In this document: in pieces, positions 1 through 64,000 of the stretch | Layout: every line of letters begins with the position of its first letter | Numbering within the stretch: the first letter of the stretch is position 1 | Origin: an uncultured Alphaproteobacteria bacterium | GTDB taxonomy: Bacteria > Pseudomonadota > Alphaproteobacteria > SHNJ01 | NCBI GenBank assembly: GCA_964647725.1 | Contig: CAZYJI010000005.1 | Span: forward strand, 47,190-111,189 | Direction of reading: 5' to 3' | Length of the DNA stretch: 64,000 bases | The notes under the pieces: generated by a model | Databases searched by the model: none | Told to the model about the DNA's origin: nothing | What the model saw: the letters and a program-made list of their open reading frames with translations, nothing else | Program-made: the position numbers and the translations under genes

Positions 1-260
1 TCGGCATTCGCCGCGACACCACCGCGACCTTCGCCCGCCTGACCATGACGGCCGAATATCAATTGCATGATTTAAAATTGCCCCAAGGCGCGCCGCCATT
101 GCTGAACGGCACCTTGCGCGCGGTCAACAGTTACAATATCTTGGCATCGACCTTTGCCACTTTATCAGCCGAAGAAGATGCGCGTTCCAGAGCCGCGCGC
201 CAATTGGCGCAAGATTTGAAATTGCGCCTTGGCGCGTACTTTAAGGCTAAAACGAATTAA
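1..260 (+). CDS. 3' end of an upstream gene (partial). By position in the conserved leuS-lptE-holA arrangement it may be an LptE-like lipoprotein.
   Basis: The frame is open from nt 3 to the stop at 258-260. The stop overlaps the holA ATG (taATGa), suggesting translational coupling. The product was not recognised directly. Confidence 0.3.
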   Translation, partial: GIRRDTTATFARLTMTAEYQLHDLKLPQGAPPLLNGTLRAVNSYNILASTFATLSAEEDARSRAARQLAQDLKLRLGAYFKAKTN

Positions 261-1300
261 TGAAACTCGCCTTTGCCCAAATCGATCCATTTATCGCTTC
301 CGTACCGCGTGCCTGCCGCGTGGTTTTATTTTACGGGCCGGACGAGGGCATGAACCGCATGCGCGCGCAGAGTATTATCAAACAGAAATTGGGCGCGAAG
401 CCAGATCCATTCGCCCTGATCGAATTGCAAGCATCCGAATTATCCGACGACCCAACAAGATTGCTGGATGAAATTCAAACCATGCCATTTGGCGGCGATG
501 CAAAAGTAATTTATATCCGCCAAGCCACGGACGGTTTGGCAACCGCCATCAGCCAAGCGATCGAATCATGCCCGGAATTTTCGACATTGCTGATCGAAGC
601 GGGCGAGTTAAACCCAAAATCCACCTTACGCAATTTGTGCGAGGGCGCGGATGAACGCGCCGCTGCGATTCCGGCCTATGATGATGAGGGGCGCGGTTTA
701 TCGCAATATATTCAAAGTTTCTTGAATGACGCCGGGGCAAAATTGGAATCCGGCGCGATGCAGAATCTGACATCGTTATTATCCGCCAACCGTATGGTCA
801 ATAAACAGGAACTGGAAAAATTATTATTATATATTCACCCCGGAAAAACCATCAGCAACGAGGACATCGAAAATTGCCTGGTGAACCAATCGCAAATGGA
901 ATTGGACGATGTGGTGTATGCCGCATTTTCCGGTCAGGGCAAGCAATTGGATAACGGCATCCACAAATTAAAATCCGAAGGATTATTCGGCATTCCAATC
1001 ATCCGCGCCACCGCGCGGCATGTGATGCGCCTGCATTGGGCAAGATCGATGATTCTGGCCGGCGCGCAAATGGATGACACCATCAAAATGTTGCGCCCGC
1101 CAATATTTTTCAAAAAATTGAAATCGTTCGAAGCGCAATTGCGCCTGTGGAATCCGAACACCTTATTGAAATTACTATCCCGCCTGTCGGAAACCGAAAT
1201 TCAATGCAAATCCACCGGTTACCCGGTCGATGAAATCACCGGCCAATTATTGATGGCGATTTGCGCCCAGGCCCAATCTTTGGCTAAAAAAGCAGCCTAG
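260..1300 (+). CDS. holA: DNA polymerase III delta subunit
   Basis: 346 aa. The N-terminal 'VVLFYGPDEG' clamp-loader delta-like region fits, and the gene sits in the position holA occupies beside parB in alphaproteobacteria. Confidence 0.75.
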   Translation: MKLAFAQIDPFIASVPRACRVVLFYGPDEGMNRMRAQSIIKQKLGAKPDPFALIELQASELSDDPTRLLDEIQTMPFGGDAKVIYIRQATDGLATAISQAIESCPEFSTLLIEAGELNPKSTLRNLCEGADERAAAIPAYDDEGRGLSQYIQSFLNDAGAKLESGAMQNLTSLLSANRMVNKQELEKLLLYIHPGKTISNEDIENCLVNQSQMELDDVVYAAFSGQGKQLDNGIHKLKSEGLFGIPIIRATARHVMRLHWARSMILAGAQMDDTIKMLRPPIFFKKLKSFEAQLRLWNPNTLLKLLSRLSETEIQCKSTGYPVDEITGQLLMAICAQAQSLAKKAA

Positions 1301-1373
1301 AACAAATACTTATTCCCATTTGACTTTTATAGTCTTTAAGGATACTTTCCTCTATAAATTTTAATTATAAACA

Positions 1374-2477
1374 ATGCTTTTACAGGAGCCGGTCATGATA
1401 TTTACACCCGATTTAACTTTTGGCTCGCGCCAGGATGCTTTTGAACCCGCGCCGGTTTTTTACAACGCGCGCGTAACCGGAACCAGCGTCGATAATATCG
1501 CGGGAATTAGTTTTGCCGAAGACGGCACCATTGTCATTTTACAAAAACGAACCATAGAGACACCGCAACAGCACGGGCGGCCTTTTTTAAAAGATATTGT
1601 TGCCCCAACCAAATTGACCGTATCGCCACAAGTTCTAAAAGATCATTTGCGCAACATGCGCGGTTGGGTGGAAGATTTATATACCGACGCCATCGCCCGC
1701 GCCTATAGAATTGGCACAGTTGCCGATACCATGTATGTCGGAAACACCGCCAGGAATTTTTGGCCGGAACGCGTGGATCTGGTGCGCATTCGGCAAAGCG
1801 AGGCCGATCGCGGCGGCATGGGAAGAATATTGACCGGCGCATTGGTGCGCGAACAGCCAGCAGTGCACGGAGAAATAAAAGGATCTCACCGCCCCTTCGA
1901 TCCGATCAGTGTGCTTGGCATCGGTCTTACTCCAATTGTCAACGATCTGTGCCGGCGCGGCGCGCGCGTTTTAAAAGAATCTTTTCCAGGGGTAAGAAGT
2001 ATGGGCCTTGGCCGGCATGGCCAATTTGTACAAAACACCCCGGGCGAGCAATTTAAACCGGCGCAATTGCGAATCGGCACATCGTCTTTTGCCCAGCAAT
2101 TTTGCAGCGTTGGTGGCGCTGGTGGACCGATGACCGTGATTGCCTTTTGCAGCGATACGCGATTGAACCTGCCTTCCGCCGAAATGGCGCGTGAATTCGC
2201 GGTCAGCCAACAATTATCGCCGGATAGATGTGTTGGTATCGCGGCGGATGCAAGTTTGTTCCCGGGCCTTACCCATTGCACCACCGTGCACGTGCGCGCC
2301 GGTATGGAAGAGGCGGTGAAAATGGCCCATAACGCCGGAATGTTGGCGGGAACTGATTTCGGTTATGCGGGTTTGCAAATTAGCCGATACCGGTTAGACC
2401 GGTTTAAACCGGCTGCGGCAAAAAAACCGGCACCTGGAATCGCAAGCGCGTTAAATACTGGCCGGGCAAGCAAATAA
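1374..2477 (+). CDS. hypothetical protein (367 aa), Ala/Arg/Gly-rich, no recognisable motif
   Basis: Longest ORF in the region, on the same strand as holA. The start may be the downstream Met at about 1389. Shorter ORFs in other frames overlap it. Confidence 0.4.
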   Translation: MLLQEPVMIFTPDLTFGSRQDAFEPAPVFYNARVTGTSVDNIAGISFAEDGTIVILQKRTIETPQQHGRPFLKDIVAPTKLTVSPQVLKDHLRNMRGWVEDLYTDAIARAYRIGTVADTMYVGNTARNFWPERVDLVRIRQSEADRGGMGRILTGALVREQPAVHGEIKGSHRPFDPISVLGIGLTPIVNDLCRRGARVLKESFPGVRSMGLGRHGQFVQNTPGEQFKPAQLRIGTSSFAQQFCSVGGAGGPMTVIAFCSDTRLNLPSAEMAREFAVSQQLSPDRCVGIAADASLFPGLTHCTTVHVRAGMEEAVKMAHNAGMLAGTDFGYAGLQISRYRLDRFKPAAAKKPAPGIASALNTGRASK

Positions 2478-2487
2478 GTTTCGCAGA

Positions 2488-2790
2488 ATGCACATAGAAG
2501 TAGAAACCAATAATGTAATTGGCGCGCTTGGAACGCTGGCCCAGCTTTTAATCGCCCCAGCGCAGTCGGTTATGCTGCACAAAACCTGGGGATCCGCTAG
2601 AATGACCACAGAAGAAGTTGCAGAACTTCAACAAGAAGTGGCAAGACATCGCATTATACTGGCCGAGAAAATCGGAATCCCTGATCAGAAAAGATTATCC
2701 GATGCCGAATTCATGGATGCAGCACGCCGCAAAACCGCAACGCAATGCCATATCCCTCCGGAAGAGTTGGTATTTTTACGCAGCCGATAA
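2488..2790 (+). CDS. small hypothetical protein
   Basis: A 100-aa ORF immediately follows the previous gene. The likely true start is the internal Met (MTTEEVAELQQ...). It ends 4 nt before the convergent parB stop. Confidence 0.3.
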   Translation: MHIEVETNNVIGALGTLAQLLIAPAQSVMLHKTWGSARMTTEEVAELQQEVARHRIILAEKIGIPDQKRLSDAEFMDAARRKTATQCHIPPEELVFLRSR

Positions 2791-2793
2791 TTA

Positions 2794-3723
2794 TTATTTT
2801 TTGCCCAAACGGGTGATCACATCATCCAATTGATCGAGATCCTGGTAATGAATTGTCAATTGACCCGCCTTGCCGGAAAAACGGATATCCACCCGCATGC
2901 CCAGCAATTGCGATAATTGTTTTTCAAGCGCGCGCGTATCGGCATCGGGACCGCTGGTATTGGCGGCCGATTGATTGTTGTTCGATGCGGCGGCAAAGGC
3001 CGGGCGCACCGCGATATTGGCCAAACGGCCCGGTTTTTTGATCAAATGCCCATCGGCCAGTTTTTCGGTTTCGCGAACATTCAAATTTTTGGCGATAATT
3101 TCTTTGGCCAGCGCGGCGGGATCGGTGACCCCGATCAATAATTTGGCGTGGCCCACGGTCAATTGGCCCGAACGCACATAATCGCGCACGGTTTTCGGCA
3201 AATCCAATAAACGCATAATATTGGCCACATGGCTGCGCGATTTTCCGACACCCTTGGCGACGTCTTCCTGGGTTTGATTGAATTCTTGGGTCAGGCGGTG
3301 ATACGCCTCGGCTTCTTCGATCGGATTCAAATCTTGGCGTTGCAAATTTTCGATCAGCGCGATTTGCATTGCGTCGCGATCGGTCAAATCCTTGATCAAT
3401 ACCGGCACATCGTGCAATTGCGCGATTTGCGCGGCGCGCCAGCGCCGTTCGCCGGCGATCAATTCATAGCCGCCATTGTTTTCCGGATCTTTGCGCACCA
3501 CGATTGGTTGCAAAATGCCTTTCGATTTGATCGATTCGGCCAATTGATTCAGCGCGTCTTGATCGAAATCGCGGCGCGGTTGATATTTGCCCGGGCGAAT
3601 TTGCCCGATAGCAATGGTTTTAATACCGCTGCGCAATTTATCCAATTGCGCGTAATCGCCCGTTTCATCGCCGAGCAACGATGCCAAACCCCGTCCCAAA
3701 CCTTTTCTTGCTTCTGCGTTCAT
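2794..3723 (-). CDS. parB: chromosome partitioning protein ParB
   Basis: The N-terminal 'GLGRGLASLLG' motif, the ParB/Sulfiredoxin box 'IAGERRWRAA' and an HTH are present. The gene is adjacent to parA. Confidence 0.92.
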   Translation of the reverse strand: MNAEARKGLGRGLASLLGDETGDYAQLDKLRSGIKTIAIGQIRPGKYQPRRDFDQDALNQLAESIKSKGILQPIVVRKDPENNGGYELIAGERRWRAAQIAQLHDVPVLIKDLTDRDAMQIALIENLQRQDLNPIEEAEAYHRLTQEFNQTQEDVAKGVGKSRSHVANIMRLLDLPKTVRDYVRSGQLTVGHAKLLIGVTDPAALAKEIIAKNLNVRETEKLADGHLIKKPGRLANIAVRPAFAAASNNNQSAANTSGPDADTRALEKQLSQLLGMRVDIRFSGKAGQLTIHYQDLDQLDDVITRLGKK

Positions 3724-3740
3724 TTCAAACTCCGTCTTTA

Positions 3741-4604
3741 TTATGCTGCTTTATATGTTCCGATGCGTTGCGATAACATCGCTTCGCGTTTCAATACTTC
3801 GCTGGCCAAATGCATGTAAGCGACCGATCCCGGGCATTTGTGATCGTATAACAATACCGGTTTGCCGTGGCTTGGCGCCTCGGAAACGCGCACGTTGCGC
3901 GGGATGATGGTTTGATACACTTTTTCGCCGAAAAATGTGCGCACATCAGCTTCGACATTGGCCGATAAATTATTGCGTTTGTCGTACATGGTTAAAACTA
4001 CGCCTTGAATTTCCAAACTTGGATTCAATTTCGCGGTAATGCGTTCCACCGTGCGAATCAATTGCGATAAACCCTCTAACGCAAAGAATTCACATTGCAA
4101 TGGAACCAGCAACGCGTTTGCCGCAACCAAGGCATTTAATGTGATTAATCCCAGCGAAGGCGGGCAATCGATAATAATAAAATCGAATGTCGATGGGGAA
4201 GGCGAGGCCACATCATCATTGGCCGCGCCGGATTCATTGGCGCGCCAGGAAAGACCGCGCGCTTTTTGCATGGCGTCGCGCAATTTGAATTCGCGACCAG
4301 GCAAATCGACCAGTTCAATTTCCGCGCCCGCCAAATCCGGCGTTGCCGGAACAACGCACAAATTTTTAATGCTGGTTTCTTGAATCGCGCCTGCCAAATC
4401 GGCGCGGCCCAATAATACTTCGTACGATCCGACGGCGCGTTGATTTTTATTCAAACCAAGGCCGGTCGACGCGTTGCCCTGGGGATCCAAATCGATCACC
4501 AATACGCGCCGCCCAACCGCGGCCATGCAAGTTGCCAAATTGATGGCAGTGGTGGTTTTGCCAACGCCGCCTTTTTGATTCGCGATACAGATTATACGAG
4601 TCAT
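3741..4604 (-). CDS. parA: chromosome partitioning ATPase ParA/Soj
   Basis: Deviant Walker A 'ANQKGGVGKTTTAINLA' is present and the gene lies upstream of parB. Confidence 0.92.
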   Translation of the reverse strand: MTRIICIANQKGGVGKTTTAINLATCMAAVGRRVLVIDLDPQGNASTGLGLNKNQRAVGSYEVLLGRADLAGAIQETSIKNLCVVPATPDLAGAEIELVDLPGREFKLRDAMQKARGLSWRANESGAANDDVASPSPSTFDFIIIDCPPSLGLITLNALVAANALLVPLQCEFFALEGLSQLIRTVERITAKLNPSLEIQGVVLTMYDKRNNLSANVEADVRTFFGEKVYQTIIPRNVRVSEAPSHGKPVLLYDHKCPGSVAYMHLASEVLKREAMLSQRIGTYKAA

Positions 4605-4618
4605 TCCTTATTCCTTTC

Positions 4619-4670
4619 TACCCTCCCCTTGAGGGAGGGTCAAAGTTGCAACAGCAACTTTGGGGTGGGG
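4619..4670 (-). repeat. REP-like double-hairpin repeat, copy A (minus orientation)
   Basis: The reverse complement reads CCCCACCCCAAA-[gttgctgttgcaac]-TTTGACCCTCCCTCAAGGGGAGGGTA. This matches the elements at 5047-5096 and 31868-31915. Confidence 0.85.
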
Positions 4671-4671
4671 T

Positions 4672-5043
4672 TTATAATATTCCCACCGCTTTTTTAATAT
4701 CTATTAATACACCTTCTATATTTTTCTTCACATCTTCATCAGTAAATCGAATTACCGTAAATCCAAGATCCACTAATAATTTTTCTTTTCTAACGTCGTT
4801 TTCACAGATAATTGAAAAATTATGAGAAACCCCATCCAATTCAATAACCAATTTTTTATCAGCACAATAAAAATCCGCTATATATTTATGAATCGGTTGC
4901 TGTCTACGAAATTTTAATCCTGCTAATTTTTTTCCTCTCAATTCTTCCCATAAAATTATTTCTGCGGGTGTCATGTCGTTTCTTAAATTTCTTCCGCGTT
5001 CTTTCATCCATTCGCTAACTTTTCTTCCGGATAATTTCATCAT
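4672..5043 (-). CDS. DUF559 endonuclease-domain protein (Vsr/restriction-endonuclease-like fold)
   Basis: 123 aa with 'DFYCADKKLVIELDG...H' and 'GFTVIRFTDEDV', typical of DUF559. Inverted copies of the repeat element precisely flank the gene. Confidence 0.75.
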   Translation of the reverse strand: MMKLSGRKVSEWMKERGRNLRNDMTPAEIILWEELRGKKLAGLKFRRQQPIHKYIADFYCADKKLVIELDGVSHNFSIICENDVRKEKLLVDLGFTVIRFTDEDVKKNIEGVLIDIKKAVGIL

Positions 5044-5046
5044 TTA

Positions 5047-5096
5047 CCCCACCCCAAAATCGCAAGCGATTTTGACCCTCCCTCAAGGGGAGGGTA
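5047..5096 (+). repeat. REP-like double-hairpin repeat, copy B
   Basis: CCCCACCCCAAA-[atcgcaagcgat]-TTTGACCCTCCCTCAAGGGGAGGGTA. It is inverted relative to copy A. Confidence 0.85.
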
Positions 5097-5102
5097 TTAA
5101 GG

Positions 5103-6080
5103 TTAATTGATCAACGGTTTTTTGGTTACATCTGGAACTTGATATGGCCGCGTCACGCGGTAAAACGCCTGCTGATTCGGATCGTACTTATCCAATAATG
5201 CGTTCATGAATCCACTGTTAGCCAGATTTTGGCTGGCGGTGTTCAGCATATTGGTTAAACGGAATTCATTGGCGCCAACGCTGATATTCGCTGGAATCAC
5301 CTGAACCGGCATATGGGTGATCGCTTTGAATTTGCCCGGGTTTTGCGCCATGTAATCTTTGGCAACCGCCAGATTCAAAAACGCCACATCGGCGCGGCCG
5401 GATTCTATTTCGGTAAATTGCCGTTCGATTTCATTGCCCGATTTTGGCAGATTGACCATAAAGGCGCTGGAATAATTGCTGCGCAAAATGCTTTGCGATA
5501 AATCGCCATCGATCGTCACAACGCGAATCATCGGATCGTTGATGAACGCCAATGATTGATCGAAACGGCAATCGCCATCGCGCACCACCGCGACAACCGG
5601 GAAATAAAACATTGGCACGGTATATTCGGCCGATTTGCCGATTTCCGCAGTCTGCCAGCCGCCGGTGCATTCCAAATCATATTGTCCGGAATTCATATCG
5701 GTTGGATAGGCGGATGCATTTAATTCTTGGGTCCATTCGACGCGCATATCCAATGAACGCGCGAGTTCATTCATATATTCATACCAAACGCCGGAAACAA
5801 CGCCGGTATTCGGATCGCGCGACAACATCGGCGCCCAGTTGACATAGGCGCAACGCATTATGCGGGTTTGCATCACGCGGTTAAAAGCGACATTCTGCGC
5901 CGTTCCTGGAATCGCCATGCCGCTGCCGTCTTGCATCGCGTAATTTTGCGCGCCCATGCCCGGCGCCATGGCCATGCCGCGCACGCCGTTTAATTTATGG
6001 AACAAGAAATACGCCGCGATAGTCACAACCAGCGCGATTATGAATACCTGCGCATAAAAACTGAATTTGGATTTTGGCAT
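5103..6080 (-). CDS. periplasmic substrate-binding protein, amino-acid ABC transporter type (family 3 SBP), membrane-anchored
   Basis: 325 aa with an N-terminal TM/signal anchor. SBP_bac_3-like motifs are present ('GRADVAF', 'RPYQ'). Confidence 0.65.
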   Translation of the reverse strand: MPKSKFSFYAQVFIIALVVTIAAYFLFHKLNGVRGMAMAPGMGAQNYAMQDGSGMAIPGTAQNVAFNRVMQTRIMRCAYVNWAPMLSRDPNTGVVSGVWYEYMNELARSLDMRVEWTQELNASAYPTDMNSGQYDLECTGGWQTAEIGKSAEYTVPMFYFPVVAVVRDGDCRFDQSLAFINDPMIRVVTIDGDLSQSILRSNYSSAFMVNLPKSGNEIERQFTEIESGRADVAFLNLAVAKDYMAQNPGKFKAITHMPVQVIPANISVGANEFRLTNMLNTASQNLANSGFMNALLDKYDPNQQAFYRVTRPYQVPDVTKKPLIN

Positions 6081-6091
6081 GTCTGCTCTCC

Positions 6092-6535
6092 TTAGTTATT
6101 TTGTATCGTTGAAGCTTGATATGGTTTCGCGGGACGCAAAAATGTTCCGGGAATTTTTTCATGCGCGGCGATGAATTTATTCATCGTGCCGTCATTGGCC
6201 ATTTCTTCGAAAACGGTGTTGATTGCGGATGCCAAACCAGTATCGCCTTTTTTAAACGCGAAACCGTGCGAAAATAAACGCACCGGCGCATTGACGGTGA
6301 TATCGCGCAATCTTCCAGGATTGGCCAACAAATACGGGGCGGCAACGGCGGCGTTATTGATCGCCACATCGGCCTTTCCGGTTTCCACGGCCAACATTAA
6401 TTGGGTGATATCGGTATTTTGCGGCATGGAATAGGTTTTGGCTTTGGGGTAATCGTCGCGTGCGATAAATTGGCTCATCTCCGCATCGACGGTGGCGATG
6501 ATGGAAATCAAAATTGTTTTTGTGGTTTGGGTCAT
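6092..6535 (-). pseudogene. truncated paralog (C-terminal lobe only) of the adjacent substrate-binding protein
   Basis: 147 aa. 'GKADVAINNAAVAAPYLLANPGRLRDIT...KPYQ' aligns with 'GRADVAFLNLAVAKDYMAQNPGKFKAIT...RPYQ' of 5103-6080. There is no N-terminal lobe or signal peptide, and the start overlaps the rsmG stop. Confidence 0.5.
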
Positions 6536-7164
6536 GGAATATTCCGCTTAATATTTTTTATTTGCAGCACGCGCGAATTTTTATCAGTGACCGATTCATG
6601 CGCGGTGCAATCAAATGAAAATTCTTTTTTCGCTTCTTCTATTTCTTGGCTTGAATGCTCGCCTTTTAAAAACAAACACTCGCCGCCGGGCAGCAATTTA
6701 TCCTGACTGATTATCAATAATTTATTCAAAGAAGAAAGAGCCCTTGCGGTTACAATGTTTCCTTTAGATAAATTATCTTCAATGCGTTCCGCATGAACTT
6801 GAACACGGGTATTTGTTTCGCGGGCGACTTCGTTTAGAAATGTGCACTTCCGTTGATCGGACTCGATCAAGTGTACTTCCCGAAATCCCATCATTGCCAA
6901 AACCATACCTGGAAACCCTGCCCCCGAACCTAGGTCTATGAGTATTTTGTCGGGTGCATGGTCAACATACCTATACAACTGGAGCGAATCAAGCAAATGA
7001 CGCTGCCAAAAATCATCCAAAGTGGATTTAGCCACAAGATTTATTTTGGGATTCCATTTTTTGAGTAATTCAAAATAAGTAACAAAGTTACAAATTGTTC
7101 CACGTGGAACAATTTGAATTTTTGTTATCTCATTCATTATTCTTTCTGGAATATTATTTTCCAA
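6532..7164 (-). CDS. rsmG: 16S rRNA (guanine527-N7)-methyltransferase RsmG (GidB)
   Basis: 'LLKKWNPKINLVA', 'RHLLDSL' and a 'DLGSGAGFPG' SAM motif are present. The probable true start is the ATG at 7137. Confidence 0.88.
   Translation of the reverse strand: MENNIPERIMNEITKIQIVPRGTICNFVTYFELLKKWNPKINLVAKSTLDDFWQRHLLDSLQLYRYVDHAPDKILIDLGSGAGFPGMVLAMMGFREVHLIESDQRKCTFLNEVARETNTRVQVHAERIEDNLSKGNIVTARALSSLNKLLIISQDKLLPGGECLFLKGEHSSQEIEEAKKEFSFDCTAHESVTDKNSRVLQIKNIKRNIP
7091..7116. repeat. 26-bp perfect palindrome CAAATTGTTCCACGTGGAACAATTTG, copy 1, inside the 5' end of rsmG coding
   Basis: Read directly from the sequence. It is identical to the core at 9179-9202. Confidence 0.9.
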
Positions 7165-7184
7165 AATTCATCTCTGTTTTTGAT

Positions 7185-9137
7185 TTAGGCCACTTCACTT
7201 GTCGTTTGCGATTTTTGGCGCTGCTGTTTTTTCAAATAACGAAGCAAATTGACGATCGATGCTGGCGTAATACCGGAAATTTTGCTGGCCGCCGCGATAT
7301 TTACCGGCCGCACCTTGGAAAGTTTGGCAATCAGTTCCGCCGACAATCCACCAACCGCCGAATAATCCAGGTCCACCGGCAGTTTTAGATTCTCATCCCG
7401 CTGTGTCGAGCGAATATCTGCCTCTTGCCGGTCAATATAGCCGCTATATAAAGCCTCAATCGCGATTTGTTCGCGGATTGGCGAGGCGATTTGTGATAAT
7501 TCTGGCCAAATTTCTTGCAGCTTCTCAAAACCGATCTCTTTATACCGCAGCAAATCAAAGGCACTGCGGCGAATACCGTCACGGTTGATTTGAACACCAA
7601 AATTTTCCAATTGATTGGGCGTAATTTGTAGGCCCTGCATTTTGGCCTTACCACTATTCAAATCATTGATTTTATTATTGAAAGTATCCTGGCGGATGGT
7701 GCTGACGCAGCCAATTTTTATGCCGCTTGGAGTCAATCTTTGATCGGCATTGTCAGCCCGCAAAGACAGGCGATATTCCGCCCGGCTAGTGAACATCCGA
7801 TATGGCTCCGTCACCCCGCGCGTGGTGAGATCGTCGATCATCACGCCGATATAAGATCCGGTGCGGGATAAAATAAATTCTTCCGACGCAGCAGCAGCTA
7901 GCCCGGCATTGATCCCGGCGATAATTCCTTGCGCCCCCGCCTCTTCATAGCCGGTGGTGCCGTTGATTTGCCCAGCCAAAAATAATCCCGGCACTTTTTT
8001 GGTTTGCAGAGTCGGATAAAGTTCGCGCGGATCGATGTAATCATATTCAATGGCATAGCCATAACGTTTGACCAAAACATTACCTAATCCTTTGATGCTA
8101 CGCAAAAATTTGTCCTGCACATCGACCGGTAAAGAGGTTGAAATGCCATTTGGATAAATCGTATCATCATCCAGCCCTTCCGGTTCCAGGAAAATCTGGT
8201 GATGAGATTTATCGGCAAAACGCACAATTTTATCTTCGATCGATGGGCAATAACGGGGACCAGTCGTTTCAATCTGCCCAGAATACATTGGTGAGCGATG
8301 CAAATTATCGCGGATCACCTGGTGGGTTTCCGCCGTAGTATGGGTGATATGGCAAGGGATCTGCGGTGTGGTGATTTCGGTATTTAAAAATGAAAATGGT
8401 GTTGGTGGATTATCGCCCGGCTGCTGTTCGGTGACAGACCAATCGATGGATTTGCCATCGAGTCGCGCCGGCGTTCCGGTTTTCAGCCTTCCGATCGTAA
8501 AACCTAGGTTTTGCAAGGTTTCGCCGAGCCTGATCGCGGGCTTTTCCCCTATTCTGCCAGCCGGAGTTTTGGTTTCGCCTTGATGAATCAAACCGCGTAA
8601 AAATGTGCCGGTGGTAATGACCAAGGCGCCGCAAGAAATCACGGCACCGGAATCAATTTCAATTCCCGATACGCGGCCAGAAGAATCCAGAATAATATCT
8701 TCCACTTGCGCTGGAATAATGGTCAGGTTCGGATAGTTCAGTAGAATATTCTGCATCGCCTGGCGATATAGTTTGCGGTCAGCTTGCGCGCGCGGACCCC
8801 AAACGGCCGGGCCTTTGGATTTATTCAGCATTCGGAATTGAATTCCGGCGGCATCGGCGCATAAGCCCATCACCCCGTCCAACGCATCGATTTCCCGAAC
8901 CAAATGTCCTTTGCCCAAACCGCCGAACGCCGGATTGCAAGACATCTCCCCCAGCGTTTCGATTTTATGGGTCACCAAAGCCGCTTTAGCCCCAAGCCGC
9001 GACGATGCCGTCGCGGCCTCTGCACCAGCATGTCCGCCACCCACAACGATGACATCGAATTTTTGGGGATATCCTGAATTTTGCATGTCTTTTCTTATAG
9101 TTAGATCGATTTTAAAGTCAATAGTCTTTCCCAGCAT
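7185..9137 (-). CDS. mnmG: tRNA uridine-5-carboxymethylaminomethyl(34) synthesis enzyme MnmG (GidA)
   Basis: '[16 protein letters not shown]' FAD motif is present and the length is about 630 aa. The probable real start is Met18 at about 9086. Confidence 0.95.
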
Positions 9138-9178
9138 CTTCCTAAGATATTGATTTTAAATAAAAGTAATTTTATTCC

Positions 9179-9202
9179 AAATTGTTCCACGTGGAACAAT
9201 TT
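9179..9202. repeat. 24-bp perfect palindrome AAATTGTTCCACGTGGAACAATTT, copy 2, in the AT-rich mnmG upstream/divergent intergenic region
   Basis: Read directly from the sequence. It lies roughly 40-90 bp upstream of the mnmG start and about 105 bp upstream of the divergent 9308 gene. Confidence 0.9.
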
Positions 9203-9307
9203 ATAATATAATTCCTAATTAATTATATTTATTATACTAATATTATTATTTATCTAATAAAGATACAATTATTGCCTTATCGGTAATTTTGTAATATATT
9301 ACGCGGC

Positions 9308-10384
9308 ATGAATTCCAATGATCAAAACGTTTTTCCACGCGCCGCGTTCGGCGGGTTTGGCCATGAAACTTCAGCCGCGTACATGGATGAACATGAAGCG
9401 CATTTGAATGCCAGTATTGCGATGCGCGTCAAGACGGGTGAAAAAATTCGCGTGCTCGATCTTGCGTGCGGCATGGGCAAAACATCTTTGCGTCTGGCAA
9501 AAAGCGGCGCGGTGGTAACGGCCATAGATCTTAATCCCGAAACTCCCGCACACATTCAATCCGGACTGCAAACCGAAAATCTGCCGCAAGACCGCGTGCG
9601 CGTTATTACAAAAGACATGCGGCAATTGCCGGAAAAAATTCCGGGCGGCCCATTCGATTATATTTTATTCCAGCGCGCGCTGGATTGCCTGCCATACGAA
9701 GATGGCAAAAAAGTCATGCGGAAATTATCGGCGAATCTTAAATCCGGCGGCGGAATTTATTTGACCGTCAGCAGCCCGTCCGCCGATTACGCCAAAGATT
9801 ATGCCGGACAAAACAAACCCATCAAAACACGCTTTGATCGGCTTGCACCGGAATTTCAAATGGCACACCATTTTACCCAGCCCATTTGCATGTACCATCC
9901 GCCCGAATTGCGAAAACTTGCGGCAAAAAGTGGATTGCGATGCGAGCAACTATATTTATCCGCCGCCGGCAGCAATAAATTGATCGCAACAACACAGCCG
10001 CAAATATCCGCGCGCTGGATCGGCATCGCGGCCGCAGCAATCGTGGCATTTGCGGCATCGATACCGGTTTGGAATAATTTGCACCAAAGTTCCGATACCA
10101 TAGAAACCGTGGCAACACCGCAATCCAATCCCACCAAGATTTTTTCGCATATATTCAAGGTGGAGAACGGCAAGGAGATATTGGTTTTCACCACCGCGCC
10201 GGACACCGACCGCGATATGATTCAAGATTGGTTTACCAGCGATTTGGGCAAGGCTTGCCGCGGCAGCCGGTTATCCGGATATCAAAAAACCGAACAAACC
10301 GTGATGCAAAATGGCCGTCCCGTTCCATATGTCGAATATTTCCGCCAAGCCGAGGCCTGGTCCAACAGCCGTCAGCGGGGATAA
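9308..10384 (+). CDS. class I SAM-dependent methyltransferase fused to a TM helix and a C-terminal extracytoplasmic domain
   Basis: SAM motif I 'VLDLACGMGKTSL' and a post-I acidic 'AIDLNPE' are present. A TM helix 'WIGIAAAAIVAFAASIPVW' sits at about residue 230. Confidence 0.55.
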   Translation: MNSNDQNVFPRAAFGGFGHETSAAYMDEHEAHLNASIAMRVKTGEKIRVLDLACGMGKTSLRLAKSGAVVTAIDLNPETPAHIQSGLQTENLPQDRVRVITKDMRQLPEKIPGGPFDYILFQRALDCLPYEDGKKVMRKLSANLKSGGGIYLTVSSPSADYAKDYAGQNKPIKTRFDRLAPEFQMAHHFTQPICMYHPPELRKLAAKSGLRCEQLYLSAAGSNKLIATTQPQISARWIGIAAAAIVAFAASIPVWNNLHQSSDTIETVATPQSNPTKIFSHIFKVENGKEILVFTTAPDTDRDMIQDWFTSDLGKACRGSRLSGYQKTEQTVMQNGRPVPYVEYFRQAEAWSNSRQRG

Positions 10385-10691
10385 ATATCGCAAATACCGG
10401 TTGCGGGTAACCGCGCGGAAAAGTAATATTTGCCAGTTCGATTTTAATATGGATGGAAATCCCATGCCCAAACCCGCAAACAATCATCCTTGGCGCAAAA
10501 GCTCATTGAATACGCCAGTCAAATCCATACCGATGCCGCAGGGTATTGGCCTATCGCCGGATAGGCTCGCCGAATTAAGCGCGGAAATAAGGGACGCGGG
10601 CGCGCAAGCCCGGCAGCGATCCGCCAAAGCAGCAGCCAGATTTGGGTTGCAAGCACCTGATCGGGGAAGCAAATAAAACACGAGGAATAAT

Positions 10692-12386
10692 TTAAATCGC
10701 GGTAACTTTACCGCGCGCGGCTATTATCCGGTTACGTAATCCCGGCGGTAAAACATGATCGCTGGTTCCGTTGCTGCTTGACCCCGGCGCACCTTGCGCG
10801 TCGAGCAGCATGCGCAACCTGTCCGTGTCAATACATCTTGATAAAAATTGCGTGTCGCGTCCGCCCAGCGCCTCAAATTGCTCCGCAATAAATCTGTATA
10901 AGCGCTCGATTTTTCCGCTGCGCCTAACTTCATCGAGCGCCAATATCGAGCCCATATCTTCATCAAATACGGCCGCATAAAGACCAATAGCGGCGGATGA
11001 AAGACCCTTAAGGCTAAAAGGATTTTCCGGCGCTTCCGCGCTGTTTTGTTTTGATATCCTCAAATTTCCATTCACTCCATCCGGGGTTCTATGAGCGACC
11101 ATATCCGGACGAGCGATAGCCAAAGCCGCCCAACCACCAATTTCCAGCCCATATAATCCGGCATAGGCGGCAAAAAAACTGGAAATCCGGGGCATGTTCG
11201 CGGGATCGGCCTTGAATTCAAGATAAGACCGCCAAAGATGGCCGTGCAAAACCGACAAATCGTAATTTTTTTGCGGCGGCGAATCTAAGGCCCGCGCAGC
11301 AGTGCATTGTATCGTGCGCGCCTTGAATATAGGAATTTCCATTTGCTCGGCTATCTGCTGCGTATCGAATCCCATCCAATTCATTTGGCAAATTTTCAAA
11401 TCTTCAGCGCATAACCCGGCTTTCGCAAATCTCAGTACACAATAACTGGCAAAGGCCGGGGTCAAGAAACCATCGTTAATTTTATTCAAAACTTCATTAT
11501 CAAATGCGGCCAGCATTGCTTCCCGCCCATGCCCGTCCCCAAATAATTTTTGCGATATGCGGCGGAAAGTGCATTGAATCATTCCAATCTTCTGCCCGGG
11601 AAATAAGCATGTCGCAAAAGTGGTGTTGAATCCGTTCAAGTACCCCCACCACCCGATCATGACATCTGGTTCGATATGATGAATCTTGGCTATAGCGGCG
11701 ACGGCTTTTTGATAATCGGGGTCCTTTTTTCCAAAAGCTTCTTTAATTTTAGGATGCAATCTTGGTTTTGCCGGCTGAAAGGCGCGCGCAAGATCTGGGC
11801 CAAGCAAAATATATTCATAAAGGCGCGCCCGCACCATGGCTTGCGCCTCAAAGATAAAATTACGTTGATCCTTGCTGGTGGGGGGCAGCCCCAGCGCGGG
11901 AAACAGCGCATACAAATAATCCGTCAAAGATTTTTCAGAACACCCGATTTCTCCGGCCATTTGTTTTTGTGTGGCGGCCCCGGTATGGCATAAATGAATT
12001 GCTATCTCGCGCATTTTTCCGGTAATACCCAACACATCGAACACCGGGTTCAAAGTTTCCGCGGCAAAAACGACTGTTGGATGATGCGGCTGTGCGGCTA
12101 TGGCGTTCAAAAAAACCGGGCGGCGGGAACGGATCCCGTTGGTCGAAACAATTCCAAGTTGCGCCGCCATAATATCTACGCGGCCATGTATTTCTGCATG
12201 GGTCGATTCAACCAATCTTGCAATGGCGCGATGGGTTTTGCCCCGCAACAAATGGTATAAAATACTGATATCGAAAGCATCCCATTCCTTGGCCAAGGCT
12301 AAATTCGCAATAAACGGCCAAGATATTTTCGGCTCCGAATTATTTTTCAATCGCCGATTCGTCATGGGTTCATCCACTACCGACAT
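10692..12386 (-). CDS. hypothetical 564-aa protein with three LuxR/GerE-type HTH-like repeats
   Basis: Three segments fit the LuxR HTH pattern. They are 'LLRGKTHRAIARLVESTHAEIHGRVDIMAAQLGI', 'LCHTGAATQKQMAGEIGCSEKSLTDYLYALFPALGL' and 'MGFDTQQIAEQMEIPIFKARTIQCTAARAL'. The ORF overlaps the upstream ORF by 10 nt. Confidence 0.5.
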   Translation of the reverse strand: MSVVDEPMTNRRLKNNSEPKISWPFIANLALAKEWDAFDISILYHLLRGKTHRAIARLVESTHAEIHGRVDIMAAQLGIVSTNGIRSRRPVFLNAIAAQPHHPTVVFAAETLNPVFDVLGITGKMREIAIHLCHTGAATQKQMAGEIGCSEKSLTDYLYALFPALGLPPTSKDQRNFIFEAQAMVRARLYEYILLGPDLARAFQPAKPRLHPKIKEAFGKKDPDYQKAVAAIAKIHHIEPDVMIGWWGYLNGFNTTFATCLFPGQKIGMIQCTFRRISQKLFGDGHGREAMLAAFDNEVLNKINDGFLTPAFASYCVLRFAKAGLCAEDLKICQMNWMGFDTQQIAEQMEIPIFKARTIQCTAARALDSPPQKNYDLSVLHGHLWRSYLEFKADPANMPRISSFFAAYAGLYGLEIGGWAALAIARPDMVAHRTPDGVNGNLRISKQNSAEAPENPFSLKGLSSAAIGLYAAVFDEDMGSILALDEVRRSGKIERLYRFIAEQFEALGGRDTQFLSRCIDTDRLRMLLDAQGAPGSSSNGTSDHVLPPGLRNRIIAARGKVTAI

Positions 12387-13306
12387 GCGCTAAGTTGTTT
12401 AGCGCGCAACGTCCCGATCAATGGTCTCATATCCAAAGTTCGCTTACCGTTGCCCAGCAAGGATTGGTGCGTGGCCAGTTTTCGGGCCTCTTCGATTGAT
12501 AAAAATCCGCCGCTTAACAACAGGTTCACCGTGTTTTCCAATCGCAACGGTTGATTAGCCAGGACAGGCGCAGAAAATTCCAGGGCGGTGGCGTCCTTCC
12601 ATGCGTGCATCGTCCCGCCACCGTTATTTGCCGGAAACATAAGAACAAATTTCATGGTTTTGGCGCTGTCTTTGAAAAAAATCCAATGTTCCGGATTTTG
12701 GCCATCATTGGCAATCCATAAAGACAGTTGTTCAAAATCGAACAATACACCCTCTTTTCCGGCGTGGCGGCATCCCCGGTGACTGGCGCTGCCAAAAAAT
12801 GGGTTCTTTTCATTATAGGCGATTTGCCACAAAGGGTGATCGACCGATTTTAAATCTTCAACCAGCGGCGCCAATACTGGAACCGCCGCAAGCAGCGCCT
12901 TAAAAACAGTATCGAACGACTGCCCGGGAACATCGATAACCCGGTGCGATGTGTTTTTTCCATCCTGCCTTTTGCTCCAAACGATTTCGCGTTTGACGGT
13001 CTTTAAATCGCTATGATCCAATAAGTAGCCGGCGAATTCATTAGCCTGATCCCCGTCCATCCCATCGATCAGCAAATGGAATTGGGTATCCAAGACCACA
13101 TCAACGTTGATTCTTTGTTTTATCGTTCCTTGTTCTTCATCTTGCGCGCTCAATCCGATTCCCAAATGAGCCATGGTTCCACCGGCCACGAATCTCAGCA
13201 CAGCAAAAACCTTGCTGTCCTTATTGCGATGCCGGAATGTGAATTTTAAATTCATTACCCTACCTATAATTTTTGATATATTTTTTATGGCTACAAAATA
13301 GAGCAT
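12377..13306 (-). CDS. hypothetical protein (about 290-309 aa), first gene of a two-gene operon with the 564-aa protein
   Basis: Long ORF with no recognisable catalytic motif. The start is probably at Met18 (about 13255). It overlaps the downstream gene by 10 nt. Confidence 0.45.
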   Translation of the reverse strand: MLYFVAIKNISKIIGRVMNLKFTFRHRNKDSKVFAVLRFVAGGTMAHLGIGLSAQDEEQGTIKQRINVDVVLDTQFHLLIDGMDGDQANEFAGYLLDHSDLKTVKREIVWSKRQDGKNTSHRVIDVPGQSFDTVFKALLAAVPVLAPLVEDLKSVDHPLWQIAYNEKNPFFGSASHRGCRHAGKEGVLFDFEQLSLWIANDGQNPEHWIFFKDSAKTMKFVLMFPANNGGGTMHAWKDATALEFSAPVLANQPLRLENTVNLLLSGGFLSIEEARKLATHQSLLGNGKRTLDMRPLIGTLRAKQLSACR

Positions 13307-13455
13307 CTGTGCTCTTTTTGCAAACAGTAAATATGCTGGAATTTCAATAAATTAAGACATTAAAAAGCTGGTAGATCATTCGCGTTCAGCGTTTGGAGTA
13401 AACCGCAAGGAGATCCCTCAACATAACGTTCGGGATGACGCACCATTATGGCGCG

Positions 13456-14826
13456 TCACTTCCCGATGCAAAAATCGCGGAATACGATGTCCAAAATATC
13501 TTCGACATCGACCGCGCCAGTGATCCGGGCGATCGAATGGGTGGCGGTACGCAAATCTTCGGCTTGCAACTCCGGCGTATCTGCAACTACAAAACGAGTT
13601 ACAGCTTCCAAAGCCTGTTCCACCGCTTGCCGGTGGCGTATTCGTGTGATTTGCGGCGCATCGCCCAGACCCATATACCGCTCCGCCTGTGCGGCCAGTA
13701 GTACCGATATGGGATCAAGGTTATACCCGTCTTTGATCGAAATCCCGATAATATCCAACGCTTTGGGATAGGATTTTCGATACGCCTCTGCATCAAACGG
13801 CGATCGCAACAGATCGGTTTTATTGACCACCACCATATAATTATCGCCGGCGCCCAAATCCGAAACCTTAGAATCGTTATTTTTCAATGGCTCATCGGCA
13901 TCCAGCAAGATCATTTTAAAATCGGAACGGTCCGCCGCCATCAAACTGCGACGAATGCCTTCTTGTTCGATATCGTTGCTGGTTTCCCGAATACCGGCCG
14001 TGTCGACCAATGTCACCGGGTATCCGCGAATATCCAAATGTACTTCGATCGTATCGCGGGTAGTACCGGCCGTCTGACTGACAATCGCCACCTCGCGCCG
14101 CGCCAACATATTCAAAAGACTGGATTTACCCGCATTCGGCGGACCCAGTATGGCGACGGTCATACCTTCCCGTAACCGTTCGCCGCGCCCATTATCGGCC
14201 AGGTGATCTTTCATTTCTTGTTTCACTTGCAAAATATTTTGCTGTAATTCCGCGAAAATGCCGGGCGGAATTTCTTCGTCGGGAAAATCCAAATAGGCTT
14301 CCAAATGCGCCAGGTTATAAATTAACCGTTCGCGCCAATTGCGGTACAAATCGCCCAGCGCTCCGGACATTTGCCGTAACGCTTGGCGGCGCTGCGCTTC
14401 GGTATCGGCATCGATCAAATCGGCCAATCCTTCGATTTCGGTTAAATCCAGTTTGTTATTGTCAAACGCCCTTCGGGTAAATTCACCGGCCTGGGCAGGG
14501 CGGAAATCAGGCAGGCGGGCCAAGGCCGCCAATACCGCATGCACCACCGCCCGGCCGCCATGGGTGTGAAATTCCACCACATCTTCGCCGGTAAAGGAAT
14601 TGGGCGCAGGAAAATACAATATCAATGCCCGGTCAATAACCGCATGACCGTCTTGGTCGTATAATTCAACGAGCGATGCCAGGCGCGGCGCGGGGATTTT
14701 GCGCGCCATCCGTTCCAACGCTAAATACGCGCCAGACCCAGAAATGCGGATCACCGCCACACCGGACCGGCCGGGCGGGGTGGAAAGCGCAAAGATTGTA
14801 TCCTTTATATATATATCGTCTTGCAT
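13456..14826 (-). CDS. mnmE: tRNA modification GTPase MnmE (TrmE)
   Basis: G-domain 'GPPNAGKSSLLN', 'DTAGIRE' and the C-terminal 'CIGK' motif are present. Confidence 0.93.
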   Translation of the reverse strand: MQDDIYIKDTIFALSTPPGRSGVAVIRISGSGAYLALERMARKIPAPRLASLVELYDQDGHAVIDRALILYFPAPNSFTGEDVVEFHTHGGRAVVHAVLAALARLPDFRPAQAGEFTRRAFDNNKLDLTEIEGLADLIDADTEAQRRQALRQMSGALGDLYRNWRERLIYNLAHLEAYLDFPDEEIPPGIFAELQQNILQVKQEMKDHLADNGRGERLREGMTVAILGPPNAGKSSLLNMLARREVAIVSQTAGTTRDTIEVHLDIRGYPVTLVDTAGIRETSNDIEQEGIRRSLMAADRSDFKMILLDADEPLKNNDSKVSDLGAGDNYMVVVNKTDLLRSPFDAEAYRKSYPKALDIIGISIKDGYNLDPISVLLAAQAERYMGLGDAPQITRIRHRQAVEQALEAVTRFVVADTPELQAEDLRTATHSIARITGAVDVEDILDIVFRDFCIGK

Positions 14827-14884
14827 CGGAAATAATCCGGGGTTAGGATCCCAAGGAAATTGCGAACGGCATTAAGCCATAGGA

Positions 14885-15427
14885 GTGTACAAGATGCAAA
14901 CAAAACCAAATTCAAGATTGCGCAGATGGAGTCCTTGGATTCTTGGAGTAGCGGGAGGATTGGTCGGAAGCCTGGCTGTGCTACAGTACGGTAAGGCCTC
15001 AAACCCTAAACCCGATCAGATCGAACTTATTCAGGCGCCAGCATTGCCCGGTGCAAAACAGGGATCTATGGGATTCAGGGTAAGGCATGACGGCGATCTT
15101 TATGAATTCTATCACGTGCAATTGCAAGGCCAGGCCAAAGATTGTTTGATTATTTTAAAAGGGATCGATCCCGATACCGTGGCCATCGCCGATGAAAATC
15201 GCGCCCGGGAAATCATGAGATCTATTCACGACAGGCAAAATCCGGGCGCCGAAAATGCCGAGGCCTTGACAAACATTTATGAAAAATTGGTGATGGGCGA
15301 TATTCTGCTGCTAAGGCCCAATCCAACCCAAAACCGATTTCAAGAAGAAAAGCCCAAGGGCGGTTCCCTTGCCAATCCCCTCAACGTTTTGCATCTGGCA
15401 ACCATACGGGGCGAAATGCGGCGATGA
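14885..15427 (+). CDS. hypothetical membrane-anchored protein (180 aa)
   Basis: N-terminal TM 'WSPWILGVAGGLVGSLAVL'. It overlaps the next ORF by 4 nt (ATGA). It may be a paralog of the next gene (YxKLxMGD / YARIRMGE; both end in MRR). Confidence 0.45.
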   Translation: MYKMQTKPNSRLRRWSPWILGVAGGLVGSLAVLQYGKASNPKPDQIELIQAPALPGAKQGSMGFRVRHDGDLYEFYHVQLQGQAKDCLIILKGIDPDTVAIADENRAREIMRSIHDRQNPGAENAEALTNIYEKLVMGDILLLRPNPTQNRFQEEKPKGGSLANPLNVLHLATIRGEMRR

Positions 15428-15975
15428 AATTAAAAATAAATACCGTCACTTTGCGATGGATTGGGATTGGATTTGTCGGTTTATTTACAACGCTGACAAT
15501 ATTGAATATTCACGTGCGCAGTCCGGTTGATCCGGAAAATTTTCCAACCGAACCTTTGAATGAAAACAAAGATGAAAATGCCGATACAGATTTTCCTTTG
15601 TTAGAACAAACCAAGGAAGACATCGCCATTAATCAAGAAATCGGCGATGCGCGGTATAAATTTATTTACAAATATCCAGTTTTAAATGCGGATGGATCCG
15701 TTCGCGCCTTAGATGGGCTGGATATCGAGGTCACGCCGTTTTTGGACGCAAAAAATCCACCGGATCAAAACCCAAAAACCTTATTATTAAAATTATATGC
15801 CCGCATCCGGATGGGGGAAAACGACGGTATCATCGATCCGGCCGCGGCCGGAATTATTATCGATACGATTTACAAAATGGATGAAGTTATAGAACGGCAA
15901 AATAAAGCCGCGCCATTAAGCCTTTTGCAGTCGCAAACGCTGCACCGTTTTTCCGCCTTGCAAATGCGACGATAA
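15424..15975 (+). CDS. hypothetical membrane-anchored protein (183 aa)
   Basis: N-terminal TM 'LRWIGIGFVGLFTTLTIL'. It is translationally coupled to the previous gene. Confidence 0.45.
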   Translation: MKLKINTVTLRWIGIGFVGLFTTLTILNIHVRSPVDPENFPTEPLNENKDENADTDFPLLEQTKEDIAINQEIGDARYKFIYKYPVLNADGSVRALDGLDIEVTPFLDAKNPPDQNPKTLLLKLYARIRMGENDGIIDPAAAGIIIDTIYKMDEVIERQNKAAPLSLLQSQTLHRFSALQMRR

Positions 15976-16224
15976 AATTTCGTCGATATCTTCCTTGGTT
16001 TTATAAGCGTACCAAACGCCTTCGGGATATATCACCATCACGGGGCCTTGTTCGCACTGATCCAGGCACCCGGCCGCATTGATGCGGGTTTCGGCGATGC
16101 CTAATTCCTTGGCGCGCGCTTTCATATAATCGCGCAGTTTTTCGGAATCCTTGGCGGCGCAAGATCCGCGTTTATGATCGTCGGCGCGGCGATTGGTGCA
16201 ACAAAAAACATGGAACTGATACAT
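15916..16224 (-). CDS. thioredoxin-like [2Fe-2S] ferredoxin
   Basis: 102 aa with Cys ligands in the pattern 'CCTNRR...C..C' and 'CLDQCEQGPV', as in NuoE-like 2Fe-2S ferredoxins. Confidence 0.65.
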   Translation of the reverse strand: MYQFHVFCCTNRRADDHKRGSCAAKDSEKLRDYMKARAKELGIAETRINAAGCLDQCEQGPVMVIYPEGVWYAYKTKEDIDEILSSHLQGGKTVQRLRLQKA

Positions 16225-16226
16225 GA

Positions 16227-16460
16227 TTATTTTTTCTTAGGCGATGGGGTGCCGCCGGCGCTGGATATGAAATCCTGCCATTGCTGCAATCCTTGCATGC
16301 CCATTTGCGCCCACTGCGCGAAAACATCGCCGTCCGCGCCGCTGCCCATCATTTCGCGGGTTTTGTCCATCCATTGTTGATGCAATTCCGTCACATCCGG
16401 CAGGCCCATAAATCGTCTGGCTTCTTCGGGTGAACATTCAATGTCGATTTTAACTTTCAT
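16227..16460 (-). CDS. small conserved hypothetical protein (77 aa), co-transcribed with the ferredoxin
   Basis: ORF ending 3 nt before the ferredoxin start, with an acidic/Gln-rich C-terminal tail. Confidence 0.45.
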   Translation of the reverse strand: MKVKIDIECSPEEARRFMGLPDVTELHQQWMDKTREMMGSGADGDVFAQWAQMGMQGLQQWQDFISSAGGTPSPKKK

Positions 16461-16511
16461 GCGGCACCTTTATGGCTGATAATCCAGGAATCATAGCAGA
16501 AAGCGATGTAA

Positions 16512-18530
16512 ATGCAAAAACCGCAAACTTGCCCACCGCTAAACCGTCTGGCCACCGAGAAAAGCCCGTATTTGCGCCAACATCAGGACAATCCGGTCGA
16601 TTGGTATCCATGGGGCGAGGCGGCGTTTGATGCGGCGCGCGCGCAAAATAAACCGGTTTTATTATCGGTCGGTTATGCGGCGTGCCATTGGTGCCATGTG
16701 ATGGCGCATGAATCGTTTGAAAATCCGGATATTGCCGCAGTGATGAATGATTTGTTTATCAATATTAAATTGGACCGGGAAGAACGGCCAGATCTGGATA
16801 TGATTTATCAACGCGCGTTATCGTTGATGGGCCAACAAGGCGGCTGGCCGCTGACCATGTTTTTAACCCCGGATGGAAAACCATTTTGGGGCGGAACTTA
16901 TTTCCCGCCCGAAACGCGGTTTGGCCGTGTGGCTTTCCCAGCGGTGATCAAACAAATCCGAAAATTATATGATGAACAGCAAGATAAAGTTCTGCAAACA
17001 ACCGGCCAGTTGGGCGCGGCGTTACATGCGGCGTTAAGCCCATCTGAAAAACGATTTGATATTGATTTATCATTAACCGACCGTGCTTGCGAAAGATTAT
17101 TGGAATCGTTCGATCCGGTGCATGGCGGGCTTGGCGATTCGCAAAAATTCCCGCAAGTGCCGTTATTGCATTTGATGTGGCGCGGATATTTGCGCACAAA
17201 AGATGCGGCGATGAAAAACGCCGTGATTAATACGCTGAATCATATTTGCCAAGGCGGGATTTACGATCATGCCGGTGGTGGATTCGCGCGCTATACGGTC
17301 GATCCGGAATGGCTGATCCCGCATTTTGAAAAAATGCTGTATGACAATGCGCAATTGATCGAAATATTGTCGCTGATTTATACCGAAACCAAAAACCCGT
17401 TATATGCGCGGCGCGTTGCTGAAACCATTGATTTCTTGCTGCGCGATATGAAAATAAAGTCCGGATCCGATTTTGCTCTTGCCGCATCGTACGATGCCGA
17501 CAGCGAGGGCGAGGAGGGCAAGTTTTACGTTTGGGACGAAGCGGAGATCGATAAAATTCTAGGGCCCGACAGCGTGGCGTTCAAAAAATATTACGATGTT
17601 CGCGCGGGCGGAAATTGGGAACATAAAAATATTCTAAACCGCCTGCAAACGATCAATCTTGTTGACGATGCCGCCGAGAAAAATCTGCAAGCATCTTTGC
17701 AGAAATTGTTCCGGGTGCGGGAAGGGCGGATAAAACCCGGATTCGACCACAAGGTCTTGTGCGATTGGAATGGGCTTGCGATATCAGCGCTGGTTTATAC
17801 GGGGAAAATATTCAACCGTGCCGATTGGATCGATGCGGCGCAAACAATTCTAAATTTCGTTAAAAATAATTTATATAAAGGCAGCAAATTGCTGCATTCT
17901 TTTACGGACGGCGCTGCCGCGCATCCGGCGACGCTGGACGATTACGCCAATATTATTCGTGGCGCGATATTGTTATACGAAGCAACCAACGAAGAATCTT
18001 ATTTACAATTCGCCCAGGAATTGGCCCAGCATTTAACCGATCATTATTGGGATCCTAAATCCGGCGGATATTTTTATGTTTCAAACGATACGGTCGATGT
18101 TATTTTACGCGCCAAATCCGCATCCGATCACGCCGTGCCGGCGGGCAATTCGACCATGATCGAAAATTTGATGCGGTTATATTATCTGACCGGCGCTCAT
18201 GAATACCGCGCCAAGGCCGAACAGATTATCGCCTGTTTTTCCGGCGAGGTTCTGGAAAATTTCTTTCCGCTGACGACTTATTTGTGCGGCCATGAATTCC
18301 TGCTGCGCGCGCAGTTATTTTGTGTGATCGGCCCGGATGCGGAAAAAATTGCCGCGCAAATCTGGCAGAATTCGGACGCCAATAAAGTTATTCTGACCGC
18401 CAAAGACCAATTGCCAGGCATCGATAAAACTCACCCAGCCTATGGCAAAAAACCGATCGATGGCAAAACGACGATTTATGTTTGCGATGGCGGCAAATGC
18501 CTGCCACCCATTTTTAAAATACCGGCATAA
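16512..18530 (+). CDS. thioredoxin-domain protein YyaL (DUF255, N-acylglucosamine 2-epimerase-like)
   Basis: N-terminal '[22 protein letters not shown]...[11 protein letters not shown]' is the DUF255 thioredoxin-like signature. Length is 672 aa. Confidence 0.82.
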
Positions 18531-18560
18531 ATAAAAAGGGCCCCGATTGGGGCCCTTTTC
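18531..18560. terminator. bidirectional rho-independent terminator between convergent genes
   Basis: Hairpin GGGCCCCGATTGGGGCCC is flanked by an A-tract upstream and TTTT downstream. Confidence 0.7.
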
Positions 18561-18580
18561 AGAATCAAGCTAAACAGAAA

Positions 18581-18994
18581 TTATTTGTTCTCGATAAAAT
18601 CCATAACTTTGGACGATGTGCCGTCAGCTGGAACAGTGACAACGCATTCTTTCGCGGTTCCGCCGCTGCCAATGGCACCAATGACTTGATTGGCGCGCGC
18701 GCTGCTCATCGTATCTGGTGTGCAGGTTGGCTGTTGTCCGTTGCAAACTTGCTGCGCGCGGTTGCAGGCGATCGTATCGCGATTAGGATTAGTTCCACAA
18801 ACGGTCATGCAGTGCGTACCGTACGGAGAATCCGGATCGGTTTTACAACATTCGCGGCACCAGCCCGGAGGCGTACCAGCATTGGAACAAGTGCAAGGTG
18901 TGGTGTTGATACAAGTGGCCTTCGCTGGCGTGGTGTATGCCAAAACGCCCAAACCAAACATCAATAAAAATAGGCAAAATTGAACGGTTTTCAT
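18581..18994 (-). CDS. secreted cysteine-rich small protein (137 aa; about 12 Cys in the roughly 110-aa mature part)
   Basis: Signal peptide 'FCLFLLMFGLGVLAYTTPAKA'. A Thr/Pro/Asn/Cys-rich domain follows (CINTTPCTCSNAGTPPGWCRECC...). Confidence 0.55.
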   Translation of the reverse strand: MKTVQFCLFLLMFGLGVLAYTTPAKATCINTTPCTCSNAGTPPGWCRECCKTDPDSPYGTHCMTVCGTNPNRDTIACNRAQQVCNGQQPTCTPDTMSSARANQVIGAIGSGGTAKECVVTVPADGTSSKVMDFIENK

Positions 18995-19176
18995 GAATAG
19001 CTCCCCTAATTGGCCAATAATCTAATTGTTCATTAACGGTCCCAAAACAATATGTCAATTCTTTAATAGGAAATAGATTGTAATATTATTACTCTTTGGT
19101 TGTTTTTGTTAGAGACATGGTTTTTGAAACATGATAAATGATATAATCCATTGTTACGATAGAGAGATATAAAATC

Positions 19177-29524: not shown

Positions 29525-30187
29525 ATGGCTATAGATATTATCATCTTCGCGATTATCGCTTTTGTTTTGCTGTTCCGCCTGTGGCAAATCCTTGGTACCC
29601 GCACCGGGATGGAACGCAAGGACCAGGATTACGCCAATTTACGCCGCCAAGCCCCGGTTCAAACCGCCGCCAAGGGCGGCCAAGCGGTGGATATTACCGT
29701 TGGCGATGAAAACAAGCATGCCTTAAACGCCCTATCGGCCAACCTTGCACAAATTAAGAATATCGACCCGAATTTTGCCGAAGGCCATTTTTTGCGTGGC
29801 GCGCGCCTGGCGTTTGAAATGGTGGCCAAGGCCTTTGCCGACGGCGATAAAGGCACGCTGAAACAATTGCTCGATCCCGCCTTGTACGATAATTTTGCTA
29901 AGGCGATTGACGAACGCAAATCGCGCGGCGAGCGTATGGAATTGACCGTAGTACGGTTGCGCGATCCGGATATTACCGATGCGCGGATCGTTGGCAGCGA
30001 AGTTTACCTGACCGTTTTATTCAAATCCGAACAAATCACCACTACGCGCGATTCGGATAACAAAGTCATCGATGGCGATCCCGACCGGATTTACGATATC
30101 AATGATATTTGGACATTCCGCCGTAATGTGGGATCGACCGCAACAAATTGGTATTTAACCGCCACCCAAACCCATGAAGAAAAATAA
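29525..30187 (+). CDS. Tim44-like domain protein
   Basis: N-terminal TM, then a Tim44-like domain. The conserved position between secB and mltA in alphaproteobacteria supports the call. Confidence 0.75.
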   Translation: MAIDIIIFAIIAFVLLFRLWQILGTRTGMERKDQDYANLRRQAPVQTAAKGGQAVDITVGDENKHALNALSANLAQIKNIDPNFAEGHFLRGARLAFEMVAKAFADGDKGTLKQLLDPALYDNFAKAIDERKSRGERMELTVVRLRDPDITDARIVGSEVYLTVLFKSEQITTTRDSDNKVIDGDPDRIYDINDIWTFRRNVGSTATNWYLTATQTHEEK

Positions 30188-31322
30188 CACCCTGCCGGCA
30201 ATTGGATTGCTCGGCCTGCTTTTTTTGGCGGCTTGCGCCGCGACGGACCATACCCCGGTCCCGGTTACATCCACCCCAGTTGAGCCTGTGGTAAAATCGG
30301 CCGGCTCCACCATCGGTCTTGATCAATTGCCTGGCTGGTCGTCGGAAAATCCGCTGGCGGCATTACAAGGCCTTAAAAATTCCTGTCCGAAATTGGTTAA
30401 ACGCAATGGCGGTAAAACCGAATTGGGCAATATCTATGGCGATCGTATTTCCCCGGCGCGCTGGCAGGAAATTTGTTCGAGCGCCCGCGGCATTGAAAAT
30501 CAATCGGCCGCGTCTTATTTTTGGCGGCAAAATTTCGAAGCGGTTCCGATGACGGACGGCGGTAAAAATACTGGCCTGATCACCGGATATTACGAAGCAG
30601 AATTGCACGGTTCCTTGAAAAAATCGGATAAGTACCGTTACCCGCTTTATAAAATGCCGCCGGATAAATATTTGGATTTAACGCGCAAAGATATCGATAA
30701 TGGCGCATTGAAAGATAAAAAATTGGAATTTGTCTGGATCGACGATCCGGTTGCGGTATTCGCCCTGCATATCCAAGGATCCGGCCGGGTGAAATTGGAT
30801 AATGGCCAGGTCATGCGCGTTGGATTTGCCGGAAAAAACCGCCAGGCTTATTATTCGATCGGCAAGGCGATTGGCGAGCAAAATATTCTGCCAAAAGATA
30901 AAATCGAAATGGCGTCGATTGAAAACTGGCTGCGCAACAATCCCGAACGCGCGGCAAAGATATTGCAAACCAATCCGTCTTATATTTTCTTCCGTAAAAT
31001 CGACGGCCTCGCTGATAATCACGAAGGCCCAATCGGCGCTTATGGTATTCCGTTGATTGCCGAACGCAGCATTGCGGTTGATCGCGCTTTTTATCCGCTT
31101 GGAATTCCGATGTGGATCGATGCCGCGCATCCGGTCAAAGACGCGCCGCTCCAAAAAATTGTCTACGCGCATGATACGGGCAGCGCGATCAAGGGCAAAA
31201 TCCGCGCCGATTATTATTTCGGCAGCGGCGATGACGCCAAATATGCGGCCGGGCAAATGCGCGGGCGCGGCAAATTATATGCGATCGTACCGCGCGGCGA
31301 GATCGCCGTTTCCGCAAAATAA
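30174..31322 (+). CDS. mltA: murein transglycosylase A
   Basis: Lipoprotein signal (LAACA) followed by MltA domain and 3D domain at the C-terminus. Confidence 0.85.
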   Translation: MKKNNTLPAIGLLGLLFLAACAATDHTPVPVTSTPVEPVVKSAGSTIGLDQLPGWSSENPLAALQGLKNSCPKLVKRNGGKTELGNIYGDRISPARWQEICSSARGIENQSAASYFWRQNFEAVPMTDGGKNTGLITGYYEAELHGSLKKSDKYRYPLYKMPPDKYLDLTRKDIDNGALKDKKLEFVWIDDPVAVFALHIQGSGRVKLDNGQVMRVGFAGKNRQAYYSIGKAIGEQNILPKDKIEMASIENWLRNNPERAAKILQTNPSYIFFRKIDGLADNHEGPIGAYGIPLIAERSIAVDRAFYPLGIPMWIDAAHPVKDAPLQKIVYAHDTGSAIKGKIRADYYFGSGDDAKYAAGQMRGRGKLYAIVPRGEIAVSAK

Positions 31323-31864
31323 TGTCTAAATCCAAAGATCCGGACGATATGGATTTATTCCGGGAAATGATGCGGGGGGTGAAAAAACTCCCCGCCGCGA
31401 AACCGCGCGTTACGGCGGAACAAAAACCGGACCCGGAAGAAAAAATGAATTGGGACGATGTTGGCACGCCGCCCAAAACAAAATCGGTGGATGCGCCGGA
31501 ATTGAAGTCGGGCAAAAATCATGGCGTCGATGCCTCCACATTCGAAAAATTCCGCCGTGGTCATATGAATATCGATTCAACATTGGATTTGCATGGCCTG
31601 ACCCAGGCGGAGGCACATGGCGCTTTGAAAAAATTCATACCTAATTGTACTGATGCGGGCGACCGGTGCGTTTTAATTATTACCGGCAAGGGCGGGGCGC
31701 GCCGTGAAGACACCATGGAAAAAACCGGGGTGTTGCGCGAAAATCTGCCCAAATGGCTGAATGGCGCGGATTTGCGACCCAGAATATTATCCCTATCCCC
31801 GGCGCAACCACGCCATGGGGGATCGGGCGCGTTTTATGTATTGCTAAAACGCCGCCGCGACTAG
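31322..31864 (+). CDS. Smr domain protein
   Basis: The C-terminal Smr motif 'LDLHGLTQAEA...VLIITGKG' is present. Confidence 0.8.
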   Translation: MSKSKDPDDMDLFREMMRGVKKLPAAKPRVTAEQKPDPEEKMNWDDVGTPPKTKSVDAPELKSGKNHGVDASTFEKFRRGHMNIDSTLDLHGLTQAEAHGALKKFIPNCTDAGDRCVLIITGKGGARREDTMEKTGVLRENLPKWLNGADLRPRILSLSPAQPRHGGSGAFYVLLKRRRD

Positions 31865-31867
31865 AAT

Positions 31868-31915
31868 CCCCACCCCAAACGCTCTCGCGTTTGACCCTCC
31901 CTCAAGGGGAGGGTA
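31868..31915 (+). repeat. REP-like double-hairpin repeat, copy C; likely acts as terminator after smr
   Basis: CCCCACCCCAAA-[cgctctcgcg]-TTTGACCCTCCCTCAAGGGGAGGGTA. Confidence 0.85.
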
Positions 31916-31949
31916 TATTACGTTACCACATCTAATAACGAGGTTCTCC

Positions 31950-32312
31950 ATGGCTTACGATCGCAATAATATTTTCGCCAAAATTCTGCGCGGCGATATT
32001 CCGTGTAAAAAGATTTTTGAAAACGAATTCGTGCTGGCGTTTTACGACATCAACCCGCAAGCACCGACCCATGTGCTGGTCATCCCAAAGGGCGAATATG
32101 TTTCGTTCGACGATTTTTCGTCCAAGGCGAGCAACGATGAAATCACCGGATTTTTCCGCGCCGCCGGCCAGGTCGCCAATCAAGTCGGCGCGACCGAACA
32201 AGGATTCCGTTTAATTTCCAATTGCGGATCGAATGGCGGCCAGGAAGTACCGCATTTCCATATTCATATTCTGGCCGGGCGCAAGCTTGGAAAAATGATC
32301 GCCGCCGCTTAA
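31950..32312 (+). CDS. HIT family protein (histidine triad)
   Basis: The 'HFHIHIL' histidine triad is present; length is 120 aa. Confidence 0.88.
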   Translation: MAYDRNNIFAKILRGDIPCKKIFENEFVLAFYDINPQAPTHVLVIPKGEYVSFDDFSSKASNDEITGFFRAAGQVANQVGATEQGFRLISNCGSNGGQEVPHFHIHILAGRKLGKMIAAA

Positions 32313-33826
32313 TCCTTCACATTCAATCGCCGATATCCCAGCGCCTCGGCGATATGGGTGCGGCCAACATTGTCGTTGGCGGCCAGATCCGCGATGGTGC
32401 GCGCGACGCGCAAAATACGGTGATAGCCGCGCGCGGATAATTTCCATTTTTCCGCCGCTTCGGCCAATAATTTCTGCGCGTCATCGCTAAGTTTCACAAT
32501 TTGCTGTAACACTTCGCCATCGGCCTCGGCATTGGTGCGGCATTTAACATCTAATGCCGCGAATCTTTGCTGAGCGCGTTCCCGCGCCGTCATAATGCGT
32601 GCGGCGATATCGTCGCTGGTCTCGCCCGACGCTTCGCGCGATAAATCCAGCGCACTGACCGCAGGCACATCGACATGCAAATCGATCCGGTCAAAAATGG
32701 GCCCGGATATTTTCGATTGATAATCGCCAGCGCAACGCGGTGCCTTGGTACAACAGCGCGATGGATCATCCAAATACCCGCACCGGCATGGATTCATCGC
32801 CGCGATCAATTGAAATCTAGCGGGATAAGTGATGTGTGCATTGGCGCGGGCAATTAACGCGCGTCCGGTTTCAATCGGCTGGCGCAAGGCTTCCAATGTT
32901 TGTCTTTGAAATTCCGGCAATTCATCCAAAAATAAAACGCCCTGGTGCGCCAACGATATTTCCCCTGGCGCGGCGCGAAGTCCGCCGCCAACCAATGCGG
33001 GCAAAGATGCGGAATGATGCGGATCGCGATATGGGCGGGTTTTAGAAATTTTTCCATCGTCCAATTGCCCGGCGATGGAATGGATCATGCTGACTTCTAA
33101 TGCCTCCACCGCCGATAACTCCGGCAAGATTGATGGCAAGCGGGAGGCCAGCATCGATTTGCCCGATCCTGGCGGGCCGATCATCAACATATTATGGCCG
33201 CCAGCCGCCGCGATCTCTAACGCGCGTTTGGCGGTTTCCTGGCCCTTGATATCGCGCAAATTCAAATGGGTTTTGACTGCTTCCGTCAATTTCGGGGTGG
33301 GGCGCGATAATACTTGCGTGCCTTTGAAATGATTGATCAGCGACAATAAACTGTGTGGCGCGATAATATCTAATCCATCAACCCATGCGGCTTCAGGGCC
33401 ATTAGGTTCAGGGCAAATAATGCCGTGTGATATTTCAAACGCATGCATCGCGGCGGGCAAAACGCCATTCACGCCGCTTAATTGCCCATCGAGCGCGAGT
33501 TCACCAAGCGCCACATACCGGTCCAACTGATCCTGACCGATAATGCCGGATGCCGCCAAAACGCCAAGGGCGATGGGCAAATCGAAATGCGATCCTTCTT
33601 TTAAAACATCGGCCGGGGATAAATTGACGACAATGCGTTTGGGGGGCAGGGCCAATCCCATCGAATGCAACGCGGCGCGCACCCGTTCGCGCGATTCGCC
33701 AACCGCCTTGTCGGGCAAACCCACGATCACGAAATCCACCTTGCCGGTGGTCAGCGTGACTTGCACGTCGATCGGCAAAACATCGATACCCTGGAATGCG
33801 GCGGTTTTGATGCGATTAATGCTCAT
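32309..33826 (-). CDS. comM: YifB/ComM family Mg-chelatase-like AAA+ ATPase
   Basis: Lon-like N-domain, Walker A 'GPPGSGKS' and 'DELPEF' Walker B are present; length is 505 aa. Confidence 0.9.
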   Translation of the reverse strand: MSINRIKTAAFQGIDVLPIDVQVTLTTGKVDFVIVGLPDKAVGESRERVRAALHSMGLALPPKRIVVNLSPADVLKEGSHFDLPIALGVLAASGIIGQDQLDRYVALGELALDGQLSGVNGVLPAAMHAFEISHGIICPEPNGPEAAWVDGLDIIAPHSLLSLINHFKGTQVLSRPTPKLTEAVKTHLNLRDIKGQETAKRALEIAAAGGHNMLMIGPPGSGKSMLASRLPSILPELSAVEALEVSMIHSIAGQLDDGKISKTRPYRDPHHSASLPALVGGGLRAAPGEISLAHQGVLFLDELPEFQRQTLEALRQPIETGRALIARANAHITYPARFQLIAAMNPCRCGYLDDPSRCCTKAPRCAGDYQSKISGPIFDRIDLHVDVPAVSALDLSREASGETSDDIAARIMTARERAQQRFAALDVKCRTNAEADGEVLQQIVKLSDDAQKLLAEAAEKWKLSARGYHRILRVARTIADLAANDNVGRTHIAEALGYRRLNVKD

Positions 33827-33935
33827 CCCCGGTTTTTAGCACATTCAATTCCAAAACAAAACCAGAACAAATTCACCGTTGACAGGTAGGCCTATCAGAC
33901 ATAAAAATATCTGAATTGAAAATAGGAGATTATCG

Positions 33936-34379
33936 ATGCCAGAAAGTATATTTGGTGGTTCGTTTTGGTCCTCGGGGCGGGTGCGTTCGTCCAGTTCTTA
34001 TGGTGCCAGTTATCTTTCCAGTTATGGGCATAACGAACCGCCAAAACCAAAACCACAAGTCAAAGTAAAACCACCAAAACCAAGACCGGTGGCGCAATGG
34101 TTTATCGAGCATGGAAAATCGAATCCGTGGGATATGTTATTTACCAATCCCACCACTGGGCAAACTAAAAAGATTAGCCGGAGAGATTATGAAAATGCCC
34201 TTCGGGTAACATTGCCCAGCCATGGCCGCGTTATTTTGGTAGATGATGTGTTGAGAACGGCGGATGCTCGCAAGGCCGCTATGGAAAAAATTGGCAGCGG
34301 CGCAAAATCGAGAACCAAAGGCCGTCATCGTGTAGCGCAAGCTTATTGGCGTAATGGGCATATGGTAAAATCCCGCTAG
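33936..34379 (+). CDS. hypothetical small protein, paralog 1 (Ser/Tyr- and Lys/Pro-rich N-terminus)
   Basis: It shares 'I..(D/E)Y(E/K).A..(V/L)T', 'VLRT(A/V)(D/E)AR(K/R)(A/T)A' and a C-terminal 'W(R/K)(N/D)G(H/E)MV' with the next ORF. Confidence 0.45.
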   Translation: MPESIFGGSFWSSGRVRSSSSYGASYLSSYGHNEPPKPKPQVKVKPPKPRPVAQWFIEHGKSNPWDMLFTNPTTGQTKKISRRDYENALRVTLPSHGRVILVDDVLRTADARKAAMEKIGSGAKSRTKGRHRVAQAYWRNGHMVKSR

Positions 34380-34417
34380 CATTTTGATTAAATAATTGAA
34401 GATTACAGGAGAGAAAT

Positions 34418-34834
34418 ATGGGAAGAGATTTAAGGGCTTGGCTGGGTTCTTACGCGGGACAAACAAGGACAGTACGTAGGGAAGTAGACGATTTTCGTTC
34501 TACAGATGGAACGTCCGCTGTTGCAGCGGCGCCTGCGGCAAATCAACCATTAGCCTCGCTTTCCATCGTAACGCCGGGTTGTGCTTGGAATTTACAACAA
34601 AGAATTGGCGGTCAAATAACTTTGGTTCATCCACGAGATGGCACAGTGACTATACCCGAAGCCGAATATAAAGAAGCCGAAGCGTTGACCGATGTTTCAG
34701 GAAATAAGCCACTAGGCCCGGGCAAAGTTTTGCGCACTGTGGAAGCGCGCCGCACGGCATTAGCAGGCGCTAGTTTGCATGATCTTGAGATGCTTCGAAA
34801 AGCACGCTGGAAAGATGGCGAGATGGTTCGGTAA
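34418..34834 (+). CDS. hypothetical small protein, paralog 2
   Basis: See the previous entry. It is followed by a terminator. Confidence 0.45.
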   Translation: MGRDLRAWLGSYAGQTRTVRREVDDFRSTDGTSAVAAAPAANQPLASLSIVTPGCAWNLQQRIGGQITLVHPRDGTVTIPEAEYKEAEALTDVSGNKPLGPGKVLRTVEARRTALAGASLHDLEMLRKARWKDGEMVR

Positions 34835-34849
34835 ATAAATTTAACCAAC

Positions 34850-34888
34850 AAAAACCCCCGGCTAAACGCGCGGGGGTTTTTTATTTTG
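34850..34888. terminator. rho-independent terminator (bidirectional)
   Basis: The CCCCCG...CGGGGG hairpin is followed by TTTTTTATTTT. Confidence 0.65.
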
Positions 34889-34898
34889 AAACTACGAA

Positions 34899-34973
34899 CT
34901 AGCAGCCACCTGGTTTCGGTTGGCCTGGTTGTTCGGATGGTTTCGGTTTATTTTTTTGAAATGGACCGCCCAT
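34899..34973 (-). CDS. candidate 24-aa micro-ORF MGGPFQKNKPKPSEQPGQPKPGGC with a strong SD
   Basis: AAGGAG lies 6 nt upstream of the ATG, in the gap between gshB and the terminator. It was not in the ORF track because it is under 60 aa. Confidence 0.25.
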   Translation of the reverse strand: MGGPFQKNKPKPSEQPGQPKPGGC

Positions 34974-35057
34974 AATGGACTCCTTTGTTAGGGTTGAAAT
35001 CTTATCGCGTCCTGCAAAGAACGCTTGGTTAATATTTAGGCCTCGTTTGGTACGAAA

Positions 35058-36014
35058 TCAAGCCGCTGCTTGACGTAATTTAACCAATTGATTTTGCGCC
35101 ATATTCCAGAATATTTCGGCGGCGTTCTTGTTATAGAGTTGTTGAATTGGGATCAAACCCGATGGCGAGGTGACATTGATTTCAATCAAATAATCGCCGA
35201 TCAAATCGACGCCAGCCAAAAATAATCCGGCTTTCGCCATAAATGGCCCAATCGTATCGCAGATTTTTTTCTGTCCGGGCGTCAGTTCGGTGATTTGATA
35301 AGGCGACCGGTCGGAATAGCCCGATAAAATACTTCCCTGCGGCGGGACGTTTTTCATGGTTGCGATCACTTCGCCGCCAATCATTATTACGCGCTTGCTG
35401 CCATCGTAAATATCGGCCAAGAATTTTTGCGCGATAATCGGTTGTCCATACGATAACATCGTGCGCACAATCGATTCGAAATTCTTATCTTCGGGCTTGA
35501 TGTAAAACACGCGCTGTCCGTGACGGCCGTAAATCGGCTTGACCACGATCTCGCCCTGTTTTTTGTAAAATTCTGCGATAATGTCGTATTCGGCGCTGAT
35601 CGTCGTTGGCGGGATCAGGGCTGGGAAATGCAGCGGCAAGATTTTTTCCGGAAAATCGCGCAGCGATTTCGGATTATTCAGCACCAAGGTTTTGTGTGCG
35701 ATCAGATCCAGCAATAATGTGGTCGTTACATAAGACATATCGAATGGCGGATTTTGCCGAATTAAAACCACATCGGTGTTTGCCAGATTTAAATCGGTCA
35801 CCGCGCTCAGTTGATAAGATATTTCGCCTTTGGGAATCGTTACGAATTGTCCGCGCGCGGTAATATTGTCGCCGTTCGCGGATAATTGATCTGGCGTATA
35901 ATAAAATATTTTATATCCGCGGTTGGCGGCTTCGCGCATCAGGAAAAATGTATTGTCGTGCGGCAAATTCAATTGGCCGATATCGTCCATTTGCACGGCG
36001 ATGGTTTTAATCAT
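35058..36014 (-). CDS. gshB: glutathione synthetase
   Basis: ATP-grasp protein with prokaryotic GshB N-domain and ATP-grasp motifs. Context is rsmI-yraN-gshB. Confidence 0.9.
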   Translation of the reverse strand: MIKTIAVQMDDIGQLNLPHDNTFFLMREAANRGYKIFYYTPDQLSANGDNITARGQFVTIPKGEISYQLSAVTDLNLANTDVVLIRQNPPFDMSYVTTTLLLDLIAHKTLVLNNPKSLRDFPEKILPLHFPALIPPTTISAEYDIIAEFYKKQGEIVVKPIYGRHGQRVFYIKPEDKNFESIVRTMLSYGQPIIAQKFLADIYDGSKRVIMIGGEVIATMKNVPPQGSILSGYSDRSPYQITELTPGQKKICDTIGPFMAKAGLFLAGVDLIGDYLIEINVTSPSGLIPIQQLYNKNAAEIFWNMAQNQLVKLRQAAA

Positions 36015-36643
36015 GATGTTTCTCCGGATCGCGATTTAATGCGCGCATATTGCTTTACTTGTTTGACATATTCAAGCCCTTTGCACAGCGCGATCACGCG
36101 CGTCAATTCGGCCTCGTTCTGCGCGATGCCCATAATATAAACCACGCCGCGCACCACATCGACCGCGTAATTGATGGCATATATGTTTTTATCCAGTGTC
36201 ATGCGCGCCTTTATTTCGGTGGCGGCGGCAGTATCCTGGGCCAGCGTGTCGATTCCGCCGGTGCCGTCATCGATGCGGATTTCATTGATCACTTCGGTCA
36301 CGCCGGGCACGCGCCAGATTCTTTTGATTGCCTCCAATCGGTCTTCCGGTGTTTTGATAAAACCGACTACCAAAACCCGTCCTTCGCGTACGGTGATATT
36401 CAGTTGTTGGAACATATCGAAACTGTAATCCATCCAATGGCCTTGGATTTCGGTATTGATGCGCAAATCATCGGCCGATTGGCCGAACCCGCGTTCCTCC
36501 ATTGCCGCCGTGCCCGCCATCGCGCCAGCGCCGATCAACATGCCCACAGGCGCGCACGCGGATAAAAAAGCGCCGCAAAATAAAATGCCTAGGATCAGTA
36601 AGTTTCTCATCAACTCCATGCCGCAATAATATGTACCGGCCAT
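36011..36643 (-). CDS. BON-domain lipoprotein (OsmY/YraP-like)
   Basis: Lipobox 'LSAC' is present; the start is probably at MRNLL (about 36610). Two BON-like segments follow. Confidence 0.65.
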   Translation of the reverse strand: MAGTYYCGMELMRNLLILGILFCGAFLSACAPVGMLIGAGAMAGTAAMEERGFGQSADDLRINTEIQGHWMDYSFDMFQQLNITVREGRVLVVGFIKTPEDRLEAIKRIWRVPGVTEVINEIRIDDGTGGIDTLAQDTAAATEIKARMTLDKNIYAINYAVDVVRGVVYIMGIAQNEAELTRVIALCKGLEYVKQVKQYARIKSRSGETS

Positions 36644-36996
36644 TTGCCCGGCACGCAGATCACTTCATCATAGCGCAAATGATAATTATTCCAATATGCG
36701 GGATGGCGTTTTAAAAAAATATCGGCCGCATCTGCGATGCGTTTTTGATGATATTGGCTGTTGGCTTCGGATGCCGCCCATACATCGCCCCGTGATTTAA
36801 TTTCAACGAATGCGATGGTCTTGCCGCGCCTTACGATTAAATCGATCTCGCCAACCTTGGTTTTGTATCGCCGTGCGATTGGCCAATATCCCTTGCCCAA
36901 AAGGTACAATAATGCCAAAAATTCCGCCCAAACCCCGCGGCGGAAATTTGTGCCGCCTTGCTTGGTTTTGAATGCGGATTTATTCGGATTCGCCAT
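36610..36996 (-). CDS. yraN: YraN family protein (UPF0102, endonuclease-like)
   Basis: 'GEIDLIVRRGKTIAFVEIKSR' is typical of UPF0102. Confidence 0.82.
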   Translation of the reverse strand: MANPNKSAFKTKQGGTNFRRGVWAEFLALLYLLGKGYWPIARRYKTKVGEIDLIVRRGKTIAFVEIKSRGDVWAASEANSQYHQKRIADAADIFLKRHPAYWNNYHLRYDEVICVPGKWPVHIIAAWS

Positions 36997-37870
36997 TGGC
37001 TAGATTTTGCAATTCAATCGCCCGTTTATACACCTGGCGTTTGGGCAATTTCGCCTCCCGCGCGACAATCTCGGCGGCGTCCTTGACACTCATGAATCCA
37101 AGCGCCTTCTGCAACATGCCATCCAAATCGTCCGGTGTTGCGCCGATTGGGTGCGAATTGTCGATCAATACGGTCACTTCACCTTTTGGTTCGTTTGCGG
37201 TGTAATGCGCAATCAGGGCGGATAATTTGCCGCGCTGCATTTCTTCGAACATTTTGGTGAGTTCCCGCGCAACGGCGGCATCCACATCGCCGAACACATC
37301 CAAACATTTTTGCAATGATTCGACCAGGCGCGTTGGCGATTCGAAAAACATAATGGTTGCTTCTAATTTCTGCCATTCCAGCAATTTGTTGCTGCGGCCT
37401 TTTTGCGGCAAGAATCCGAAAAAATGAAACGGAATTGGCGGCAGGCCGGAAATCGCCAGCGCCGCGATGGTGGCCGATGGCCCTGGAATAATATGGATTG
37501 GAATATTTTCAGCCACACAAGCCCGCATCAACCGGTATCCGGGATCGGAAATTAATGGCGTTCCGGCGTCGCTGATCAACGCGACCGATTCGCCGCCCTG
37601 AATTTTCCCGGCTAATTTACTGGCCATGCCCATTTCATTGTGATCGTGATAAGAAATTAATTTCGCGTCGATGCCATAAAAATTCAACAATTTCTGGCTA
37701 TGCCTGGTGTCTTCGGCGGCGATCCAATCGACCGATTGCAGGATTTGCAGCGCGCGCAAGGTAATGTCCCATTTGTTGCCGATCGGCGTTGCCACCACGT
37801 ATAAACCGGCTTTGGGCTTTCTTTGCTTTAAACTGCCAGCAATTTGGATTAGGTTATTGTCCTGGCTCAT
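36980..37870 (-). CDS. rsmI: 16S rRNA (cytidine1402-2'-O)-methyltransferase
   Basis: 'LYVVATPIGN' tetrapyrrole-methylase fold is present; length is 296 aa. Confidence 0.9.
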   Translation of the reverse strand: MSQDNNLIQIAGSLKQRKPKAGLYVVATPIGNKWDITLRALQILQSVDWIAAEDTRHSQKLLNFYGIDAKLISYHDHNEMGMASKLAGKIQGGESVALISDAGTPLISDPGYRLMRACVAENIPIHIIPGPSATIAALAISGLPPIPFHFFGFLPQKGRSNKLLEWQKLEATIMFFESPTRLVESLQKCLDVFGDVDAAVARELTKMFEEMQRGKLSALIAHYTANEPKGEVTVLIDNSHPIGATPDDLDGMLQKALGFMSVKDAAEIVAREAKLPKRQVYKRAIELQNLANGESE

Positions 37871-37909
37871 GGAATTTTCGGAACTCGCCGCTTTTATTTT
37901 GGTGCAATC

Positions 37910-39106
37910 ATGACGTTTGTATTTTCACTTTACCCATCCAATCTTCGCCGCGCAATGCAGAATATCGCCTTGATATTATTGCTGTTGGCAATTTTCACGA
38001 GTCTAGCGCAAGCGCAGAATAAACCGACGTCCGAGCAAGCGGTTACGGTGCAGTCGGTACCGGTGCCGGCACAATCATCCATGGCTCCGCCGGCGCAGCG
38101 ATTGAAAATCGCCTTGTTATTGCCGCTATCCGGCCCGCAATCGATATTGGGTCAGGCGATGCAAAACGCGGCGGTGATGGGCATTTACGCCTCGTCCGAT
38201 CCGCGTTTGGCGATTGTGCCATATGATACCGGCGGCAAACCGGAACAAGCGCAACTGGCGGCATCGCGCGCGGTGGCCGAGGGCGCTGGCGCGATTTTAG
38301 GCCCGCTTTACAGCACCGAAGTGCGCGGCATTAGAAACAATCCCGCCCTGCCGCCCATTCCGATTTTAAGTTTCAGCAACGATCCAGCGGCAGCGGGGCA
38401 AAATGTATTTTTACTCGGCATGACGCCGCAAACCGAAATCGCGACCCTGTTGCATGATTTAGAAGTTCGCGGCGTGCGGATTTTACATGTGCTGGCGCCG
38501 GAAACGCCCTATGGCAATGGCGTTGTGGATGCGGCAAAAAATTACGCGGCGCGCAGCGGCATTAAATTGCAAACAATCGCCACGTATTCGTCCAGCAATC
38601 CAAAACAATTATTAGGTGCGGCACAGAAAATAAAAGCTGCCTTGCCGGATGCGGCGCCGAACCTGGTCAATTCCTATCACGCGATTTTGGTCGGCGAGGT
38701 CGGCGGGCGGCTTGGCGCGGTTGACGCCAATTTCCAAAAACTCGGCATTAATTCGACCGATATTGTGATCGCCGGGCCATCCAGCTGGCTTGAAGCCAAT
38801 TTCGCCAATCTGCCCAGCCTGCAACAATCCTATTATGTTTTGCCCGATCCAAAATCGATGCAACAATTTGCGGTGAAATACGGAGCTTATTTCGGCGGCA
38901 ATCCGCCGGGACTGGCGATGATGGCGTTCGATGGCGTGCAAATTTTATCCGCCGCGCTGACCGCCGCGCCGCAAGCGGGCGGGATTCAAGCGGCCTTGTC
39001 GGCCATGCCGTCTTTTCAGGTGAATTCTGGATTATTGCGATTTAACGCGCAAAACATGGCCGAACGGCAATTGGCCGTGATCCGCGCCGATGCCCGGAAT
39101 TTCTAA
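37910..39106 (+). CDS. penicillin-binding protein activator LpoA-like / LppC-family periplasmic binding protein
   Basis: A signal peptide and a type-1 periplasmic binding fold are present. Conserved position divergent from rsmI. Confidence 0.65.
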   Translation: MTFVFSLYPSNLRRAMQNIALILLLLAIFTSLAQAQNKPTSEQAVTVQSVPVPAQSSMAPPAQRLKIALLLPLSGPQSILGQAMQNAAVMGIYASSDPRLAIVPYDTGGKPEQAQLAASRAVAEGAGAILGPLYSTEVRGIRNNPALPPIPILSFSNDPAAAGQNVFLLGMTPQTEIATLLHDLEVRGVRILHVLAPETPYGNGVVDAAKNYAARSGIKLQTIATYSSSNPKQLLGAAQKIKAALPDAAPNLVNSYHAILVGEVGGRLGAVDANFQKLGINSTDIVIAGPSSWLEANFANLPSLQQSYYVLPDPKSMQQFAVKYGAYFGGNPPGLAMMAFDGVQILSAALTAAPQAGGIQAALSAMPSFQVNSGLLRFNAQNMAERQLAVIRADARNF

Positions 39107-39614
39107 AACGAATCGTGTTGAAATTCTAAAGCGGACATTGTATACCGTTAAAGAAATGTCTGAACAGCCTACCATAGAAAGTCTTTTGCCGTTAATCGCC
39201 GCTCCAGGCCGTTACTGCGCCGCCAATGAATCCGGCGCCATTATGATCATTTTGGCCAATCATATAAAACACAAAACCCATGGATCGTTATTGGTTTGGC
39301 TTGCCATTCATGATGGAATGATCAAGGGATTTAAAATAAGAATCGATACGGGTGATTTTGATCTTAGCGTCCCATCCATCATGAATGCCGTTATGGCTAT
39401 ATTGGCTTTGCCAGACGTAAGCGAGCGAGAGGCAGCTTTTAAACAGCGAAATATCTATCCAATAAATGCGCAAGAATTATGGGACTTAATAGGGCGTCAG
39501 GATAAATCAGCCTATGAACATTTAAAAAATGCAGCTAATTTATCAAAAGCTACGCGGGCTGGTTTATCCGCCGCTATGTATCAATATTTATTGGCTCGGG
39601 GCGGTCGGCGTTAA
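39090..39614 (+). CDS. hypothetical protein
   Basis: ORF overlapping the lpoA-like 3' end. The likely start is at the internal Met (MSEQPTIESLL). Confidence 0.4.
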   Translation: MPGISKTNRVEILKRTLYTVKEMSEQPTIESLLPLIAAPGRYCAANESGAIMIILANHIKHKTHGSLLVWLAIHDGMIKGFKIRIDTGDFDLSVPSIMNAVMAILALPDVSEREAAFKQRNIYPINAQELWDLIGRQDKSAYEHLKNAANLSKATRAGLSAAMYQYLLARGGRR

Positions 39615-40780
39615 GCAATTAATTTCGCAGCCAATTCGTTCAGGCAATTTCGCCCGGTTGCAGTCGCCGATAAAATTTTTCCATCGAATCTGATAAAATC
39701 CTGCGCGCGCAGAAATTCGAAATTCTTTTCATTCATAAATTGCATCATATCGGCGCCAACCACGGTTTGAAAACGATCCGTATCCAATCCTTGCAATAAC
39801 CGCAAATTCATCAATATCATTTCTTCGGCGATTATTTGTTGGTTCAGCGGTTCTTCGTGGGCCAATCCATGACCGTTTTTTTGCACGGCCGACAACCAGG
39901 CTTCGGGCGTTTTGTGATTGGCGGTTGCTATTTTCCCGGTGCTGGACGTAACGCGTCCATGCGCGCCAGGGCCGATGCCGATATAATCGTAATATTGCCA
40001 ATATACCAAATTATGCCGGCATTCATCGTGGTTCCGCGCGAAATTGGATACTTCGTAGGCGGCGAATCTGTCGCGGGACAGGCGGTTCAATGTGTAATCA
40101 TATAATGCAGCCGCATGATCGTTGCTGGGCAATTGGAAATCGCCGCGCGCATATAATGTCGCGAATGCAGTTTGCGGTTCGACGCTTAATTGGTACAGCG
40201 ATATGTGATCGCGCATCAACGTTAAAATTTCTTCCAATTCCGCGCGCCATGCGTCCAATGTCTGATCGGGGCGCGCGTAAATAATATCGAACGAATAGCG
40301 GTCGAAATATTTGGCGGCGAGTTTGATGGCTTCTTTGGCTTCGATTTTGGTATGGCTGCGGCCTAAAAATTTTAAATAATTATCGTCCAGCGCTTGAATA
40401 CCCATCGACAATCGGTTGACGCCGGCCTCGCGCAGCGCGGCGAAATTTTCGGCTTCGCTGCTGGTCGGATTGGCTTCGAGCGTGATTTCGATGGTATCGG
40501 CAAAGCCCCATAATTTTTTTGCCTCGGCAATTAATTCTGCGACCAATTCTGGCGGCATCAGCGACGGTGTGCCGCCGCCAAAAAATATACTAGTCAATTT
40601 TCCTGGATTGTGCCGCGCGGCCCAATATCGCATATCCTGTAACAAGGCATCGCCAAACGCGGCCACATCGACCCTCTCGCGCACATGCGCGTTGTAATCG
40701 CAATATGGACAGCGCGATTTGCAAAATGGCCAATGAATATACAGTCCGAACATTAATGATCCGCTTGTGTCCGTAGCCAC
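39611..40780 (-). CDS. hemW: radical SAM heme chaperone HemW (oxygen-independent coproporphyrinogen-III oxidase-like)
   Basis: 'CKSRCPYCDY' CxxxCxxC is present. The start is likely the Met at 40753. Confidence 0.88.
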   Translation of the reverse strand: MATDTSGSLMFGLYIHWPFCKSRCPYCDYNAHVRERVDVAAFGDALLQDMRYWAARHNPGKLTSIFFGGGTPSLMPPELVAELIAEAKKLWGFADTIEITLEANPTSSEAENFAALREAGVNRLSMGIQALDDNYLKFLGRSHTKIEAKEAIKLAAKYFDRYSFDIIYARPDQTLDAWRAELEEILTLMRDHISLYQLSVEPQTAFATLYARGDFQLPSNDHAAALYDYTLNRLSRDRFAAYEVSNFARNHDECRHNLVYWQYYDYIGIGPGAHGRVTSSTGKIATANHKTPEAWLSAVQKNGHGLAHEEPLNQQIIAEEMILMNLRLLQGLDTDRFQTVVGADMMQFMNEKNFEFLRAQDFIRFDGKILSATATGRNCLNELAAKLIA

Positions 40781-41343
40781 AACAATAATTGATCCAGTGC
40801 CTTTGCGCGGTGCGACAATTTATTTTTTAATTCCGGTTTCATTTCGGCAAAGGTTTGGTCGTGTCCGTCCGGTTTGAACATCGGATCGAACCCGAATCCT
40901 TGTGCGCCGCGCACCGGCCAAACCAATTCCCCCCAAACCTCGCCGCGAAAATATTTCATATCGCCATTCGGCAAACACAGCGCCAGCAAACTAACGAAAT
41001 AGGCACGGCGGTCGGTCGATGCGCCTATTTCATCATGCACGCGCCTCATCGCATTCATCCAATTTCGGGGCACACCGGCCCAATCGGCGGTGTAAACGCC
41101 GGGCGCATCCTTCAGCGCCGGAACACAAATCCCGGAATCGTCGGCCAGCGATGGCAGTCCCGTTGCCTTCATCCCCGCCACAGCCTTGATCGCGGCATTT
41201 TCTTCGAATGTCACTCCGGTTTCGGCGGGCTCGATCAAACGGTAATCGGCCGCCGATAAAATTTCGATGTTTAGCGGGGCGAGTAACGCCTTAAATTCTT
41301 GGATTTTTCCGGAATTATGCGTGGCGAGCAGCAATTGTTTCAT
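40753..41343 (-). CDS. rdgB: non-canonical purine NTP pyrophosphatase RdgB/HAM1
   Basis: 'LLATHNSGKIQEF' and 'GFGFDPMF' are present. Confidence 0.9.
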   Translation of the reverse strand: MKQLLLATHNSGKIQEFKALLAPLNIEILSAADYRLIEPAETGVTFEENAAIKAVAGMKATGLPSLADDSGICVPALKDAPGVYTADWAGVPRNWMNAMRRVHDEIGASTDRRAYFVSLLALCLPNGDMKYFRGEVWGELVWPVRGAQGFGFDPMFKPDGHDQTFAEMKPELKNKLSHRAKALDQLLLWLRTQADH

Positions 41344-41363
41344 GAAAGGATGCCCGGCCCAGA

Positions 41364-42086
41364 TTATCCAACCGCTTTGCGTTGCAATTCGATTAATTGC
41401 TGAATGCCATTGCTGGATAATTGCAATAATTTTTGCAATTCTTCCGGCGCGAATGGCGCGCCTTCGGCGGTGCCTTGCACTTCGACGATTTTCCCCGATG
41501 CGGTCATGACAAAATTCGCATCGACCTCGGCGGTCGAATCCTCGTTATAATCCAGGTCCAGCATCGGCGTGCCTTTGATAATGCCGCTTGATATCGCCGC
41601 GACTTCCTCGCGGATCGGCCATCTGGAAATAAGGCCGGTTTTTTTCAAACCGTTTAACGCAAGGTGCAAAGCCACATATCCGCCGGTGATTGAAGCGGTG
41701 CGCGTGCCGCCATCGGCTTGGATCACGTCGCAATCGATCTTGATTTGTTTTTCGCCCAAAATAGAAAGATCGATCACTGATCGTAATGCGCGACCGATCA
41801 GCCGTTGAATTTCCTGGGTGCGCCCGGATTGTTTGCCCTTGGCCGCTTCGCGGTCCATCCGTTCATGCGTCGATCGTGGCAACATGCCGTATTCAGCCGT
41901 GACCCAACCTTTGCCGGTATTGCGCAACCAGGGCGGCACGGATGTATCGATGCTGGCGGTGCATAGCACATGCGTATCGCCGAATTTGACCAAACACGAT
42001 CCTTCGGCATGTTTGCTAAATCCTGGGATTAATTCGATTTTTCGCAACTGATCGGATTTGCGGGCATGGGAGCGGGTCGTTGACAT
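41364..42086 (-). CDS. rph: ribonuclease PH
   Basis: RNase PH core '[10 protein letters not shown]...[15 protein letters not shown]' is present; length is 240 aa. Confidence 0.92.
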
Positions 42087-42202
42087 TAAAGAAACATCCT
42101 ATATAGTGTTCACCAGCCTCTCCCTTAACTGCTTTACGGCGTACAGTCAATCGGAGAGAAAATGCAAGAAATCCGATTGCGGATATAGACTCTGGAGCAA
42201 AT

Positions 42203-42655
42203 GTGATGGCCGAAGCGAACAAAAATTCTAAATCCAATTTCTGGACCCCAGAAAAACTGCTCAGCGCGTATGCGCTTGCCGGTGCGGCGATTGCCACAAC
42301 CATATTCTTCGTTGGATCTGCGCCTATACTGGTTGGTTTCGCCGCCGCTTGGTTTGGCGGCGCGCTGGTTCCCGCGGCGATCGGCGCCATTATGGGGTAC
42401 GCCGTCAATTGCATCAAATCGCCCACGGACCGCGATGAAATAGGCAGTTCGTACGAAGTCGACCGGATTCAAGATCGCCGCGTGATTTGCAGCCTGGCTA
42501 TCGGTTGGGCAGTCGGCATAGCCGCCGGAATTGGCGGCGGCGCATGGTATCAGAACGCGCATTCCAAAAACGATTCCAAGGCCAGTGGCGCCATAACCGC
42601 GCCCGATCCCACGCTGGCCAAACTGCGCGAAACCGCGAATCGGCAAAGATGCTAA
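42203..42655 (+). CDS. glycine-zipper small membrane protein (paralog family with 45490-46319)
   Basis: GxxxG-rich TM helices 'AIGAIMGYAVN' and 'GIAAGIGGGAWY' are present. Confidence 0.45.
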   Translation: MMAEANKNSKSNFWTPEKLLSAYALAGAAIATTIFFVGSAPILVGFAAAWFGGALVPAAIGAIMGYAVNCIKSPTDRDEIGSSYEVDRIQDRRVICSLAIGWAVGIAAGIGGGAWYQNAHSKNDSKASGAITAPDPTLAKLRETANRQRC

Positions 42656-42737
42656 TCGTTACAGTGTTTTAAAATCCATCATCACAGCTTGCATATGTTA
42701 ATAAATAAGAGCACCATTCGAAAATGAAAGTGAATCG

Positions 42738-43370
42738 ATGAAATCCGCGTCTATGGAAATTTATAATGACGGCGACAATTTCCTACGCGTGCCGCCGGAA
42801 ACATCCACGTGCGCGGTTTCTTGCATGAGGGCGGCTATGTTTTTAAGTGTCGGCCTATGCAAAACCTTGAAACATTGTTTGTTTTGGGTTTTGGCGGAGA
42901 CGATCGCATGCATGCCAATCGCGGCGGCGTATTTTTATGGCGGATTAAGCGCGGGTTCCATGAACAGGTTTATAAAACTTTCTTTTCATGCTTTCTTTTG
43001 CGCCGCTTATGCCGGCGCCGCGACTATATTGGCGCATCATATTTTTCATGCTGTCAGATCATTATACACGGGTCGCGCGGCTAGCGACTTTCCAGTGTCG
43101 GATTCGGAAAGCGTGATTGCAAAACAAAACGCGCCCGACCGGGTGCGCGTGTCGCGACTTTTGCTGGCGGCGGCAGGCTTGGCGGGCATCGCGGCGGCCT
43201 GCTCTCCTCCCATGCGGTTTTTTCAGCGCCCATTGCCGGCTCCGCGCGAATATCAGGAAGAACTGGAGCCATCAAGCCTGCCCTTCAGACATGGCGTAGC
43301 GCCGCAGACGGAAATATCCACCCTTGCGCGCACAGCGCTAAAAAATAGCCGCGTTGTCGGGCGAGTGTAA
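42738..43370 (+). CDS. hypothetical multi-TM membrane protein
   Basis: ORF with 4-5 hydrophobic segments, between rph and hrcA. Confidence 0.4.
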   Translation: MKSASMEIYNDGDNFLRVPPETSTCAVSCMRAAMFLSVGLCKTLKHCLFWVLAETIACMPIAAAYFYGGLSAGSMNRFIKLSFHAFFCAAYAGAATILAHHIFHAVRSLYTGRAASDFPVSDSESVIAKQNAPDRVRVSRLLLAAAGLAGIAAACSPPMRFFQRPLPAPREYQEELEPSSLPFRHGVAPQTEISTLARTALKNSRVVGRV

Positions 43371-43409
43371 GAGCTTGCATAAAGACGTTGCTGTTTCTAT
43401 ATTTCCATC

Positions 43410-44489
43410 ATGATTCCGGAATTATCCGACCGCACCCGCGATATTTTTCGCCGCATCGTCGATTTGCATTTGCAAACCGGCGAGCCCATCGGCTCGGCTT
43501 TGATCGCCGGATTGCCGGGAATCAACCTGTCTTCTGCGTCGATTCGCAGCGTGATGGCCGATTTGGAAAAATCGGGCCTGTTATACGCGCCGCATAAATC
43601 GGCCGGGCGCTTACCGACGGAACTGGGATTAAAACATTACGTCAATGGCATTTTGGAAATCGGCAATTTATCGACCGAAGAACAGGCGCGCATCAAAATC
43701 CAATGCCAAAGCAAAGGCAAAAGTTTACAGCAAATGCTGACCGATGCGACATCGGCCCTATCCGGTCTGTCGCGTTGCGCCGGTATTGTCGCGGTGCCCA
43801 AGGGCGATAGTTTATTGAAACATGTGGAATTTGTCGCGTTATCGCCGGGGCGCGCGTTGGTAGTTTTGGTATTTGAAAACGGCCAGATTGAAAACCGCAT
43901 GATCGATTTGCCGCTGGGATTGCCGCCATCGTCTTTGATCGAGGCTGGCAATTATCTCAGTTACCATTTGGTTGGAAAATCGGTCGAAGAGGCGCGGCAT
44001 TTATTGCGCGAAGAAATGCGCGCATATAAAGCCGAACTCGATCAATTGACCGCCAAGGTGGTCGAGGCGGGATTAGTCAGTTATATCAATCCGGTCGCGA
44101 CTGGCGATCAAGTCTTGGTGGTGCGCGGCCAGGCCAATTTACTCGACCAAGTGACCGAGGTCGAAGATTTATCAAAAATCCGCCATTTGATGCAGGTACT
44201 GGAATCGCGCGACGCTTATGTTAAATTATTGGATGCGGCGGCAGGCGCGGATGGGATGCAAATTTTCATCGGCGCGGATAACGAATTATTCGCCCTTTCG
44301 GGATGTTCCCTGATTGCCGCGCCATTCCGCGACCAAAACCGCAAAGTGGTCGGCACGATCGGCATTATTGGCCCAACCCGGATGAATTACGGGCGGATTA
44401 TCCCGATGGTGGACTATACCGCCAAAGTCATTTCAACTATGTTAGAACAGAATATAATCGAGCAAGAGGTTAAACATGCAAAAATCTGA
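43410..44489 (+). CDS. hrcA: heat-inducible transcription repressor HrcA
   Basis: N-terminal wHTH 'RDIFRRIVDLHLQTGEPIGS' is present; length is 359 aa. It overlaps grpE. Confidence 0.9.
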   Translation: MIPELSDRTRDIFRRIVDLHLQTGEPIGSALIAGLPGINLSSASIRSVMADLEKSGLLYAPHKSAGRLPTELGLKHYVNGILEIGNLSTEEQARIKIQCQSKGKSLQQMLTDATSALSGLSRCAGIVAVPKGDSLLKHVEFVALSPGRALVVLVFENGQIENRMIDLPLGLPPSSLIEAGNYLSYHLVGKSVEEARHLLREEMRAYKAELDQLTAKVVEAGLVSYINPVATGDQVLVVRGQANLLDQVTEVEDLSKIRHLMQVLESRDAYVKLLDAAAGADGMQIFIGADNELFALSGCSLIAAPFRDQNRKVVGTIGIIGPTRMNYGRIIPMVDYTAKVISTMLEQNIIEQEVKHAKI

Positions 44490-45075
44490 CGCCGCGAAAA
44501 AAGAAGAAAATCCAAATGAAAACGGCGAACCCGCAAATAATGTGTCGGAATTGAAAATCGACGGCGGCGATACGCAGAAATTGCAGGCGGAAATCGGCGC
44601 GCTCAAAGACCAATTGTTGCGGCAAATGGCCGATGCCGAAAATTTGCGCAAACGCATGGAAAAAGACAAAGAAGACGGCATGAAATACGCCGCCGCCTCG
44701 TTCGCGCGCGATTTATTGAATGTGTCGGATAATTTGCGCCGCACGCTCGATGCCGCATCGAAAGAAGATACATCGAACCCGGCGGTGAAAAATATGCTGA
44801 CCGGTGTTGAAATTACGGAAAAAGAATTATTGGGCGCTTTTGAAAAACACGGCATTAAAAAAATCGAACCGAAGATCGGCGAAACGTTCGATTACAATAA
44901 ACATCAAGCCATGTTCGAGGTTGAAACCGCCGATAAACCGGCCGGAATTATTATGCAGATATTGCAGGCCGGTTATATGATTCACGATCGTTTGCTGCGC
45001 CCGGCCTTGGTCGGCGTATCCAAAGCCGTAAGCGGCCCGCCGGCTGATACCGCCAAGGTGGATGTGCAGGCCTAA
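44476..45075 (+). CDS. grpE: nucleotide exchange factor GrpE
   Basis: A coiled-coil region and the GrpE C-terminal domain are present. Confidence 0.9.
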   Translation: MQKSDAAKKEENPNENGEPANNVSELKIDGGDTQKLQAEIGALKDQLLRQMADAENLRKRMEKDKEDGMKYAAASFARDLLNVSDNLRRTLDAASKEDTSNPAVKNMLTGVEITEKELLGAFEKHGIKKIEPKIGETFDYNKHQAMFEVETADKPAGIIMQILQAGYMIHDRLLRPALVGVSKAVSGPPADTAKVDVQA

Positions 45076-45108
45076 GGCGCTGCTGTAATAATTGATGGTG
45101 AATCGGGA

Positions 45109-45486
45109 TTATCTGTGCCTGCGGCGTAAACACGCAATTCCGGCAACGATGGGGGCAATAACCCCATGTGTAATGATGACGGGGGTTATGGCATTGCTGA
45201 TAGAATCGATGGGGCGGTATGCTTTGCCTTCTTCGTATCGTATATTGGCAAATACACCGGGCTGCAATTGGTCTTTGAACCCCGGTTTTTTATCGGCGCG
45301 ATTTTGAAAATCGCCATACACAATCAATTCCCCAACGCGCCATACTGACATGCGGGCATTAAAACCGCTCCATGTCATGGTTAGGGCCACAATAAACGCA
45401 GCAGTATTCAGGTACCTGCTTTTCCAGCGCCGCCGGATTTCGGTAACCCATCGGCTGGATTTTTTATTTTTTCCAGAACTGGACAC
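45109..45486 (-). CDS. small hypothetical membrane protein (125 aa, basic N-terminus, C-terminal TM)
   Basis: Last gene of a four-gene minus-strand operon. Confidence 0.4.
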   Translation of the reverse strand: MSSSGKNKKSSRWVTEIRRRWKSRYLNTAAFIVALTMTWSGFNARMSVWRVGELIVYGDFQNRADKKPGFKDQLQPGVFANIRYEEGKAYRPIDSISNAITPVIITHGVIAPIVAGIACLRRRHR

Positions 45487-45489
45487 GGA

Positions 45490-45906
45490 TTATCTTTCAC
45501 CGCGTTCTATAATTGTTTTACCGATAATTGCGGATGTGGGGGCTTTTGCTGTTTTAGTCGGGGTCAGATTCCGGTCGACAAAAGGAATTTGGCGCATGGC
45601 TTGCCCGCCACCAATAAAAACGCCCATAGTTGCTATTGTAAGAGCAGTGCCCATAGCATAGGCTTTTCTACGGGACGCGGGAGAATCATCTAAACTACCA
45701 CATCTGTTATCATACCATTGATAGAGGCCAACCCCAACAATGCTGGCCGGAAAAATAGCGCCAGCACAGCAGGCCGCCGTTGCTAACGCCATATAAAATT
45801 CCATACTAGCTAATGCAATTACACCGCCAATAACAGTGCCCAAACCAATCGCCACTACCGCGCCGACCAGCACAAAGGCTTTTGCTGTTTCTAAAAAGTT
45901 GTTCAT
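45490..45906 (-). CDS. glycine-zipper small membrane protein (paralog)
   Basis: 'VGAVVAIGLGTVIGGVIALA', 'ALATAACCAGAIF...GLY' and 'MGVFIGGGQAM' are present. Confidence 0.45.
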   Translation of the reverse strand: MNNFLETAKAFVLVGAVVAIGLGTVIGGVIALASMEFYMALATAACCAGAIFPASIVGVGLYQWYDNRCGSLDDSPASRRKAYAMGTALTIATMGVFIGGGQAMRQIPFVDRNLTPTKTAKAPTSAIIGKTIIERGER

Positions 45907-46319
45907 TTTATTTTCCTATATTGATCGCGTTTTATGGCTGGCCAGGGCAACCAACGAAGATTGTAAAGATGGTGCCGATATTGTTTGTGATGTTTTTGTT
46001 GGTTCTGGGATTTTTCCACTATTTTGGAAGCAGTCCGCGCGCCCAGAAAAATGCCTGCTGCCGCAAAAACAGCGACGGTTTTTCCATTGCCGGGAATCGG
46101 TTTGCGGTCGCCGCGAAAAATCAACTTGGGGAAAAAAGCTCCGGTCAATCCATATATTACAATACAGGCCGCGTAGATGGCGGAATTTGCCGCGTAACCC
46201 AGTGTTGCCAATAATCCAGCCGTGGCAATGGATGCGATGCCGCCTATTAACACAGCGCCTGCAATCGCGCCTAAAATAATTTTTTGTTTTGTTCCCATGG
46301 AAACTGTCCTTGTTGCCAT
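45903..46319 (-). CDS. glycine-zipper small membrane protein (paralog)
   Basis: 'LGAIAGAVLIGGIASIATAGLLATLGYAANSAIYAACIV' is similar to 45490-45906 and 42203-42655. Confidence 0.45.
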   Translation of the reverse strand: MATRTVSMGTKQKIILGAIAGAVLIGGIASIATAGLLATLGYAANSAIYAACIVIYGLTGAFFPKLIFRGDRKPIPGNGKTVAVFAAAGIFLGARTASKIVEKSQNQQKHHKQYRHHLYNLRWLPWPAIKRDQYRKIK

Positions 46320-46342
46320 TTCTTTTCTCCTTTAATTATTTT

Positions 46343-46822
46343 TTACGCGGCGCGGCAATATCCTAAAATCCGCAATGCCACCGCTGGTAAATCTCTGGCC
46401 GGTAAACCTAACTTTGTATAAAGTCCGATGTTGCGGCCGCTGGTGCTAAGACCTAATTCCGCGAACACGGATTGTGTGATCACGCTATTCTCGCCGCCTT
46501 CCAGGAAGGATCCGTGATTGGTCAAAATAATCAAACCGGTTTTTTCTTGTTTCAACCGGTCCCTTAAAGACGCCAACAGGAAAAATCCATTCGCGCGCCC
46601 GAATCTTTCTTGGGCTCCTGGGCTCACCATACCGTCGGGCGACATGCCAAGATCCAAAACCACCAAATCGAATTTAAGGTCGCTATTCAATGCGGTATGC
46701 GCTTCTGGTAAATCGCGGTAAAAAATCACTTCAGCGCCGGCGCGCTCAAGATTTTCTCGCTGCAGCCGGGTGCGATAAGCCTCATCGTCGATAAACGCGA
46801 TCCGTTTGCCCTTTAAGTTCAT
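46343..46822 (-). CDS. single-domain response-regulator receiver (REC)-like protein, orphan
   Basis: 'RIAFIDDE' acidic pocket, 'LVVLDLGM' (phospho-Asp position), 'IILTNH' and a Lys near 'YTKLG' are present. Confidence 0.5.
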   Translation of the reverse strand: MNLKGKRIAFIDDEAYRTRLQRENLERAGAEVIFYRDLPEAHTALNSDLKFDLVVLDLGMSPDGMVSPGAQERFGRANGFFLLASLRDRLKQEKTGLIILTNHGSFLEGGENSVITQSVFAELGLSTSGRNIGLYTKLGLPARDLPAVALRILGYCRAA

Positions 46823-46898
46823 TTCGATCCCCTCGGGTAATATTATTTCTTATACGGATATATTTATAAAGAATCGGACGAAAATGTCAATTTTATCC

Positions 46899-46927
46899 CG
46901 GGCGCTCCCTTGAATCCCAAAATGCGC
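46899..46927 (+). promoter_or_regulatory. RpoH (sigma-32)-type promoter upstream of dnaK
   Basis: CTTG-N18-CTTATAT matches the alphaproteobacterial RpoH consensus CTTG-N17/18-CYTATNT. It lies about 70 nt upstream of the dnaK ATG. Confidence 0.45.
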
Positions 46928-46997
46928 TTTCTTATATGCATAAAAGACCTTATAGAGAATCTAACCAATTGAAAGCATTATAATTAAGGAGTGATTT

Positions 46998-48897
<1,900 letters not shown>

Positions 48898-48917
48898 GCC
48901 AGAGTAGACGGTTTTAA

Positions 48918-50045
48918 ATGTCGAAACGGGATTATTACGAATTGCTGGAAATCGAGCGCACCGCGGACGGTGCTTCGATCAAATCCGCATTCCGTAAAAA
49001 GGCGATGGAATGCCATCCCGACCGTCACCCGGGCGACAAAGCGGCCGAAGCCAAATTCAAGGAACTGAACGAAGCGTACCAAGTTTTATCCGACGATCAA
49101 AAACGCGCGGCGTACGACCGGTATGGTCATAGCGCGTTCGAACAAGGCGGATTCGGCGGCGCTGGCGGGTTCGGCGATTTCTCATTCACGTCTTCGTTCG
49201 CCGATATTTTCGAAGAAATGTTCGGCGATTTCATGGGCGGCCGCCAACGCGGTTCCACCGGCCGCGGCGCCGATTTGCGATATAATATGGAATTAAGCTT
49301 AGAAGATGCGTTTAACGGCAAGGACACACAAATCCGCGTGCCTGGATCCGCGACTTGCGGCGATTGCAAGGGCGCGGGTTCTGCCGATGGATCCGCCCCA
49401 ACCGCATGTAATTACTGTCATGGCAGCGGCAAGGTGCGATCCAATCAAGGATTTTTTATGGTGGAGCGGACTTGCAGCGCCTGTAATGGCCAGGGACAAG
49501 TCATCGCCAAACCTTGTAAAACTTGTTCCGGCGCTGGCCGCGTGCGTAAAGAAAAAACTTTGTCGGTCAATATTCCAGCTGGCGTTGAGGATGGCACCAG
49601 GATTCGTTTGGCGGGCGAGGGCGAACCCGGCATGCGCGGCGGCAATCCGGGCGATTTATATATTTTCCTCGCCGTACAACCGCACCGTTTTTTCAAACGC
49701 GACGGCGCAAATTTATTTGCATCGATCCCAATCCCCATGACCACAGCGGCCTTGGGCGGGCAAGTGGAAATTCCAACCATCGACGGCAAAGTGCAAAAAT
49801 TACAGATTCCCGCCGGCGCACAATTCGGCCAGCAATTTCGCCTGAAAGGCCAGGGGATGAATATCATGCGCGCGAAATCGCGTGGCGATATGTTCGTCGA
49901 TCTGCGTATCGAAACGCCAGTGCATTTAAATAAAAAACAACAGCAATTATTAAAAGAATTGCAAGACTCGCTCGGCGATAAATCCACCCCGGAATCCAGC
50001 GGATTTTTCGATAAAATCCGCGAATTCACCGGCGGGGAAAATTGA
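48918..50045 (+). CDS. dnaJ: molecular chaperone DnaJ
   Basis: J-domain with 'HPDRHPGD', a G/F-rich region and four CxxCxGxG zinc-finger repeats are present. Confidence 0.95.
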
Positions 50046-50049
50046 TCTT

Positions 50050-50835
50050 TTACCGATGAACTATCATTTGATTGTTTCGAAAATCCACCCGCGCAATCAC
50101 GCCCCGGTCCAGCGCCTGTTGCGGCGATTCTAGCCCCAATACCTGGACGCCAAATTTTACCCCATTGCACCATTGCAATCCGCGCCGCTTTTTTTCCGCC
50201 AAACTGGGGTCCGATGGATCGATCGCGGTCATTTCCGCTTCGTAACGTTGCAGGTGATAAAAACATGCTTCCGGCGGACTTGCGCCGAATATATAGGAAA
50301 CGCCGCGGTAAAATTCGTGCCGATCCATTCCGATTTTTTGAGCGGGGATGATGAAGGACAATTCGCTGCGTAGCAACCAGTGATCCGCCCTTCTTAGAAT
50401 AAATCGTATATTTGCCCCTTCCTCGCCCCAAGACGGTGCGTTATTTTCTGTGCCAAAATCGACAATAATCCGCTCGCCGATCAGACGGTCGATCATCGGG
50501 AAAAATCCCGGCAGGTCGGCGGCGAACAGGTTGGACGATGAAGGGGTTTTCGGCCGCGCAAAAGGTTCTAAAAAATAGGCCGCGACACTGATGGCCCTCG
50601 CAAACAAAGAATCGGGCGGTTTAGGTTTACGCGGCGTCAACGGCTGGCTCATAAAGGCAATCAGGGTTGCGACAATTTTGTGTTCTGGCGACAAAAACGT
50701 TCTCGCTATTTCCTCCGTCAGGGAATTTTTAAACCATACTGGAATCGGCGCTTTTTCGGGACTCGCAAGCAAGTCCCACAAAATTTGCCCAGCCGACTCT
50801 GCGATATTGGTGGGAGGATTTTTCATCGGGAGCAT
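50050..50835 (-). CDS. hypothetical protein (about 258 aa)
   Basis: Long ORF convergent with dnaJ; no motif recognised. Confidence 0.45.
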   Translation of the reverse strand: MLPMKNPPTNIAESAGQILWDLLASPEKAPIPVWFKNSLTEEIARTFLSPEHKIVATLIAFMSQPLTPRKPKPPDSLFARAISVAAYFLEPFARPKTPSSSNLFAADLPGFFPMIDRLIGERIIVDFGTENNAPSWGEEGANIRFILRRADHWLLRSELSFIIPAQKIGMDRHEFYRGVSYIFGASPPEACFYHLQRYEAEMTAIDPSDPSLAEKKRRGLQWCNGVKFGVQVLGLESPQQALDRGVIARVDFRNNQMIVHR

Positions 50836-50947
50836 AAATTTATCGGTTAAAGCCCATTGTTATATGTTTCTTTAAAATACATGGCCTCTAAAGCTTGTGC
50901 AATCTATATTTGCTCGTCAATAAACCGTTGCATTTCCGGGTTTTTCT

Positions 50948-51709
50948 TTGCATGGTATGCGCATGAAACCAATTTCCATCTGTGTGATCGGCCCGAATGG
51001 GCGTATGGGCAAGCAAATTATAGCCGCCATGCAAAACGATGCGCGCTTTGCGCTCGCCGGTACGGTATCGCGCGCCAGTCTTGCGAATGACAAACAAAAT
51101 ATATCGAAGGCCGATTTAGTGATCGAATTCACCCGCGCTGAATCAACGGCTGATTGGGCAAAATTATGCGCCGAATATAAAAAACCGCTCGTCTCCGGCA
51201 CGACTGGATTGAACGATACGCAATTCGCGTCCCTGAAAGAAGTCGCGAAAACCATTCCGATTTTTCATGCGAATAATATGAGCAAGGGCGTATTCGTGGC
51301 CCAGCAATTAGTTGCGCAAGCGGCGAGATTATTGAACGCGGATTATGCGGTCGAAATCGTTGAAACACATCATTCCAAAAAAGTCGATGCGCCGTCAGGC
51401 ACCGCGTTGAATTTGGCCAAGGCGGCGGCGGATGCGAGGGGCCTCGATAAAAGCAAATATATTTATGGCCGCGAAGGCCAAACCGGCGTACGGCCAGCCG
51501 ACCAAATCGCGATCCACACATTGCGCGGTGGCGACGTGATCGGCGAACACCAAGTTTATTTTTTAGGAAATCAAGAACGGCTGGAAATCACCCACCGTGC
51601 CCTGAACCGCGATTTGTTTGCGGGCGGAGCGTTGGATGCGGCCGCTTGGCTTTTGCAACAAAAGCCGGGCCTTTATGGCATGGCGGATTTTTTATCCATC
51701 CGTTCTTAG
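50948..51709 (+). CDS. dapB: 4-hydroxy-tetrahydrodipicolinate reductase
   Basis: 'ISICVIGPNGRMG' Rossmann motif and 'HHSKKVDAPSGTA' are present. Confidence 0.9.
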   Translation: MHGMRMKPISICVIGPNGRMGKQIIAAMQNDARFALAGTVSRASLANDKQNISKADLVIEFTRAESTADWAKLCAEYKKPLVSGTTGLNDTQFASLKEVAKTIPIFHANNMSKGVFVAQQLVAQAARLLNADYAVEIVETHHSKKVDAPSGTALNLAKAAADARGLDKSKYIYGREGQTGVRPADQIAIHTLRGGDVIGEHQVYFLGNQERLEITHRALNRDLFAGGALDAAAWLLQQKPGLYGMADFLSIRS

Positions 51710-51937
51710 GCCGTCCTTAAATCAGGCTAACGGCGCTGCGCGGCTTCGCGTTGACGGCGCATCAATTCCATTAATCTGAAATGTTCGTCCCTAGACATTT
51801 GAACCTTCCCTTTTCATAGTTGTTATAATATTATTACTAATCATTAACTATAATATACATAATATTACAAAATAAGTCAAGTTACAATTATGTTAATTTC
51901 ACTATACGCTGGATTGGCGATCGAATATGAGTGATTT

Positions 51938-52624
51938 ATGTCCCAGCCAAAATCGTCCAACCAACCCCTGATGAACGCCGCGCAAATCGACCAATTTTTC
52001 TCGATCCTGAGCGCCGCGAATCCTGAACCCAAAACCGAACTGGAATATAAAAATCCATTCACGCTTTTGGTGGCGGTGGTGTTATCGGCGCAATCGACCG
52101 ATGTCGGCGTGAACAAGGCGACCAAGGAATTATTCAAAAAAATAGATAATCCGAAAAAAATGCTGGAACTGGGCGAGGCGGGTTTAAAAAATTATGTTAA
52201 AACCATCGGGCTTTATAATGCCAAGGCAAAAAATATTATCGCGCTTTCTAAAATTCTGATCGACGATTTTGGCGGCGAGGTCCCGCGCACGCGCGAGGAT
52301 TTGGAAAAATTGCCCGGCGTAGGGCGCAAAACCGCGAACGTGGTTTTAAACGTGGTATTTGGCGAGGCGACCTTGGCGGTCGATACGCATATATTCCGCG
52401 TATCGAACCGCACCGGATTGGCGCCTGGAAAAAATCCATTGGAAGTAGAATTGAATTTGGAAAAACGCGTGCCGGAAAAATTCAAACGCCACGCGCATCA
52501 TTGGATCATTTTACATGGCCGTTATATTTGCAAGGCGCGCAATCCAGAATGTTACCGTTGTCCGGTTATGAAACAGTGCCGCTTTGCGAATAAGAACTCG
52601 CAATCGCCGCTGAAAGATTTGTAG
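51938..52624 (+). CDS. nth: endonuclease III
   Basis: HhH-GPD 'LPGVGRKTANVVL' and C-terminal [4Fe-4S] Cys ligands in the pattern 'C......C..C.....C' are present. Confidence 0.9.
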   Translation: MSQPKSSNQPLMNAAQIDQFFSILSAANPEPKTELEYKNPFTLLVAVVLSAQSTDVGVNKATKELFKKIDNPKKMLELGEAGLKNYVKTIGLYNAKAKNIIALSKILIDDFGGEVPRTREDLEKLPGVGRKTANVVLNVVFGEATLAVDTHIFRVSNRTGLAPGKNPLEVELNLEKRVPEKFKRHAHHWIILHGRYICKARNPECYRCPVMKQCRFANKNSQSPLKDL

Positions 52625-52788
52625 GCGAGGCTTATCGCCCCATGCTACCGCGCCTCGTGGATACCAATTTTCTAACAGACCCTTCGGTGATTCTGGAAAT
52701 TCTGACCAAAGACTTGCTGCCTTTTCTCTTGGCAACCAATTTCTTATGTGAATATTTGGCGCGAGTCATGACTTAAAAATTAATTGGT

Positions 52789-53712
52789 TTAAAACCCGCT
52801 GCCGCCGGTGCTGTACAGGCCGCCTTGGCCTTGATACGATCCGCCGCCGCGTGGCTGGTTATTGGAACGGCTTTGATTTGCGGCTGGCGCTGGTGCATTG
52901 GCGCGCGGCGCGGACGATAAGGATTGTACGTCGCCGTTGATTTCGCCGCCCGCATCCACTTGGATCACGCCATAACGCACCGAACCGATGATTTTTCCGC
53001 CCGGCATAACATGCAAACGGTTGCGCACGGTCAAATTGCCTTCGAAATTTCCGGCAATCACCGCGGTATCGATTTCCGCATTGCCTTTGAACGCGCCCGA
53101 TGGCGCGATTTCAATTTGTTTGCAATCTTTCAACGCCGCTTGAACATTGCCTTCGACCACCAAAATATCGCAAGTGGTGATTTCGCCGTTCAAGGAAATA
53201 TCGGGACCGACCACCAAACGGCGGCCTTCGCCACCTTGTTGTTGCCGGGTTTCCAAACGCGTTGGTTGCGGCGCTGGCGCAGGGGCGTGGTTATTCGCAT
53301 ATAAAGGTGTTGGTGCTGGTGCCTGTGGCGCGGGCGCAAAATTTTGCGGCGCGGATGGTTGTGGTGCAGCGTACCCAGCATTGAAAATATTTGGCGCCGA
53401 TTGATGCGATCCGGCTTGGCCATTGGTTGGCGTGACCGGAGCAGAAGAATTCGGGAAAGTCTGATTCATGGCGGGAACCTCTGGTTTGATGGTGGGAGGG
53501 AGTGGAGGCACAGAATTATTTTCCGCAACAGCAGGCGGATTTGCCGCCACTGCTTTGGCAGGCGCGGATGGTTGCGCCCGGCCGTTATTCGTATCGGCGG
53601 GTGAATTAAAACCGCCAATGGAAATAGGCGTGGTTTTAGCCAAACTGGCCAAAGCCTCCTCTTGCAGGTAATTGCCTTGTTCTCCTAAAAGGTCTTGCCT
53701 TTTTAAGATCAT
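52789..53712 (-). CDS. bactofilin family cytoskeletal protein with long Pro/Ala/Gln-rich N-terminal extension
   Basis: The C-terminal beta-helical DUF583 repeat region (ISLNGEITTCDILVVEGNVQA... GKIIGSVRYG) is present. Confidence 0.65.
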   Translation of the reverse strand: MILKRQDLLGEQGNYLQEEALASLAKTTPISIGGFNSPADTNNGRAQPSAPAKAVAANPPAVAENNSVPPLPPTIKPEVPAMNQTFPNSSAPVTPTNGQAGSHQSAPNIFNAGYAAPQPSAPQNFAPAPQAPAPTPLYANNHAPAPAPQPTRLETRQQQGGEGRRLVVGPDISLNGEITTCDILVVEGNVQAALKDCKQIEIAPSGAFKGNAEIDTAVIAGNFEGNLTVRNRLHVMPGGKIIGSVRYGVIQVDAGGEINGDVQSLSSAPRANAPAPAANQSRSNNQPRGGGSYQGQGGLYSTGGSGF

Positions 53713-53948
53713 GTAATCGTTCCCATATCAAAATCATGGTTCGTTTTTTGATAGCAATTGTCCTACACAACCAAAACTGTCGCCTTGGCCTTACCCTGTT
53801 CTTTTATATTTATCGCGCGATTATGCCTGAAAAAGATACAGTAGTAAACTTAAAAAATTGGGGGATAGTTTATTCTATGGACTTGGGGAAAACCCCGAAA
53901 GCCCTATAATAAGCCAATAATTTCATCAATAGATCAAAGAGTTACATT

Positions 53949-54941
53949 ATGTCCCCCGAATATGATTTGCTTGGAATCGGCAATGCGATTGTCGATGTCC
54001 TAGCCTCGATTAACGAGCAATTTATCAGCAAGCAAAATATGCGCAAAGGGGCCATGACTTTGGTCACCGAGGTAGAGGCGGAACGTATTTTTGCCGCCCT
54101 GCCATCGCCTCGAACGGTTGCTGGCGGCGCGGTCGCCAATAGTTGCGTTGGCGCCGCGATGCTGGGCGGGCGGGTGGCCTATATCGGCAAAGTTAAAAAT
54201 GATGAACTGGGCGAAATTTTTTCAAGCGATATGGAATCGTTGGGTGTTTATTTCAAGACCGCGAAAACAACCGCCGGGCCCAGCACCGCGCGATCGATGA
54301 TTTGCGTAACGCCGGATGGCCAGCGCACCATGAACACATTTTTGGGTGCTTGCGCCCATATTGAAAAAACCGATATCGACGAACATCTTTTAGCGAAATC
54401 GAAAATCGCTTTTATCGAAGGATATTTGTGGGACATCCCCGCGATGCGTCCGCATTTGCAATTGGCGGCGGGGCTTTCGCACGCGGCCGGGAATAAAGTC
54501 GCGCTGACATTATCCGATGCGTGGCTGGTCGACCGGTACCGCGATGATATACGCCGGTTCGTGCACGATCATGTCGATATTTTATTCGCTAATGAATCGG
54601 AAATTATTTCATTTTACCAAACCGCCGATTTGGACGAAGCGATCAATAATTTGCGCCGCGATTGCAATTTGGGCGTGATTACCCGCAGCGAACATGGATC
54701 GATGATCGTCGATGGTAATAATGTTATTCCAATCGCCGCCGAAAAAGTGCCGGTGATCGATACCACCGGCGCGGGCGATTTATATGCCGGCGGATTTTTA
54801 TTCGCATTGACGGCCGGATATCCGCTCGACCGGTGCGGGCATATTGCATCGATTTGCGCCGGGGAAATTATTTCCCATGTTGGCGCGCGTCCGGCGGTCG
54901 ATTTGCAGCAATTGGTGCAATCTAAACTGGCGTTGGTATGA
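53949..54941 (+). CDS. PfkB-family carbohydrate/adenosine kinase
   Basis: 'LLGIGNAIVDVL' N-terminal motif and 'DTTGAGDLYAGGFL' anion-hole motif are present. Confidence 0.75.
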   Translation: MSPEYDLLGIGNAIVDVLASINEQFISKQNMRKGAMTLVTEVEAERIFAALPSPRTVAGGAVANSCVGAAMLGGRVAYIGKVKNDELGEIFSSDMESLGVYFKTAKTTAGPSTARSMICVTPDGQRTMNTFLGACAHIEKTDIDEHLLAKSKIAFIEGYLWDIPAMRPHLQLAAGLSHAAGNKVALTLSDAWLVDRYRDDIRRFVHDHVDILFANESEIISFYQTADLDEAINNLRRDCNLGVITRSEHGSMIVDGNNVIPIAAEKVPVIDTTGAGDLYAGGFLFALTAGYPLDRCGHIASICAGEIISHVGARPAVDLQQLVQSKLALV

Positions 54942-56206
54942 AATCCTTAAGTTTCTACCGCGATAAAAATCTGGCCATTATTTTTTATTTGGGTCTGACC
55001 AGCGGCTTGCCGTTATTGCTCACCTTATCGACTTTGTCGGCGTGGCTAAGCGATGCCAAGGTCAGCATTGAAACGATCGGACTTTTCGCGCTGGTGGGAT
55101 TGCCGTACAGTTTGAAATTTCTTTGGGCGCCGTTAAAGGATTCGATCACCATTCCGATTTTGTCGGACCGTTTGGGCCACAGGCTTAGTTGGTTGTTTGT
55201 CACGCAACTTTTTTTGGCGGCCAGTATTTACGGCCTAAGTTTGATGGACCCGCAAATCCATTTGCAAAATATGGCGCTGATGTGCCTGATCCTTGCGTTC
55301 TTTTCCGCCAGTCAGGATATCGTTTCCGACGCTTACCGGATCGAATTGCAGGAACGGGTGATCGAGGATATGGGCCGCGGCGCTGCGGTACACGCGCTGG
55401 GGTACCGCATCGGCATGTTGATCGCGGGCGCGGCTGCGCTGTATATGGCGGATCCAAAAACATACGGATATAGCTGGAATTATATTTATACGCTGATGGC
55501 GTATATCATGCTGGGCCTGTCGTTTTTATGCTGGTTTTGCCCTAAATCCAAAACCGATGTGGCGCGGCAACAAAAACGCCCATCTTTGCGGGAATCGGTG
55601 ATCGATCCGATTATCGATTTTTCGCGCCGGCAACATTGGGTCTGGATCGCGCTGTTTATTTTATTGTTTAAATTGGGCGATGCGCTGGCAACCTCGCTCG
55701 CGACGCCATTTTATCTGGAACTGCAATTCGCCAAGGCGGATATCGCCAAAATCAGCAAGGTATTCGGCCTGATCGCGTTTCTGGCGGGCGGGTTCGTGGG
55801 CGGTGAAATTATTCGCCGCATCGGCGTGATGCGCGGGCTTTGGATTGGCGGGATTTTGCAATTGCTGTCGAATTTTTTATTCGCCGCGCTCGCCGTTGCG
55901 GGTAATGATTTATCGATGCTGACATTGACGATTGGCGTTGAAAATTTCACCAGCGGTATTGGCGGGGTTGCGTTCGTCGCTTATTTATCGGCCTTGTGTA
56001 ATTTGCAATACACGGCGTCGCAATACGCGATCCTGACATCATTGATGGCGTTCGGGCGGACGATTTTATCGTCGGGCAGCGGGTATATGGTTGCAAAAGT
56101 CGGCTGGGTATGGTTTTTCGTTGCAACCGCGATTGCGGCCATTCCAGGCCTTGTAATCCTGTATTATTTGATGAAACAATTACCGCCGAAAAATCAAATT
56201 AACTAG
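54938..56206 (+). CDS. ampG: AmpG-family muropeptide MFS permease
   Basis: 422 aa with 12-14 TM helices. The AmpG N-terminal signature 'YLGLTSGLPLLLT...LSAWL' is present. Confidence 0.82.
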   Translation: MKSLSFYRDKNLAIIFYLGLTSGLPLLLTLSTLSAWLSDAKVSIETIGLFALVGLPYSLKFLWAPLKDSITIPILSDRLGHRLSWLFVTQLFLAASIYGLSLMDPQIHLQNMALMCLILAFFSASQDIVSDAYRIELQERVIEDMGRGAAVHALGYRIGMLIAGAAALYMADPKTYGYSWNYIYTLMAYIMLGLSFLCWFCPKSKTDVARQQKRPSLRESVIDPIIDFSRRQHWVWIALFILLFKLGDALATSLATPFYLELQFAKADIAKISKVFGLIAFLAGGFVGGEIIRRIGVMRGLWIGGILQLLSNFLFAALAVAGNDLSMLTLTIGVENFTSGIGGVAFVAYLSALCNLQYTASQYAILTSLMAFGRTILSSGSGYMVAKVGWVWFFVATAIAAIPGLVILYYLMKQLPPKNQIN

Positions 56207-56898
56207 GCAACTTCGTTTTGATCCAGCGAATATCCGGCCGAACGGACGGTGCGGATAATATCGTCGGTGCCTTCGATATTGATTGCTTTACGCAGGCGGC
56301 GAATATGCACATCCACCGTGCGCGCCTCGACATACACATTCTGGCCCCACACGGCATCCAATAATTGTTCACGGCTAAATACGCGTTGCGGATTTTCCAG
56401 GAAATGGCGCAACAGACGGAATTCGGTCGGGCCCAAATGAATGTCTTTGCCGGCGCGTTTTACGCGGAAGGTGGATGTGTCCAGCACGATATCGCCGAAT
56501 GTCAAAACTTCGGCTTCACTATTCGGGTTGCTGCGGCGCATCACGGCGCGGATTCGGGCGCTGACCTCGGCGGGGGAAAATGGTTTGGTGATATAATCGT
56601 CGGCGCCGGAATTCAGGCCGCGTAATTTATCGGCCTCCTCCCCCTTGGCGGTGATCATAATAATCGGCACGTTGCGGTATTCGTTTTCGCGGCGCAATTG
56701 GCGGCACACTTCGATGCCGGGGATCAATGGCAACATCCAATCCAATAAAATTAAATCGGGTTTGTTTTCTTTGACTTGGATCAACGCTTCTTCGCCGTCA
56801 TGCGCCAATGATACGGCAAAACCTTCTTGTTCCAAATTATATTTCAGCAAGGTGGCGATGGCCACATCGTCTTCGACAACCAAAATGGACTGTTTCAT
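56203..56898 (-). CDS. phoB: phosphate regulon response regulator PhoB
   Basis: REC domain plus OmpR/PhoB winged-helix domain. It is the terminal gene of the pst-phoU-phoB operon. Confidence 0.9.
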   Translation of the reverse strand: MKQSILVVEDDVAIATLLKYNLEQEGFAVSLAHDGEEALIQVKENKPDLILLDWMLPLIPGIEVCRQLRRENEYRNVPIIMITAKGEEADKLRGLNSGADDYITKPFSPAEVSARIRAVMRRSNPNSEAEVLTFGDIVLDTSTFRVKRAGKDIHLGPTEFRLLRHFLENPQRVFSREQLLDAVWGQNVYVEARTVDVHIRRLRKAINIEGTDDIIRTVRSAGYSLDQNEVA

Positions 56899-57653
56899 GA
56901 AACCTTCTTAACGGTTGATCCAGGCTTATTTATATTGATGTTAGCAGCAAGGTCAAGCCCGGCATCGGCATAAGGCGCGTAATGGCTGGTATCCTCGTAA
57001 TAAGGCCGTTGTTCTTCCAGGCGCTGGCCGGTAATCCAGAAATGCACCACTTCGGCGATGTTGCCGATATGATCGCCGATTCTTTCCATGTTCCGGGCAA
57101 TAAACAATAAATGCGTGCCATCGCCCACATCCATCGGCCGCACGGTGGTGGTTTGCACGATGTCGGTAAAAATCGTGTTGTAAAATTCGTCAATCGTCGC
57201 ATCCTTGCGCCAGACTTGCAGGGCGAGCTCGAAATCTTTGTTACTGATCGTGTTTAAAACCTCGGACAGGGATTTTTTCACCGCATTGCCCATGCGCGCA
57301 ATCGCGCCGCGAATATTGGCCAATTTATCGTGATCCAGGACGGAGCTGCGAATCGCAATATTTTTGGCGTAATCGCCTATACGTTCCAAATGCAGGCTGA
57401 TTTTCATCGCCGCAAATACGGCGCGTAAATCATCGGCGACAGGGCTGTATTTGGTGACATACTGAAAACATAAATCGTTGATGGTGCGGTCCAATTGATC
57501 GACGCGCGCGTCGGCGGAATCGACCTTTTGCACCAGATCGGGATTATTGCGCACAAAAATTTCAAGCGCCGTGGTCAGTTGCAGTTCCGCGTTACCCCCC
57601 ATTTCCGCGAGCAGTTTGAAAATCTGTTCTTGTTCTTGGAAATGGTTGTGCAT
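56895..57653 (-). CDS. phoU: phosphate signalling complex protein PhoU
   Basis: Two PhoU repeats with the 'ERIGD' signature are present, one per repeat. Confidence 0.9.
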   Translation of the reverse strand: MHNHFQEQEQIFKLLAEMGGNAELQLTTALEIFVRNNPDLVQKVDSADARVDQLDRTINDLCFQYVTKYSPVADDLRAVFAAMKISLHLERIGDYAKNIAIRSSVLDHDKLANIRGAIARMGNAVKKSLSEVLNTISNKDFELALQVWRKDATIDEFYNTIFTDIVQTTTVRPMDVGDGTHLLFIARNMERIGDHIGNIAEVVHFWITGQRLEEQRPYYEDTSHYAPYADAGLDLAANININKPGSTVKKVS

Positions 57654-57661
57654 GGGGCGCC

Positions 57662-58486
57662 TTATCCGAACCGGCCAGTGATATATCCTTGAGTTCGTTG
57701 GTCACGCGGTGCGTTGAAAATTTGCGTGGTATCGCCGAATTCGACGATTTCACCCATGTGAAAGAACGCGGTGCGTTGCGATACGCGCGCGGCTTGTTGC
57801 ATGGAATGGGTGACGATAACGATCGCATAATTTTCGCGGATATCGGCGATCAATTCCTCGATCCTGGCGGTGGCGATGGGATCCAATGCCGAACATGGTT
57901 CGTCCATCAAAATCACTTCGGGATCGATTGCAATCGCGCGGGCAATGCATAAACGTTGCTGCTGGCCGCCGGATAAATTGGTGCCGCCATCGTGCAGGCG
58001 GTCTTTGACTTCTTTCCACAATCCAGCGCGCATCAGGCTTTGCTCGACAATGTGGAATAATTCTTCTTTATCCTGGGTCAGGCCGTGAATGCGCGGGCCA
58101 TAAGCGACGTTGTCAAAAATCGATTTCGGGAATGGGTTCGGTTTTTGAAACACCATACCAACCCGGCCGCGCAATTGCGTTATATCGACCGAATCGCTGT
58201 AAATATTAATGCCGTCCAAATAAATTTCGCCGGTGACTTTGCAACCTTCGATCAAATCGTTCATCCGGTTCATGCAACGCAGGAAGCTGGATTTACCGCA
58301 ACCCGATGGGCCGATCAACGCGGTGACTTCTTTATTACGAATATCCAGGCTGACGCCGTTCAATGCCAATTTTGTGCCATTGCCATAAGTGACGCGCAAA
58401 TCCTGCACCGACACTTTGGTTTCCCGCGGTTCGGTTACGGGAAGGGTGTAAATATTGTTGCTTGCAATTTTAACGACGTTTTCCAT
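57662..58486 (-). CDS. pstB: phosphate ABC transporter ATP-binding protein PstB
   Basis: Walker A 'GPSGCGKSS', ABC signature 'LSGGQQQR' and Walker B 'ILMDEP' are present. Confidence 0.95.
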
Positions 58487-58528
58487 CTGCTCTCCTAAAT
58501 CTTTCGTCCTATTTTGTCCGGAATTATA

Positions 58529-59845
58529 CTACCATTTCTTTTCAAATTTATGACGCAGGTATAATGCTAACCCATTCATAAATAACAAGAAAATAATTAA
58601 CAGGATGATCGCGGCGGCGGTTTTTTCAACAAAACCCCGCTCGGCGCTATCGGCCCATATGAAAATCTGCACCGGCAAGACCGATGCGGGACTTAAAAAC
58701 CCATCCGGCGTTGCGGCGATAAAGGCCACCATGCCGATCATTAATAATGGCGCAGTTTCGCCGAGTGCGCGGGCCATGCCGATAATCGTGCCGGTCATAA
58801 TACCGGGCATGGCGAGCGGCAATACATGATGAAACACCGCTTGTACCGGCGATGCGCCCAATGCCAACGCGCCTTCGCGAATCGATGGCGGCACGGCGTT
58901 CAATGATGAACGCGTTGCGATAATAATCACCGGCATGGTCATTAATCCCAAAACCAATCCGCCGACAATCGGCGCCGAGCGCGGCATGCCGAAAAATCCA
59001 AGAAATATCGCCAGGCCCAATAAACCGAATACAATCGATGGCACGGCGGCCAAATTATTGATGTTGGTTTCAATCGCGGTGTTAAACCGGTTTCTTTTGG
59101 CGAATTCTTCCAAATAAATCGCCGCCGCAACGCCAACCGGCAAGGCAAACGCCACCGTTACCAACATGGTCAGTAATGATCCAATCAAACTGCCCAAAAC
59201 CCCGGCCAATTCCGGTTCACGCGAATCGTTCGATGAAAATAATTTCCAATTAAATTGGACGTTCAAGGCATTAATTGATTGTAAGGATTCCAAACGAGTC
59301 AATTGTTCATCATTCAAACGCCGGTCCATTTCCGGCGTACTGCGGTCGAAATGGCTTTTTGCGGCCATGTCCACATCGCTCGACGCTGGAACTTGTAAAA
59401 TCGCTTTTTGGCCTAATTGATCCGGATGGTCTTGTAAATATTTCCAAACAATCGCGCTGGCGCCGCGACTGACCAATTTCTGCAAATCGCGGATTTCAGC
59501 GTCCGGAAATATTTTTTGTAACGATGCGTAAATGGGCGCTTGCAAATCGCCTTTGGCAAGATCCGCGAAATTATGCGAATCTTTGTAAATTTCATCGACA
59601 TCGATCAGCGCCGGATCCAACGGAACTTCCAGCGTTAAAACCGTTTGATACAACGCGCCGCGCGCGTTCCAGCCGATCATGGTTAACAGCACCGCCAAAA
59701 TGCCAATCGACAATGCAACCGCGAATTTTCCGTAAAATCGGAAGCGCTTTTCGGCGCGCAGGCGTTTTTGCAAATGGGTGGTTTTTTCTTGCAATGGCGG
59801 CCAGCTCATCGGCCGGTGTTTTTTAACAGGTTCTTTGGTTGGCAT
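58529..59845 (-). CDS. pstA: phosphate ABC transporter permease PstA
   Basis: Multi-TM permease with the EAA loop. Operon position supports the call. Confidence 0.88.
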   Translation of the reverse strand: MPTKEPVKKHRPMSWPPLQEKTTHLQKRLRAEKRFRFYGKFAVALSIGILAVLLTMIGWNARGALYQTVLTLEVPLDPALIDVDEIYKDSHNFADLAKGDLQAPIYASLQKIFPDAEIRDLQKLVSRGASAIVWKYLQDHPDQLGQKAILQVPASSDVDMAAKSHFDRSTPEMDRRLNDEQLTRLESLQSINALNVQFNWKLFSSNDSREPELAGVLGSLIGSLLTMLVTVAFALPVGVAAAIYLEEFAKRNRFNTAIETNINNLAAVPSIVFGLLGLAIFLGFFGMPRSAPIVGGLVLGLMTMPVIIIATRSSLNAVPPSIREGALALGASPVQAVFHHVLPLAMPGIMTGTIIGMARALGETAPLLMIGMVAFIAATPDGFLSPASVLPVQIFIWADSAERGFVEKTAAAIILLIIFLLFMNGLALYLRHKFEKKW

Positions 59846-59856
59846 GATTTTTCCAA

Positions 59857-61239
59857 TTACTCATATTGTTCGCGGTAAGTGCGCACGATGTAAAGCGCGA
59901 TAAAATTCAAAATCAAGGTTACGATAAATAATACCAATCCCAAGGCAAAAGCCGCCAAGGTGGTGGTGCTGGCAAATTCCTGGTCGCCAACCAGCAACGA
60001 TACAACTTGTACCGTCACCGTGGTTACCGATTCAAACGGATTAAGGGTCAGATTCGCCGCCATTCCGGCTGCCATGACCACAATCATTGTCTCGCCAATC
60101 GCGCGGGACAGGGCCAGCAAGCAAGCACCGACAATGCCCGGCAATGCGGCTGGAATAACCACTTTTTTAATGGTTTCGGCCGGTGTTGCGCCCAATGCCA
60201 GCGATCCATCATGCAGGCTGGTTGGAACGGCGTGTAATACGTCGTCGCTTAGGGATGAAATAAATGGAATCAACATCACGCCCATGGTCAAACCGGCGGC
60301 CAATGCGCTTTCGACCTCGATATTCAGGCCGATTTTTTCGCCCAGCATATTCAATCCGGGTCCGATCAATAAGGCGGCAAAGAATCCATACACTACGGTT
60401 GGAATTCCGGCCAGCAATTCTAGAATCGGTTTTACAATCGCGCGGGTTTTCGGTTTGGCGTATTCCGATAAATAAATCGCGCTTAACAATCCAAGCGGCA
60501 CCGCAACCAACAATGCCAATGCGGTAATCAACAATGTGCCGGTGAAAACCGGGATCGCGCCATAACCACCCGACGATCCGACCTGATCGCTGCGGATCGA
60601 TACTTGCGGGCTCCAATGCGTGCCGAATAAAAATTCATGCATTGGTACGCGTTTAAAAAATTGATACGCCTCGAATGCCAGGGACAATACGATGCCCAAT
60701 GTAACGAACACGGCCAATGTTGCGGTCAGCCATAATAGGCAAATAATGATTTTATCGGCGATGACGCGCGCGGATAATTCCGGGCGGATTTTATTATATC
60801 CGATCCAGCCGAACGCGGCGGCGCAACCGATCAATCCGGTTACAAGGCCGATAGTGGCGAGTTTATGATAATGCGCCAGTTTTTGCGCGATTTCCGCCAT
60901 CCAAGGTTCCGGCGCGCGGGCGATTTCGCCGCCCATGGATAAGGTTTTAATATCGGAAATTAAAAAATTGATTTTATCGGCGCGGCTGGCCATTTCCGGC
61001 GGGATGGAGGCGTGAACCCAATTCGATAAAATATGATGCGATCCGGTTTGCCATAGAATAAAAAATAAAATCGACGGCAACGCGCTCCACAACAAAACAT
61101 ATAATCCATAATAACCTGGCACCGATGCCAATGCGGCGCGCCTGCCGCCGGACAATGCCAATGCTTTGCCGCGTCCGGCTTTCCAGGAAATCAGAGATGC
61201 CAAGGCGATGATGCAGACAAAATATAAAAACAGGCTCAT
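59857..61239 (-). CDS. pstC: phosphate ABC transporter permease PstC
   Basis: Multi-TM permease. Operon position supports the call. Confidence 0.88.
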   Translation of the reverse strand: MSLFLYFVCIIALASLISWKAGRGKALALSGGRRAALASVPGYYGLYVLLWSALPSILFFILWQTGSHHILSNWVHASIPPEMASRADKINFLISDIKTLSMGGEIARAPEPWMAEIAQKLAHYHKLATIGLVTGLIGCAAAFGWIGYNKIRPELSARVIADKIIICLLWLTATLAVFVTLGIVLSLAFEAYQFFKRVPMHEFLFGTHWSPQVSIRSDQVGSSGGYGAIPVFTGTLLITALALLVAVPLGLLSAIYLSEYAKPKTRAIVKPILELLAGIPTVVYGFFAALLIGPGLNMLGEKIGLNIEVESALAAGLTMGVMLIPFISSLSDDVLHAVPTSLHDGSLALGATPAETIKKVVIPAALPGIVGACLLALSRAIGETMIVVMAAGMAANLTLNPFESVTTVTVQVVSLLVGDQEFASTTTLAAFALGLVLFIVTLILNFIALYIVRTYREQYE

Positions 61240-61260
61240 TATGGGTATCCGTTATTCGGT

Positions 61261-61295
61261 AAAATAAAAAGGCGGGGAACGATTAATTCCCCGCC
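61261..61295 (-). terminator. intrinsic terminator/attenuator between pstS and pstC
   Basis: On the minus strand, hairpin GGCGGGGAA-ttaatcgt-TCCCCGCC is followed by TTTTTATTTT. Confidence 0.55.
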
Positions 61296-61310
61296 TTTTG
61301 ATCGGCTTTA

Positions 61311-62333
61311 TTACATCGTCAGCGGTTTCGCGCTTAACGCCTGTTCGCGGATTTGTTTGCGTTCCGCTTTGGTGAGTGGGATCAAGCCTTTATTGGCCAG
61401 ATAACCGTTATCGCCAAAAGTTTTTTCAGATGTCGCTTCGGCAACAAATTCTTTCAGGCCTTTGATCACGCCCAAATGTGCGTTTTTGACATAAAAGAAC
61501 ATGCTGCGCGAGATTTCATATTTGCCCGATTGAATCGATGCCACCGTTGGGGTGATTTTATCGATGGTTGCGGCGCGCAAATAATCGCGGTTTTGATCGA
61601 GGAAGCTGTAACCGAAAATGCCCAGCAATTTCGGATTCGATTCCAATTTTTGCACGATCAAATTGTCGTTTTCTCCCGATTCCACGAATGCGCCATCTTC
61701 ACGCAAGGTGTGGCAGGCTTTTTTGAACGCGGATTCATCCGATTTTTTCAATTCGGACAATTCCTTAAATGTTTTGCATCCGCCTTCCATGGCCAATTCC
61801 ACGAACGAATCGCGGGTGCCGGAAGATGGCGGCGGTCCCAAAACGCTGATTTTGGTGCCTGGCAACGATTTATCGATATCGCTCCATTTGCTGTAAGGGT
61901 TATTGATCATTTTGCCGTCTTGTGGAACTTTTTGCGCCAGGGCCAGATAGATTTGGCGCAAGGTTAGGTTCAAAGGTTCGGCTTTTTTCGACTGCGCTAA
62001 AACGATGCCGTCAAAGCCCAGTTTCACTTCGCTGATCGATGTGACGCCATTTTCGCCGCAAGTTTTAAATTCGCTGTCTTTCATCCGGCGCGATGCGTTG
62101 GCAATGTCCGGATGTTCTTCGCCAGCGCCGGCGCAGAATAATTTAATACCGGCGCCAGTGCCGGTGCTTTCAACGACGATGTCTTTGTAATCGGTATTTT
62201 TCGACAGATTTTCGGCAATCGCTGCGGAAAATGGATAAACGGTGGACGACCCGACGATGCGAATTTGATCGCGAGCCGAAGCAGGCATGGCAATCATCAC
62301 GATCGCCAAGGCAGTTAGAAGGAATGATCTCAT
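61311..62333 (-). CDS. pstS: phosphate ABC transporter substrate-binding protein PstS
   Basis: Signal peptide present. The PstS-family fold with 'GSSTVYPF' is present. Confidence 0.9.
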   Translation of the reverse strand: MRSFLLTALAIVMIAMPASARDQIRIVGSSTVYPFSAAIAENLSKNTDYKDIVVESTGTGAGIKLFCAGAGEEHPDIANASRRMKDSEFKTCGENGVTSISEVKLGFDGIVLAQSKKAEPLNLTLRQIYLALAQKVPQDGKMINNPYSKWSDIDKSLPGTKISVLGPPPSSGTRDSFVELAMEGGCKTFKELSELKKSDESAFKKACHTLREDGAFVESGENDNLIVQKLESNPKLLGIFGYSFLDQNRDYLRAATIDKITPTVASIQSGKYEISRSMFFYVKNAHLGVIKGLKEFVAEATSEKTFGDNGYLANKGLIPLTKAERKQIREQALSAKPLTM

Positions 62334-62371
62334 GGGAAACTCCGTTGCGGGGTTAGAACAAATCGCCCCAG

Positions 62372-62406
62372 CGTTTACTACAATAACGTTACGGATTTAT
62401 GACAAA
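62372..62406 (-). promoter_or_regulatory. candidate Pho box upstream of pstS
   Basis: On the minus strand, TTGTCAT-aaat-CCGTAAC-gtta-TTGTAGT forms three 7-mers at 11-bp phase, resembling the CTGTCAT-N4-CTGTCAT PhoB sites. Confidence 0.3.
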
Positions 62407-62424
62407 GACCAAGCCCGAAAAAGC

Positions 62425-63867
62425 CTAATTTCCATCGAAAATAGGCAGATAAATCGTGAATTTACTGCCGACATTTTCTTCGCTGTCGATGGTAAGGCAA
62501 CCGCGATGCCGGTTTAGAATATGTTTTACAATCGCCAGGCCCAATCCGGTGCCGCCGACTTCGCGCGAACGGGCCTTGTCGACGCGGTAAAACCGTTCGG
62601 TCAGGCGCGGGATATGTTGCGCCGGTATGCCCGCGCCGCGATCGGTAACGCTGACAAAAATCACTTGTTCTTCCGGAATAGGGAATTGCGGCGGGATTTG
62701 CCCGGTTTTCCCGGCTTCGACCATAACCGGCGTACCATGCCGGCCGTACCGAATCGCATTGGTGACCAGATTCGAAATCACTTGGAATAATTCGTCCGCG
62801 TCGCCTTGCACCGGCGGCAGATTTTCCTCCACCTTGATTTGCAAAGTCATATTTTTCTGCCGCACCTGCATTTGCAGCATCACAGCAATATTATTCAAAA
62901 TTGGTTCGATCTCGGCTTCGTCTTCGGGCTGATGATGTTCGCGCATTTCGATGCGCGACAGGGACAATAAATCTTCAACCAACCGCGACATGTTTTTCGC
63001 CTGGGTTTCGATGATTTTCAGGAAATTTTTCTGCGCCTCGGCATCCTTGCTGGCGGGGCCCTGCAAAGTTTCCACGAAACCCAAAACGCTGGCCAGCGGC
63101 GTGCGCATTTCATGACTGACATTGGCAACGAAATCGGCGCGCATTTGTTCGGTGCGTTTAATGGTGGTAATATCGTTTAACGATAATAACAGCGCCGATT
63201 TTAGTTCATTCAAAGTAAATCCGCGGTGCTGAATCGGTTTGACCCGGGCTTGGAACGTACGCTCGACCGGCGTTGTCAAATGCACCTCGATATCGTCTTC
63301 TTCGCCGGCGGCAATCGATTGTTTACAAGTTTCCAATAATTGCGGATCGCGCAGAATGCTTGTCAAATTTTTGCTGATCAATAAATCGGGGAATAATTCC
63401 CGGGCGCTGTCGTTGGCGCGCAAAATATGCAAATCCGGATCCAGCACCATAACCGGTTCCGGCAGACTTTCCATCAAATCGGTTTGCGATTGTTGCAAGG
63501 CCTTCATCGCCTCGGTCGTGGCGCGCGCGTCTTCTTGCAATTTGGATAAGGTTGCGATAACGCTTTGTGCGGCTTCTTCCAAACTCATATCGCGCTTCAA
63601 TTGCGGAATCCGGTCCAAAATGCCAAGATCCATGGCCAGATTGATGATTTTTTCCCGCACTTTCAGCCAGGGGCGGATCATATATAAACCCTGCACCGCG
63701 ATCAGGCCGAATACCACCACCATCAATTGCGAACATTCCAGCCAGCCGTCATGGCAACTACGCGCCTTGAAAATTCCGTGTAAAAACAAGGCCGCCAGGA
63801 CCGCAAATACCCAAGGTTGAACCCGGTTAATCGCCCGGCCGAATTTGATAATGTCGAAATCGCGCAC
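62425..63867 (-). CDS. phoR: phosphate regulon sensor histidine kinase PhoR
   Basis: N-terminal TMs, a PAS-like region, the H-box 'HEMRTPL' and the HATPase_c N/G boxes are present. Confidence 0.9.
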   Translation of the reverse strand: MRDFDIIKFGRAINRVQPWVFAVLAALFLHGIFKARSCHDGWLECSQLMVVVFGLIAVQGLYMIRPWLKVREKIINLAMDLGILDRIPQLKRDMSLEEAAQSVIATLSKLQEDARATTEAMKALQQSQTDLMESLPEPVMVLDPDLHILRANDSARELFPDLLISKNLTSILRDPQLLETCKQSIAAGEEDDIEVHLTTPVERTFQARVKPIQHRGFTLNELKSALLLSLNDITTIKRTEQMRADFVANVSHEMRTPLASVLGFVETLQGPASKDAEAQKNFLKIIETQAKNMSRLVEDLLSLSRIEMREHHQPEDEAEIEPILNNIAVMLQMQVRQKNMTLQIKVEENLPPVQGDADELFQVISNLVTNAIRYGRHGTPVMVEAGKTGQIPPQFPIPEEQVIFVSVTDRGAGIPAQHIPRLTERFYRVDKARSREVGGTGLGLAIVKHILNRHRGCLTIDSEENVGSKFTIYLPIFDGN

Positions 63868-64000
63868 TTTACCTCGCCTCTTGCGTTCGCTATTCTGCGC
63901 AAGTCTAAGCAGGGTTTAGGCAAAGTACAATATAGAATGTAAAAATACCGGGGCAGATTACCATGGCGCAAGCCTTGCACCTATTTCCAGAAATAGAATC

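What the first reader, a model, noticed from the sequence alone, without database searches (positions are those of the whole stretch)
4619..5096. Inverted copies of a 50-nt double-hairpin repeat precisely bracket a DUF559 endonuclease gene; a third copy lies 27 kb away
Three copies of one bipartite element are visible: 4619-4670 (minus orientation), 5047-5096 and 31868-31915. The element is CCCCACCCC-AAA-[short palindrome]-TTTGA-CCCTCCC-tcaa-GGGGAGGG-TA. The second hairpin and both flanks are identical in all copies. The first hairpin differs in sequence but stays a perfect palindrome in every copy (gttgctgttgcaac, atcgcaagcgat, cgctctcgcg). That is a compensatory pattern, which argues that the structure rather than the sequence is under selection. 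Copies A and B are inverted and abut the DUF559 gene start and stop within 1-3 nt, so the gene looks like cargo of a MITE/REP-like element or an insertion into one. On the 5' side the GGGGTGGGG of the repeat sits where an SD would be. A DUF559 association with REP-like repeats is not a described mobile-element class that I know of, unlike RAYT/REP.
Basis: seen in the sequence. Interest (0 to 1): 0.65.

Follow-up and report, generated by a model that had tools for sequence, protein, structure and literature searches.

The report
Nuclease gene bracketed by triplex-type repeats
A small DUF559 (Vsr-like) nuclease gene sits exactly between two inverted copies of a BoxC/PIT-like hairpin-plus-G-run repeat, and the same gene-in-repeat unit recurs across many bacteria, which suggests these nucleases are the so far unknown partner enzymes of that old, unexplained repeat class.

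Summary
Three copies of a ~50-nt element lie at the stated coordinates, and two inverted copies abut the start and stop of a DUF559 gene.

The element is not a plain double hairpin. It has three blocks: a C-arm/G-arm hairpin, a variable hairpin used as a loop, and a G-run "head" that mirrors the G-arm. This is the architecture of BoxC/PIT/TMECO intrastrand-triplex repeats, a known class with no known enzyme.

The link to DUF559 is general:
- The orthologous locus and a paralogous locus in a related MAG carry the same bracket.
- All 32 metagenomic inverted pairs with gene-sized spacing enclose a DUF559 gene, in about 19 genomic contexts.
- 21 of the 25 closest DUF559 homologs, picked by protein similarity alone, are flanked by lineage-specific repeats of this type, against 1% of control positions.

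The proteins are under purifying selection (dN/dS about 0.1). The head serves as the ribosome-binding site. Gene-less solo copies and head-to-head doublets also exist. In E. coli, genomes lacking the DUF559 gene ycjD hold far fewer such repeats.

Best reading: a nuclease–repeat module analogous to RAYT–REPIN, built on a PD-(D/E)xK nuclease. The association is shown. Cleavage and mobilisation are inferred. I found no prior description.

The parts
5047..5096 (-). Upstream (5') repeat copy, relative to the gene on the minus strand. On the gene strand it reads TA-CCCTCCCC-TTGA-GGGAGGG-TCAAA-[ATCGC TT GCGAT]-TTT-GGGGTGGGG. In + strand coordinates: head 5047-5055, variable hairpin 5056-5073, hairpin 2 at 5075-5095, terminal TA 5095-5096.
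   Evidence: The head ends 3 nt before the ATG, so it sits where a Shine-Dalgarno sequence would.
5047..5055 (-). G-rich head GGGGTGGGG on the gene strand. It is a presumptive ribosome-binding site and the third block (mirror repeat of the G-arm) of the triplex-type motif.
   Evidence: The start codon lies 1-3 nt after the head in most of the 35 units. The head is left unpaired in the folds. The architecture was compared with TMECO.
4672..5043 (-). DUF559 (Vsr-like PD-(D/E)xK) nuclease gene, 123 aa. Its GC content is 31%, against 49% for the window.
   Evidence: Pfam PF04480, E = 6.6e-34. PDB 3HRL, E = 4e-18. D57, E68, D70, H74 and R99 are invariant in alignment A1. dN/dS = 0.12 against the ortholog.
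4619..4670 (-). Downstream (3') repeat copy. On the gene strand it reads CCCCACCCC-AAA-[GTTGC TGTT GCAAC]-TTTGA-CCCTCCC-TCAA-GGGGAGGG-TA. In + strand coordinates: head 4662-4670, variable hairpin 4641-4662, hairpin 2 at 4620-4640. It starts 1 nt after the stop codon and ends 14 nt before the parA start.
31868..31915 (+). Solo copy of the same repeat: head 31868-31876, variable hairpin AAACGC TCTC GCGTTT, then hairpin 2. It is intergenic, lying 3 nt after the stop of a Smr-type endonuclease gene (31322-31864) and 35 nt before a 120-aa ORF whose start reads like a HIT-family protein (31950-32312; not scanned).
   Evidence: There is no DUF559 remnant next to it.

Best explanation
The 50-nt element belongs to a widespread alphaproteobacterial branch of the BoxC/PIT/TMECO-type repeats. 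It has three blocks: a C-arm/G-arm hairpin, a second loop that here is itself a small variable hairpin, and a G-run head that mirrors the G-arm. Such motifs can fold back as an intrastrand triplex.

Shown:
- An inverted, heads-inward pair of these repeats plus the DUF559 nuclease gene between them is one conserved unit.
- The head supplies the ribosome-binding site, and the 3' repeat abuts or overlaps the end of the ORF.
- The unit is inherited vertically under purifying selection.
- The unit has been duplicated or moved as a whole (left repeat, gene, right repeat) to different loci.
- Gene-less solo copies and head-to-head doublets of the same repeat coexist with it.

Inferred:
- The DUF559 protein is the cognate nuclease of the repeat family. 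It recognises the folded or cruciform repeat and nicks or cuts it.
- Recombinational repair from another copy then maintains, homogenises and occasionally spreads the repeats. It may also copy the gene into gene-less doublets.
- On this reading the system is a functional analogue of RAYT-REPIN, built on a PD-(D/E)xK nuclease rather than an HUH transposase.
For: Anatomy:
- establish the element and its fold.
- The same family occurs in viral and genome contigs as solo copies and as gene-less head-to-head doublets with 11-56 nt between the heads.

Bracketing of DUF559:
- The ortholog L043 and the paralog L042, both from MAG GCA_004295055.1, have the same bracket.
- All 32 of 32 metagenomic inverted pairs with 425-455 nt interiors encode DUF559. 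The proteins are only 37-47% identical to the window protein, while the 19-nt hairpins are identical.
- These units lie in 19-20 unrelated flank contexts.

Independent sample chosen by protein similarity only:
- Flanking inverted repeats score at least 14 in 21 of 77 DUF559 loci, against 4 of 387 shifted control positions. All 21 are among the 25 closest homologs. The arms are lineage-specific motifs of the same three-block type.
- Polypyrimidine/polypurine hairpins occur at 2.41 per kb within 250 nt of DUF559 genes, against 0.11 per kb elsewhere.
- Named examples are Azospirillum, Sphingomonas, Sinorhizobium, E. coli ycjD and Spirosoma.

Selection:
- dN/dS is 0.08-0.17 in all but one of the orthologous pairs where dS could be estimated, and the catalytic residues are invariant.
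- Between window and L043 the repeat stems and heads show 0 changes while dS is 0.7. Only loop bases differ.

Descent as a unit:
- The variable hairpins co-vary with protein identity between units at different sites (rho = 0.33, p = 3e-13).

Empty site:
- L170 has SBP directly followed by parA, with no unit.

E. coli:
- TMECO #9 lies between fabI and ycjD.
- In a spread sample, ycjD+ genomes show a median of 21 places matching the query (range 13-29, n = 37), and ycjD- genomes a median of 4 (range 1-17, n = 22).

Literature:
- The TMECO/BoxC architecture forms a triplex in vitro, has no known enzyme, and marks unstable loci (PMC4666352).
- The family is grouped with Vsr and with the homing endonuclease I-Bth0305I (PMC3424549).
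- A Caulobacter DUF559 protein causes DNA damage in vivo (PMC12907096).
Against: - There is no direct evidence that any DUF559 protein binds or cuts these repeats.
- A 120-aa PD-(D/E)xK nuclease cannot carry out strand transfer, so any spread must rely on host recombination. No target-site duplication or fresh insertion polymorphism was found.
- Units are mostly inherited vertically. In this lineage gene-less copies are rare (1 in 101 kb), so propagation here is weak at best.
- Some homologs lack a bracket (L090, L095, L110, L112, Algoriphagus L084) or have repeats on one side only (Sinorhizobium, E. coli).
- E. coli lineages without ycjD, such as O157:H7, still carry 11-17 matches. The correlation is also confounded by phylogeny.
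- The window gene is AT-rich (31% GC) and is no closer to the other repeat-flanked alphaproteobacterial proteins than to Bacteroidota homologs. This fits poorly with simple co-descent of gene and repeats.
- The metagenome scan looked only at DUF559-sized spacing, so other cargos are not excluded.
Confidence: 0.55

Rival explanations
1. Homing-endonuclease-like selfish gene. The repeats are maintained by some other process. Gene-less head-to-head doublets are the recognition site, and DUF559 cuts between the heads. The gene is then copied in by repair from a gene-bearing unit, using the ~50-nt repeats as homology arms. On this reading the repeats are only the habitat of the gene.
For: - The gene sits exactly between the two heads, where gene-less doublets have only 11-56 nt.
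- Paralogous units at different loci share the same arms.
- The Vsr-like fold is used by a proven homing endonuclease, I-Bth0305I.
- Several doublet spacers begin or end like the ends of the gene.
Against: - dN/dS of about 0.1 and orthologous positions held over dS of 0.6-2 point to long-term vertical retention, not a homing cycle.
- No empty and full alleles of the same site were found.
- In some lineages the heads face outward or the arms are whole doublets, which a single split target does not explain.
- The E. coli copy-number pattern suggests the gene affects the repeats, not only the reverse.
Confidence: 0.2
2. Host repair nuclease with cis-acting repeats. DUF559 is a Vsr-type mismatch nuclease or other housekeeping nuclease. 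The flanking repeats serve only its own expression, as ribosome-binding site, mRNA end protection or insulation inside the rsmG-parAB operon. Other genomic copies are unrelated passengers or relics of lost genes.
For: - The head acts as a Shine-Dalgarno sequence and the 3' repeat overlaps the ORF end.
- The proteins are under purifying selection and inherited vertically.
- The Caulobacter DUF559 protein VsrA is functionally tied to a cytosine methyltransferase.
- Pfam and JGI annotate these proteins as Vsr-like.
Against: - Expression signals would not need identical 19-26-nt sequences across proteins that are only 37-47% identical.
- The same three-block design recurs with different sequences in other phyla.
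- In E. coli the repeats outnumber the gene about 20 to 1.
- There is no terminator-like T-run at the repeats.
- No methyltransferase gene adjoins the DUF559 gene in the window; its neighbours are the SBP gene and parA.
Confidence: 0.15
3. Ordinary transposon or MITE with a passenger gene. The inverted repeats are terminal inverted repeats moved in trans by a transposase encoded elsewhere, and DUF559 is cargo.
For: - There are 50-nt terminal inverted repeats ending in TA.
- Gene-less short versions exist, as with MITEs.
- Units lie in about 19 different contexts.
Against: - No direct target duplication is seen beyond the palindromic TA.
- No transposase gene was seen among the called genes next to the units that were annotated.
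- The cargo was DUF559 in all 32 of 32 cases, which a passenger model does not predict.
- The arms are structured three-block motifs, unlike known IS ends.
Confidence: 0.08
4. Chance adjacency. Abundant intergenic repeats happen to lie on both sides of a small gene.
For: Repeats of this class are common in the intergenic DNA of many Proteobacteria.
Against: - 6 of 7 copies in 101 kb flank DUF559.
- All 32 of 32 gene-sized pairs contain DUF559.
- 21 of 25 close homologs are flanked, against 1% of control positions.
- Such hairpins are enriched 22-fold near DUF559 genes.
Confidence: 0.02

Closest known systems
BoxC / PIT elements / TMECO intrastrand-triplex motifs (Bachellier; Hoyne and Maher 2000; Holder et al. 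2015, PMC4666352)
   Same: - Three blocks in the same order: C-rich arm, short loop, G-rich arm, second loop, and a second G-run that mirrors the first.
- The central A or T of the head lines up with the single A-T pair of the stem.
- Intergenic and multicopy, on either strand, often as inverted pairs.
- One E. coli copy lies next to the DUF559 gene ycjD.
   Different: - The sequence differs: CCCTCCCC/GGGAGGG, not CCCTCNCCC/GGGNGAGGG.
- The second loop is a 19-50-nt variable hairpin instead of 3 nt. Short-loop variants do exist in L073, L001, L003 and L021.
- No protein partner or gene association has been described for BoxC/TMECO. Here a DUF559 gene is nested in the pair.
REP / REPIN with RAYT (Nunvar 2010; Bertels and Rainey 2011, PMC3116915, PMC3337134)
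   Same: - A short structured repeat occurs as solo copies and as inverted doublets.
- The associated gene is flanked by inverted copies of the repeat.
- The gene is inherited vertically, is present in low copy number, and is under purifying selection.
- Repeat numbers are lower where the gene is absent (E. coli sample).
   Different: - The protein is a PD-(D/E)xK Vsr-like nuclease, not an HUH Y1 transposase.
- The repeat is a hairpin plus mirror-repeat head, not a simple palindrome with a GTAG or CGTC tag.
- The gene is fused to the repeats, which supply its ribosome-binding site and overlap its stop.
- The mechanism cannot be single-strand peel-and-paste.
EDxHD / Vsr-like homing endonucleases (I-Bth0305I, PDB 3R3P)
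   Same: - The nuclease fold is related.
- The gene lies inside what looks like a split copy of a site that also exists uninterrupted elsewhere.
   Different: - The gene is free-standing, with no intron or intein.
- The presumptive site is a multicopy dispersed repeat, not a unique host gene.
- Retention is long-term and vertical.
Vsr and Caulobacter VsrA (DUF559), very-short-patch repair nucleases
   Same: - Same superfamily and same catalytic residues.
- VsrA shows that a DUF559 protein is an active DNA-damaging nuclease in vivo (PMC12907096).
   Different: - No cytosine methyltransferase gene adjoins the DUF559 gene in the window.
- The repeat bracket has no counterpart in the Vsr/Dcm system.
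MITEs and small IS elements
   Same: - Terminal inverted repeats.
- Shorter gene-less derivatives.
   Different: - No transposase and no target-site duplication.
- The cargo is invariant.

Membership tests
BoxC/PIT/TMECO triplex-motif repeats | Three consecutive blocks: a C-rich arm, a complementary G-rich arm, and a second G-rich block that mirrors the first | tested here: met
   On the G-rich strand the blocks are CCCTCCCC / GGGAGGG / GGGGTGGGG. With the head placed antiparallel to the G-arm, its central T (A in most relatives) falls opposite the only A-T pair. The pattern is taken from PMC4666352.
BoxC/PIT/TMECO triplex-motif repeats | Loop lengths of N3-6 and N3, and the consensus CCCTCNCCC...GGGNGAGGG...GGGNGAGGG | tested here: not met
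   Loop 1 is 4-5 nt, which fits. Loop 2 is a 20-22-nt hairpin in all three window copies, and the arm sequence differs from the consensus. Short-loop relatives exist (L073, L001/L003/L021).
BoxC/PIT/TMECO triplex-motif repeats | Intergenic, multicopy, on either strand, often in inverted pairs | tested here: met
   among the 146 copies, 32 solo copies, 21 gene-less doublets and 36 gene-bearing pairs.
BoxC/PIT/TMECO triplex-motif repeats | The single strand actually forms an intrastrand triplex | not testable with these tools
   The folding tool models Watson-Crick pairs only. It leaves the head unpaired.
REP/REPIN-RAYT system | The associated gene is flanked by inverted copies of the repeat, and gene-less inverted doublets occur elsewhere | tested here: met
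REP/REPIN-RAYT system | The associated protein is an HUH Y1 transposase (RAYT, IS200/IS605 TnpA-like) | tested here: not met
   Pfam gives DUF559 (PF04480), and PDB gives 3HRL, an endonuclease-like protein.
REP/REPIN-RAYT system | The gene is inherited vertically, is in low copy number, and is under purifying selection | tested here: met
   Units occupy orthologous positions in several groups. dN/dS is 0.08-0.17 in most pairs. There is one gene in the 64-kb window and two in the related MAG.
MITE / IS element | Terminal inverted repeats with a direct target-site duplication | tested here: inconclusive
   Terminal inverted repeats are present. Only a palindromic TA or A...T is shared at the ends, and no direct duplication was seen in 35 units.
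MITE / IS element | A transposase is encoded in the element or recognisable for it | tested here: not met
   The only ORF is the 123-aa DUF559 gene.
Homing endonuclease gene | A nuclease gene interrupts its own recognition site, and intact sites exist elsewhere | tested here: inconclusive
   The geometry fits. Cleavage specificity cannot be tested here. No empty and full alleles of one site were found.
Vsr very-short-patch repair | Vsr family domain (PF03852) and linkage to a C5-cytosine methyltransferase gene | tested here: not met
   Pfam hits are DUF559 and a weak MTES_1575, not Vsr. The neighbouring genes are SBP and ParA.
Intrinsic terminator | A GC-rich hairpin followed by a T-run | tested here: not met
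   No terminator-like site was called at any repeat. The hairpin is followed by TAGAAAGG or TATTAAGG.
Known anti-phage defence systems (PADLOC) | A significant match to a defence-system protein model | tested here: not met
   Only weak hits with E > 0.002.

The most novel reading that the evidence does not exclude
YcjD-like DUF559 nucleases are the long-missing cognate enzymes of BoxC/PIT/TMECO-type triplex repeats across Proteobacteria and, with other repeat sequences, Bacteroidota. Together they would form a second, independently evolved class of persistent within-genome replicators like REPIN-RAYT. This class would be built on a PD-(D/E)xK nuclease that reads a non-B DNA structure, and it would account for the genomic instability reported at these repeats.
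Probability: 0.4. Interest if true: 0.9.

Novelty: new variant of a known kind. Interest (0 to 1): 0.78.

Why it matters
BoxC/PIT/TMECO repeats have been known since the 1990s. Thousands of copies exist in hundreds of genomes. They form a triplex in vitro and mark unstable loci. Yet no origin, partner protein or means of spread has been found for them.

DUF559 is one of the commonest "unknown function" nuclease domains in bacteria, and E. coli YcjD belongs to it.

A specific and widespread nesting of DUF559 genes inside inverted pairs of such repeats gives both orphans a testable function. It points to a simple experiment: YcjD against BoxC DNA in E. coli. It would also add a second enzyme class to the REPIN-RAYT paradigm of long-lived intragenomic replicators.

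There is a practical side as well. Gene callers routinely extend DUF559 ORFs into the repeats, producing tails such as ...PLPEPPSAVRPSLKGRV or ...STLPQGEG. Assemblies can also mis-join at these repeats.

Tried and rejected
- **Rfam.** Nothing in the window reaches the gathering thresholds.
- **blastn of a 56-nt consensus against plasmids.** No match, probably because of the low-complexity filter.
- **Viral-contig scan for gene-sized inverted pairs.** None found.
- **Source genome.** It is not among the GTDB representatives. The 26-mer gave only 10 single-copy hits in other Alphaproteobacteria, so a genome-wide census of this organism was not possible.
- **Empty and full alleles of one site.** I searched among all fetched loci by BLAST of the flanks. 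Only orthologous full units turned up.
- **Target-site duplication.** None beyond the palindromic TA.
- **Gene-less doublet spacers as deletion remnants of the gene.** Several spacers start with TCATG or TATGGC and end with GGA or TGA, like the gene ends. By my hand count only about 7-10 of 19 do so, so this is suggestive and not used as evidence.
- **Terminator or promoter function of the repeats.** Not supported.
- **Defence-system membership.** Not supported.
- **megablast counts of TMECO per E. coli genome.** Too insensitive, at 1-7 places per genome. I replaced them with blastn counts.
- **The ycjD-less E. coli locus as an empty doublet.** Rejected. In strain CH436, ycjD and the adjacent TMECO are replaced by unrelated TetR/RND DNA, with the breakpoint about 45 nt beyond the TMECO.
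- **First hairpin statistic.** It gave zero pairs because of a 2-nt frame error. Corrected.
Full report
**1. The observation**

The 26-nt arm TTTGACCCTCCCTCAAGGGGAGGGTA is identical in all three, and none is expected by chance. The C-arm/G-arm hairpin occurs nowhere else in the 64 kb.

The ORF at 4672-5043 on the minus strand is a DUF559 protein (PF04480, E = 6.6e-34). It lies on the same strand as rsmG, two solute-binding-protein (SBP) genes, parA and parB.

On the gene strand the unit reads:

TA-CCCTCCCC-TTGA-GGGAGGG-TCAAA-[hairpin]-TTT-GGGGTGGGG-TAA-ATG ... TAA-A-CCCCACCCC-AAA-[hairpin]-TTTGA-CCCTCCC-TCAA-GGGGAGGG-TA

Fourteen nucleotides later parA starts.

As single-stranded DNA, each copy folds into two abutting hairpins and leaves the 9-nt head free (z about -6).

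**2. The repeat family**

A scan of viral contigs for the 19-nt hairpin found 29 loci. Most carry the same design with CCCCTCCCC as the head and GAAA...TTTCGA around a variable hairpin. Very often these form head-to-head inverted pairs with only 11-56 nt between the heads.

The exact 26-mer occurs in ten Alphaproteobacteria MAG contigs, including Micropepsaceae, Parvibaculum and Rickettsiales UBA1997. None of them is the source genome.

Across 146 copies the heads are CCCCTCCCC (121 copies), CCCCACCCC (10) and CCCCGCCCC (5).

The variable hairpin exists in 98 distinct versions.
- 72 of them keep at least 6 consecutive base pairs, against 4 of 9800 shuffles.
- The inner, truly variable part keeps at least 3 nested pairs in 71 of 96 versions, against 2.3% of shuffles.
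- At least 25 different stem starts are used.

**3. What kind of repeat it is**

On the G-rich strand the element has a C-arm, a 4-5-nt loop, a G-arm, a second loop and a second G-run. This is the three-block architecture that Holder et al. 2015 (PMC4666352) describe for the E. coli BoxC/PIT element, which they rename TMECO. Its pattern is CCCTCNCCC-N3-6-GGGNGAGGG-N3-GGGNGAGGG.

According to that paper:
- the motif forms an intrastrand purine-motif triplex in vitro;
- it occurs 3610 times in 262 proteobacterial genomes;
- it often sits in inverted pairs;
- it marks rearrangement-prone loci;
- it has no known association with mobile elements or gene classes.

In the window copies the second loop is replaced by the variable hairpin. 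The base of that hairpin would bring the head back alongside the G-arm. Relatives with a plain 4-nt second loop exist (L073, L001, L003, L021).

With the head antiparallel to the G-arm, its central base falls opposite the only A-T pair of the stem. In my reading, both A (most copies) and T (this lineage) are allowed third-strand bases there. T, however, would not pair with the C-arm in a Watson-Crick alternative. That register is what the sequence shows. Triplex formation itself could not be computed.

**4. The link to DUF559**

*Relatives of the window gene.* The three closest homologs of the window protein are its own copy in Logan contigs and two proteins from MAG GCA_004295055.1.
- L043 is the orthologous locus (gidA-gidB-SBP-SBP-DUF559-parA-parB). 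It carries the same inverted bracket.
- L042 is a paralog at an unrelated locus (SIMPL | unit | MlaC). It also carries the bracket.

In the 101 kb of this lineage that I hold, 6 of 7 repeat copies flank DUF559 genes.

*Metagenome scan.* I scanned for the inverted 19-mers separated by 425-455 nt and found 32 loci. All 32 interiors encode a DUF559 homolog. These proteins are only 37-47% identical to the window protein, while the hairpins are identical. They fall into 19-20 unrelated flank contexts.

In these units:
- the start codon lies 1-3 nt after the G-rich head in most cases, so the head acts as the ribosome-binding site;
- the ORF either stops just before the 3' head or runs through the 3' repeat to a stop at its outer edge.

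*Sample chosen by protein similarity only.* This was 80 viral-collection loci.
- A Smith-Waterman score of at least 14 between the upstream and downstream flanks is reached by 21 of 77 loci, against 4 of 387 shifted control positions.
- All 21 are among the 25 closest homologs.
- The arms are lineage-specific three-block motifs. Some have variable hairpins. In some the heads face the gene, in others they face away.
- Polypyrimidine/polypurine hairpins are 22-fold enriched within 250 nt of DUF559 genes.

*Named genomes.* The same holds, fully or partly, for Azospirillum lipoferum, Sphingomonas parapaucimobilis, Sinorhizobium (one side only), Spirosoma terrae and a Bacteroidetes MAG. It does not hold for Algoriphagus.

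**5. Selection and descent**

The catalytic-type residues D57, E68, D70 and H74, plus R99, are invariant in a 16-protein alignment. The solved homolog is 3HRL.

Orthologous pairs give dN/dS of 0.08-0.17 at dS of 0.6-2.3, with one closer pair at 0.38.

Between window and L043 (dS = 0.7; flanks 77-88% identical) the stems and heads of both repeats are unchanged. Only loop bases differ.

Between units at different sites, similarity of the variable hairpins tracks protein identity (rho = 0.33, p = 3e-13 for the 3' hairpin). Two examples:
- L055 and L062/65/68: 65-67% protein identity, identical or near-identical hairpins.
- Window and L042: 68% protein identity, same 3' stem.

So the left repeat, the gene and the right repeat descend together as one unit.

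A relative with 76% ParA identity (L170) has SBP directly followed by parA and no unit.

**6. E. coli as a check in a known organism**

The DUF559 gene ycjD lies 167 nt from TMECO #9. This is listed without comment in the supplement of PMC4666352. A decayed copy overlaps the end of the ORF.

The ycjD-TMECO segment is present in 3377 of 5426 complete genomes.

In an evenly spaced sample, blastn places matching the query (mainly its TMECO part) number:
- a median of 21 (range 13-29) in 37 ycjD-positive chromosomes;
- a median of 4 (range 1-17) in 22 ycjD-negative chromosomes.

Mann-Whitney gives p = 2e-10. The sample is phylogenetically structured, so this is support and not proof. It is the pattern reported for REPINs after loss of their RAYT.

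**7. How it most likely works**

*Shown:* a conserved and selected gene-plus-repeat unit, with gene-less copies of the repeat elsewhere.

*Inferred:* the nuclease recognises the folded repeat and nicks or cuts it, and recombinational repair from other copies maintains and occasionally spreads the repeats and the unit.

A 120-aa PD-(D/E)xK enzyme cannot transpose DNA by itself, so a repair-dependent route is the only plausible one.

The homing variant, in which the gene targets gene-less doublets, is the main rival. A host repair role with purely cis-acting repeats comes next. Two published facts bear on these:
- the family is grouped with Vsr and with a proven homing endonuclease (PMC3424549);
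- a Caulobacter DUF559 protein damages DNA in vivo (PMC12907096).

**8. Novelty**

Full-text searches returned no paper that connects DUF559 with repeats or gives BoxC/TMECO a protein partner. The searches covered DUF559 alone and with repeat terms, the repeat sequence itself, REPIN/RAYT/Vsr, BoxC/ycjD, and intrastrand triplex/TMECO.

The repeat class and the protein family are each known. Their nesting is not, as far as this library shows.

**9. Limits**

- There is no biochemical evidence.
- The source genome was unavailable for a census.
- The metagenome scan was restricted to gene-sized spacing.
- Several contigs in the samples are near-duplicates or orthologs.
- The pairwise statistics are not independent.

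Noticed in passing
window 7080-7127 and 9165-9216: A 26-nt perfect palindrome, CAAATTGTTCCAC|GTGGAACAATTTG, sits inside a ~48-nt imperfect palindrome. It occurs twice, upstream of mnmG (gidA) and at the 5' end of rsmG (gidB). It looks like a shared operator or other protein-binding site. The first copy overlaps the N-terminal codons of the longest rsmG ORF, so the true start may lie further downstream.
   Followed up: no
window 4672-5043: The DUF559 gene has 31% GC (GC3 23%) in a 49% GC window, yet it lies between very GC-rich repeats. Its ortholog and paralog in the related MAG are also AT-rich (35% and 39%). Outside those, its closest homologs include Bacteroidota proteins.
   Followed up: partly
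L043 about 9993-9995 (MAG GCA_004295055.1): The orthologous DUF559 gene has an in-frame TGA where the window has TGG (W32). dN/dS against the window is nonetheless 0.12. This could be a recent inactivation or a sequencing error.
   Followed up: partly
L040 4583-4827 and L041 779-1296 (Logan contigs SRR28520277/6): These contigs are 100% identical to the window through SBP, the unit and the right repeat. Directly after GGGGAGGGTA they continue into a different gene (MFSGIITD...) instead of parA. This is either an assembly mis-join at the repeat or a real rearrangement at it.
   Followed up: no
window 6092-6535 compared with L043 7909-8850: The first of the two solute-binding-protein genes is only 147 aa in the window and in L040, but 313 aa in the related MAG. 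It appears truncated in this strain.
   Followed up: no
L170 4885-5003 (GCA_013558375.1): Upstream of parA there is a 27-nt duplicate of the parA 5' end (ATGACCCGCATTATTTGCATCGCCAAT). It is followed by a ~78-nt insert that starts with CCCCC and ends with GGGGGC. This looks like a different small insertion with a target duplication.
   Followed up: no
L088 1800-2045 and L172 1270-1490 (E. coli ycjD-fabI spacer): The ycjD ORF ends inside a decayed head-first TMECO (TCACCC-TCTCCC-TGAAAGAG-CGAGGGGG). About 70 nt of the ycjD 3' end are then repeated in diverged form before the intact TMECO #9. In the ycjD-less strain CH436 the whole segment is replaced by TetR/RND efflux DNA, with the breakpoint about 45 nt past the TMECO.
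   Followed up: partly
window 31322-31864: The gene that ends 3 nt before the solo repeat copy encodes a Smr-type endonuclease (NCBIfam SmrA, E = 1.4e-25, below the curated cutoff). The adjacency is probably coincidental.
   Followed up: no
L100 and L013 (same contig, IMGVR_UViG_3300047160_036276): One contig carries gene-less doublets of the CCCTCCC-TCAA-GGGGAGGG family. It also carries a DUF559 gene bracketed by a different three-block repeat (CTCCCTCTCCCCC...GGGGGAGAGGG-CA-GGGTGAGGGGG). Two repeat families therefore coexist in one genome.
   Followed up: no
L046-L077, 3' ends of the DUF559 ORFs: Most ORFs read through the 3' repeat. This gives tails such as PLPEPPSAVRPSLKGRV or PLPEPLRGSTLPQGEGG, in several different frames. 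Similar tails occur on database proteins P0009 and P0052. These are likely translated repeat sequence or gene-caller over-extension rather than a conserved domain.
   Followed up: partly

Follow-up and report, generated by a model that had tools for sequence, protein, structure and literature searches.

The two copies of a perfect palindrome that bracket mnmG in the window analysed here, a 64-kb stretch of DNA from an uncultured alphaproteobacterium, are very probably the parS sites of the chromosome, centromere-like sequences at which ParB of the ParABS segregation system is loaded. The assignment is based on the sequence identity of the palindromes to parS, the presence of cognate parA and parB genes, the conserved positions of the sites in relatives and the concerted evolution of the copies. 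The pair is an already known, ordinary and well-understood element and represents neither a replication-origin nor a regulatory novelty. The preliminary description had placed the palindrome within the biology of the origin region, and in this it was right, as parS rather than as a DnaA-box element.

The 24-mer AAATTGTTCCACGTGGAACAATTT was found in exactly two exact copies, at positions 7092-7115 (predicted parS site 1, core TGTTCCACGTGGAACA at 7096-7111) and 9179-9202 (predicted parS site 2, core at 9183-9198), neither being assigned a strand, and no further matches with up to three mismatches were present in the 64 kb. Copy 1 extends to a 26-bp perfect palindrome (7091-7116, CAAAT...ATTTG) and lies inside a 48-bp quasi-palindrome (7080-7127) with palindromic symmetry at 21 of its 24 positions. 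The two copies, spaced 2,087 bp apart, are identical across 25 bp (7091-7115 and 9178-9202), and their likeness stops at the palindrome edges. Copy 1 is situated 69 bp beyond the mnmG stop and spans codons 8-16 of rsmG (Q-I-V-P-R-G-T-I-C), while copy 2 lies within an AT-rich divergent intergenic region of 221 bp (23% GC), upstream of both flanking start codons, at 92 bp from the ATG of mnmG and 105 bp from that of a methyltransferase gene. The 24-mer was absent from all 100 dinucleotide-preserving shuffles. The exact-match search of the window confirmed the earlier statement that the palindrome occurs exactly twice, once extended to 26 bp; the gene coordinates agreed with the context described for it (mnmG bracketed, one copy in early rsmG and the other in the divergent gap), and the shuffles upheld its non-random nature. 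The search for half-sites proposed at the same time was run within the window and returned TGTTCCAC five times: the palindromes account for four occurrences, and the fifth is at 13616. No enrichment in the window was seen for the half-sites GTTCCAC and GTTTCAC.

The comparison with known parS sequences showed that the 16-bp core TGTTCCACGTGGAACA is identical at all 16 positions to the parS published for Pseudomonas putida and agrees with the P. aeruginosa parS consensus (PMC7022226, Table 1). Both copies are 16-bp inverted repeats that fit the general consensus TGTTNCACGTGAAACA compiled in the same review, the single departure being G12, relative to the B. subtilis-type consensus. The only other core match in the window (14219-14234, two mismatches) falls within mnmE and is at chance level.

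Both protein components of a ParABS system are encoded nearby. The parB gene (2794-3723, minus strand; Pfam ParB_N, HTH_ParB and ParB_C) codes for the predicted CTP-dependent clamp protein of both sites, and beside it parA (3741-4604, minus strand; Pfam AAA_31, CbiA, MipZ and ParA) codes for the partner ATPase, of the deviant Walker A type, with an N-terminal KGGVGKT Walker A motif in its translation. The pair is found a short distance downstream of rsmG (gidB; 6532-7137, minus strand; Pfam GidB, 1.3e-46), which gives the classic order mnmG-rsmG-parA-parB. The mnmG gene (gidA; 7185-9086, minus strand; Pfam GIDA, 5e-171) is the one bracketed by the two sites, and the SAM-methyltransferase gene (9308-10384, plus strand) is divergent from it. 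The distance from the ParB-encoding gene to the palindrome is 3.4 kb. The window ParB matched the Caulobacter ParB 6T1F with E = 6.8e-63, the DNA-binding domain being ungapped, and at the contact positions it carries the residues given in PMC7383237 (Q162, G170, K171, S172, R173, N178 and G201); according to the same paper, R173 and G201 specify parS over the Noc site. Together with these two residues, the protein carries the motif GERRWRAA, of the GERRxR CTP-binding type. Residue 204 is K, where R is usually conserved; the same K204 is present in ParB proteins of Pelagibacterales whose parS sites are normal.

The positional conservation of the sites was analysed in 80 other alphaproteobacterial loci, which were retrieved via MnmG alone and in which parS was called at no more than one mismatch; among GTDB representatives, the nearest MnmG was 64% identical to that of the window. 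A parS site was found between -60 and +400 bp relative to the mnmG stop, i.e., at the rsmG 5' end, in 62 of the 76 testable loci, which answers positively the question raised earlier as to whether orthologous rsmG 5' ends carry it. A site within 500 bp upstream of mnmG was present in 40 of 77 loci, and 34 loci had parS at both positions. Closer relatives, 11 in number and with MnmG identities of 69-98%, have parS at the same two positions: the rsmG 5' site occurs in every one whose contig includes that end, and the other is located 60-113 bp upstream of mnmG in L323, L327, L328, L329 and L330. Within each of these 11 genomes, all copies share one core variant (C5/G12, T5/A12 or C3/G14); such concerted change points to a shared trans-acting factor, that is, to one protein reading all sites. 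Of 120 unrelated metagenome contigs retrieved, approximately 37 also have the exact 24-mer next to parA, parB, rsmG or mnmG, and seven of the 120 contain arrays of three to four copies.

Translated in the longest open frame, the core gives V-S/P-R-E-T at 67 of the 74 sites downstream of mnmG, and most of these peptides align with residue 10 of the window's RsmG. The N-terminal V10-P-R-G-T14 of that protein is, on this comparison, dictated by the putative parS site 1. The odd V-S/P-R-E/G-T motif of RsmG N-termini would be explained in this way, with a DNA-level site and not the function of the protein imposing it, and copy 1 would lie within coding DNA because parS predates and dominates the RsmG N-terminal sequence.

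Of the other explanations, the one favoured earlier, that the half-sites represent DnaA boxes in degenerate form and that the region upstream of mnmG is or belongs to oriC, has almost no probability left. The half-site TGTTCCACG does match TGATCCACA at 7 of 9 positions, the region is highly AT-rich (23% GC) and DnaA boxes lie upstream of gidA in some bacteria, as at oriCII of P. aeruginosa (PMC13438810), but two mismatches to TGATCCACA and three to TTATCCACA separate the half-site from a box, and the full 16-mer is a perfect parS match. No 9-mer within one mismatch of either box was detected in 9087-9307 or 7090-7190, so the claim was not upheld at either copy; the only matches with two mismatches near the palindromes were the parS half-sites themselves, and neither palindrome showed a DnaA-box cluster with an AT-rich unwinding element. 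In the whole window, TTATCCACA and TGATCCACA were counted 9 and 5 times against approximately 12.6 and 10.9 expected, and the interval 24.6-25.2 kb, in the conserved rho / DUF299-maf-coaE-dnaQ neighbourhood, is a better candidate for oriC. It is also very unlikely that the palindrome serves mainly as an operator coordinating mnmG and rsmG with the methyltransferase gene divergent from them, whether the repressor were another dimeric regulator or ParB acting chiefly in that role. Weak promoter-like hexamers lie on either side of copy 2, those on the minus strand abutting it (-35 TTGGAA at 9180-9175, -10 TAAAAT at 9158-9153) and a plus-strand candidate being at 9200-9229, and modest transcriptional effects are reported for some chromosomal ParB proteins, as in V. 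cholerae (PMC4010829) and P. aeruginosa (PMC3909081). However, the promoter matches reach merely 9 of 12 positions in DNA of 23% GC, copy 1 is inside a coding region and away from any promoter, additional copies deep in the mnmG of relatives would be senseless for an operator, and no other regulator gene is linked, while the site matches parS and the cognate ParB is present. The idea of an unidentified dimeric regulator coordinating mnmG and rsmG was correct only as regards a site for a dimeric DNA-binding protein; the protein can be named as the predicted ParB (2794-3723), and the site is better described as a parS centromere than as an operator.

The structured-RNA and recombination alternatives put forward at the same time were not supported either, as Rfam gave no credible match and the copies change in concert within genomes. 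That the palindromes work as hairpins at the RNA or DNA level, whether to attenuate or terminate transcription between mnmG and rsmG, to stabilise the mRNA or to gate translation at the start of rsmG, is extremely improbable, even though a 131-nt sense RNA over the mnmG-rsmG junction folds at -31.9 kcal/mol (z = -5.3), the palindrome forms the core of a long predicted hairpin reaching the rsmG start codon within the quasi-palindromic DNA of 7080-7127, and a terminator scan flagged 7091-7116 on both strands (11 pairs, 4 GC). The folding z-score follows from parS itself, because any perfect palindrome folds well, and flank complementarity did not exceed that of shifted-register controls at 132 alphaproteobacterial and 119 viral-contig sites. 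The terminator-like hairpin falls within the rsmG coding sequence, equals the conserved parS and is followed by a poor U-tract (TAACTTTGTT); the Rfam scan of 6400-9700 (E up to 1) returned only a spurious miRNA model whose 23 bits fall short of its gathering score of 99, and concerted core variants are not expected of independent hairpins without frequent copying between them. A dispersed repeat, a mobile-element terminus or a site-specific recombination site bracketing mnmG could account for two identical 25-bp copies 2.1 kb apart and for the short in-frame insertions that carry the motif with its flanks elsewhere in relatives, but it is scarcely credible: no transposase or recombinase genes are linked, a perfect palindrome has no orientation, the similarity of the copies ends exactly at the palindrome edge, and positional conservation across the class is unlike that of mobile-element ends.

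With the palindromes read as parS, the origin is likely a separate feature, the AT-rich gap at 24589-25165 (no strand assigned) between rho (minus strand) and DUF299-maf-coaE (plus strand). This candidate, proposed from synteny, GC content and weak signals, has a GC of 0.34 and six DnaA-like 9-mers at up to two mismatches against 1.9 expected, which is a weak enrichment; the slope of the GC skew changes there, the skew signal being weak, and the 11-mer TTAATCCCCGC is common to this gap and the equivalent gap in L327. The distance to the predicted parS sites ranges from 15.4 kb (site 2) to 17.5 kb, and a candidate some 15 kb away would agree with origin-proximal parS placement, parS of Caulobacter being approximately 8 kb from ori (PMC5815017).

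In the window's clade the flanks of the sites are conserved too, giving a consensus of approximately 30 bp, T.CAAAw-TGTTyCACGTGrAACA-wTTTG.A. Palindromic CAAAT...ATTTG flanks are, judging from the relatives compared, a feature of the putative parS of this clade; together with the 48-bp quasi-palindrome at copy 1 they exceed the needs of the 16-bp ParB contact model. This conservation may reflect extended recognition by ParB or merely copying between sites. Additional parS copies occur deep within mnmG in relatives, where the motif and its flanks were copied to new places as short in-frame insertions, and it seems that the site spreads in the form of a short 'cassette', in-frame insertion into mnmG included. 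There are also signs of co-evolution between core and ParB: one subclade combines TGCTTCACGTGAAGCA with a GHAK/R-to-GQAR change in ParB. For the L325/L326 subclade, the possible co-evolution concerns TGCTTCAC versus TGTTyCAC cores and H versus Q at ParB residue 202. We tentatively consider, as a possibility that is rather doubtful, that the clade possesses a centromere of approximately 26-30 bp, with flanks read by ParB or a partner protein on top of the classical core, spread of the cassette and co-evolution of core and ParB.

Flank palindromy was rejected as a general rule of parS, since the excess over permutation seen for 132 alphaproteobacterial sites was gone against shifted-register controls; no excess was found in 119 parS sites from viral contigs. 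A small tail of long perfect palindromes persisted after these controls. A comparable AAT-core-ATT extension was noticed in unrelated phyla. Likewise, ParB residues that would track long flanks were rejected: Acidobacteria-like 'long parS' loci have GKD/ER and the window's clade the ordinary GKSR, and no ParB signature shared by these two groups was found. If the flanks are recognised, the textbook 16-bp parS understates what some ParB proteins read, which would matter to genome-wide parS prediction and to the design of orthogonal ParB/parS labelling tools, as a refinement of a known system and not as a new one.

We infer from the known mechanism of ParB proteins how the system would operate here. 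The helix-turn-helix domains of a ParB dimer would bind each 16-bp core, with one monomer on each half-site, and this binding would lead to CTP-dependent closure of the ParB clamp and its sliding to adjacent DNA. With clamps sliding from parS, two sites 2,087 bp apart would nucleate a single partition complex over mnmG-rsmG-parAB, and ParA-ATP would move this complex and the nearby origin to each daughter cell. For annotation, the sites would mark the chromosome centromere of an uncultured alphaproteobacterium, with the candidate oriC approximately 15 kb off.

Compared with known elements, the DnaA box (TTATCCACA; in Caulobacter the G-box TGATCCACA) resembles the half-site in its CCAC core and in being associated with the region of the origin; the half-site differs from this 9-mer by two to three mismatches and forms a perfect dyad, not an array, with no boxes nearby. 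Also related is the Noc-binding site (NBS, ATTTCCCGGGAAAT type), a palindrome of 16 bp recognised by a helix-turn-helix dimer of the ParB fold; structures of Noc, a ParB paralogue, match the window ParB at approximately 1e-45. However, NBS departs from parS at positions 1 and 6, and Noc has Q173, K179, K184 and R201, whereas the window ParB has the parS-type R173 and G201.

Spo0J of Bacillus subtilis shares the consensus TGTTNCACGTGAAACA and the protein family, its structure 6SDK (PDB) matching the window ParB at 1.4e-50. The consensus half-site is GTGAAACA in B. subtilis and GTGGAACA in the window, and this Firmicute has its parS sites spread over tens of kb. One of them falls within the coding part of spo0J, which sets a precedent for parS inside genes.

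Caulobacter crescentus also has an alphaproteobacterial ParABS, and the DNA-contact residues of its ParB (6T1F) are the same as in the window. Its parS sites are clustered within a few kb near parAB, at the ori distance given above, and fall within essential or high-fitness-cost genes (PMC5815017), so that the intragenic copy 1 has a documented precedent. The Caulobacter consensus has T5/A12 (conserved half GTGAAA), unlike C5/G12 of the window, and there are seven sites (1-7) of graded affinity versus two perfect ones; the flanks conserved to approximately 30 bp across the window's clade are a further difference.

Pseudomonas (here P. putida and P. aeruginosa), a gammaproteobacterium unlike the window's host, has four key sites approximately 10-20 kb from parAB near oriC that do not flank gidA (PMC13438810), whereas those of the window flank mnmG, and conserved CAAAT/ATTTG flanks, present in the window's clade, are not described for Pseudomonas parS in the literature examined. 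Its parAB, like that of the window, is part of a gidA-gidB-parA-parB cluster, and the ParB-bound parS of P. putida and P. aeruginosa (TGTTCCACGTGGAACA) is a perfect palindrome with C5 and G12, identical to the window core over all 16 positions.

Two exact copies of the 24-bp palindrome AAATTGTTCCACGTGGAACAATTT were found in the window, at 7092-7115 (copy 1) and 9179-9202 (copy 2). No third copy was present in the 64 kb with up to three mismatches, and dinucleotide-preserving shuffles of the window gave no match. The perfect palindrome of copy 1 reaches 26 bp (7091-7116); copies 1 and 2 share an identical stretch of 25 bp, and their likeness ends where the palindrome ends. ORF and Pfam analysis placed copy 1 in rsmG (6532-7137, minus strand), under codons 8-16 (Q-I-V-P-R-G-T-I-C), and copy 2 in the 221 bp (23% GC) that separate mnmG (7185-9086, minus strand) from a SAM-methyltransferase gene (9308-10384, plus strand). 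The two copies, their coordinates and the mnmG-bracketing setting had been reported accurately in the preliminary description.

The 16-bp core, TGTTCCACGTGGAACA, is a chromosomal parS sequence according to its match to published sites, and parA (3741-4604) and parB (2794-3723) are located downstream of rsmG. The ParB of the window aligned with Caulobacter crescentus ParB (PDB 6T1F) with E = 6.8e-63 and without gaps in the DNA-binding domain. The parS-contacting residues were mapped by Jalal et al., and R173 and G201 separate parS binders from Noc (PMC7383237). In the numbering of the literature (6T1F chain numbering + 10), Q162, G170, K171, S172, R173, N178 and G201 are all identical to the known contacts. 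Residues I179 and D184 occupy tolerant positions, K replaces R at position 204, as in Pelagibacterales ParBs, and the GERRWRAA motif is present. Judged by sequence, the palindromes are a textbook parS pair in the ancestral alphaproteobacterial position, an already known kind of element. The dimeric DNA-binding protein offered earlier as an alternative was right in spirit; the core match, the parA and parB genes and the contact residues identify the protein as ParB at parS.

The classic mnmE-mnmG-rsmG-parA-parB cluster is broken at two places (4672-6535 and 9308-13306). The rsmG/parA interval holds two SBP_bac_3 (solute-binding-protein) genes, an insertion common to four closer relatives (L321, L323, L324 and L326), and a DUF559 gene. 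The mnmG/mnmE interval holds the SAM-methyltransferase gene, a 121-aa ORF (10311-10676) and two large ORFs (564 and 309 aa) without a Pfam or NCBIfam match. A weak parS-like sequence within mnmE (14219-14234, TGTTTCACTTGCAAAA, two mismatches) and a lone TGTTCCAC half-site at 13616 are both at chance level.

The class-wide comparison was based on 80 species-representative loci fetched by MnmG alone (56-64% identical to that of the window), labelled as alphaproteobacterial throughout save one titled 'Candidatus Actinomarina', and scanned for parS with at most one mismatch. A site was present from -60 to +400 bp of the mnmG stop at 62 of 76 testable loci and within 500 bp upstream of mnmG at 40 of 77, with both positions filled at 34 loci; thus, the bracketing of mnmG is ancient and class-wide. 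At 67 of 74 downstream sites, translation of the core in the longest open frame gives V-S-R-E-T (or V-P-R-E-T if position 5 is C), and most of these readings align to residue 10 of the window RsmG. Therefore, the DNA-level site fixes five RsmG residues class-wide, and this N-terminal motif is a by-product of it. The downstream sites of the class fall about 30-150 bp past the mnmG stop; their window equivalent, at 7096-7111, reads V-P-R-G-T. The rsmG 5' ends of relatives, to which the preliminary description had drawn attention, carry the site in most class loci and in all covered closer relatives.

The protein search returned MnmG homologues at 98% and 69-77% identity; 12 contigs were examined, and 11 genomes gave 23 parS sites. 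The site at the 5' end of rsmG was filled in every covered genome, 46-74 bp past the mnmG stop (+230 in L324), and the upstream one, 60-113 bp before mnmG, in about half of the genomes. Across these 23 sites the flanks were conserved in coding and noncoding copies alike, with T at position -7 (87%), C at -5 (75%), A at -4 to -2 (87-90%) and T (60%) or A (33%) at -1, a consensus of approximately T.CAAAw-core-wTTTG.A; a relative with 65% MnmG identity (L332) was without conserved flanks. Core variation in the 11 genomes was always symmetric, and all copies within one genome were alike: C5/G12 in the window, L321, L323 and L324, T5/A12 in L327-L331, and C3/G14 (TGCTTCACGTGAAGCA) in every copy of L325 and L326 (e.g., L325:11961 and L326:3818). 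Such concerted change across separate copies is a prediction of a shared trans-acting reader. The ParB of L325 and L326 (parB at 13667-14635 and 6380-7351, respectively) reads GQAR, as opposed to GHAK or GHAR elsewhere, adjoining the G201 contact, and together with the core variant this may reflect co-evolution of ParB and parS. L323 (GCA_964458615.1) has at 1080-5987 a block of about 2.5 kb twice in tandem, with a dienelactone-hydrolase gene and two unknown genes, which may be a true duplication or may stem from the assembly.

The class sample showed a weak preference for A at -1 and -2 (about 0.3 bit), and AAT...ATT on both sides of the core was found at 0 of 111 sites in an unselected sample of viral contigs containing the 16-mer; the flanks of the window thus depart from the default. 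The exact 24-mer occurred in more than 120 metagenome contigs (a lower bound) of unrelated taxa with 25-66% GC, e.g., at L131:7962-8843, L158:7863-8225, L169:5803-7104, L177:4055-4395, L103:2767-2939 and L157:734-1236. Among the matches listed, MnmG (43-47%) and ParB (34-55%) are distant from those of the window, and seven contigs carry 3-4 exact copies within about 1.3 kb; some arrays adjoin parAB or rsmG. Relatives of parA, parB, rsmG or mnmG lie in the retrieved stretch of about 37 of the at least 120 matches listed. Other parS on these contigs, which were not selected by flank, have A at -2 (85%) and -3 (71%) and T or A at -1; thus, an extended 'long parS' recurs in several lineages, including that of the window, which suggests such a consensus in several phyla. 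An extra parS with its flanks was also found within mnmG, as an 8-codon in-frame insertion (L325:10426, L326:2280 and L327:10441) or a 4-codon version (L329:4444), and the inserted peptide of L325 and L326, QIASREAICN, is that of the rsmG copy. The motif has therefore been physically copied between places, as a short cassette entering a loop of a conserved enzyme. Extended recognition is a tentative and somewhat doubtful explanation of the conserved flanks, and, alternatively, the flanks could be kept by gene conversion with the coding-constrained rsmG copy as donor.

A transcriptional operator would agree with the weak promoter-like hexamers adjoining copy 2, but copy 1 and the intragenic copies of the relatives lie away from promoters. 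The RNA of the mnmG-rsmG junction forms a strong fold (-31.9 kcal/mol, z = -5.3), and the stretch 7080-7127 has palindromic pairing at 21 of 24 positions, as expected of an RNA or DNA hairpin; however, any perfect palindrome gives such folding. The structured-RNA option proposed earlier found neither an Rfam match nor a general enrichment of flank complementarity. Likewise, a mobile or recombination element, also among the earlier proposals, is at odds with the absence of a linked recombinase and with positions that are kept across the class. The 48-bp quasi-palindrome at 7080-7127 encloses copy 1 between outer arms TAACAAA/TTTGTTA, and the sense-RNA fold of this region, which extends as far as the start codon of rsmG at 7137, may incidentally affect translation of that gene.

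The interpretation as a DnaA box or oriC, favoured by the similarity noted in the preliminary description, is refuted: the half-site is 2-3 mismatches off a DnaA box, boxes with at most one mismatch are absent from both palindrome regions and at or below chance window-wide, and a better origin candidate lies elsewhere in the window, at 24589-25165. This candidate oriC is a 577-bp gap of 34% GC between rho (23314-24588, minus strand), directly before it, and DUF299. Beyond it follow DUF299, maf, coaE (+), an unnamed gene (-), dnaQ (+), secB (-) and a Tim44-family gene (+). This gene order corresponds to the conserved alphaproteobacterial Cori neighbourhood reported by Brassinga et al. (2001). 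Six DnaA-like 9-mers with at most two mismatches lie in the gap versus 1.9 expected, and the cumulative GC skew declines at a steady rate as far as about 24 kb and then levels off. The 11-mer TTAATCCCCGC is common to this gap and the equivalent gap of L327 (273-858). Its TCCCC motif resembles the weak 'W-box' DnaA sites of Caulobacter. With oriC at this location, the parS sites would lie 15-17 kb from it.

For the parS pair, the sequence identity, cognate genes, positional conservation and concerted evolution are direct observations, and we infer ParB binding, spreading and segregation at the window sites from the established mechanism of the family, as described in PMC7053999, PMC8367383 and PMC5815017. 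Each core would be a nucleation point for ParB dimers, and binding would promote CTP-dependent closure of the clamp and its sliding. With a spacing of 2.1 kb, the two sites would then form a single partition complex across mnmG-rsmG-parAB, which ParA would segregate together with the nearby origin.

The features worth following are limited to the extended consensus of the clade and the cassette-like spread of the site. In Caulobacter, parS sites lie inside essential or high-cost genes, clustered about 8 kb from ori (Tran et al., PMC5815017). The general parS consensus is TGTTNCACGTGAAACA, and the sites listed for Pseudomonas aeruginosa and Myxococcus xanthus are TGTTCCACGtGGAACa and TGTTCCACGTGGAACG, respectively (PMC7022226, a review of chromosomal ParB systems). 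The site listed there for Pseudomonas putida is, verbatim, the same 16-mer as the core of the window.

Follow-up and report, generated by a model that had tools for sequence, protein, structure and literature searches.

Canonical LuxR-type regulators dimerise on a palindrome and carry their HTH as a single, C-terminal copy. In the AraC/XylS regulators MarA and Rob, one chain places two HTH motifs on DNA without dimerising, both motifs lying in one compact domain of about 100 amino acids. The locus described here, part of a 64,000-nt stretch of DNA from an uncultured alphaproteobacterium (the window), encodes a protein that differs from both. Sequence and profile comparisons support the description of this protein, probably 557 amino acids long, as all-alpha with more than one LuxR/GerE-like HTH unit within a larger scaffold, and a lineage-restricted multi-HTH DNA-binding regulator plus a partner appears to be the most likely reading of the gene pair to which it belongs. 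Compared with LuxR, FixJ and NarL regulators, in which one C-terminal HTH follows a regulatory domain, it seems to hold two or three internal HTH copies set within about 350 residues of unassigned helices, and no REC, Autoind_bind, LAL-ATPase/AAA or TPR match was found in it at E <= 1, nor any other known regulatory domain. Profile homology to the HTH core of the LuxR/GerE family was found for residues 121-167 and 339-371 and not for 42-81, and unlike GerE, NarL, DosR and VraR the protein stays below the gathering cut-off of the Pfam model GerE (PF00196). The likeness to AraC/XylS would be a functional analogy only, in that a single chain may likewise suffice; the units here are of LuxR type and about 200 residues apart, and AraC HTH families gave no match to the protein at E <= 1. 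A winged helix of the MarR/Lrs14 kind fits less well: Pfam MarR and MarR_2 score 13.5-17.8 bits against a cut-off of 24.6, no beta-wing is predicted (the models have no strands at residues 109-195), and profile-profile comparison points to the LuxR type instead.

Of the 70 other alphaproteobacterial loci in which mnmE and mnmG were both found, 66 have the two genes less than 700 nt apart. Here about 4.3 kb separate mnmG (7185-9137) from mnmE (13456-14826), which bears out a first, sequence-only reading of the window that had put about 4 kb of genes between them. The ORFs also lie where that reading placed them, at 9308-10384 (+, 358 aa), 10692-12386 (-, 564 aa) and 12377-13306 (-, 309 aa), and the two minus-strand genes are indeed co-oriented and tightly spaced. 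Their lengths of 309 and 564 aa and a 10-nt overlap between them had to be revised. The N-termini of the orthologs and gene calls on Logan contigs point to M18 for the first gene (12377..13255, -, 292 aa; longest ORF to 13306) and M8 for the second (10692..12365, -, 557 aa; longest ORF to 12386) as the most likely starts, which would leave an 11-nt spacer. M18 is favoured because the first ATG of the 309-aa ORF falls in the variable spacer of a promoter-like block, described below, where the sister genome has stop codons. The second gene is called at 557 aa on the Logan contigs, and an NCBI-sourced cluster member has the same length; residue numbers for this protein are given in the 564-aa frame throughout. 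The cassette adjoins the mnmE-mnmG-rsmG-parAB chromosome-maintenance block.

The sequence-only reading had regarded the whole region as an accessory insert into an otherwise conserved block. We dismiss this view because the core gene order is shared with a second genome, the sister MAG GCA_004295055.1 (L083), where mnmE is followed by genes of 311 and 521 aa, a convergent one of 68 aa, a variable gene and mnmG. Among the alphaproteobacteria sampled, the majority of the others have mnmE and mnmG directly adjoining. No other genome carries either gene of the pair, and in this one they again occur together; the pair is known from only two uncultured alphaproteobacterial lineages. Moreover, the rho-to-parB block holds Pfam-less genes at several places, and a neighbouring orphan, orf367, has diverged between the two genomes as far as the cassette has (39%), so rapid divergence is a general property of the orphan genes of this lineage. 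The insertion of a prophage or another mobile element was likewise rejected: there is no tRNA in the window, no flanking repeats, integrase or transposase were found at the cassette, the two operon proteins have no PHROG matches, and the GC content of the cassette (0.45-0.52) is similar to that of its surroundings. A search of the window for Rfam families came up empty. The region has long been part of the locus and evolves fast; it is not a recent acquisition. Its conserved unit consists of three genes, namely the two-gene operon and a convergent gene for a 70-aa basic protein, with the methyltransferase excluded.

The product of 9308-10384 (+) is a class I SAM methyltransferase with one TM helix; a membrane-anchored enzyme of this class had been proposed. 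Its domain spans residues 30-215 or so, with motif I VLDLACGMG read from the translation, and Methyltransf_25 scores 57 bits against a cut-off of 27, Methyltransf_23, 31, 11 and 12 likewise lying above theirs. A single strongly hydrophobic helix at residues 237-255 (nt 10016-10072; hydropathy 1.96 over 19 residues) is followed by a tail of about 100 aa. The protein shares the glycine-rich motif I and the Pfam models above cut-off with small-molecule methyltransferases of the TehB, UbiG and CpaM type, differs from them in the extra helix and tail, and matches no NCBIfam equivalog at cut-off (best 54 bits against 180). It had been included in one accessory unit with the other genes; this is not supported, as the methyltransferase is not part of the conserved core because in the sister genome an unrelated, Pfam-less gene of 339/365 aa takes its slot. 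A restriction-modification reading was considered and rejected. So was MADS defence: the match to PADLOC mad2 (E 2e-17) is confined to the methyltransferase core (profile positions 290-401 of 492) and reflects the generic fold only, and the neighbouring genes have no PADLOC matches.

Between the window and the sister genome, the cassette proteins are 31-54% identical (38% for the 311-aa, 31-34% for the 521-aa and 49-54% for the 68-aa gene) against 73-95% for the flanking proteins, and the cassette coding DNA is unalignable while the flanking DNA is 82-83% identical. Such a contrast could be the mark of an arms race, in which case the locus would be a conflict or interaction cassette that serves in defence or supplies an effector, secreted or directed at a host (for example a nucleomodulin), with HTH units that bind foreign or host DNA. 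The different genes in the neighbouring slot of the two lineages, the recombination hotspot seen between near-identical strains at the small gene and the DNA upstream of it, and the mad2 match would agree with this. We nevertheless consider it quite unlikely, given that orf367 has diverged to the same extent and that the mad2 match comes from a gene absent from the sister locus. The 557-aa gene has a pN/pS of 0.29 between strains, not above 1, and is therefore under purifying selection. Neither operon protein has a PADLOC match or a relative in IMG/VR or BFVD, no secretion signal accompanies the lack of mobile-element hallmarks, and the other functions encoded in the window are ordinary housekeeping ones, among which no secretion system was seen.

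In line with the reading that we prefer, a DNA-binding protein with several HTH units, no TM helix or signal-like segment is present in the 557-aa protein. Its AlphaFold models are all-helical, with low confidence overall. An exhaustive HMMER search of 1.84 billion protein representatives returned one true relative (P0003); a second hit, P0004, an 807-aa tandem-repeat translation with 10 short matching stretches, was rejected as a low-complexity false positive. A word-seeded search of 5.8 billion proteins recovered only the near-identical cluster of the window protein, and nothing was found in GTDB genomes, JGI metagenomes or IMG/VR, nor any Pfam, NCBIfam, PHROG or PADLOC model at threshold. 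PDB sequence searches with single proteins and two-sequence profiles gave nothing significant except MarR (E 0.034) on the second unit, Foldseek found no significant match for the single-sequence model in the PDB or for the alignment-based model in BFVD (E at least 0.06, TM at most 0.14), and literature searches on the accessions and on multi-LuxR-HTH proteins turned up nothing relevant.

The best supported LuxR/GerE-like unit is the second, at residues 121-167 (11886..12026, -), which hhalign aligns with a reference set of 11 Pfam-validated LuxR-type domains at 96% (E 1.8e-9) over 45 columns, template positions 12-56. It is also the only confident region of the single-sequence AlphaFold model (pLDDT 70-90); its PDB profile matches are MarR (0.012) and DosR (0.18), and in the ortholog eight HTH-clan Pfam families match it (seven in a full-length scan), all below threshold. 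The third unit, at residues 331-371 (11274..11396, -), is moderately supported, with hhalign reaching 83% (E 1e-5) over residues 339-371 and SsrB, EsrB and a NarL-type regulator as top PDB profile matches (E 0.2-1.2). There, GerE is the sole Pfam match of the window protein (13.4 bits, residues 331-351) and the top match of its ortholog (14.6 bits, residues 329-364), both sub-threshold. Three LuxR/GerE segments had been proposed from sequence, and independent LuxR-type HMM domain matches do fall at all three positions and nowhere else (residues 42-63, 139-163 and 339-360), while hhalign supports only the latter two. The 'triple' arrangement is therefore not supported: the N-terminal candidate, residues 42-81 (12144..12263, -), is in LuxR register and has no statistical support (hhalign 4%, E 0.01), its HMM domain score of -1.2 bits is at background level, its own PDB profile search found no HTH, and in Pfam it matches only an AsnC-type HTH at E 0.07. 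Confirmation by Pfam GerE, which had been suggested as a check, was not obtained either, every match being below the gathering score (11.7-14.3 bits for the isolated units against a cut-off of 23.5). The full-sequence LuxR HMM scores, 10.0 and 18.8 bits, take 4th and 2nd place in a set of 1233 real ORFs, and 1000 shuffles gave at most 4.8. When run against the PDB, a profile of all three units matched chains of the LuxR/NarL/GerE kind and of sigma region 4 almost exclusively (E 1e-4 upward), a result biased toward LuxR matches by the choice of segments according to a LuxR-like pattern. The units show no detectable similarity to one another (hhalign between segments E 0.03 or worse; leave-one-out HMMs fail), and a recent triplication was rejected on these grounds. 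Two more HTH-like stretches seen by eye, around residues 238-290 and 462-515, are unsupported (hhalign 1% or less).

As sigma region 4 and certain HTH folds do, the LuxR-like units might bind proteins instead of DNA, making the 557-aa protein a helical scaffold or an RNA-polymerase-associated (sigma- or anti-sigma-like) factor. The two best units are near-neutral to acidic (pI 6.0 and 6.9), which is atypical for DNA-binding domains, and phage sigma factors are among the BFVD matches, although none of those is significant. We think this improbable, to the same degree as a conflict cassette, since in both sequence and structure it is DNA-binding C-terminal domains of LuxR/NarL proteins that match best. 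A sigma-70 factor was rejected: neither Sigma70_r2 nor r3 gives a signal at any threshold, and r4-type matches (E 0.05-0.18) fall on the HTH units only. Less likely still is a fast-evolving all-alpha orphan with chance LuxR-like amphipathic helices, a lineage-specific filler without a functional HTH array, as the sub-threshold matches to curated libraries, the dissimilarity of the units, the low-confidence model and the abundance of Pfam-less genes in the region might suggest, against which stand the hhalign values of the two units, compared with about 1% in five control pairs of non-HTH orthologs (34% for ParB, a true non-LuxR HTH), and the recurrence of the signal at matching positions in a pair of orthologs with only about one third of their residues in common.

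For the multi-HTH reading, a means of expression can be proposed from the DNA upstream of the operon. A three-way alignment of the window, L083 and L001 identified a conserved non-coding block (13256..13350, -), whose 38-nt core (13350-13313) is identical to the sister genome at 37 of 38 positions and thus near-invariant although the coding DNA no longer aligns. Judging from hexamer spacing, we infer that the block is promoter-like, with a putative -35 TTGCAA (13323-13318), a 17-nt variable spacer and a putative -10 TATTTT (13300-13295), after which come a conserved leader and a Shine-Dalgarno-like AGGTAGGG (13265-13258); it was not among the promoters listed by a generic scan. Inside the core lies a 14-bp imperfect palindrome, CTGTTTGCAAAAAG (13327-13314). 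The window has no other site within 1 mismatch of it; further copies were not enriched, and no repeated candidate binding site was seen elsewhere in the window. This palindrome is the sole lead on binding to a palindromic box. A pattern scan also found a terminator-like hairpin, CGCGGTAAAGTTACCGCG then ATTTAAATTA, over the last codons of the 557-aa gene (10698..10715, -), which counts for little as such sites are no more numerous in the region than expected from shuffling.

In the protein encoded by the first gene of the operon, neither a TM helix nor a signal peptide is evident. The protein has the conserved motifs NPFFGSA-HR, LWIAN-G-NPE and FPAN-GGGTM and is 38% identical to its 311-aa counterpart in L083, TAH37985.1, whose gene occupies the corresponding position. 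Searches of Pfam, NCBIfam, PHROG, PADLOC and PDB sequences gave no match, its relatives in the 5.8 billion proteins are its own near-identical cluster and the sister ortholog, and nothing was found in GTDB genomes, JGI metagenomes or IMG/VR. The 557-aa protein is in turn 31-34% identical to the 521-aa TAH37986.1 across nearly the full length.

Taken as a whole, our best explanation, in which we have moderate confidence, is a three-gene unit built around a cytoplasmic multi-HTH DNA-binding protein. Just past the end of mnmE, a conserved block resembling a sigma-70 promoter would drive the two-gene operon, and the 557-aa protein would be a cytoplasmic DNA binder with at least two degenerate LuxR/GerE-type tetrahelical HTH units (121-167, 331-371; a possible third at 42-81) and further helical segments between them. 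Unlike a dimerising LuxR regulator, a single molecule might contact two or three separate DNA sites and serve as a transcription regulator or DNA organiser specific to its lineage, perhaps regulating its own operon through the palindrome-containing block as an operator, and the co-translated 292-aa partner may be its modulator or its output; we infer these roles and the DNA binding itself from the features described above. It is doubtful, but conceivable, that the locus represents a new class of DNA-binding system, in which a helical scaffold with several LuxR-type HTH units reads an extended or discontinuous site as a monomer, with the 292-aa partner, the 70-aa protein as a third component and a possible role in chromosome organisation or lineage-specific global regulation.

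If the multi-HTH reading is true, it would be an uncommon use of the LuxR/GerE fold, with several copies per chain instead of one per dimer subunit, and the protein family would be one that Pfam, NCBIfam, PHROGs and PADLOC lack. The finding has a small reach, covering only two uncultured alphaproteobacterial lineages with no link to a phenotype. For annotation, the case illustrates that 'hypothetical' orphans of deep-branching lineages can hide degenerate HTH domains that are revealed only by profile-profile and structure comparison, and that an apparent 'insert' can be an old, fast-evolving resident of its locus.

The small basic protein of 70 aa is encoded at 10464-10676 (+), a conserved gene missed by the sequence-only reading that is convergent with the 557-aa gene, their stop codons lying 15 nt apart. 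It is 49% identical to TAH37987.1 (68 aa, same position in L083), has a pI of 11.3 and an N-terminal motif NHPWR-x3-LN-P-K-x2-PMP-GIGLS, and gave no Pfam match. Compared with L001, the gene shows a pS of 0.17 and a pN/pS of 0.45, and 98 nt upstream are unalignable; it is a divergence hotspot between near-identical strains.

Between mnmG (7185-9137, minus strand) and mnmE (13456-14826, minus strand) the window carries a methyltransferase ORF of 358 aa (9308-10384, plus strand), a large unknown ORF (10692-12386, minus strand; 564 aa as longest ORF) and a first operon ORF (12377-13306, minus strand; 309 aa as longest ORF), positions for which the sequence-only reading and the ORF calls agree exactly. 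The GC content of the region (0.45-0.52) is the same as that of its surroundings, and searches of the window for tRNAs and Rfam families returned none. We compared the interval with 80 fetched alphaproteobacterial mnmG loci, in 70 of which mnmE stands beside mnmG. Its end lies less than 700 nt from mnmG in 66 of these 70, against a gap of ~4.3 kb in the window, so the block is indeed interrupted, as had been claimed. The MnmG of the window shares no more than 56-64% identity with its best matches among these loci, indicating that a close relative of the organism was absent among the returned species representatives. The four deviating loci comprise one of the Kiloniellaceae with a 587-aa TPR-like lipoprotein between mnmE and mnmG (L018, 7583-9346), a Denitrobaculum locus with a resembling gap of ~2.7 kb (L032), Pelagibacter sp. 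HIMB1485 with three unknown ORFs (L078, 7273-9862) and a rearrangement (L005). The presence of unrelated lineage-specific genes in the gap of a few other alphaproteobacteria therefore shows that this junction tolerates insertions repeatedly.

A second interruption, of ~8.5 kb and mostly of genes without a Pfam match, separates rho (23314-24588) from mnmE, an interval that is usually compact in alphaproteobacteria. It holds (14885-23253) mostly Pfam-less genes for products of 180, 183, 137 (Cys-rich), 345, 161 and 429 aa, in addition to a DsbH-like thioredoxin protein, a DUF6489 gene, a ferredoxin-like gene and a dienelactone hydrolase. Ordinary housekeeping genes are found elsewhere in the window (hrcA, dnaK/dnaJ, a phosphate-ABC-type permease, a histidine kinase, gshB, rsmI and a hemN-like gene).

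In an exhaustive HMMER search against 1.84 billion cluster representatives, the 564-aa protein matched the window's own 99% cluster and a single genuine relative, P0003 (521 aa; 34% identity at E 1e-62). Another match, P0004, was discarded as a tandem-repeat translation whose alignment falls into ten short stretches. The relative P0003 corresponds to TAH37986.1, a ‘hypothetical protein’ of the ‘Alphaproteobacteria bacterium’ MAG GCA_004295055.1, whose contig (L083) has the same gene order as the window: mnmE, a 311-aa gene, the 521-aa gene, a convergent 68-aa gene, a 339/365-aa gene and mnmG, followed by rsmG, two SBP genes, DUF559, parA and parB. Given this shared arrangement, the accessory insert is not a recent acquisition. 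The flanking proteins are well conserved between the two genomes (ParA 95%, MnmG 92%, MnmE 89%, RsmG 84%, DUF559 82%, the 325-aa SBP 80%, ParB 73% and the 147-aa SBP 73% identity), as compared with 38% for the 309-aa protein, 31-34% for the 564-aa protein and 49-54% for a small 70-aa protein. The flanks reach 82-83% nucleotide identity, and 9249-13444 is entirely unalignable. The methyltransferase has no counterpart in the sister locus, which leaves the two-gene operon and the small convergent gene as the conserved core. Rapid divergence is not limited to this cassette: an orphan at 1374-2477 and its ortholog in the sister genome share only 39% identity. This orphan (367 aa), as diverged as the cassette proteins, lies beyond parB, between parB and a holA-like gene, and gives a weak HTH-like signal near residues 266-278 (hhalign 16%, E 0.0016).

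Comparison with the sister locus also bears on the gene starts. Upstream of the 309-aa ORF, a 38-nt block (13350-13313) is identical at 37 of 38 positions; after 11-12 variable nt, conservation resumes and extends as far as the ribosome-binding site. This upstream region can be read as a -35 element TTGCAA (13323-13318) and a -10 element TATTTT (13300-13295) with a 17-nt spacer that coincides exactly with the variable part, and the 38-nt block contains a 14-bp imperfect palindrome, CTGTTTGCAAAAAG (13327-13314). We infer a promoter and an operator from these sequence features, with transcription predicted to begin ~7 nt beyond 13295. Further copies of CTGTTTGCAAAAAG with at most one mismatch were not found in the window, and looser matches occur at chance level. 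The first ATG of the 309-aa ORF (13306) falls within the variable spacer, where the sister locus has stop codons, and the ortholog's N-terminus falls on M18, in front of which stands AGGTAGGG. Most likely, then, the real gene spans 12377-13255 and encodes 292 aa. For the large gene, a start at M8, giving 557 aa, is supported by the gene call on the Logan contigs, an NCBI-sourced cluster member likewise of 557 aa and the length of the ortholog's N-terminus. From M8, the 10-nt overlap previously proposed for the two operon genes becomes an 11-nt spacer; the corresponding spacer in the sister genome is 12 nt.

The large protein had been described as carrying three LuxR/GerE-type HTH segments (roughly residues 35-75, 118-160 and 325-365; here units 1-3, at residues 42-81, 121-167 and 331-371 in the 564-aa frame), to be confirmed by Pfam GerE matches, all of which remain below threshold. 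At E <= 1, the sole Pfam match of the window protein is GerE at residues 331-351 (13.4 bits, cut-off 23.5); for the ortholog, GerE is on top (14.6 bits) and seven HTH-clan families come next, on residues 114-161, none of these matches reaching threshold, and isolating the segments did not improve on the full-length scores. NCBIfam and PADLOC returned nothing for this protein, and the sole PHROG match has an E of 0.38. In MAFFT, the three segments from both orthologs fell into a common register without guidance, and a profile built from them, albeit biased because the segments had been picked for a LuxR-like pattern, finds in the PDB little other than chains of LuxR/NarL/GerE type and of sigma region 4 (4wt0 1e-4, VraR 2.6e-4, DosR 4.6e-4, GerE 5e-4). 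Searched separately against the PDB, unit 2 finds MarR (0.012) and DosR (0.18), unit 3 finds SsrB (0.22) and EsrB (0.8), and unit 1 has no HTH match. The idea that the segments are repeats of each other was rejected: hhalign between segments gave E 0.026 at best, and leave-one-out HMMs missed the omitted unit.

We also used an independent LuxR-type profile of eleven sequences, ten of which were each verified as a GerE member by Pfam (E 6e-7 to 2e-24), the eleventh being taken from a search result. With filters off, hmmsearch placed domains in the window protein only at 139-163, 339-360 and 42-63 (4.6, 0.9 and -1.2 bits), and in the ortholog at 331-364 and 136-158 (8.4 and 7.5 bits). The whole-sequence scores (10.0 bits for the window, 18.8 for the ortholog) lie above the maximum of 1000 shuffles (4.8) and rank 4th and 2nd, respectively, among 1233 real ORFs of at least 200 aa from 82 loci. 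Sliding-window hhalign of the two-ortholog alignment against the same profile gave 96% for residues 121-167 (E 1.8e-9, 45 columns, template 12-56), 83% for residues 339-371 (E 1e-5), 4% for residues 42-81 (E 0.01) and at most 1% for all other residues. Control ortholog pairs of MnmE, MnmG, ParA, SBP and the 309-aa protein never exceeded ~1% (E 0.05 or worse), and ParB, a true HTH protein of another family, reached 34%. The LuxR resemblance may still be due to chance, a reading for which positive evidence is absent. Of the three claimed segments, all coincide with LuxR HMM domains and units 2 and 3 are backed by hhalign; unit 1, at 4%, is unsupported. The single-sequence AlphaFold2 model has a mean pLDDT of 41 and is confident only at residues 110-190; with the two-sequence alignment the mean is 47, residues 110-366 reach 50-81 and the model is all-helical, with 30 helices. 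Foldseek found nothing significant in the PDB (single-sequence model) or in BFVD. The modelled structure appears to contain a LuxR/GerE-like tetrahelical fold for at least one unit, most likely unit 2.

On the best-supported reading, the 557-aa product is a DNA-binding protein of the cytoplasm, restricted in lineage, and each chain carries two or possibly three degenerate LuxR-type HTH units. Canonical LuxR-type proteins carry a single C-terminal HTH, whereas here several are internal. MarA and Rob are monomers with two HTH, and by analogy a single 557-aa molecule would contact several DNA sites; it would be co-expressed with its 292-aa partner from the conserved promoter block, and as operator the conserved block with the palindrome is the obvious candidate. 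The HTH folds may instead serve protein-protein contacts, or the cassette may have a conflict-related or effector role, but positive evidence for either is lacking. The 557-aa family is absent from all curated libraries searched and annotated as ‘hypothetical’ by NCBI. The HTH fold as such is already known, and the significance of a DNA-binding 557-aa protein is limited by a family confined to two uncultured lineages, one unsupported unit among the three claimed and the absence of a functional handle.

Neither the single sequence of the partner protein (292/309 aa) nor its two-sequence profile matched anything in Pfam, NCBIfam, PHROGs, PADLOC or PDB sequences, and sequence searches found no relatives beyond the sister genome. 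The small convergent gene (10464-10676, plus strand; 70 aa, pI 11.3), overlooked by the sequence-only reading, encodes a basic protein that has a conserved motif at its N-terminus and matches no family. The 9308-10384 product exceeds the cut-offs of five Pfam methyltransferase models (Methyltransf_25, 57 bits), which by sequence makes it a class I SAM-dependent enzyme; no NCBIfam equivalog reached its cut-off, and the PADLOC mad2 match covers the methyltransferase core only. One hydrophobic helix (residues 237-255, Kyte-Doolittle 1.96) followed by ~100 residues agrees with the membrane methyltransferase with a C-terminal domain proposed before, and from this topology the tail would be periplasmic. 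Its slot in the sister genome is occupied by an unrelated, Pfam-less gene (339/365 aa), which argues against the methyltransferase forming one unit with the operon genes. Between the divergent mnmG and methyltransferase genes, within a stretch still alignable with the sister genome, lies a 52-bp near-palindrome (9165-9216) of two abutting 26-nt arms, 85% complementary, which may be an operator or other cis element.

The same locus is present in two Logan assemblies (SRR27901409 and SRR27197517) at ~99% nucleotide identity. Divergence along it is mosaic, with a pS of 0 in most genes and 0.10-0.20 in the ferredoxin-like and DsbH-like genes. The small 70-aa gene has a pS of 0.17 and differs at 9% of nucleotides between strains otherwise ~99% identical, and the 98 nt upstream of it (10385-10482; 11884-11988 in the near-identical strain locus L001) are unalignable; together, 10385-10482 and 10464-10676 form a local recombination or replacement tract. 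The pN/pS ratios, from few substitutions, are 0.29 for the 557-aa gene and 0.45 for the small gene, indicating that these are genuine coding genes, subject to relaxed purifying selection and to recombination, and giving no indication of positive selection in either.

Elsewhere in the window, a DUF559 gene (Vsr-like endonuclease fold; 4672-5043), 82% conserved in the sister genome, is flanked by parA and the SBP genes. Of the two SBP_bac_3 solute-binding genes by rsmG, the first (6092-6535) is shortened to 147 aa, as compared with 313 aa in L083 (8592-9533), of which ~497 nt (8628-9124) lack a counterpart at ~6500 of the window. The dnaK gene (46998-48897) is split over two frames, 46998-47957 encoding ~260 N-terminal aa and then nonsense and 47608-48897 covering Hsp70 profile positions 262-599, which implies a single-nucleotide indel near 47770-47790; either the assembly is wrong here or this essential chaperone gene is a pseudogene.
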